DNA of 49,268 bases, taken from positions 1 to 49,268 of the forward strand of contig JAHLWZ010000416.1 of NCBI GenBank assembly GCA_020536535.1. Reading direction: 5' to 3'. The notes below the pieces were generated by a model. The model was not told the origin of the DNA and made no database searches. It worked only from the letters and a program-made list of their open reading frames with translations. Source of the DNA: Pelomyxa schiedti (Eukaryota; Protista; Evosea). Both the position numbers and the translations under genes were made by a program. The number at the start of each line of letters is the position of its first letter. Positions within the stretch are counted from its first letter, which is position 1. Below are positions 1-49,268 of the stretch, one piece after another.

Positions 1-747
1 CTTCCTCATTCCTTTTCTGTTCTGTTCCATAACTTTTTGGCAGGATGTTCGTAATTGTAGATTAAAAGATGAGACTGCAAATGAAAAATAAGCCAACAAT
101 GGGGGGGGAATGTGATTGCGGCAAAGCATCTCACAATTTGGTGTGATTCTGATCAGACCCCAAACAAACAACAATCCTGGGAGGTAATGCTGCTGGTTGT
201 TTGGCTCACAACAACCTGATGTTGTGTGTGTTTTGGTCAGGTGTTTGGGCAACACGGGAGTTGAGAACCCACCGAAATCAGGATCAGATTTGAAGTGCAA
301 ACAAGCCTGTGAGACAAGTCCAAGTGCAGAGTTGATGTTGCCGAGCTCCCACTGCATAAGTGCCTCCATCATCATTTTGTTCCGAGTGTTCTTCCCTCCT
401 CCATCTTTGTTTGTTTTGAGTGTTGCGTTTGCGTTTGCGTTTGTGTTTGTGTTTGCGTTTGCGTTTGCGTGCTTTGTTGGCTCACCTGAACATGCAGGAG
501 AAGCAGCAGTCTCTGGCCCCAGCATTGCCACATCCACATTCACACCCTGCGATTCTTGAACTTGCAGCGATTCAGACGATGTTGTGGGCGTGACGGTGTT
601 GTTGTTGTTGTTGTGGCTCGGTTGTCCTTCACCCCCACACTCGCAGTTGCACTGCGGGGGACTACGCGCTGTGACGTCACCACTGTTGGAGGTGCCTTGT
701 TTGTGCGACGCCGTTGACTCGTAGGTGCTCTGTGTGTTGTTGTCCAT
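1..747 (-). CDS. 5' part of a Sel1-repeat protein gene paralog (runs off the window start)
   Basis: 1-790 is a near-identical copy of ~6560-7415. Manual translation from ATG 747 (MDNNTQSTYESTASHKQG...LLFVWGLIRITPN...QKVMEQNRKGMRK) is open to position 1. Confidence 0.8.
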   Translation of the reverse strand, partial: MDNNTQSTYESTASHKQGTSNSGDVTARSPPQCNCECGGEGQPSHNNNNNTVTPTTSSESLQVQESQGVNVDVAMLGPETAASPACSGEPTKHANANANTNTNANANATLKTNKDGGGKNTRNKMMMEALMQWELGNINSALGLVSQACLHFKSDPDFGGFSTPVLPKHLTKTHTTSGCCEPNNQQHYLPGLLFVWGLIRITPNCEMLCRNHIPPPLLAYFSFAVSSFNLQLRTSCQKVMEQNRKGMRK

Positions 748-790
748 TATGTGTTTCACAGAAACCACTTTCTTTTTGTTTCTGACCAAC

Positions 791-2000
791 TTGCCATGGG
801 TGTACACAAACCCAAGAATGTACACCCATCGGTAGAGTATTCCCTCATCCCCAACTACAAACTCACCCTTGGTCTTCCAGATTTCCCTAATCCACCTTGC
901 ATCCATGCTGGTGGCATCCTCTTGCCCCTGCAGAATCTGCAATATAACTTGTATCCTCCTGTCCAACTTTTGCTGTCTTGCTAAGGCACTTGTATCCACC
1001 ATCAGTAGGGGGTGGACTTCTTTCTGTGGGAAGTGTGACAGTGTGTGGGGCACCACCAGTGATTTTCCTGGCTTGTGGATGATCTCTGGGTTATGCTCAA
1101 TCAAGGTTAGAGACCACCTCGCTAATCTTCCTGACAAGATCTTACCCTCCAGCAGGTATTTCAATGCCACATGGTCCGTGACAAGGATTAGCTTTGCACC
1201 ATGTACATACTGCCTCCAGTGCTTGATAGCTTCTATGGCAGCCAGGCACTCTCTCTCCCTTGTATCATAATTCCTTTCTGTGCTGCTCAAAACTCTACTG
1301 TAGTATGCAATCACTTCTCTTCTGGCACCCTCACCAACCTGAAACAGAACAGCCCCAATGCCTGTGCCTGGCAACCTCTCAACTGCAGCAACAAGTGCTG
1401 GATTACTGTGGATTCCTTTTGCTGATACGACATGCCCCAGGTATAGAAGCTGATCCATTGCAAACTGACACTTTGCAAGCTTGATGTGCAAGTGAGCATC
1501 CCAAAGCCACTCAAGAACACAAGTCAGGTGGCTGTTGTGCTCCTCCAGGGAGGATCCAAATATGAGTCTGTCATCAATGTAAACCATACACTCCTCCCAA
1601 AGCAGTCCACTCGGCGTGATGGCCTGTAGTTTGTAATCAAAGGGTGCCATCCTTCTTGGGTGCTAGTACCACTGGGCTTGACCAATTACTGAAACTGGGT
1701 TGAATGACACCTTGTTGGAGGTACTTGTCAACTTCCTCCTTTATGTACACATGCTCTGTTTCCGTGAGTTTCCGGCCCCAAGCTGTTATTGGCCTCACAT
1801 CTGTGGTGTCTATTGAATGTTTTGTTAGGCCCTTGACTGAGGTATGTGTTCCCTCCAGCTTATCTACAAACAACTCAGTGAGCTTAGAAATGAATGAATG
1901 AATCTCATTGGGCATAATACTTTTTTTTTTCCCTGTTACCTCTTTATTGTTTCCTTGGGTGGGAAACTGCACCAAAAGAGAACAAAGAAGCACAAAGTAT
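791..2000 (-). mobile_element. Degraded Ty3/gypsy LTR-retrotransposon pol remnant (RT + RNase H)
   Basis: ORF 1637-1993 has the gypsy RT N-terminus (EEVDKYLQQGVIQPSFSNWSSPVVLAPKKDGTL). The catalytic VYIDD is at ~1570-1584. RNase H-like AIKHWRQYVHGAKLILVTDHVALKYLLEGKILSGRLARWSLTL lies at ~1100-1230. Stops and deletions are present. Confidence 0.85.
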
Positions 2001-3240
2001 TTTTATTCATCTTGGAATGAATGAATACATTTGGGTGTAGGTATTTGTGTGGGATTTTTGTATTTGTGGTTTTGTATTTTTTGTATAGAAATGAGGTGAC
2101 TTGGTGTGTGTTTATAAAGGATTCCCTAGCTATTCCTGTGTCTGACTTTGTCCAATAAGAATCAACTCAATTCATTCTTTGTATGGTGCTCTCCTGCCTT
2201 GAATAGATGCAAGCTTGACCCTGCCCTTATTAAAACTTGAATTATACTTGAAACTGTATTGTGTTGTTTGCATCCAAATTATAATCTTGTTGTAAATCTG
2301 CTTGTGTTAATAATGTTGCTCCCATGGAATTTCACTTTTCTACCAAGTGTATATCGTTTTGTTGCCACCCTGTAAATTATTGCCCATGAGAAATGATGAC
2401 ATAATTATATATGTCTTGGGTGGATCATGGTGCATACAGGAGCGAGGCACATCCCTGTGGTGGATCCCAGCTTTGTCCATCACACTCCTATTTCCAATAT
2501 TCGTTGAGACCTCACACAGTGTTGTTGTACTCATTGCCAGTGAAGTGGGGGTCTGAGTTGTATTCTCTGGGTAGTTCTTGGTCCAGGGCCAAACTGTGCG
2601 TTGACAGATGAGAAAATGAGTGAAAGTGAAGAGAATAAAGGGTTCTCTTGTGCACTGATCATTATTACCTTCGCTATCTCATTCTGGTAATGGTCCAGAT
2701 TCGGCTCAGTCCTCAGTCTACAATCCCACAAAAGTGCACCAGACTTCAGAGCCTCATGAGCAAGGCCAAGTTCGTGTACTTTGTGGAAGTACACAAAACT
2801 GGGTTGAATGACACCTTGTTGGAGGTACTTGTCAACTTCCTCCTTGCTGTACACATGCTGTGTACTTTAGCAAGTACACGAGCTTTAGCTCTATGGACAC
2901 TCTGCAGACTCTGTACGAATCTCAACTCTCGAGATCCAATGCAGGCTTGATGGAATTACTGGAATAAGGCAGCGACGATCTTATGAGACACAGAACGCAC
3001 TAATGTGGACTGCAGTGGTGATTGATTCTGAGGCAATCTTGACTGAGAATTGGACAACAGCGTGGCTTCAAAGCTAACCACACCTAACCGCACCAAAATT
3101 AATTATACTTTGAACAGTGCAACCTAAGCACGAGAACAAGCAAGAGAACCTTTACACTCTTACTCTCTTTCGTTCTTTTCCCTCTGTGGGGCTTTATTCT
3201 CTTCCCACAGAAGCTAACAAAACTTGTGTCTATAACGTTT
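2000..3240 (-). other. Degenerate retroelement-associated or pseudogene sequence
   Basis: ~2797-2843 repeats the RT segment at ~1693-1740 (EEVDKYLQQGVIQPSF). A weak LTR/PBS-like stretch lies near 3090-3240. There is no long ORF. Confidence 0.35.
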
Positions 3241-3271
3241 ATGAGATATTTTAAAATTTGTTAAATATTGT

Positions 3272-6200
3272 CTATTCAAACAAAAACAAACTACATGACA
3301 TCATTTGTGCACAGATGGTGTCGAGTTGGTGCTGTGCCTCTGAGTGTCCTTCAGCAGCAGCAAGTCTGAAGAACTTTGCTGCTGTTCTCAGGTCCACACT
3401 CCCCACTCCATCACCCAGTTTGTAACACCTTCCCAGGCTGTGCAGGGCATCAATCTCCCCACACAGAGCACCCATGTAGAAAAGACCAACAGCTTTCTTG
3501 GTGTCCTTGGCAACACCCTGACCATTGTAGTAACAGAGTCCAAGTGCGTCTGCAGAAGCAGGAAACCCAGTGTCAAGGGCCCTCTGAAAGAGTGCAGCAG
3601 CCTTGTTGAAGTCCTGCACAACGCCTGAACCATGGCAGTAACAGGCAGCCAGGTTGTGGATGGCACCAGGAATCCCAGCCTCGGCACCCCTCTCATTCAG
3701 CACGACCGCCCTCCGCAAGTCCTTGACTACCCCCTGGCCCATGTAGTAGCAGAATCCAAGTTTGGGTGCTGAATTGATGTTGCCAGCATCCAGGGCTTGC
3801 TGGTGGAGAACAGCGGCCTTGTGGAAGTCTTGTCCAACACCAGTGCCCCAGTAGTAACACTCGGCCATTTCGTACAGGGCCTCAGGGTGCCCATCAGCAG
3901 CAGCAGTCTGATACAACCATGCTGCTCTGGTGATGTCTTTGTCAACACCTTGTCCTCTGGAGTAGCAGAGTCCAAGATTGAAGGAAGACCTGGTGTTTCC
4001 AGCGTCAAGGGCCTTCTGGAAGAGAAGGGCAGCCTCATGGAAGTCCTGGCAAACACCTGTTCCAGAGTAGTAACACTCACCCAGGTTGTGAATCGCACTG
4101 GGATTGCCTCCTGCCATGGTGGCCATCTGATACAACTCTGCTGCCCTGGTTGTATCTTTGTCAACACCCAGTCCATGGAGGAAGCAGTGTCCAAGCCCAC
4201 ACGCTGCTGTTGTCTCGCCTGCATCAAGAGCCTGCTGGTAAAGAATGGAAGCCCTGCAGAAGTCCTGCTTTACACCGATGCCTACGTAGTAACAGTCAGC
4301 CAGTCTGTTCATAGCACCAGTGTGCCCATCGGTGGCAGCCCTCTGAAACAACTCTGCTGCTCTGGTTGCGTCCTTGTCAATGCCTTGCCCATACCAGTAG
4401 CACCATCCAAGGGCGAACGCTGCCTGAGAAATGCCAGCATCAAGGGCCTGCTGGTAGAGCCCTGTGGCCTTGTGGAAGTCTAGTTCACGGTAGTAGCAGT
4501 CAGCCAGGTTGCAGATGGCAGCGGTGTTTCCAGAGTTGGCAGCAATCTGATACAACTCTGCTGCTCTGGTTGTGTCCTTGTCAACACCCAGTCCATTGAG
4601 GAAGCAGTTTCCAAGCCCACATGCTGCATCAGTATCGCCGGCATCGAGGGCTTTCTTGTACAGCATTGCAGCCTTGCAGAACTCTTGCTTGACGCCTGTC
4701 CCTTCGTAGTAACAGTCACCCAGGTTTTTCATTGCACCAGTGTGCCCATCGTTGGCAGCCCTCTGGTACAATTCTGCTGCTCTGGTTGCATCCTTGCCAA
4801 CACCCTTCCCATACAAGTAACACCATCCAAGGGAGAACGCTGCCTGGGTAATACCGGCATCCAGGGCCTGCTGGAAGAGTTCTGCGGCTTTGTGGTAGTC
4901 CTGATGAACACCTGTGCCGGAGTAGTAGCAGCCAGCCAGCGTGAAGATGCCAAAGTTGTCCCCAGAATTGACAGCCAGCTGACACAACTCTACTGCCCTG
5001 GTTGTGTCCTTGTCAACACCCTTCCCATTGAAGTAACACCACCCAAGGAAGTACGCTGCCTGGGTATTTCCAGCATCAAGGGCCTTTTGGGAGAGTTCTG
5101 CAGCCTTGTGGAAGTCTTGCGCAACACCTGCGCCACGGCAGTAGCAGTCAGCCAGCATGCAGATACCGTTGGTGTTCCCAGAGTTGGCAGCAATCTGATA
5201 CAACTCTGCTGCCCGTGTTGTGTCCTTGCCAACACCCAGTCCATCGAAGAAGCACTTTCCAAGCCCACACGCTGCTGTTGTATCACCGGCATCAAAGGCT
5301 TGCTGGAAGAGACTGGAGGCCTTGCCGAAGTCCTGCTTGACACCTGTGCCGAAGTAGTAACAGTCAGCCAGTCTGTTCATTGCACCAGTGTGCCCATCGT
5401 TGGCAGCCCTCTGAAACAACTCCGCTGCTCTGGTTGCGTCCTTGTCAACACCCTGCCCATGGAAGTAACACCATCCAAGGGAGAACGCTGCCTGGGTATT
5501 GCCGGCATCGAGGGCCTGTTGGTAGAGCCCTGCGGCCTTGTGGAAGTCTTGCTCGACACCTTTGCCTTCGTAGTAGAAGGAAGCCAGGTTGCAGATGGAA
5601 GTGAGGTTCCCATAATTGGCACCCATCTGATACAACTCGGCTGCCCTGGTTGTGTCCTTGTCAACACCATGGCCATTCTCATAGCAGCTGCCAAGGTGGA
5701 CGAGAACTTCGCAGTTGCCACAGTCAACTGCTTTCTGAAACAGTGAGGCTGCTTTCTTGTGGTCTTTTTCAAGACCACCCTCGCCGCTGAAATAACACAA
5801 GCCAAGGTTGGCCATTGCCAGGTTGTTTCCAGCATCAGATGCCCTCTCCCAAAGTGCAACTGCTTTGGCAGTGTCCTTGTCTCCAAGGGAAGACATTGCA
5901 CGTGGGTCACCACTGTCAGAGGCCATCTGATAAAAGGAGCCAGCCTTCAGGGCATCCTTGCTGACACAGTTACCTTCTTCGTAGCAAACGTCCTTATCAA
6001 AACGTTCTCCAAGGTAACACATTGCACGTGGGTCACCACTGTCAACGGCCATCTGATAAAACGAGCCAGCCTTCAGGGCGTCCTTGCTGACACAGCAACC
6101 TTCTTCGTAGAACAAAGCCAACACACACATTGCAGTTGTGTCACCCTGACTTGCAGCACTCTCCCACAGCGATATTGCCTTGTTTGCGTCTTTGAGCTCA

Positions 6201-7355
6201 CCTCCAGTTCCATCCCAGCACAGCTCACCCAGCAGAGTCATGCAGGCACACTTCAACAGGGCTGGTGGTTGTGGCTGTGGTTGTGATCCTTCAGGGGTGC
6301 CTTCAAAACGAGGAAAACCCTTTGAAAGCTCAGTCAGGATCAAGTTTTGCCCCCGGCAGTCCTGCATGCAAAATGTCATCCAGAGTGCTGCAAAGTATGC
6401 ACACGACCAGGAGGAGTGGTGGGTGGGGAAGGGAGACTCTCTTTGAGGGTTCGTACCTTGGTGGCACCACAACCTCAACAAGCTGGTGGCATCCACTGTG
6501 GTGCAATTCACATTTGCTGATGCTGTTGAAACCAACTCATTCCACTCTTCAATGGCATTCTGCCTCATTCCTTTTCTGTTCTGTTCCATAACCTTTTGGC
6601 AGGACGTTTGTAATTGTACATTCACAGATGAGACTGCAAATGAAAAATAAGCCAACAACGTGGGAGGAATGTGATTGCAAAGCGTCTCACAATTTGGTGT
6701 GATTCTGATCAGACCCCAAACAAACAACAATCCTGGGAGGTAATGCTGCTGGTTGTTTGGCTCACAACAACCTGATGTTGTGTGTTTTGGTCAGGTGTTT
6801 GGGCAACACGGGAGTTGAGAACCCACCGAAATCAGGATCAGATTTGAAGTCCAAGTAAGCTTGTGAGACAAGTCCAAGTGCAGAGTTGATGTTGCCGAGC
6901 TCCCACTGCATAAGTGCTTCCATCATCATTTTGTTCCGAGTGTTCTTCCCTCCTCCATCTTTGTTTGTTTTGAGTGTTGCGTTTGCGTTTGCGTTTGCGT
7001 TTGCGTTTGCGTTTGCGTTTGCGTTTGCGTTTGCGTTTGCGTTTGCGTTTGCGTTTGGGTGCTTTGTTGGCTCACCTGAACACGCAGGAGAAGCAGCAGT
7101 CTCTGTCCCCGGCGTTGCCACATCCACATTCACACCCTGCGATTCTTGAACTTGTTGCGATTTAGACGATGTTGTTGCAGTTGTTGTTGTGGGCGTGACG
7201 GTGTTGTTGTTGTTGTTGTTGTGGCTCGGTTGTACTTCCCCCCCACACTCGCAGTTGCACTGCGGGGGACTACGCGTTGTGACGTCGCCACTGTTGGAGG
7301 TGCCTTGTTTGTGCGACGCCGTTGGCTCGTAGGTTCTCTGTGTGTTGTTGTCCAT
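3272..7355 (-). CDS. Long Sel1-like repeat (SLR) protein, >20 repeats, with an apparent frameshift near 6780
   Basis: ORF 3272-6730 carries 36-aa Sel1 repeats (A...LG.CY..G.GV.KD..RAAELYQ.AA..G). The N-terminal ORF 6762-7355 is out of frame by a 2-nt loss in a (TG)n run relative to the paralog at 1-747. Confidence 0.85.
6978..7056. repeat. (GCGTTT)n hexamer microsatellite encoding poly-(NA)
   Basis: Direct tandem repeat; a shorter, interrupted version is at ~425-470 in the paralog. Confidence 0.95.
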
Positions 7356-7496
7356 TATGTGTTTCACAGAAGCCAGCAAAAAAAAAAAAACCACTTTCTG
7401 TTTCTGACCAAGTTGGGATCAACCAGATCTTTTTGATTGCAGAGAGAAAGGGTGGTTCCTTCACAGCAACCATTTGGGCAAGGTGTTTAGAATCTA

Positions 7497-10400
7497 TTAT
7501 TCATCAGAGTGGAGTGCACGTAGAAGACTGGACTGGGCGTATACTGCCGATTCCACGCTGGCCAGCCAACTTGGCAGCGTCGTTATTGCCTCCGCACCGG
7601 CCACAGCCTCCAGGTATTCTCTTTCCTGGCTCGCCGAGGTTGATGATGATTCCGGTGTTGATGTTGATGAGGACGGTGTTGGCGCGGCATTCTTGGAATG
7701 GATGGCGAGGAGCGCCGCGGCAGCGGCGTTGGGGATGTCCGCCAGGATGCTGCTGGAATCGGGCGAAGCCACGGTCTCCTTCACTACTTGATCCTGAATT
7801 GTGGGTGTTAGTTATCTAACTTGAGGCTATTTGTGTTTGTTATGTATATCTGCGGTTTGTATTTTGTGTTGTTTCGTGTTGTGTTGTTGTGTTGTTGTTT
7901 TGTTGTTTTGTTGTTTTGTTGTTTTGTTGTTTTGTTGTTTTGTTGTTTTGTTGTTTTGTTGTTTTGTTGTTTTGTTGTTTTGTTGTTTTGTTGTTTTGTT
8001 GTTTTGAGTGTANNNNNNNNNNNNNNNNNNNNNNNNNNNNNNNNNNNNNNNNNNNNNNNNNNNNNNNNNNNNNNNNNNNNNNNNNNNNNNNNNNNNNNNN
8101 NNNNNNNNNNNNTTGTTGTTTTGTTGTTTTGTTGTTTTGTTGTTTTGTTGTTTTGTTGTTTTGTTGTTTTGTTGTTTTGTTGTTTTGTTGTTTTGTTGTT
8201 TTGTTGTTTTGTTGTTTTGTTGTTTTGAGTGTAGTATTTTTGGGTTCATACAGTTCCGGGGAACAGGGCCTTGATCAAGGTTTCCAGTGCGTGCGATGAC
8301 AGTGGCTTCTTTGTGTTGAACTTGAGGGTGGTGTGATGAGGGTGCGTTGCTATTATGGAGAATGTTGTGGTTGGCGATGCGGCTGATGTAACGGTTGGAT
8401 CCACGCCGCCGGAAACGAGGAGTGACAATGCGCGTGCTAGTGCTTCTTTCGGGCCGAGCTTGAATTGTGGGTGAGTGTGTGTTTGCCCGGAATTAGTTTT
8501 TGGAATAGCATAATGTAAATTTTGGGCCGGTTACTTGTTCAATAAGGAGTCTGGCTTTCTGTTCAAAAGGCTTTGCAACATCAAGAGGAACAGTCTCCAA
8601 TCTGTGAGTTTAAGTGTTACAAGCGGTTGCGGCGATTATTGGCACCTGTTTAAAGCGGCATTGCCCATTGCCTGGGTAACTAATAGTCCTGTTGGAGGAA
8701 CTATTCTACTAAACTTGATTCCTAAACTCGTTTTCAATGGAAGAAAAAGAATGATATCATAAGAACCTGCAGATGTTTCTATGTGACACAGTGTATCCAG
8801 TTCTACAGCGTTATACAGTACTATGCTCGGTGCTGGAGAAAATAAATAAATAAACTTTGACTTGAATTCATACCTGTGGGAACTCTGAAGGCGTGAAACA
8901 TGTAATTCTTTGGTTCCCTAGAGAAATGTGAGACATAGGAATCGACTTACTTTAAAAAAAAGCCGTACACAGGAGGCGAGCAAAAAATCACAAGATCTAC
9001 TCCCGTAGTATCCACGTCCAATGTCACTGTTGTAATTGCCAATACGGATATTTTTCCCTGATATGAATTAGGTTGAAAGAAATTTTGCAAAGAAAGACCG
9101 TTTGGAAATCTGCCATGACTTCCTGGAAATTGGCTCGTTTTTTGCGTACAATTCGAAATTCTAGTTTGCGTGAGGCATACAAGCCGGAACGACGAAATTC
9201 ATACTTTCTCCATACGATTCGTTGAGAACTCGGAGTTGGTTCTTTGACTTGGTGAATACAACTGCCCTTGTGGTATCATTTCCATAGTACTATCAAAGAG
9301 TCACTTGGAGTTAATGAAACTGTCACACAAACCCGTAGGAGGGAAAGGAGAACTCCTGCTCGACTTTGCTTGGGGCAAAACAAAGCACAGTGTTGTGACT
9401 CTAATTTATTTACTGGTGCACTGGTCTTTTTCTCAAAAACTTCATACAGCATCAACACCAGGAAACACAAGGAAAATGTTCCTACCAGTAACGTGATCAG
9501 CTGAGAGATATTTTGTAGTTACGTTCTTCATCCAAGGAGGAACTGTTGCTGTAAACATAAGTGTCTGGTGGTGCTCGTACCTTGTAAACTTGTAAGAAAA
9601 GAACACGAAAAGATCGACAAACATCGGAATCTGAGAAAAAATGAAGTCGACATCCTCAGCAACTGAAAGCATATTGTCCACCTCATCAAGTATTGGAATT
9701 AAGGAAAAGTAGTTGTGGAAGTAAGGATGAAATAAAGTGGATATGAATGACACAACGTATTTCAGTCGTGGCGAGGAGACCTGAGGCAATATTGCTGTGA
9801 AAAGTTGGGGCAGTTCCAACAACAATGTGTTTAACTGCGCATACTGTCAGATGAGTATAAATTTCGAAATACATTTTGATTTCTCCTCAGAAGGGCTGTC
9901 GATATTTTTGACACCGACAATTCCAGCTTTCTTACTGCCATGAAAAGAAGAGCATCCCTTGAACTGCTTGGCTATTTCGATGCAGGCTTTGACTGTAGCA
10001 CAGATGCAAAGAACAATGGGATCACCTCCACGTACTTTTTTTGAGTGCTTCTGTCCGTCGTCCATTCCTACAACTCTGGCACATAATTCAACCACTGGCA
10101 CAACAAAACTGATTGTCTTTCCCAATGATGGATAGGAGTGACAAAACACATCTCGCCCAGATTTTATATGCTCGTATGTCAGTTCCTAAAGGTGAGTAAG
10201 ACCTTGAAAATGGATTTTTCAGGAGTCACCTGAAGGGCAGCTGGTTTAGAATAGCCCAGAGAAGTCAAGTAGCTAATATTTTCAGGTGCAAGACCAAGTT
10301 TTTCAAATGCCTTCTCGTTTCCTGAAGAATTCTTGGTTTCTTGTTGAGAGAGTTCTACATCTTTTTCTGAAACTGATATCATTTTAACAAAGAGAAGTTG

Positions 10401-11752
10401 CCTGTTGTTACTAACCAACATTATGGCCTTGCTTGAGATATTTAGCAGTTACGTTCTCAAGCCACGGTGGTTGTGAGGTTGCCATAATGATTGTTTGCAG
10501 TGAATCCCTTGCATGGATTAAATTATACTCTCATGGGACCTGGTAATACCTTGGAGCTTGCTGAGTGAGACGTGCGAAAATACTGTCTACAAGACGGGCA
10601 TATTGGAGCATTTTATCAACCTCGTCCACTAGAAGTATTAGGGAATGCCGATTAATAAGCCACTTACAAATGAACGTGGTCATTTTTGGGGTGACACTTA
10701 AGGTGTTATTCTCCAGCTGTTTATTAAAATTGAGGGGTGTCCCGACAATGATATTACAGGTGCCTGAAAAGTGATAAGAATTTCCTTCCTACTCAGTGCA
10801 AGTAATTATATAACAGGAATTCTGTTTCTCCAATAGACTTTTCACTTCATACCGGGCTTCACATACTAAGAATAGGAGAGGCCTCTGCAGAATCCACATT
10901 CCACACTCCAACTGCACCTCCTCCACATTCAGAAAATATTTCAGCATTCATCTGGGACAGCTGGGTATTGGCTGTCAAGCAAATAACAGCAGGGCCTGTA
11001 ACCGGGTTCCGAAGAAGCCTCGAAACCAACGGCACAACGAAAGATAAACATTTGCTAATCTTGCCAGGCAGTGCATGGCACAACAAGTCTTTCCCAGACA
11101 ATGTACTTTCAAAAGTAGCTACCTTCAAAACGCAGTCAGCAACACAACATTAAAAGTCACAAAGAAACAACATGCAACATACAACGAGGGGAGGAGGGTC
11201 ATGAATGCCATGAGCAGCCAGAGCCGCAGTAACAACCCCAGGCACAGACACTCCCCCGGCAGCTGTTGTTATTATCCCCCTCCCCGCTCCCTCCCCGTCC
11301 CCGTCCCCGTCCCCATCTCCCCCTTGGTTCCCCCTCCCCTTCTCGCTATCATCCCCTGATCCCCTGCCCCCTGCTTCCCTCTCCCGGTCCCCCTCCGCCT
11401 CACGCTCTTCCTCCTGCTCCTCTGCCTCTGCCTCTTCGTACTCGTCCTCGTGGTGGTGCGCCGTCACGTGGGCACCGGGCCTCTTCGGCCCCTCCTCGGC
11501 ATTCAGTCTTGGAGGGGCGGGGTGCGGGGTTGGCACGGGGCTAGCGGGACTCGCAGGCTTGCGAGGCGGTGGCGTAGATCTCCCCGCAGTGGGAGGCAGC
11601 GCTGGGGCCCGCGGGCGCGAGGAGGGGGTGAGGGGGAGGGGGAGGGTTGCGTTGCGAGGTCGCTTGGGGGGCGGCCCACCCGTCTTGTGGCTGGTAGTAC
11701 TACTTATGAGGCCTGTCGGTGTAGTGGTCGCTTTTGTACTTACGCCCTTCAT
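7497..11752 (-). CDS. DDX21/RH7-like DEAD-box helicase homolog with duplicated DEAD domain and degenerate motifs, multi-exon
   Basis: Two DEVD motifs (~10620 and ~9680). Q-motif-like FEKLGL...GYSKPAALQ, GKT, QTLMFTATVPPWM..VT.KYL (paralleled by QTIIMATSQPPWL.NVTAKYL), a HelicC-like DLV segment, EALARALSLLVSG and GUCT-like SILADIP. Confidence 0.7.
7890..8226. repeat. (TTTTGTTG)n 8-bp intronic satellite spanning an N gap
   Basis: Direct tandem repeat on both sides of a 100-N gap. Confidence 0.95.
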
Positions 11753-12002
11753 CGTCACGATCAAACAATAAATGACTTCGAACGAAATCGAGATCTTGAG
11801 AACTGTGAATGGGATGAGTCAGAACAGCAAGGGAAGAGGGCCAAGGGAAGGTGGATTACAGAGATGTGGGGAAGATACATTGAGTTGACCGGATCAGATG
11901 TGAGGCCGTTTTTAGCCCCTGAGGAGCCTCGGCTTTTTCAACTAAGAGACGTCAGAAAAAAAACCCTTTGAACCAAAAAAGAAAAATTTTTTTGCCGGAG
12001 CG

Positions 12003-13437
12003 ATGCCGCACCCGTTGTACCTCGAGTCCATCAACCGCATCATTCGCGAGACCTTGATCTTAAAGTTCAAGTGAGTGTACGTTGGTTGTAGTTTTTTTCC
12101 GCCGCTCGCGCCGACGCTTTTTTTTTTTTTTTTTTTTTGTGCAAAAAACCGGTGGTTTATGGCTAAAATACGATGGATTTTGTTATTTTTAATAGTGGTA
12201 ACTATTAACTGTTAATTTAACTGTATTATTATGAAGGGAAAAGACACCTGAGAACGTCGACATCACGGTTGCGGACTTCAACCAATGCTTGTGGAATATT
12301 TTTGGAACGCAAGAGAACCGCACGCTGTTGGTGTCTGCTTCATGCAGGTGCTGGGCTCAACTTCAAAAGTGGGGTGCCATGGACTACCTCAGAGCACAGT
12401 ATGGCGCAATGATTGTGGAGACGCGCCCAAAGTATGACATCACCCTCAGTGTTGAACCCCCCGCTGATCCGGGTATCTTATAATACGTTGCCTTTTACAT
12501 TTTCATTCCTTTTAATGCGCTTTGTAGCCGCGGACTGCACTGCCCTCGCCACCAAGGTTGCTTCTTTGTTGCGGAACATGATGGCTGGAGCCTTCCACGC
12601 TGTATGGACCATTTTTCCCTCGGTTAAAGAAATAACTCATGGTAGGTCTTTGATGCTGTTGGCAAAGTCGGCCCAGTGAGAGATATTCCATACCGCCCAA
12701 TGGAGGGACTGTGGCTTAAACCCGAAGGTGATCGTGTAATTGCAATTTTCTCCATCGCTTTCGACGATCCCGACGACCAAGTCATTGGCCGAGTTTTCCT
12801 TCAGGTATTTCTGGTTTTTGCACCAAAAGTATTTTTAACACACATCACCACAGGAATTCAGCAAAAACGTGAGCGGAGCCCCAAGCTGCAGCATTAGCGT
12901 CAAGGATCCCCCTCTCGAGTTGCAAGGAATCCGCGGAATCAAAGCCGACGGTTATGCCTCTTTCTGTAAGTTACAGCTTAACTTACCAAAATCCTAACAA
13001 ACTACAAAGTGCTGGAGGCCCGACACATGGCCCCTAGAGTACGCGAGCAGACCATCAACATGCTCCTTCAGTACCGCAACTACGTACACTACCATATCAA
13101 GGTACTTCCACACCAAAAACAACTAACTCCACTTCAACCAAACAACCCTCCCCGATTTCTTTTCTTGTTTTTTTTCAATTCGTTGTTTTTGTTTGTTTGT
13201 TTGTTTACTTACTCATCAGCAACACACCCCAACCCAAACAACACATTTCAACAACATCTACCAAGACTGGGCTATATATATAATCTAACTGCAACAAAAT
13301 AGTGCTCCAAGGCCTATTTGCACATTCGCATGCGCACACGTGCTGAGCTCCTCCTGAAAGTCCTCAACCGTGCCAAGGGTGAGAAGCCTGATGCCCCAAA
13401 GAAGACGGCCAGTGGCAGAACATTCACTCGCTCGTGA
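12003..13437 (+). CDS. ARPC2: Arp2/3 complex subunit 2 (p34-Arc), multi-exon
   Basis: MPHPLYLESINRIIRETLILKF; DRVIAIFSIAFDDPDDQVIGRVFLQEF; YRNYVHYHIK|CSKAYLHIRMR..LLKVLNRAK...KTASGRTF. Confidence 0.95.
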
Positions 13438-13499
13438 GGGGGGGTCTCGTTGTGTTGTCACCCTGAGTAACAATAAATACATGCCAAAATGATGTTTTC

Positions 13500-13945
13500 T
13501 TTCTTGAAGGATTTTGAAAGAGAGGTCCAGAAGCAAGTTCTCGTCTGTGATGGAGTTAGTGAACAGTACTGGCAATACATACTATCAACTACTTGGACTT
13601 TGTGAAACTCAATACTTGAGGAGGGCCAGCACAAGCAGGGCTATCAATGCCAAAATACACAAACAACCGAATGCAGCAAGGACAAGAAGGAGAATTTTCC
13701 ATGGTCCACTGGCAACTGTCAGTTTTATTTCCCGACATCTTGTCTCGGAGACGAGATTAATTAAGGAAGATTAATAGTATCACAGAGTAGGAGATTAATG
13801 CGTGCCATTTTTTGCAGCAGCATCTGGTGCTATTGGGGTGCACTTCTTTCTCCCTCTCAGCTTCCCTCTCGTTATGCAGTTTGCCCCACTTCTTATTATA
13901 CTCCTTCATTGCCACATCAAGATCCTTTGTTTGTGAACCTCCCAT
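13500..13945 (-). CDS. Small hypothetical protein with N-terminal MG..S motif and hydrophobic segment
   Basis: ATG ORF MGGSQTKD...CCCKKWHALISYSVILLIF. Downstream exons are uncertain. Confidence 0.3.
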
Positions 13946-14194
13946 TCTGTCAAATATATACTGCAGGAAAGGAAATTAATCAAAGGAATTAGATTGGTCA
14001 CAACGAATGGCATTCTCTCCGGTATCTCATGTCAACGAGTGACAATCTTTCTTTATTGGTCACTGCGGCCTCAGACAAGTTGTCGTTCGGCTTACCAACT
14101 TGTCCGCTGTCTGAGCTTTTTCGTTTTCCTGCTTCAACGAGTTTGTTCAGTTCTTTTTGTCTGTGCTGTTGGTCGTCTGACGAACCAACAAAAA

Positions 14195-14590
14195 ATGGGG
14201 GACGATCTGGACAACATGGGCACGCCTTCGTGGTTCCCGTACCCCGACGCGCAGTACCCCACCACCCCGCAACAGCAGCCCTACGCGACTACTACGTTCC
14301 CGCCCCCCCCGCCCCAGCCCCAGCAGCAGCAGCAGTCGCCGTTCGCGTCGCCGCCCTCGCCGCTGCCCGTCCCGATGGGGCCCAACACCACCCGGGTCAC
14401 GGTGGCGGTGGCCATGCCCATGACGATGATGATGCCGCCCTACGGCCACCCGGGGCTCCTGGACTCCCCCACTCCCGCGCCCACGCCCACGCCCACCACA
14501 GGCACAGGCACAGGCACAGGCAGCCCTGCTCAGCAGCCGGGCAGCCCAATGAACTACCATCAGCATAGTATGTATGATGGGCAGTTGACA

Positions 14591-14647
<57 letters not shown>

Positions 14648-15690
14648 GGGAGCCCCTTGCAGTTCCCTGCTACAAACGCGTTGACATACAACAATATCCA
14701 GCAGCCGGTATATTTTCCCTGAACTCTTAAAAAATAAATAAATAAGAATAAAAATAATTAAAAAATAAAAAATAATACTTATATTACACACAAGGTTCGC
14801 CTACGGTGTGTGCAATCATCTGGCCCGTCAAATTCCTTTTTTGCTCAGTGCCTTTGGGATCAATGGACAGGTACTTCCGCATTGCCCTGGGAAACTTTCC
14901 GGCAAGCATTCAGAGCAAAGTTTGGACAGGATATGCCCCAGAGCTTTATATACTACTGTAGGCAGCCAGCTAATTTTCCTTCTAAGGATTAAATCTTTTT
15001 TTCCAGTTAGGCCTTTGGCGACAATAAGCAAAAACAACCTTTCCATTGATCAAGTTACTTGGGTAAAGTTATGTGACTATCTCTTTTCTCATGAAGGACA
15101 ATTCGTGCTTGTATGTACTAGTTATATTCTATCTCATATTCCACTAACTCAAAAACCAGAACATTGCCGGTGAATGGATGCAGAGGTACGCAAAGGTCAT
15201 ATTCCAACTTTCTAACAAACAACTCAATCCAGATGGTTTTTCGCATTTACTCCAAAGGCAGAAATGGAAAACTTCTTGCGGCACAGGCCTCCTATGTCTA
15301 TTGCAATTCGTTGCTCTGACCAAGGCCAAGGGCTGTACTCTGTATCAATGCGAGATCATGTACTTTCACCTTTTTACACTCCCAACAACACCAAATTACA
15401 CATTCTGAATGCCAATCCAAACAAAAAACCAGAGCAACACCATAACCCACTCCCGAATTGGGCACCGATGGCAGAATGAACCAGGATACTGGTGCAACCA
15501 AGAGGACATGTGCGTGTACATAACCAATGATGACATCCCATCGCAGGCCACAGTTGGGTGGTACATCATACAGTACAGGGCACAGCCCAACCAGTACCAT
15601 CCCACAATGGAGCACCTGCTCCGTGGGCAGTTCTCAACCCACCAGCCCCTTGATGCCAATGTCTATGTACCTTCCCCTAACATTCCTTGA
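14195..15690 (+). CDS. Pro/Gln-rich protein with helical (EF-hand-like) module and SH2 domain, multi-exon
   Basis: polyQ at ~14590-14646. SH2-like WFFAFTPKAEMENFLRHRPPMSIAIRCSDQGQGLYSVSMRD at ~15234-15360, preceded by LPWETFRQAF...IDQVTWVKLCDYL. Confidence 0.6.
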
Positions 15691-15936
15691 GAAACACATC
15701 CTTCTACAGCCACCAAGTATTTGTAAAAAGGGGAAAAAAAAGCTTCTTCCTTTGTAGTATGATTCAGTAGAACTACACATCCCACACAAGTGCACAGTCC
15801 TTGAATTTTGATTGTAAACACTATTCCTTCCTCTGATACTTGTTTGTTCAACTTGTGATTGGAGAAGCAGTTTCCCACTGAAAGATCAAAAAATCAAGAA
15901 ATGTTTGGAGGGATAGTCATTCATTTTGAGGCAAAC

Positions 15937-17199
15937 TTAGTGAAGGAAGGAGAAATGCCGAATGATCTTAGAAAGGGGTGTGAAGAACCTGAGGGTGACG
16001 ATGTTGGCACCAGAGTACTCGTCGGTCACATGCATTTCCTTCTTTGACTTACTCATCTGGAACACGAGGCCACCTTCAACGAAAGCTTGTTCAGTTGTGC
16101 AACCCCTTGGGCATTCATGTGTCCGCACTGGATCGCTGAGGTCATTCACAGCCCAGACCTCATAGAAATCCCAACCAAAAACGCAGAAATGTGAACCGTT
16201 CAGCTGGGAAACTGCTCCACCAGATTGGAATCTCATGGTAATCCGTGGGATAATGTTGTGGACCTTGGAAGTACCCTCTTCGATCAGGGGGCAATTCTCA
16301 ATGGAGGAAGCCATGGGCAGAAATACATTTACACCAGTCTGTGTGTTCAGCACAAGGTGTGATCCCAGAAATATACCAGTTCCATCCCAATCTGGACATG
16401 TAGTTACACTTAGGACTGCCAGTTTTTTCAGCTGCCTGGTTTGCTCCAGGTCTACCAAGACCAGTTGGCCAGCAGTGTAGTGATAGAAGGAATCACAACA
16501 GCAAAGTAGCACTTGATCCTTGCAGTTCTCAACAAAGCAGAGCTCTGAGACATTATAGGCCGATGGAACTGCAGTTTCATGCACTGATCCAGGTCCATTT
16601 GGGAGTGCAGCAAATACAATCTCCTTTGAAGAGGCCTCACAATGCACCAACCACTTCCCGTTGCTGCCACTTTGAGACCACCTGAAAGAAGTACCTTCTT
16701 TGGTGAACCAAGTCAGCTCCCGTTTTGATAACAGCGAATATCTCTGGCCAGTCACTGTGTCCTGCAAAAAGTAATGAGCCCTCCTTTGCGCAACCAGGTA
16801 CCTCTGGTTGGCACCCAGCAGTGTGTATCTTCTCCTCTGCACCCACCACCTCATGTCCTGTGTCAGTGTCATCAGCACAGGTGACACCCCAAACGTGATC
16901 ATCAGTGTGTGGCCACACACACTCCTGAACCACACACAGTAGAACCTTGAGTTTTCAATAAGCCACCACCACAGCAGCCTCACAATCACGCGGCTATCAA
17001 TAGGAGCACCAAATCCGCTGATGTTGTTGTTGCCCGGCGGAGACATCAACAACATCAACGGGCAATTCGCGCCGCAGCGCGGGTGTGTCCCAACGGCCAG
17101 ACCCATAACCTGGTCTCTCAGCGCCTCCGTTGTTTCTGTTGATTTGACACAACCACCATGGCGTCGTCTCGCATCGATAGGCGCCCTCTCTGCACTCAT
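15937..17199 (-). CDS. Intronless hypothetical protein (lineage-specific family)
   Basis: 420-aa ATG ORF with RDQVMGLAVGTHPRCG N-terminal motif and a beta-rich C-terminus. No recognised domain. Confidence 0.7.
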   Translation of the reverse strand: MSAERAPIDARRRHGGCVKSTETTEALRDQVMGLAVGTHPRCGANCPLMLLMSPPGNNNISGFGAPIDSRVIVRLLWWWLIENSRFYCVWFRSVCGHTLMITFGVSPVLMTLTQDMRWWVQRRRYTLLGANQRYLVAQRRAHYFLQDTVTGQRYSLLSKRELTWFTKEGTSFRWSQSGSNGKWLVHCEASSKEIVFAALPNGPGSVHETAVPSAYNVSELCFVENCKDQVLLCCCDSFYHYTAGQLVLVDLEQTRQLKKLAVLSVTTCPDWDGTGIFLGSHLVLNTQTGVNVFLPMASSIENCPLIEEGTSKVHNIIPRITMRFQSGGAVSQLNGSHFCVFGWDFYEVWAVNDLSDPVRTHECPRGCTTEQAFVEGGLVFQMSKSKKEMHVTDEYSGANIVTLRFFTPLSKIIRHFSFLH

Positions 17200-17413
17200 C
17201 AGACCCGACGTTGGGTTTCTGGGAAGACCCAGATTCAGGCCTCAAAGTGGAGTCAGTGTGATTTTCCTGCGTACGTTCTCATGGCCCTTCTTCTAGCATT
17301 CACATTTAGATGACTGTGCCTCCTGCAAAGTTGCTGGTATGCAATTTTTCCCACATACTTGGTGGCACCACTCGCATTTTCCTTCGTTTGGGTAAACATT
17401 GTTAGTGACAAGT

Positions 17414-20409
17414 ATGGGACAGTCGTCGTCTTCATCCTCATCATCAAGTTCCTCATCTTCATCCTCATCATCGAGCGACGAAGGCGAGAGCCATCCCACA
17501 ATCCCTGCTGGCACGGTCCCAGCTTCCTGCTCAGCGTACCGTAATACCGCTGCAACTCACAGCGGCGTTCGTAAGCACTACGACCACCACGATTGCGGCC
17601 GAAGGCGGCATCCCACAATAGCCAAGGGAACGGCAGCGACTAATAAGACCGAAAAGAGTGCGGTGCGTGGAGCCCATAGCCATTGATTAGAACCAACAAA
17701 TTCACAAGNNNNNNNNNNNNNNNNNNNNNNNNNNNNNNNNNNNNNNNNNNNNNNNNNNNNNNNNNNNNNNNNNNNNNNNNNNNNNNNNNNNNNNNNNNNN
17801 NNNNNNNNCACGATTGCGGCCGAAGGCGGCATCCCACAATAGCCAAGGGAACGGCAGCGACTAATAAGACCGAAAAGAGTGCGGTGCGTGGAGCCCATAG
17901 CCATTGATTAGAACCAACAAATTCACAAGTTCAGGAATTGGGTTCACTTCAAGGTATAGATAGATGAGCTTTTCATTTATGAAAACCACTATTAGACTCG
18001 AGTACCATCTTTCAAGGGGATTCTCATGCTAGGCTTCCCACAGTCGAACACAATGATTTAGAGGATGAATGGAGCACAATCGACCCTCAAATACTACTAC
18101 ACATGCATATAAAGCAGGATAAGGATGAGAAGGCCATTTCCTGTAATAAGCAGGCAGTCTTTGTCCAACTTTCCAAGGACTTCAGTGGGCTGCAAATTGC
18201 AACGGAAAACCCTCATGGTTGACCTCATAACTTTGAATTGGTTTTTACTCTCTCCAGGTTGTATTGACTCGCAGCAGATGGCTTGTGTTACATCGTTCAT
18301 AGGACACTTTGGATGTGGCAAGTCTCAGATAATTCGATCTTTAATTCAAAAGAGCCTCTACGACTGCAATGGCCGGACTTTGACAGGTTCCCCCCACAAA
18401 AAAAAAGGTATTCAACAATTTCTTTTTCAATTCTCCTAGGTGATTGTTCATTTCCGATATCAGCCGACCCACAGTCAGATGCAAACCCAACCTCTCCTGA
18501 TATTGCACTTTGGTGCTACAAGAATCCACACACTAATCTGAGACAAATTGTATTAGATACTGAAGGAATCAAGGCAAATGCATTGCCATCTCTAGTATCT
18601 TTCCCATCAAAAAAAATAATAAAATACAAGTAAAAATAACTCCACCAAGTTGGCCTATCAAAATACTTCTGTCGATATTGGTATCCGCCGGAGTGAGATG
18701 GCTTCCCTGCTGTACCCACTTTTCTGCACGCTGGTTAGTGGTACAGTTGTATACGTCACTAGGATGGGGTTTAAAGATAAAACTGTGCAATCAGTTGGTA
18801 TACCCTTTTGATTTCTTTTCCTCATGGAACAAAGGAGCTTCTCCAGCTGTATGACCGACTTGATGAAATTCCTGTTCAAAGTGGAAATCCTTCCCTGGTC
18901 ATTATTTCCAATGCTTTCCGGGGGTTTTGTGTGTATAAGATATTTCATTCAACTCTGACTCGAAAAGCTGTAGAGGTGAATGCATCAGCGGACACTGAGC
19001 TTTCTGCGTGCCACATGATGTTACAAGAGCACTTCTCTGAGGTACGTTGGTTGCAACTCAGCACGTATTGTGGACCACTTGGGGATACCAAGGAAGCAAG
19101 ACAATATCACAAAGGGATATGCATACTTCAGGTACTTAGATAACTTCTCTTATTCTTTCTGAACTTATGGCATAAGAAAGTTTTGGACGATCTCTTTAAA
19201 CAAAGAATGCATACTCTGAATTATTCAGAGTCTGTTTGGTTTAAACTTGCTTCTGATGTAGCAAGGCACCTTCCCAAAGAGCCAGTTTCTGTAGTTAAAT
19301 TACTATGGAATATTCTTTCCTCTGCTTGGACCAATGACGATCAGTGGTTAGTTCCAGCTAGAATAACATATCTCCTTAATTTGTCTTAGTCAACGATTGT
19401 TTTATACCGTGCTGAATATTATTAAGCACGAGCGGCATGATATTGAAAGAATGAAGGTGATATCAAGGTTTGCAATCAAAGTGGGTGCACTCTATCACGC
19501 AGTAAAAATGAAAGAAGAGCTCCCTTTGCCGGTTCCACTTTGTGAGGTAGACCCCAACATCTTGCTAAAAAAAATAACCACAAATTCTACTCTCAGATTG
19601 AGAGCCCGGCCCTTGTGAGTGTTGAATGTGGCTTGAAACGCCTTCTGGAACAAATTTCTTTTATGCAACCATGTGAGGCCTACGTTTCATATGGCAATGG
19701 AGGAAGGATAAAGTGCTGTAAAGTCTTCATGCAACATGGCAACCGGCATTTATCTCAGGTTTACATCACAAAAATATAAATATTAATTAGTCCTTCAACA
19801 CATTCGTTTCTCAAACCACCACAGCCTCTCATGGTTGATGCTTTGCCAGAAAACACAGACTATGTACCGAAACTCAAGCGGACATTGTACCAAAGGTTCA
19901 ATTGGCCAACTACTTTCACCTGGAAAGGTGATTTTAAAGGTGAAAGGTGGGGTGCAGTCGAAACGCAAACAGAAACAACAATTTCCACAGTAACAGAACT
20001 TGCTCTCCTTGAGCATCAACAAACCACAGAACAACAAACAAAAACAACAACCACAACCACAACTACAACTACAACCACAGCAACAGGAACGGCAACACCC
20101 CAAGCAACAAGGAGAACAACAACAAGAATAACAAAAACCACACCACTACAGAGACTCTGGATGTCAACAATGCAAGAGGCTCTATCCAAATCATCACCAA
20201 AGGAAGTGCTTGAACTAGTTGTGCAGGAAATGAAGACCAACCTAGGCCCACTGCTTACCACAATGCACCCTGTGTCAAAAAAGGGCACTCCTCTGTGCTG
20301 CTTGTGCTTCATGGAAATACATCCGCCAGTAAAAAAGAGCACTTCTTGTAGGCATGTACTATGTCATCGTTGTGGTGCACTCTTTGATACTTGCCCATTT
20401 GATACATGA
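17414..20409 (+). CDS. GBP/atlastin-like P-loop GTPase with C-terminal RING finger, multi-exon
   Basis: G1 SFIGHFGCGKS, G3 IVLDTEG, Thr-rich linker, and C-terminal CCLC...CRHVLCHRC...CPFD RING. The start is inferred at MGQSSSS (17414). Confidence 0.65.
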
Positions 20410-20536
20410 ACATCTTACTCATACTCTTGAATAAAAGTATTTTCTTAATGTAAAAGGTACATGGAATCCTGGTTTATAATATTAGGTTTCGTTCAAGTGG
20501 TGATGAAAAGCACCATACCGGCAGATAATCATCTCT

Positions 20537-22215
20537 TTAATTTGGTGAGATGTTCTGGAAGTGTTGTGAGAATTTCAAGGGGAAGCTTTGCCCCATTGGA
20601 AGTGAATAATACTCTCCGCAGCTCGGTTGCTCTTTGATATTGGTGTGAGCGGGAGTTTTTAAATGAAAAGTTGTTGCGTACAGTACACTAGATTCCTCAG
20701 AATCAGAGGCGATGAAAACAAATGGGTGCAACTCAGTGGAGTAAAATGATAGAATGACTATGTAAGGCGCATCCTCTGCTGTGGAAACTGACTTCAAGCT
20801 AGAAAGCGGAACTTTCCACTGGTTTTTTTTTAGTTAATCGCTGTGTTGGGGGAAACATTACCAGGAGTGACTTGATATTGGGCTGACCTGGTGCTTTTGC
20901 TTTCAGACAATATAGGTTTTTGGTTGAAATCACAATACAGCGGTGATGCAGTTTAAGGTTCACACCATCAGTGGCACAGCCATAGAGGTGGTACTGGTAC
21001 AATTCCGATACATATGTGCCTTCAAAAAAGGCCTGGTTTACATTGCGGCTAAGACAAGTCATAGCCACTTGCCAGATAAAACCTTGATCCGGTTCATCAG
21101 GATCTTCTCCCACTTCCAGTGAAAGGGTTTTTGTCAATCTTAAAACATTAATTGCATAAAATATGCCGGAAGTACTGGTACATACACTTCACCCTTGGTA
21201 CGATAATAAATATCAATGGTATCATTCCCGTTATTGTGAGAAACACGGACAACATTCTGAAGGTCGCGCACCCACAGTTTTTTATAATTTCCTGACGCTT
21301 GTTGTGTTACTGTAGGGACTGGTGAGTAAGAAAATATGTAGTAATATATTAGCATGTAAATAGTTAAGTTTTTTTTTTTTAAACATGTAGATGATACAGG
21401 CAAAATAGTGCAGGTTAGTGAGTACAAGCAGCAAAGGTTTGACGATCTCACTAGAACCTGCGCATGGTAAATACCTTATGTGTTAACATTACCAAAATGC
21501 AAACGAACCTTTCTTCTCCCTCAACCACCAAGTTGCGTGTGCAATGTACTGCTCTTCCTCCACATTTTCAGCAAAAGGTTTCCCACTACAAAATAGTTTC
21601 TAAAACTTGCCAACACACACAAACAAATCTATACCAAATCCAAAACCGAAATAAACAATTGGCAAGCAAAGCAAAACCGATGCACAAATTCCAACATTCA
21701 CACACGCATAGAGATAGATAGGTATGCAGATGCACATACATAGCGTGCCTAGGCTGCAAGCACACAGTCCCGTTCGTTACCCTCCACACCACCCCCGCAC
21801 TGTTACTATTGCACAGCGGGCAGCAGCAGCAACAGCACACGCACCCCCCCGGTGAGCCCCCTTGCTCCTCGCCCCCTCCGCCCCCGCCTCCCCCACCCTC
21901 GCAGCACATGCACCCGCACGTCCCCCTCCCCCCACCGTGGTCCCTGCCGCCCCCCGCACCGCCGCCGCCGCCGCCCCCGCCGCCGCTGCTGCTGCTGGCC
22001 GAGGCGGCCCGCCACGAGTCGTCGCCCCCCAGCAGGGCGGATATGGTGGGGGTGGAGGCGGCCTGGGGCCCCGCCCAGTGCACCCGCGCCCGCGCCCCCG
22101 ACACCCCTGGCGTCTCCACCCCCACCGACGACCCCCTGCGGCCCCCCTCGTGCTGCTGCTGTCCGTGTCCGACACGCGCTCCCGTGCTGCTGCTCTTGCT
22201 GTGGCTGCTGCTCAT
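20537..22215 (-). CDS. Hypothetical protein with Gly/Cys-rich N-terminus and possible PH-like domains, multi-exon
   Basis: Exon ORFs 20537-21451. HHRCIVISTKNLYCLK...LSSLKSVST resembles PH/myosin-TH1-type folds. Confidence 0.45.
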
Positions 22216-22423
22216 CACCAGTCGGTCTTTCTTTGGTTCGGCGAAATCAACGTGAATGGAGATGATAAAATTTCGGCTGATCACTTGGGTGTAATGAAAA
22301 AAAGCATGGTTATGTCTGTTGACTGTGGCATTATACATGGTATGAGTAGTAGGTTTGTTGTTGGTTCCTAAACCTGTTCGTTGATTGTTGGTTTTGGAGG
22401 AAAGTGGGAGGTTGGTTGTAGTA

Positions 22424-29137
<6,714 letters not shown>

Positions 29138-29203
29138 CACCCTATGTTTTTGCGTTCTGTTTTCCGAAACATCAGAATTGACGAAAATCAATTTGATAGA
29201 ATA

Positions 29204-30052
29204 ATGAGCACGGCTGGTGGTAACAACAGTGGAAGTGGGAATGTATTGGAGTATTTGGTACTGGGTCTGCCCAACTGTGGCAAATCGTCACTCATAAAGA
29301 ACCTCCTCAGTGTGTCTTAGTATCCTCAAACTGCACCCGAAATACAAGTACTACTCAAAAACACAATAAAAAACATTTATTGCTTGTGTTGCCATTAGTT
29401 GGTTGATTGACAACTCCACTCATGGGACTCGACTATACTAACAACAATAAAGGAATGACAAAGAAGCAACGCCAAAAGCTCAGCGACTGTGCGCCACTAC
29501 CAACTGTACCAACTGTATGAACCCCGTATGACAACTTTGGGCTTTTACATTCAACCCCTCAACACAGAATGGAGTGGAGCACACAGTACTTACAAAAAAG
29601 ATTGCGTTGAGGGAAATTGGAGGTAGTTACATCCAATTGTGGCCTTCCTATCTCCCATCGGCCGCCGGGATAATTGTGTGTAACCCAAATTTAATCGGAA
29701 ATCGTATAACCTCAATGTCATCGGTTGTAGTTTGTTGTGGATGGTGTAAATAATGCCCAACTATCCGGCTCATTGATGTTGCTTATGACGCTCCTGACAA
29801 ATCCTGAGTTGGAGAAAAAGCCTAAGGCTGTGATTCTAAACAAGTGGTATGGGGTGCCAGTTTAGGCCTTTCTTTTACTGAATGTTTCACAGTGACACAC
29901 CACACTGCATGAGTCAATCGCAGCTCAGAGAGATTGGTAATTTTGATCAAGTGACTTTGGAGTCCCCCTTTTCCATTTTTGCAACAAGTTGTCTCAATGG
30001 AGAAGGGATTGAGTGTATTTACAGTTGGCTACAAACATCCAAAAAAGTCTGA
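29204..30052 (+). CDS. ARL16: ARF-like GTPase 16, multi-exon
   Basis: LGLPNCGKSSL; TVPT|NGVE; LREIGGSYIQLWPSY (ARL16-type REL/IGG in place of WDxGG); FVVD; ILNK; TSCLNGEGI..IYSWL. Confidence 0.8.
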
Positions 30053-30191
30053 AGCCATTTATTTTGAATGACAGGAACCCCATAAAGAAAAAGGAAGTTT
30101 TTTAATACATGGCTCATTTTGATCCTGGAAAATAACTCAAAAAAACACTTGACTTTGTATGGTAGCACTGTGGAGGAGGTATTGTTTTATG

Positions 30192-32570
30192 TCAGAGCCC
30201 ATCATCACTGCTGTCATCATCACTTGAAAGCTCTTCATCATCACTTTCTCCACTACACATGGAACATATTCGGCGAAGTACTTTCTGAGCAAGGGGGTCG
30301 TTTTCAGCAGCAACCAGTCTGATGAACTTTACTGCTGTTCTTACATCCACAGTACCCACTCCTGTGCCATCTAGGAAGCAGGCGCCAAGTATGTACCTTG
30401 AATTGTGGTCACCACAAGAAGCTGCCTGGTAGAACAGCCCAAGCGCTTTCTTGGTGTCCTTGACAACACCATTACCCCAGAAGAAGCAGTCACCCAGATA
30501 ATTCATTGCCTTGGCGTGCCCATCATCGGCGGCCCTCTGAAACAACGCTGCTGCTTTTGCCTCATCCCAGTCAGCACCTATGCCACTGTGGTAGCAGAAC
30601 CCAATGTCAAAGGCCGAACCTGTGTGCCCAGAATCAAGTGCCAGCTGGTAGAGTTCAGCAGCCTGGCGGGGGTCTCTCTCAACACCTGTTCCGTTCCAGT
30701 AACACTCAGCCAGGTTGTGAATAGCATCACTGAGCCCCGCTTCAGCACCTCTCTGATACAATTCCGCTGCTCTGGCAGTATCCTTGTCAACCCCTTGGCC
30801 ATGGAGATAACAGCTCCCTAGGTCGTTGGCTGAACTGGTGCAGCCGGCATCAAGGGCTTGCTGGAAGAGAGCGGCTGCTTTCTGGAGGTCTTGCTTTGCA
30901 CCGATGCCTTTGTAGTAACACTCAGCCAACTTGTGGATTGACCAGGGACTTCCTGCATGCGTGACAACATGTGTGTAAAACGAGAGGAGCTCATCAGGTG
31001 TTGGAGGTTCGATGATATCCATCAGGAATCTGTGAGCATCCACAAGGGGAGTCCTCTTTGAGGGTTCGAACTGGAGCAACCCGCGAACGAGGTCACAGAA
31101 CTTCTTTGGGAATGCTGGTGGCTGAATCGGGAACGACTCTTCACTCTCGAGTTCAAAGTGTATCAGTCCATCACTCTCGTTGCGGAAGTTGTCAGGGTAT
31201 CCAGGGAGAAGTGGTGGGTGCTGTTGGCCAACAGCACCCATTGCAAATTCAAACAGAATGCATCCAAGTTCAAATGATCCTTGCTGTGTTTTTTTTGTTT
31301 GATCAGAGATTGGAAGAAGGAAGGACATTCTGCACACACCATTTCACAGTTCACAAAGCCGCCATGTTGTGAAGAAATTGCATTGAGAATCTCAGGTGCA
31401 ACGAGGCTTGTGTTCTTCAAAGGGGGAGCAAACACAAACTCTGAAACAAGTTTTGTGAATCGTGGTGTCTTGTTTCCCTCATCATCAAATTTCATTGTGT
31501 GACCAACAAGGTCTGTCAGGATCACTTGTTCGTTGTTCTTTTTTATTGGTTGTTGTTTTTTGTTTAGGGTGAGCATCAGTAGTTAAATTTAGAAAATACA
31601 CACAGAAGAGACAGCGATGGTGTCCAATGTCAGATTGAAGTGAATGACTTTGTTGTTGAACAGGTGAACAAGGGCGGCACTGATGTCCCTTGAATACTTG
31701 TGCACAATGCTCCACGGTGTAGTGGTTGCTGTTTCTGTTGTTGTTGTGTATGCGAGTGGCGCCACAGTTTTCAACAGGAAATTTCGCAGTGTGTCAGGGT
31801 GGTGCTCAAGAACAATCCAAGTCAACAAGCGGGATTTCGTCCCACCATTGAGCACGTGGGGGTCACACATCATCACCATCTCCTTTGCGGAAGCAGGGAG
31901 GGGATCGTAAAACTCCAGTGGGATGGTGTCCTGGAATCGGCAGAAGTACCGTGCAATGTTTGGATGCGGTTCAACCTTGATGCCAATTTGCGTGTAATTA
32001 GCACCACCATTTTCCTGGAAATTGAAGAGAGCCTTGAGGATGTATGATTGGTTGCTGAATAAACCAGGGTGTCCCTTCCCAACGCACTTCACTTCAAAGT
32101 CAATCCCTGTTAAATGATGAAATTCTCTCAGAAGGAAATAAAATGAAACCCAAAACCTGCAACAGAAGAAGAACAGTTCAGCACCTTCACGAAACTGAAA
32201 TTCCTTCCCACAATTACACTACCACCTCCGCCTCCACCATCGGCACCACTTGTTGTTGTTTCCAAATTTTCTGCCAGCACCTGTTGTGTACTTGTTGTTG
32301 TTGCCTTTCTCCTCCTTTTCACCTCTGGTTGTTGCGCTTCTTGTTGTTGTTGTTGTTGTTGCTGTTGTGTTGCGACTCGGTGGCGTCATCGCCAGCTGCG
32401 TCGTCGTCGAGTCTGACGCGAGCCGCCTCCTCCAACCGCTTGAAGAACGCGGCCCGGTCCATCTCCGAGGCACAGGGAGAGGAACACCTTGGTTTGTAGC
32501 CGTGAGTATTATGGGACATTGTGTCGCGGGGATCGTCGTTTCTGCGCACACCACGACCACCGTCCTTCAT
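30192..32570 (-). CDS. Pseudokinase + Sel1-repeat protein, multi-exon
   Basis: Kinase-fold motifs YILKALFN, HPNIARY, IVLEH, IHFNLTLDTI, ILTDLVG, APE, SFELGCILFE, RGLLQFEPSKR, followed by ~6 Sel1 repeats. The 5' end is uncertain (frame change near 32320). Confidence 0.75.
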
Positions 32571-33000
32571 CGCTGAGCGACCACCGGTCCTTTTTTTTTT
32601 TTTTTTAATAGGTTCACTGGTGACTTACAATCATCTAAAGGATGATGCCTGAATCCATCATCCCCAAGGGTGCAGTGCTGGTGGTGACTCTGCGGAGGTG
32701 TGCAGCAGTGTTGTTGACAATGCTTAGACCGTGGATACTTAACTCTATCACCACTTATGTTGTTCATGTAAAAAGCACACTTGACACCTGTGCCACGGTC
32801 ATAAGCACTGATGCGGCTTATGACCCGACACATGGCGGGAGGAAAGTGAAAGTGAAACCAGAACGATGAGAATAAAATACAGGAAGTAACTGTCATCTTT
32901 GTATGAATACTGCATTTTGCAGGTTTCATTCTCAGAGATGCTGCCAATTAATTATAATTATATTATAATTATCAGATTATTATCTCTGAGAATTATATAA

Positions 33001-34245
33001 CTAGAACGGTGGTGCTTCGCACCACGTAATGGGAGCGAAGCGCGGAGAATAACTGTGCATCTAAGTCTGATTCTCAGTGATTCCCTAAGAATCAGAGATG
33101 ATGGGTTCAGAAAAGCAACTGTCAGTGCATGGAGATGGACGCATGTGTGTTGGTTAAACACAATGATAGCAACCTTTAGGGACATTGTAGTGCTGACCTG
33201 GTTCTTACAGCATGAATACTAACTCCTTACAATAACCGCTGTTCACAACCTCTTTAAGAGGCCCAGCCTATGCGCCTCGTCGAGGGAGAGGCAGCCTCCT
33301 GGCCCGCAGGAGAGCAGCAGCGAGCTCCGCCGGTGCCGCATCGCAGGGGGAGGGGCCCCGCCCCTCCCCCTGTCCCCCTCCCACTGATGCCGGCCGCGAG
33401 CAGCGCCCTGCGGCCGCGAGCAGCGCCCTGCGGCCGCGAGCAGCGCCCTGCGGCCGCGAGCAGCGCCCTGCGGCCGCGAGCAGCGCCCTGCGGCCGCGAG
33501 CAGCGCCACATCGCAGGGGGATGGGCTGCGCCCCTCCCCCTGACCCCCTCCCTCACAGCAACCAGTTGCAGACTACTGTCATTGCCAGACCCTTATGGAC
33601 CGGGGATTCTCAGTCCGACACTCTTCCTCATCGAGCGCGGACATCAAGTGGAACGTACCCTGTATTAAGCTGACGGTGATGCACTGATTGCTGTAATGAG
33701 GCGATTCCTGGACGTCGTACGCATAGTGCACATACCACTCGCCCACTACTGTATCACAGAACGCACTATGGTAGATACGCCACAACAGGAAGTCCTCTGA
33801 CGTTCATCTGCAACTGGTACACGAAACAAGCCAATTCCCAACTGGCGACGTCTGCCCCTTGGCAGTCGCAGGCGCGTACGTCTAACGTACGCGCCGTTAA
33901 GCGGCACCAAGCGTCTTGTGTCTGAGCCACAAATTCGAAAATCCCATAATCGGAAAAGGAGATACAGATACAGATCGCAGTGGCGATGCGGCAGTAGTCC
34001 CGAAGGCCACCCGCTCTATGACGACACTCAAGGCACGCCGCGGACCGCCCCGCGACCTCTCCCTCGGTAGTTGTCGCAAATCGCTTTCTCCCTCAGAAAG
34101 GGCTTATGCCGCTCCAGTTTGCCCGAAAAGTTGTTTCCTTCCGAAAAAACGGAGGAAAAAATTGAATTATTTATTATTCAGCATATCCCCTCCCCGGACC
34201 TCTTCCCCCCTTTAGGCAGAGTGTCGCTTCGCTCCCATTATATTA
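33001..34245 (-). mobile_element. Non-autonomous Helentron/Helitron-like element
   Basis: Perfect 16-bp IR TAATGGGAGCGAAGCG (33027-33042) / CGCTTCGCTCCCATTA (34225-34240), hairpin GTGGTGC-TTC-GCACCAC (33009-33025), and terminal CTAG (33001-33004) followed by T on the minus strand. Confidence 0.65.
33390..33507. repeat. GC-rich 20-bp minisatellite (CGGCCGCGAGCAGCGCCCTG), ~6 copies
   Basis: Direct tandem repeat bracketed by two ~47-bp imperfect direct repeats (CATCGCAGGGGGA...CCCCTCCCCCTG.CCCCCTCCC). Confidence 0.95.
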
Positions 34246-34423
34246 TCTTATCTCTGAGAAGCCCCCAACTGTGAACGACTTTGGGGTTGGAAGAGTTGTC
34301 TGGAGTAACCATTCTAAAGAACAACGCTGAGATCTTTGACTGTCAACCAGATGGAGTCTGAAGTATTTGCAATTTTTTTGTTTTTGAAACAAATGCCTTT
34401 TTTTTAAAAAGTCATTTTAGCAC

Positions 34424-34850
34424 TCACTTGTGAGCACACATACAATATCCAGAGAGGAGAGGAGAGGAGAGGAGAGAGGGACCAACAAGAGAGTCAAAAG
34501 TATAAGGATCAGTTGGGACAAGTATCATCGTAAACGACGCGATGTACCACACAGACGCCGCGGTGGCCGCCACCACCAGCCCCGCCGACGCCAGCACCGG
34601 AGGACCCGCCCGGCGCGCCCTTGCCCGTCGCCCGCCCCGCCCAGCAGCCCCCGCCACCTTGCGCCCGGCCCCGTCTTCCTCAGACGCCGCCACCACACCC
34701 CCCCCCGGTAGCCGTTGTCGTCTGAGCAGCAGCGCGATGGGACCAAGGCGCTCGAGGTGCCGGCGGCTCCGAGGAGGAGGAGGCGCTGGGGTTGTCGTTG
34801 GGAGGAGCCGCCAGATCTGTCCTGGGGACACTGCGAAGGAGTTGGACATA
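34424..34850 (-). pseudogene. GC-rich gene-like fragment ending in a hydrophobic segment
   Basis: MSNSFAVSP...VLASAGLVVAATAASVWYIASFTMILV lies between mobile elements with no clear continuation. Confidence 0.25.
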
Positions 34851-35238
34851 CCGAAACGGAAGGGGGTGGTGGTTTGTTGGGACTGAGGCTTGTTGTGACG
34901 GCAGACATGGGCTGGCTTGGTGGAACCGATCCACCTGCTTTCTTCTTCTTGGTCAGTGTTTCTTCTTGTTCCTTTCTTCTCCTTGATCAGTGTTGACATC
35001 AGCACACTGTTAGAGTATTCCCGGAAACGGTAACTGATGTGCTGAATAAAAAAAAACACCAGAAACGAAAAGTGACAACAACATGAAGAACGCCCAGGTC
35101 GGCCAAGCCAAAGTTTTTGGCTAAAATGACTCAACACACACATTACATCGTAAATTGACCTGCCAGTCTGGTACTCAGTAGACTTTCCCGAATTTATAAT
35201 TAATCGACTTCCCAGCACTTTTTGGCGATTTTTTGGTA

Positions 35239-36070
35239 CAACTCGATTTTTCATCTGTGGCGGCTGCCAACTGGCAGAACCCGCAACAACACAGCCAACG
35301 CCCAACAAACCACAACTGGCAATAAAAAGTGGGTGGCAGCAATACAAACATGTGGATGAAAAAAAGAAAATTTTTTTTTGTGGTGTGGTTGGATGCCCAC
35401 GCCCACGCCCACGCCCACACTCAGCAATCCCATTCTCATGGTGGATCCGTTCTCCATCACCCAACCACCTACTTCCCTGGTGAAGCAGACGCAGGTTAAA
35501 AAAAAATGGTAGCGAGACCAAACGCAACAAAACACAGAACCACAACAGCAAAAAAACGAAGATGACCACAGCAATCGCTCGGAGGTGCCGACCAGCCGTC
35601 CGACGGACTTAGGTTTTTTTAGTTTTTTTCACGGGACTTCACAGCCCACGAAGGCAATTTGATTTCCATACGTTTCTTTTGATCAAAAAAAACCCTTCGT
35701 TGTTCAAAGCATTTTCTTTTTCTTTAATTAACTCAACAAACCGCAAAGCCGCTCGTCGGTACGTAAACCACGGTCCGCTTTTCTCGTTTTCGCCCACTGT
35801 AAATAAAAAGAAAACCATTTTTTGTAATTTTTCTCTTTTTTTCCCCCGATTGCCAGCTGGTTCGTTTCAGCGTTGTTGGGCAGCTGGTGGTTGTTGCTGC
35901 TTGTTGTGGTTGGTGTTGCCATTGACGGTTGTCATACTGTTGTTGTTGTTGTTTTTGTTGTTTGTTCTGTTGGCGTTGGCCATTGCCGTGCTGTTGTCTG
36001 TTGTTGTCAGTTAGTTGTCAGTTGGCGCAACTCGGAAAACACCAAGTTGTGGGTGGCAAAAATCGAGTTG
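35239..36070. mobile_element. Putative TA-flanked MITE with 13-bp TIRs
   Basis: TA|CAACTCGATTTTT ... AAAAATCGAGTTG|TA (TA at 35237-38 and 36071-72), with weak subterminal similarity (GCCAACTG.CA). Confidence 0.55.
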
Positions 36071-36072
36071 TA

Positions 36073-37931
36073 CACCGGGGGGCGAGTCAAATGAGAAAAA
36101 CAGAATTTTTTAGTGAGCAAGGCAGCGTGAAGCGGCCCGATTTTGCGGGGATTTGTTGATGTTTTGTGCCGCGGGGCGGTTGGCGCGGCGCCGCGGCGGC
36201 AGCGCGGCGTGTGTGTTCGTTGAATCGGGTCTCGCCGCGGCTGTGCGGCACTGACATAAATGGGTTTTGGCGATTGTTCAGTGGTTTGTGTCTTTTCATT
36301 ATCACAAAAGAAATCGACGAGGGGAGGCCATGCCGCCAGTGTGAGGAGGAGCAAGCGGTACTCTCCCATTTGCTTTTTGTTGTCTTCTTCGCCACAACTG
36401 TTCTGTTTTTATTTATCGGAGTGGTGTTTTTGATTTTATTATTAAAATACAAATTAAATTTGATTTATTTTAAATAATTATAATGTATTAACCATTATTA
36501 TTTATTTAATTTAATGGTTATATATGCGTATTAATTAATAATATATACGCCTCCAGTTCTTTTTTCCATTCGACCTGTATTAGAAGTCTCCGCATTACAC
36601 CAGTATTTACGCCGCTTAAAACCTGTATTAGAAGTCTCCGCTTTCCGCCAGTATGTGGCTTCTTCTCACGGGAATTAATAATAATAATAATTTAGGTGCC
36701 GGACGTGGTGTCTTGTAATCCCAGCTGGCTAGGTAAGTTCCTTCTGCATTTTTTTATACTGGCACGGTGGTATGTAGCTTTTTTTTTACAGCTGCGCCAG
36801 CTGCCCAGATGGCAACCGCCAACGTACATCCCTCCCCCCTCGTCATCCCACTCAAAGTACTAGGTACCAGACTGGGCACCAGGCCGAATTCCTCACACTC
36901 ACTCTCACCATCCTCACCTCACACCTCTATGTACAAGCCTGAAGTCGAAAATCGACTTCAGGCAAAAAAAAAAAGTTTTATGCCCTTAAGTCCTTGGCTA
37001 AAAAATCGTGCCACCCTTTTTTAAATCCACATTTTGAGAAGTGGGCGTTGTGGGTACACATGAGAGTGAAAGAGTAAGAAGGGAAATTTGGGCCTGGTTG
37101 TGCACCCGTCACAGTAAAGTGTGGTAGTTGGAAAGCGGAAAAGCGGGAGAGTGGGTAAGGGAAGTTGGGGTTGGTCAGTCCGGTACCTACAACTGTTTAG
37201 CAATGACAAAAAAGGAGAAGGATGTACGTCAGTGGTTGTCATGTCAGCAGCGGCAGGAAGGTTGACCACCTAAGTGTAAAAAAAAAAAAAAAAAAAAAGC
37301 ATACCAGTGTCCCAGCGCTGAAAGAACAGATGGAATTTACCTTGCCCGCTGGAATGATAGTTATCTACTATGGGAAAAAGAAAACAAAGAAACAAGAAGC
37401 CACATACCAGTGGAAGGCACGGAAATACATAAAAGGGGTGAGGCAATGCTGTAGGCCTAATACAAGTCGTAAAGGTGTAAAAAATTAATTTTAATTAAAT
37501 TAATAATAAACAATTAAAAAAAATAAATTAAATTAAATTAATTGAAACAAACACGTCCAGAAATAAAACAATTAATATTAGATGGCACGACGTGATGGAA
37601 TAGACAACACAAGGCGGGTACCGCTTGTTCCTCTTCACCCCGGGGCGGCATGGTCTCCCCTCGTAGCAGTGATTTTTTTGATGATAGTGGAGATAAACAA
37701 AGAGGAAAGTCACTGCACAGTCTCCACAACCCCACACATGCCATTTATGTCAGTGCCGCGCAGCCGCGGCGAGACCCGATTCAACGAACACACACGCCGC
37801 GCTGCCGCCGCGGCGCCGCGGCAACCGCCCCGCGGCACAAAACATCAACAAATCCCAGCAAAATCGGGCCGCTTCACGCTGCCTTGCTCACTAAAAAATT
37901 CTGTTTTTCTCATTTGACTCGCCCCCCGGTG
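36073..37931. mobile_element. Non-autonomous TA-flanked foldback/Tc1-mariner-like element with 191-bp TIRs
   Basis: 36073-36263 versus the reverse complement of 37741-37931 shows 3 mismatches by eye. Termini are TA|CACCGGGGGG ... CCCCCCGGTG|TA. The inner arms remain homologous in inverted orientation. Confidence 0.85.
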
Positions 37932-37989
37932 TATAAATGTGCCGGTACGGTACCTGGCGCCGGCATTGTCATCACCCGTCGACTATTCC

Positions 37990-39440
37990 CTACGTACATG
38001 GTCTCATACCACAACAACCAGCATCTAAGAACACGAGAGGATGAACGCGGGGGGCTGCACCGCAACAACAGAGTTCGTCTCTGCACCAGTACGACCACAA
38101 CGACAGCGTCATCAGGCAGGTGCGGGGCGGTGTTGTGCGGGTGCTGTGCGGTGCGACGCCGTTGTGGTGCTCTCCACGCCCAATCATCATGGCTTGGACG
38201 TGGTGGCTGTGGAGACAGAGACCGAGGAAAAGGGGAAAGGAGGAAATAGGCCGAGATAGTCCAGGACTTGGAGAACGCGCAGGTCGAGGCAATGGTGGCG
38301 TGGCTCATGTCTAGGGTGCCGAGCTTCATGCAGCCGTTGTGGAGGCAACACAGGGCTTGGAATCGAATACTGCCAGGACACACTTTGCTAAGCAATGGTT
38401 GTGTATACTCAACTGTGATCTCTGGAAAGAGGCGGAGCTGAGAGGTATGTTATTTTACCCATTGTAATAATATTTATGGATAACACAACCCGATCGCAGC
38501 ACAATCTACCCATCACGCATTCACACAATTTCCAATCACACAATCAAGCAATCACTTCACGCAATCACAGCCAATCTAATACCACAAACCAGAGAAACCT
38601 GTGTTCATCTTGTATGATTTGATGGGGACATCATGGTGGCTTGCCCTGAAGCTAGTATAATTGAAATAGATGATGTCCTCACTGTGGTTTGGGATTTGCT
38701 CTCTAATGCAAGCACACATAAGCCATTATTGAGCACCATAGGTATGCACTACCAGATTTCTGAAGTGCTGATATTCCGCTATCAGAGAAACTTTTGCATG
38801 AACAGCGGTCTAGCCTTTCCATGTACAAGGAAGGCCTAGAGCACATCATTGAGAGAAATACAAAGACTAGTAATGGGTTGCCCCCGATGGCTTGGAGACG
38901 AAGGCTCCAGATGTCAGAATGTGTCCTCAGTTCCAAGGTTGTTTCCTGCACACCTCCATGTGGAGCAGCCTGGGCTGCCACCAACACACTCGACTACAGC
39001 AAGGAGTATTATGCGGCTTATAAAATTGGTATGGTCCTTTTGACCCTCACTACCTCTCACCCACTTCATACTGCAGATGTCAATCTGGTGTATGACCTCG
39101 AGAGGCCTTTGAATGTCACTCAGGTAGAGGTCAAGAATCGCAGCGGCGAAGGTGTGAATGACAGAGTCATGGTTCAACCTGTTGGCCAGCAACTCCCTCG
39201 ATGCTGCTAGCAACTGGGTTCCAGTGATTGTGATTGAGTGTGGAGAGGCCGATCCTTCAGGAGGACTGGCTGGTTAGTGAGAGTTACAAAGAATTCATTC
39301 TCAAGAACAACAACTCCAGGTTGACAGTGACGGTCAAATTCATTGACCTGCACCCACTCACCTGACTCAAACAACACCACCAAACCCATTCAAACCGAAA
39401 AGAATCATTTGGCTTTCGGTCTGTTGATTCCAAACCAACA
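37990..39440 (+). pseudogene. Degenerate coding-like region upstream of the RING/B-box gene, possibly a decayed kinase-like N-terminus
   Basis: Fragmented ORFs with stops. LDYSKEYYAAYKIGMVLLTL resembles the kinase subdomain IX region. Confidence 0.3.
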
Positions 39441-39476
39441 TGGTTCATCAAGGGATTTCCCAGAAACCTTCGGAAA

Positions 39477-41848
39477 TGGGGGCAGCCAACACCAAGCTTG
39501 AGGAAGAGCAAATGGAACAAGTTACCACGGCAGACGTGGCCCCACAACAACAGCAGGAACAACAACAACAGCAACAACCAGAGACGACAGCGGCAGAGCG
39601 GAGCTGTGGGTGCTGGCTGTGCTATCGCCCCTTCCCTCTGTCCTACACTCCGGCTCCTCCCGCTCAAATGGTATGTCTCTCTCCCGCAGTGTCATCCTCG
39701 CGCTATGCCGACGGAACAATGCTTTTCAAATAGGAATGCGGACACAATTTATGTGGGGAGTGCATGGTGTCACTTTGCACTCAGGAATACCTCGCCCCCT
39801 CATCAGGCGACCGAAAACATGTGGAAGCTTCAACAGGGGAGGAGGATGAGGTTGCCCATATCAAATGCGGTGTGTGCCGACAAAGAACCACAATCAACAT
39901 GAGGAACCTCATGGATGACCTGGATGATAACGCTTCCAGAACTCCACGTTCGACATGGGATAAGACAAGGGTGCCGGAAAGTATGAGTCTCATGATTTTT
40001 AAGTAAATGCAACGCAATTACTCACCTTCCACCAGGGACATGTATTTTTCACATTGGACAACCACTGGAGGGTTATTGCGAGACAGATCAGTGCATGGTG
40101 TGCTCACAGTGCATGCTGGGTACCCATCGCACTCACAGGTTTACTGAACTTGCCACACAAGCACACGATTCCAACCAGCAGGCACCCACTCTCATCCAGT
40201 CCATACATCAACAAAAAGATGTGTTGGAATGGTTGGCAGTTGGAATTGAGGAAACAATTGCCTCCCTCACAACTGTATGTTCTGTGCTAAATCGGCATCT
40301 ATCATTGTTTCATTTAACAAATAGAAACAGAGGACAACTGAAAAAGAAATTGAAGAAACATTTGACAGACTGATGAGAGAAGTGCAGAGGAAGAAAGAAG
40401 CACTGCTCTCCAACACAATCAAGATGTTCAAAAAACAGAAGGATACACTCAAACTGCAACTCAAATGTGTACGATATGCAGCTCCACACTTGGCAGTCTC
40501 TGAATCTAAGCTGGTGCAATTGACAAATCAACAGGAGAACGGGGCTGCCCAACAACAAGGATCACCCTCAGCATCATACATTTATCACCACGGAAAGGAC
40601 GAAGTGATATCCTTGGTTGCCTTGACTAAAAACCGGTTTCTACAAAACTGGGAGTCTCCACTTGTGTGTCTGCCACCCCTTTTGGGATTTTGTTTTTTTA
40701 TTTGGCAAGTACTAAAATACCATCAGGATGTGTGTCTGGTCCAGGGCACTTTCCAAGTTGGTATTCAAGAACACACCATCATATCTGCACTTGAGAGCAT
40801 TGATAACCTCTATCTTTCAAGTAAAAAACAGACCAACAGCAATTCAACAGACTGATTTAAGACCAACAGAAGAAGATTTCGCTCTGACAGCACTGAGGAA
40901 TCTTGCCCTTGGCAACTTTGAAAAGGCATTCCAAAATTGTGTGGCAATGTTCCCACCATCACCATTTGGTCCTCTTGACGGAATCCGCACCAACACTGCT
41001 CAGGCCCCAAAGGAAATTGCCACCAGATGCTTCAATCCAAACAAGTTCGAGGCACTTGGAATTATACTAATGCTGTTACTCTTTGACATGAGGCCATTAT
41101 TTATGGACCGGCTGGGACCATTTGATAGCTATCCTGAAGTGATAGTGATTCTGTTGACTAGTTGGGCTACACTGAAGTACACTTCACTCGAAATACTTCA
41201 GAAAGTGCGTTCCTGGGTCCTTTCAACGTCACCACGGTTCAGTGCACACCACCACAGAGAAAGGAGGTCAAGCACAGTGGGGATCAGGTACATGGATCAC
41301 AACGGGAATGATGTGCGTATTATTAGCTTGATTGCACTTGTCTACTTCATCCAGGGCTATGTCGACAGCTACATGAGCGAAGTCCCACATCATTCCAAGG
41401 TGGCCTGCCGTTACTGGGAGTGGGCAGCTTCTATGTGTGGCAAACAAATTGTTGCCCAGAAAGTGCCACGTGCACTGGCTAAGCACTACCTTGGTCGAGT
41501 GCCACGTGCACTGGCTGTGCACTACCTTGGTCGGTATGAACTCACGTTGCCAATCTGGTCTGATGTTGCAGAGTCAGACCCTGTGCGACAATGGCCAGGA
41601 AGGGATGATGCGCGGTGGCTGGTGCTGGCATCTGATGGTGGCTACGCCTGGGCACAGACATACCTCGCCCTGCTGTATGAGCAAGGTCCTGAGGATGCAA
41701 GGGTGAGGAGGAACAGGGACCCGCAGGAACCATGCGTCTGTACACGATCGCCGCCAACAAAGGCATTCACGAGGCTGTGAGGCTTCTCAGACTGGCTGCA
41801 GCACAAGGCTGCTCTCTCTTTTTTCCGCAATGGCAACAAGTAAACTGA
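39477..41848 (+). CDS. TRIM-like RING-B-box-coiled-coil protein with C-terminal helical and Sel1-like region (frameshift near 41725)
   Basis: RING CWLC...ECGHNLCGEC...CGVCR; B-box CIFH..PLEGYCETDQCMVCSQCMLGTHRTH; coiled coil EIEETFDRLMREVQRKKEALL; Sel1-like ASDGGYAWAQTYLALLYEQG and MRLYTIAANKG in a shifted frame. Confidence 0.7.
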
Positions 41849-41933
41849 TTGCAATGAACCTTTTTTTTTTCAACTTTTTGTGTGGAGTTTTTACAGGGAT
41901 GGTCTAGGATGCGGATTTAGGCCAAGGGTTGTC

Positions 41934-44900
41934 TCACAGGTTGGATATGCCTGTGAATCCTCCACCCCCAAGTGGTATCCCCGACCCCATCTGCATGTTG
42001 TCCGACATAGGAATCCCCGATGACATTTGCTGTGGTAGAACGCCGGGCGGGGGCATGCCAATTCCCATGCCCATCGCCATTCCGCCTGTATTCACACTCA
42101 TTCCCATGCCCATTCCCATTCCCATTCCCATTCCGCCTGTATTCACACCCATGCCCATTCCCATCCCCATGTTCATTTGCGAGGGGTCAACCGGTAAAGT
42201 TACAGGTACCGCGGGTGGTGGCATAATTGCCTGAAGGCCTGGTTATGAATTAGGGAGGATGCAAATGAAGATGTGAGGGTAGTTTTACCGTAGGGGCCAA
42301 CGCCGAACTCTTGTCTGATGGGTTGATCAAACGCGGAGTTGCTTTTCTCCTTTTCCTCTTTGGCTTTTTGGATTGCCTCGAGTTTGGAGAGTCGTTTTTC
42401 GAGTGATTTGATCTAAAACCAACGGTTAGTGTTTGGGTGAAAAGGAATGGGTAAAACCTTGTGTGTGTATGTGCGGTATGATTGGATGAGGAATGGATAT
42501 GTGTATTCCATCAAATTATTTCTCCAGCCGTATTCAAGGGCCAGATCCGGTCGGATAAGCTNNNNNNNNNNNNNNNNNNNNNNNNNNNNNNNNNNNNNNN
42601 NNNNNNNNNNNNNNNNNNNNNNNNNNNNNNNNNNNNNNNNNNNNNNNNNNNNNNNNNNNNNAAAGGAATGGGTAAAACCTTGTGTGTGTATGTGCGGTAT
42701 GATTGGATGAGGAATGGATATGTGTATTCCATCAAATTATTTCTCCAGCCGTATTCAAGGGCCAGATCCGGTCGGATAAGCTCGTAGCAGGTGTAGAGAC
42801 AAGCAACGTAGCCGGCATTGTTGTTGTTGCGCACAAAGTAGCTGACCAAGTCTTCGGCAATCTCCTGCGAATCTGATTCGGCTGCTATTTGTACAGCATC
42901 TTTATGCATATTGTCCTTCTTGCAAAGGGCAAGAGCCTTTTCGTAGTTCTTGGTAATCTATTGCGAGGTCAGAAGGAGGCACACAACCTACATCCAACGT
43001 TACCGTGAAGAGGTTGGAAGCAATTCTCCTGAACTCGAGGAGAGGATGCGACTCGAGGGCACACGCAAGAGCATTGTGGTCAAACTTGTCAAAAGCGGCA
43101 ATAGATTTTCGGAGAGCTTCGTACTCCCCCTCCTCAATGTAGAGTTCATTGAGCGCCTCATTGACAGCAGGGATGTTTTGCTGAAACACGTTAGAAATAA
43201 AAATTTAGAGAAGCGTTACCTCTTGTACTCTCAAAAGGTATTCCTTGATCAAAGCGAGGCGAGATTTGCGTCTGACCCTATCCACAACTGTCGTGTGGTC
43301 GACTCTCGCTATGACAGCCATTAAAAGGTCAACAATTCGTTTTGGTTGCTCCGCAAGGTAAAAGTCGACCGATTTGTATACAAGGTCCAGCTTAGCACGT
43401 TGGATAGCCTCTCGGAACAATGTGTGATCGAAGGCATCAGCACTGTGCTCCATCATTGTTTCAACAGCCTTGTCTGGCTCATTTGCCATACACAAGAAAG
43501 TGACCTCTGCCAAAATTGTTAGTAAAGATAAGAAAAGCGCGAGAATGAACCTGGCCATTGCTGGTTGCGTGAGCAAACCTGCATTACTTTATTGACTTGC
43601 ATTCTGTCATTGTATTCCTTGAGGTGGTCCATGAGTTTCTCCTCTTTGTACTTGCTGTACAAGATAGCAAGCTCAGTGAACATTCCGACGTGGGCACGTT
43701 CAAGAGCCAAACCGCTCTCAAGCAAGCTGATTACTTCCTCGAAGTAACCTCTCTTCTCGTAATTGATAATCAAGTCACTCAGCTCGTCGCCATGGATGAT
43801 TATGTGCACACCGCAGAGCTGGGCTAGCTTGAATTCCTTGGCATCAACGCAGGCAATGTTGACTTCCTTCCAGGTCTTTGTGCTGTTGGCTTTGCGTGCA
43901 GCGTCAACAGCCAGGTTGTACTGCTTAAGATGGATGAGGGTCGAAGCCAACTTGACATAGTTGTTAATGTTGCTGTAGAGCAAGCGAGCAGCCTCGAACA
44001 ATTTTGCGTCGAAGCACCTGTCACCGACCAGTTGGATTTGTGCTGTATTAGGCGAGTTGATGAACTCCTCAAGGTCACCCAGCTTGCTGGTTTTGGCAAA
44101 AGCAAAGAGCAATTCACTCTCAATCCTTGTGTCCTTGACGTTTTTGCGGCACATGCGCAAGTAGAGAACCAAATCTTCATAGCAGTTCTGCACAGCTGCA
44201 GCTTTGATAACCTTAGGATTCGTTACAAATAGATGAAAGATAGAAAGGCAGCATACAGCTTCAAATGACTCGTGGTCGTTCGCCTTGATAAAGGAGTCAA
44301 TGGCATCTGGTACCAATAACGCATTCAGCTGTGCAGTGGCAAGCTTACTCCAGACAGCAGGCTCGTTAACAAGGGAGGCATACTCCTTTCCTCGGGGAAT
44401 GCTCTTGATATTCATCAGAAGGACTTCAACAGCCTGCACGTGGTGCTTGAACTTCTTCAGAATGAAGAATGCTTCTTCATTGAGCGCGTTCTCAATGCAA
44501 ATTCTTGAAATTTCTTGAGCATCATAGTTGTTCAGACGATCGGCGTAATTCATAACACGCGATGTGTCAGCTCCAATAGCGGTCAAAAGGAGGAGATTCT
44601 GCAAGCTCTTGTGATCGCTGAATTCGGTGCCTTCCAACACAATCTTATCCAGTAGCTCAAGCAACTCAGCGGGGAGATTGGCATTCATGAACGCCCGCAC
44701 GGTCGTGCTGACCTCATCAGCAACCTTTGTTTCAGGGAGGGCGGTATGGACCACTTGGTCAATCAATTTCTTCCTGTGAACGTTGCTCTCGTCCAAGACA
44801 CTCTTCCATAGACCTAGATCTTGTCTCTCAACCAAGTACCTGGCTTGGCTCTTGAAAAGTGAGTGCTTGTTTGTGACCTCAATGATTTGAGGATCACACT

Positions 44901-47900
44901 TCCCCCTCTTGTAGGCAATGAACGCAAGGTTCGGGTCGTGATCCTCACAGTACAAACCGACCTCCAAGCTGTCATAGTAGGGATTCTTGGCCAGAAATTC
45001 CTCAGGGTTCTTGCCGATGTACACGTAAATCTTGGCAAGGGCGTTGTGTAGAGCAGTCTCCTGGTTTCCTTCCTGCTCGCGCTCCTCAAGCCAGGGGAGA
45101 AGAAGTTTCAGCCGATTGCGGTCATTGCACACCTTCACAAGGGGCTCAATGGGGCAGCGTCCATGGACGTTCTGTGGACAATTAGAAGAGGAGAAATCGA
45201 AAGATAAAACTACCATCACGAGGGTTCTGACGTACTCCTCATTGCAACCACTGTCAAGAAGAGCTCCAACAACGATGGGAGTGTTGGGAGGGTTGATGGT
45301 GGTTACGTAGACCTCAATGAATTTGTTGTAATTGTTGATGTAGAGGTATTTGGTCATATCGTCCACGAAGTCGAACTTGTCACAGACAATAATGAGGGGA
45401 AGTTGATCTGTGAGTCTCAGTTCCTAACAGAGAGTAAAAATATAGCAAAGAATAGAACTAATACAACCTTCAATAGTTCTTTCACGCGGTCCCCAGGATA
45501 GTGCTCACTGTCGCGACACACCTTTTCCAGTTCAGCAAACTGCCCTGTTCGAGCAGCTGCCTCAATGTACTTGTAGTGAACTTCAGCATCAGTGCTTGTG
45601 GAGATAATCTGGGCAAGATAGAAGAAAATTCCTAATTTTCATCAGAGACCAGAAAAAATGAGAAGTACAACCATCATACGCCTTGAACGTCTCGAAGAGT
45701 TTCACAAGGTTTGCAGGCTTCAACAACTCAGAGTATGTGGTAGCAACTTTTACAACGAGCTGGGTAGAGGTTAAAAAAAACCTCGGGCAAAAAAGGAGGT
45801 CTTACCCCGAGGTGCATCTTTAGATTGATACGCAAGAGGTCCTGCAGAATTTCCAATGTATCTTCGGCGGAAAGAGTTCCAAAATACTTAATCAAGAACT
45901 CCGCTGGTATAGCCTCTGTGTGGATAATAACTCGCTTTATGTCGGCAATCTCGGTGTAGTGCTGTAGTGCCCGGTGGTACAACCTTGCGCGCTCACACAG
46001 CTGGCCAATGTGGAATCGATCGTAATAAGTGTAAAGTTCTTGAGCCATGATTGCATCAGCAACTCCAGGTGTATTGAGGAGGTTAATTTCCAGGAGCTTG
46101 GTTTGGAGTGGGCCATCTTCAGGCTTGTTGGTTTTCATCACATCAAGCAAAAGGGAAGTAAGCTCCTGAACAAGCTTATACCGCATGAAGGCCTCAATAA
46201 CCTAAAAGAGAGGTAAAAAAAAAACATGTATTGTTGGATGGTAAAAAGACCTGATTTATATCAACTGTGGCTCCACCGCTTTGAAGTAACAACAAGGCGA
46301 AAGATCGAGCACGCTCGGGGTTAATTGGAATAATGGCCATAAGGAGAGCCATGTAATCAGCCTTGAAACCAACTTTGTTGCAGTAGGCAACAATTTTGTC
46401 GAATTGTCCCTGTTCAGCCAAAATTTGCACGACCTTAGCATGTGCATTTCCTCGCACGTATATGCTTGTGATAAGCCTTAAAATGTCGGGTGTGATATTC
46501 CCTGCTTTGCGAATTTCATCTCCCATAGCCTCACTGCATTCAATCTACCAAAAGGTTAGTGGGAGAAAAGAGGAACACGGTAAGTCACCTTCTCGTCGTT
46601 CACCCATGTCTCCAACAATTGCAATCTTCCTTGTGAAATGACAAGGCGAGTTAGCTCCAGACCCTCCACGGAATTGAGCTTGGTGTTTTCGAGTAATGTG
46701 GCCAAGTAAACCAACAGCGGACCAGGTTGCCCAGGTGCAGCAGGAATTTGCTGAAGCTGCTGAAGAGTTGTAGAATTCCTAATGCTTGTCTGCGGCAAAA
46801 CCAGTCAAATAAGGAATGGGATAAAACTTTCATACCCCCGGAGACTTGGCAGCCAATACAGCGGCCTCTTTGATTAAACCTTGTCCGAACAAGCGAGAAA
46901 ACTCGGCTTTGAAGAGTTCGTCCGCTCCAGAAAGATTGTTCTTAGCGGCAATCTTTCTGGCAAGACCAACGTCATTGAGTGTAGTTGTTATGTAGGGAAC
47001 AATGGTTGATTCGTCGACGCTAACTGAGAGCACTTGACCCTTCCTGTTCACTGCAATCATTCCATCAGTTGATTTCTGGTAGGTGGTGAGGAAAATGGTA
47101 TCAGAGCTAATCCTTTTGCGGTCCACAAGTGTGCCAGTTCCAAGGTAGTACAAATGAAGGAAACCAAACCTGAAAGAGTTAATGAGAGGAAAAAAAAGTG
47201 AATGTGTACTTGGTGATCACAAAGACCATGTCGAACTTTTCTGAAACCTGCACACCAACAGGGAAATCTCCCTGAATGTCGGGTGGGAAAGAGATTTCAA
47301 CGGCAATTTTTCCAAACGGTTTGTCCTCTTCTCCCCTTGACACCTCGGCAATGAAGAGTTTGCCACCTTGAAGATTTTTCTGTGCGAACACAAAGAGAGT
47401 ACTTGGTCGTGTTGCTCCCTCAACGCTGAACGAATGTTAGAAGAATACGGCAGGGTAATCTTACGTGTATTGTGCGAAGGCGGCAGCATGAGCCTCAATG
47501 TTCTGACTAACACCCTTTTGCACGCTGTGTAGTTGTGCACACCCAACGACTTGACCTTCCTGGACACTGTTTAAGTAAAAACTCAAACGGGAAAAAGTAC
47601 CTTGGGGGCGATGCCAATCAACGCAAGCCATGTTTCAGATGCATCTGCGCGGTAGTTGATGATCTGGCACTCATTGAGTTGAGGTAGTCTGTCGAACATT
47701 TTGGTTGGAGCATCTTTTCCTGAATGTGTTTTTTAGATGATTTTGGATTGTCGAAGGTAAAGGAAAATACCATCCATGTGCCAGTGATACACTGATGTAC
47801 CCGTTACCAGGGCAATACAGTTGTTCGTTATCCACTTCCAGAAGACCAATGGTTGGGGCATCTGATATTCCTTTATCTTTTGTCGTTGGTCCATGTCAAA

Positions 47901-48293
47901 CACCTGGAGTGATTGACCAGCTACGAGGATGAGAAGCAAAGGAGGAAAAGGTAGAAAAATACCGGTGAGAGCAAGAACGTTCTTAGAGGGATTCATTATA
48001 GCGAGATCAGCAGTAATGGGCTTCCTCAACAAGGCATTGGGTGCTGCCATATCAACCACCACAACTTCGTTCACTGTTTGACCTTGAGGTCCTTGAGTCT
48101 GCTCCCGGACACACACGAAGCGCTCAGACTCCATGGTTAGAGTCGTGAAAGAAATGGCTTGAGCTGAAATTCCATGTCTGCTCAACTGAGCGGTACAAAA
48201 CAGACATTAACTACGTTTGAAGACCACGCTAAAAAATACCTGAGTGAGCTCATGGAATTTGATGGGAAGTCGTTGCTGCTGTGGCTGCATCAT
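41934..48293 (-). CDS. CHC: Clathrin heavy chain, multi-exon
   Basis: LPIKFHE; FTTLTMESERFVCVRE; FWKW; RISSDTIF; LQTKLLEINL; FKSQARYLVERQD; ERAHVGMFTELAILYSKY; HPLLEFRRIA; YELIRPDLALE. Confidence 0.98.
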
Positions 48294-48699
48294 GCTCTTA
48301 TTCGAGTCTGCGGGAATCGTGTTATCGCCAAAGACGAAGAGAAACAAAAACAATAAACGCCTCTTTTGTGTCGCAAATCCGGGCGGACAACGAACCTTTT
48401 GCGTATCGTGCGGCTCTTGGTTTTTTTTTTCCTTGTTTTGATTTGTTCTTTTTTCTGTTACGTCTATCTTTCAGTTACTTGCGGGGCAACTGTTGCTTCT
48501 AGAACATCAAATTTTCATCACTAACCCCATTCCCCACTGAGTACCATCCTCCAAGATCGACACCCAACACCAATCACGCAGTTATGCTTTTTCATTGTCA
48601 GTTGTGTGGCCCAATTGGGCCACAGGCGAGTATTTATGTGACGGGCAAAAACCCCTTTTCAGTTTCTTGTGAAGCTGGGGGATCAATGAAGTTTTAGAT

Positions 48700-49268
48700 G
48701 CCCTTCGTGCACCCAGGTATTTGTTTCGTTTGATTTTTGTTATTTCACATTTCATCTAGACAATCAGGCAGGCAAACCTGCCTATTCGAGGTTTCCGAGG
48801 CATTGTTTTGCTTTTGCAAAAGGGCAAAGGGAACGGATGGGGAGGTTCTTTACGGGATCACACGAAGGAATCGCGAAAAGGAATCCTTTGGAGTGAAGTT
48901 GGTTAGTGGACCAATTTCATCATTGTTAGTTAACGAAATACTGGGGCTTTGCGGTGGTGCGGTGGGAAAAATACGCGGTTGCTGTTGTTGCTTTGCTTTT
49001 GCTTTTTGGTTTTGGAGTTGCACACACAACATAAAAATACCTGAAGCGGGTTGTGCCGCCATCACTCTATCATGTGGGAAATGACCCTATCCTCGTGCCT
49101 CATTGGCTGGCGGCGTCGTTTCTCTGTGAGTATTTTAGGGTTGTTGATATTAGTTGGGAGTGACCAGGATCATATGCCTATGCCTATGTAGATGACTATA
49201 TTTCCACCAGTTGGTTGGAGGGACATCAGGCCAACAGTAAGTGAAAACAAGGTGTGGAGTGCAGGCCT
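48700..49268 (-). CDS. Probable 3' end of an unidentified gene (partial)
   Basis: Short ORF 48850-49065 with coding-like composition. No motif recognised. Confidence 0.2.

Follow-up and report, generated by a model that had tools for sequence, protein, structure and literature searches.

At positions 36073-37931 of the window (the whole 49,268-nt stretch analysed, contig JAHLWZ010000416.1) lies a near-palindromic element of 1,859 bp, which starts with CACCGGGGGG... and ends with ...CCCCCCGGTG; these ends were set by comparison with other copies. The surroundings are ordinary gene-bearing eukaryotic DNA, as seen from a long Sel1-repeat ORF (3272-6730, minus strand; 1,152 aa, 19 Sel1 stretches) and a clathrin heavy-chain exon (43519-45366, minus strand). 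The host, Pelomyxa schiedti, is an anaerobic amoeba, an archamoeba, and its 52.4-Mb genome was assembled into 5,337 scaffolds from seven micromanipulated cells (PMC8887013). The genome paper makes no mention of repeats or transposable elements (PMC8887013), and we found no description of Pelomyxa transposons in the literature searched. The features of the locus are as follows.

35179-36072, plus strand: host repeat X, a TA-ended repeat of a different TIR family, inside which the window copy is nested; the last 58 nt of X are missing
36071-36072, no strand: left TA, one copy of the putative target-site duplication; nearly all family ends are preceded by TA with unrelated flanks beyond, and five uninterrupted copies of X cross this point
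36073-36263, plus strand: left TIR, 191 nt, starting CACCGGGGGGCGAGTCAAATG; the inner half is high in GC, with CCGCGG motifs that recur
36264-36963, plus strand: left inner arm, with diverged inverted homology to 37052-37740
36939-36963, plus strand: perfect local hairpin CCTGAAGTCGA-AAA-TCGACTTCAGG, then an A-run, read from the sequence itself
36964-37051, no strand: central non-symmetric segment of ~88 nt, the foldback loop; the arm alignment stops at ~36963/37052
37052-37740, minus strand: right inner arm, the diverged mirror of 36264-36963 in the arm alignment
37741-37931, minus strand: right TIR, 191 nt, 98.4% identical to the left TIR (inverted-repeat search and copy comparison)
37932-37933, no strand: right TA; the sequence beyond is single-copy and does not continue repeat X

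The raw inverted repeat has arms of 196 nt (36068-36263 and 37741-37936, 98% complementary), within which the TIR proper measures 191 nt with three mismatches (98.4% identity) and is bounded by TA on both sides (36071-36072 and 37932-37933), as the initial annotation had it. That annotation also described a more diverged inverted homology deeper inside, and every block that it quoted is present in the arm alignment: the inner arms (738 nt on the left, 739 nt on the right) are 72.8% identical in inverted orientation over 626 aligned columns, and against locally shuffled controls the alignment reaches z=10 for the global and z=20 for the local score, with no signal for the same arms in direct or reversed-only orientation. 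The homology was thought to stop ~150 bp from the centre, which underestimates its reach; it extends to ~36963/37052, that is to ~45 nt from the centre (37002). From arm to arm, conserved blocks of 10-20 nt alternate with diverged, indel-prone, AT-rich low-complexity DNA. In the left inner arm there are stretches of low-complexity, AT-rich DNA and, at 36573-36654, a degenerate tandem repeat with a 26-nt unit. In the parts of the element searched, TRF reports only a degenerate 26-nt array (x3.3), a (TAA)5, a short 9-nt array and a poly-A run. The local hairpin at 36939-36963, with an 11-bp stem, lies just left of the element centre.

The initial annotation had noted that the element holds no transposase ORF, and the interior ORFs tested indeed gave no Pfam match above cut-off; an Rfam search of 35500-37472 gave no match either. 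Of the earlier proposal of a foldback element or a cargo-carrying non-autonomous transposon, the foldback part stands; no cargo was found, because the interior consists of the diverged arms and the ~88-nt centre only.

A dispersed family and its TA insertion sites

The initial annotation had proposed a BLASTN search for further copies. In the assembly searched (52,367,397 bases, 5,337 contigs) the family occupies at least ~56 loci, 34 with TIR matches of 91-100% identity (40 of 140 first-look candidates were scored) and 22 others with interior matches, so that the element is clearly not single-copy. Nearly every family end reads TA-CACCGG with unrelated flanks beyond the TA, and in more than 35 ends the TA target hardly varies, the exceptions being a few degraded ends. 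Deletion derivatives shorter than the window copy occur as well (887 bp on C2075, ~260 bp on C618). Leaving gaps aside, divergence from the window copy is ~3-6% for the TIRs and ~2-7% for the centre; it is somewhat higher in the AT-rich arms, which carry many indels, and the mutual divergence among copies is 3-9%. Given these low copy-to-copy differences, the copies are moderately young and the divergence of the inner arms is older than their spread. Many copies sit at contig ends; the family thus evidently breaks the assembly, which is relevant to improving and annotating it.

Empty TA sites had also been suggested as a check, and one was found. The filled site on C2075 reads ACTTACT-TA-(887-bp family copy)-TA-ACTGTGG, and the empty site on C449 (3729/3730) reads ACTTACT-TA-ACTGTGG, with a single TA. 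The right flanks are 98% identical over 300 nt, the left flanks align once a 156-nt indel and a difference in (CA)n length are allowed for, and deleting the element together with one TA from C2075 gives a contiguous match to C449. This is the one clean empty site (n=1), with the extra 156-nt indel nearby. The two loci (L035, C2075:1-1483; L077, C449:3394-7255) match at 98% identity apart from the 887-bp element, the 156-nt indel and the (CA)n length. They may be an allelic filled/empty pair, which is possible because the assembly pools seven cells, or a recent (paralogous) duplication; as a filled/empty pair among sequences from seven cells, they are evidence that copies are, or were recently, mobile. 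Together, the family ends, the empty site and the uninterrupted copies of repeat X described below indicate that insertion is at TA with duplication of it, and that TA is a true target-site duplication of the family.

Repeat X, in which the window copy is nested and which also occurs at L085-L089, has at least 20 matches in the genome; it ends with ...GGGAAAGTC-TA, and its other end is found inverted at 35179-35251 (92% over 73 nt). Five uninterrupted copies of X read ...GAGTTG-TA-CCAAAAAATCG... through the left junction of the window copy, and the sequence that follows the junction TA in these copies is CCAAAA.... The window element sits 58 nt from the right end of X; those 58 nt are absent beyond the element, where the flank is single-copy and not a continuation of X. 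An element-free allele of the window locus was looked for and not found, the right flank being single-copy and the left flank repeat. As the right flank does not continue the left one, the two TAs of the window copy cannot be shown to stem from one simple insertion, and the copy has undergone an adjacent deletion or an exchange of flanks.

Two further observations concern the flanks of other copies. The copy on C1512 (L034, C1512:2119-4333) is the only well-preserved one that lacks TA at its left end (...GTTC-CACCGG), and its left flank matches window positions 32381-32587 over 207 nt at 98% identity. The left flanks of different copies, C1459 (L033) with C315 (L064) and C54 (L031) with C530 (L071), are 74-75% alike over 130-190 nt; this similarity stops 54-78 nt short of the insertion point and suggests repeated insertion into another dispersed repeat.

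Concerted evolution of the terminal arms

A family consensus built from 14 copies has the following arm-to-arm identity, by position along the arm.

1-177: perfect
178-179: two mismatches
180-194: identical
176-275 overall: ~84%
beyond 275: ~70%

The two-tier symmetry is thus, judging from the consensus, ancestral to the family and not peculiar to the window copy. In a comparison of the TIR arms of 12 copies, the mean difference is 6.4% within a copy, as against 8.6% between copies (permutation P=0.0002), and in the best-preserved copies the same-copy difference is 1.6-4.7%. Variants are mirrored within individual copies: the terminal GGGGTGCAAG is present on both ends of the C54 copy and GGAGTGTAAG on both ends of the C1512 copy, a block of seven changes is mirrored in both arms of the C315 copy, and three insertions in both arms of the C803 copy. 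Among copy-private variants, 15 are found on both arms and 105 on one arm only, whereas roughly one mirrored case would be expected from independent mutation. The same-copy signal is significant in the TIR (P=0.0004) and missing in the inner arms (P=0.07, 0.84). One copy, on C1459, has arms of two different subtypes and is chimeric. Because the TIR arms of a copy share derived variants and its inner arms do not, these comparisons show that the terminal ~190 nt evolve in concert and that the inner arms apparently no longer exchange. The initial annotation had read the element as an old inverted duplication whose termini are kept homogeneous; the variants common to both arms of a copy bear out the homogeneity of the termini, and the reading as a whole holds up. 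The family is a clean natural case of concerted evolution that stays within the outer arms of a foldback element, and it lends itself to studies on the maintenance of long TIRs.

We infer both the homogenisation mechanism and the transposase that mobilises the family (see below). The element goes back to an old inverted duplication, which is why it is near-palindromic over its whole length. In the ancestry of the present copies, changes in one terminal repeat were transferred again and again to the other, only within the outer ~177-194 nt, presumably by intra-element gene conversion or by repair of a snap-back stem, limited where the similarity of the arms collapses; the deeper arms have drifted to 70-84% identity and have stopped exchanging. 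Homology-dependent conversion between arms, or snap-back stem repair, is in our opinion the likeliest mechanism.

A different account of the outer arms is that the ends are occasionally re-created by template switching during gap repair (SDSA), or that selection for binding of the transposase acts over the whole 190 nt. Template switching is a proposed origin of long-TIR and hairpin MITEs (PMC3814204), and the stepwise identity (100%, then 84%, then 70%) could record successive events with different switch points. However, mirrored variants arose independently in several sublineages and always inside the same ~190-nt boundary, and such a fixed boundary is easier to reconcile with conversion limited by homology than with rare events whose end points vary; selection by itself cannot put an identical new variant, indels included, on both arms. 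We therefore regard this account as unlikely, bearing in mind that template switching is a partial rival and that it and conversion are not mutually exclusive.

More speculatively, homogenisation could be coupled to transposition itself, with a single-stranded snap-back intermediate whose stem is mismatch-repaired at each round, or the arms could give rise to hairpin transcripts that feed a small-RNA pathway acting on Tc1-like elements. We hold either version to be improbable, and to our knowledge no such small-RNA pathway or Tc1-like transposon has been described in this amoeba. If the transposition-coupled version were true, the sharp boundary at 177-194 nt would mark the functional limit of the snap-back intermediate.

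Superfamily affinity and a candidate transposase source

Duplication of a TA target is typical of Tc1/mariner elements and a hallmark of the superfamily. In profile searches the genome holds at least 22 DDE_3 (Tc1/IS630-type) fragments and four DDE_1 fragments; the mariner (PF01359) and CACTA (PF02992) profiles had no match in this genome, and equally none in control genomes. None of the 14 transposase loci examined (10 with DDE_3, four with a pogo-type DDE_1) has the long family TIR, and an autonomous copy carrying the full 191 nt was not found among them. A search for an autonomous partner between identical TIRs, which had been suggested along with the BLASTN search, led only to a relative with TIRs of 16 nt.

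This relative, at C449:4894-8050 (L081:666-3822; L054 from 639), measures 3,157 bp, is bounded by TA at either end and has perfect TIRs (CACCGGTGTGCAAATG). The left terminus was verified with a second copy, on C4240, in which homology begins right after an unrelated, TA-ended flank. The C449 element carries a weak HTH-like ORF together with a DDE_3 ORF, which scores 46 bits (E=5.8e-12; cut-off 28.6 bits). The D/D/E-type motifs of the transposase (DLDEMGC, MMDNHPAH and SPDFAWIE) lie in different frames, and the gene thus either has introns or is decayed. The element is low-copy, with fragments on C4240, C4070, C2554 and C4940. The terminal 45 nt of the family, chiefly in the variant CACCGGAGTGCAAGTCAAATGAGAAAAACAG, resemble both ends of the C449 element (P=0.0005-0.005 with the first 6 nt fixed); the similarity stops after ~35-45 nt, and deeper sequence is not alignable. 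The C449 element is the only transposase-bearing one found with TA-CACCGG ends. As evidence for the superfamily, this terminal likeness to a DDE_3 element is suggestive, and it is on the TA duplication and on this likeness together that we base membership in Tc1/mariner. The Tc1/mariner affinity named in the initial annotation thereby gains support from a DDE_3 element of the same genome with TA flanks and similar termini.

On these grounds we consider it very probable that the window element is a non-autonomous foldback-type transposon of the Tc1/mariner superfamily with homogenised termini, resident in Pelomyxa schiedti. Having no gene of its own, it would depend on a Tc1/IS630-type DDE transposase encoded elsewhere, which would bind the termini (CACCGG...), excise the element by cut-and-paste and insert it at TA, duplicating the TA. 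The source of this transposase is probably a relative of the 3.16-kb element at C449:4894-8050, which makes the latter a candidate Tc1-like transposase source.

CACTA-Mirage-Chapaev elements have CAC... termini, a 2-4-bp duplication without sequence specificity and a CMC-type transposase. The family could accordingly be a TIR transposon of another superfamily, for example of CACTA/Mirage type, and its likeness to the C449 element a coincidence: its termini do begin with CAC, that likeness spans ~35-45 nt only, and no autonomous partner with the full TIR was found at the 14 transposase loci examined. Yet the family targets TA specifically, with hardly any variation in more than 35 ends, and the sole transposase-bearing element with TA-CACCGG ends carries DDE_3, which leaves another superfamily with a small probability, below that of the preceding alternatives.

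Smaller still is the chance that the arms are functional, as convergent transcription units with micro-exons or as a long hairpin RNA processed to small RNAs. The alternation of conserved arm-to-arm blocks with diverged stretches could be read in this way; about 10% of sampled words of 35400-38600 are present in two single-cell RNA-Seq runs, and a transcript would fold into a long hairpin. These words, however, may stem from elsewhere, either the flanking DNA or further family copies. The conserved blocks measure 10-20 nt and the diverged stretches are AT-rich, low-complexity and indel-prone; furthermore, the ORFs tested have no Pfam match, 35500-37472 has no Rfam match, and within single copies the inner arms do not co-vary.

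An inverted duplication is the usual form of an amplification chimera. That the palindrome is an MDA chimera or an assembly error in a genome derived from micromanipulated single cells (PMC8887013), with many copies at contig ends, can nonetheless be given a negligible probability, because dozens of loci show this architecture, with flanks that are unrelated and copies that diverge from each other by 3-9%, nearly all ends are precisely TA-bounded, an empty site exists, and a chimera would not give inner arms that are just 73% alike, a point already raised in the initial annotation.

Several minor observations were made along the way. The C4070 copy of the C449 element diverges 23 nt past the transposase stop; no feature is assigned to the 3' 1.8 kb of the C449 element itself. 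The 8-mer TACACCGG was seen at three transposase loci and rejected, as none of them has further similarity: L055 and L056 are two copies of one repeat, and in L059 (C968) it is a chance match inside protease-like coding sequence. Positions ~2900-3124 of L059, beside a DDE_3 fragment, translate to an apparent segment of a papain-type cysteine protease (...LLVGYGTDAGTPYWKVKNSWG...).

Comparison with known elements

The kind of element described here is already known, and current understanding is not overturned. TA-flanked Tc1/mariner MITEs include families whose TIRs are far longer than those of their autonomous relatives, some being 'essentially foldback structures' (PMC3814204); in Caenorhabditis elegans these are PALTA1/2/4_CE, CeleTc2, CeleTc5 and Tc6/Tc7 (PMC3814204). 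With these palindromic elements the Pelomyxa family shares the TA duplication, the absence of coding sequence, the multi-copy state, the foldback structure and TIRs longer than those of the transposase-bearing relative (PMC3814204). There are a number of differences, taking the C. elegans elements as published: (i), the host is an archamoeba and there is no sequence relationship; (ii), at 1.86 kb the window element is larger than most of them; (iii), its arms are two-tiered, perfect over ~190 nt and 70-84% identical further in, rather than uniformly paired.

Stowaway-like MITEs are likewise non-autonomous, with a TA duplication, termini like those of a Tc1/mariner-type element of the same genome and an unrelated interior. 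They are typically shorter than 0.8 kb, however, against 1.86 kb here, and number thousands of copies against tens. The window element is thus non-coding like a MITE, but its length and its tens of loci depart from the small size (<~0.8 kb) and high copy number of that class.

The FB/Galileo elements of Drosophila also have very long inverted arms, which account for most of a non-autonomous copy, with dynamic TIRs, and Galileo includes chimeric copies with arms of different subtypes (PMC3573991), to which the C1459 copy may be compared. Galileo nevertheless belongs to the P superfamily and has 7-bp duplications and tandem sub-repeats in its arms (PMC3573991), whereas the present family has TA and no sizeable sub-repeats; it is therefore not a foldback element in the strict sense (tandem sub-repeated arms, 7-9-bp duplication), and the overall foldback geometry is all that the two have in common. 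The Galileo paper makes no explicit statement on homogenisation of TIRs within a copy (PMC3573991). Such homogenisation is not unprecedented: in ISWpi1 of Wolbachia, gene conversion takes place between the TIRs of a single insertion sequence (PMC3004938), so that intra-element recombination makes the terminal repeats identical, as we propose here. ISWpi1 is a bacterial IS with TIRs of 23 bp and a single mismatch (PMC3004938), in contrast to the ~190 nt and the many mirrored variants of this eukaryotic family. Within the literature searched, this is the first characterised DNA-transposon family for this archamoeba.

Lastly, IR-DR Tc1-like elements (Sleeping Beauty, Minos, Paris, S) are autonomous, with a TA duplication, inverted repeats of 200-250 bp and a transposase-binding direct repeat at both ends of each inverted repeat. 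The TA duplication and inverted repeats of ~200 bp are common to both; autonomy is not. When the outer 35 nt of the family TIR are compared in direct orientation with positions 36-230, no such direct repeat emerges (score 8.0, shuffle mean 7.1, P=0.3); the sole internal match to the terminal motif is an AAATGGG heptamer near position 185.
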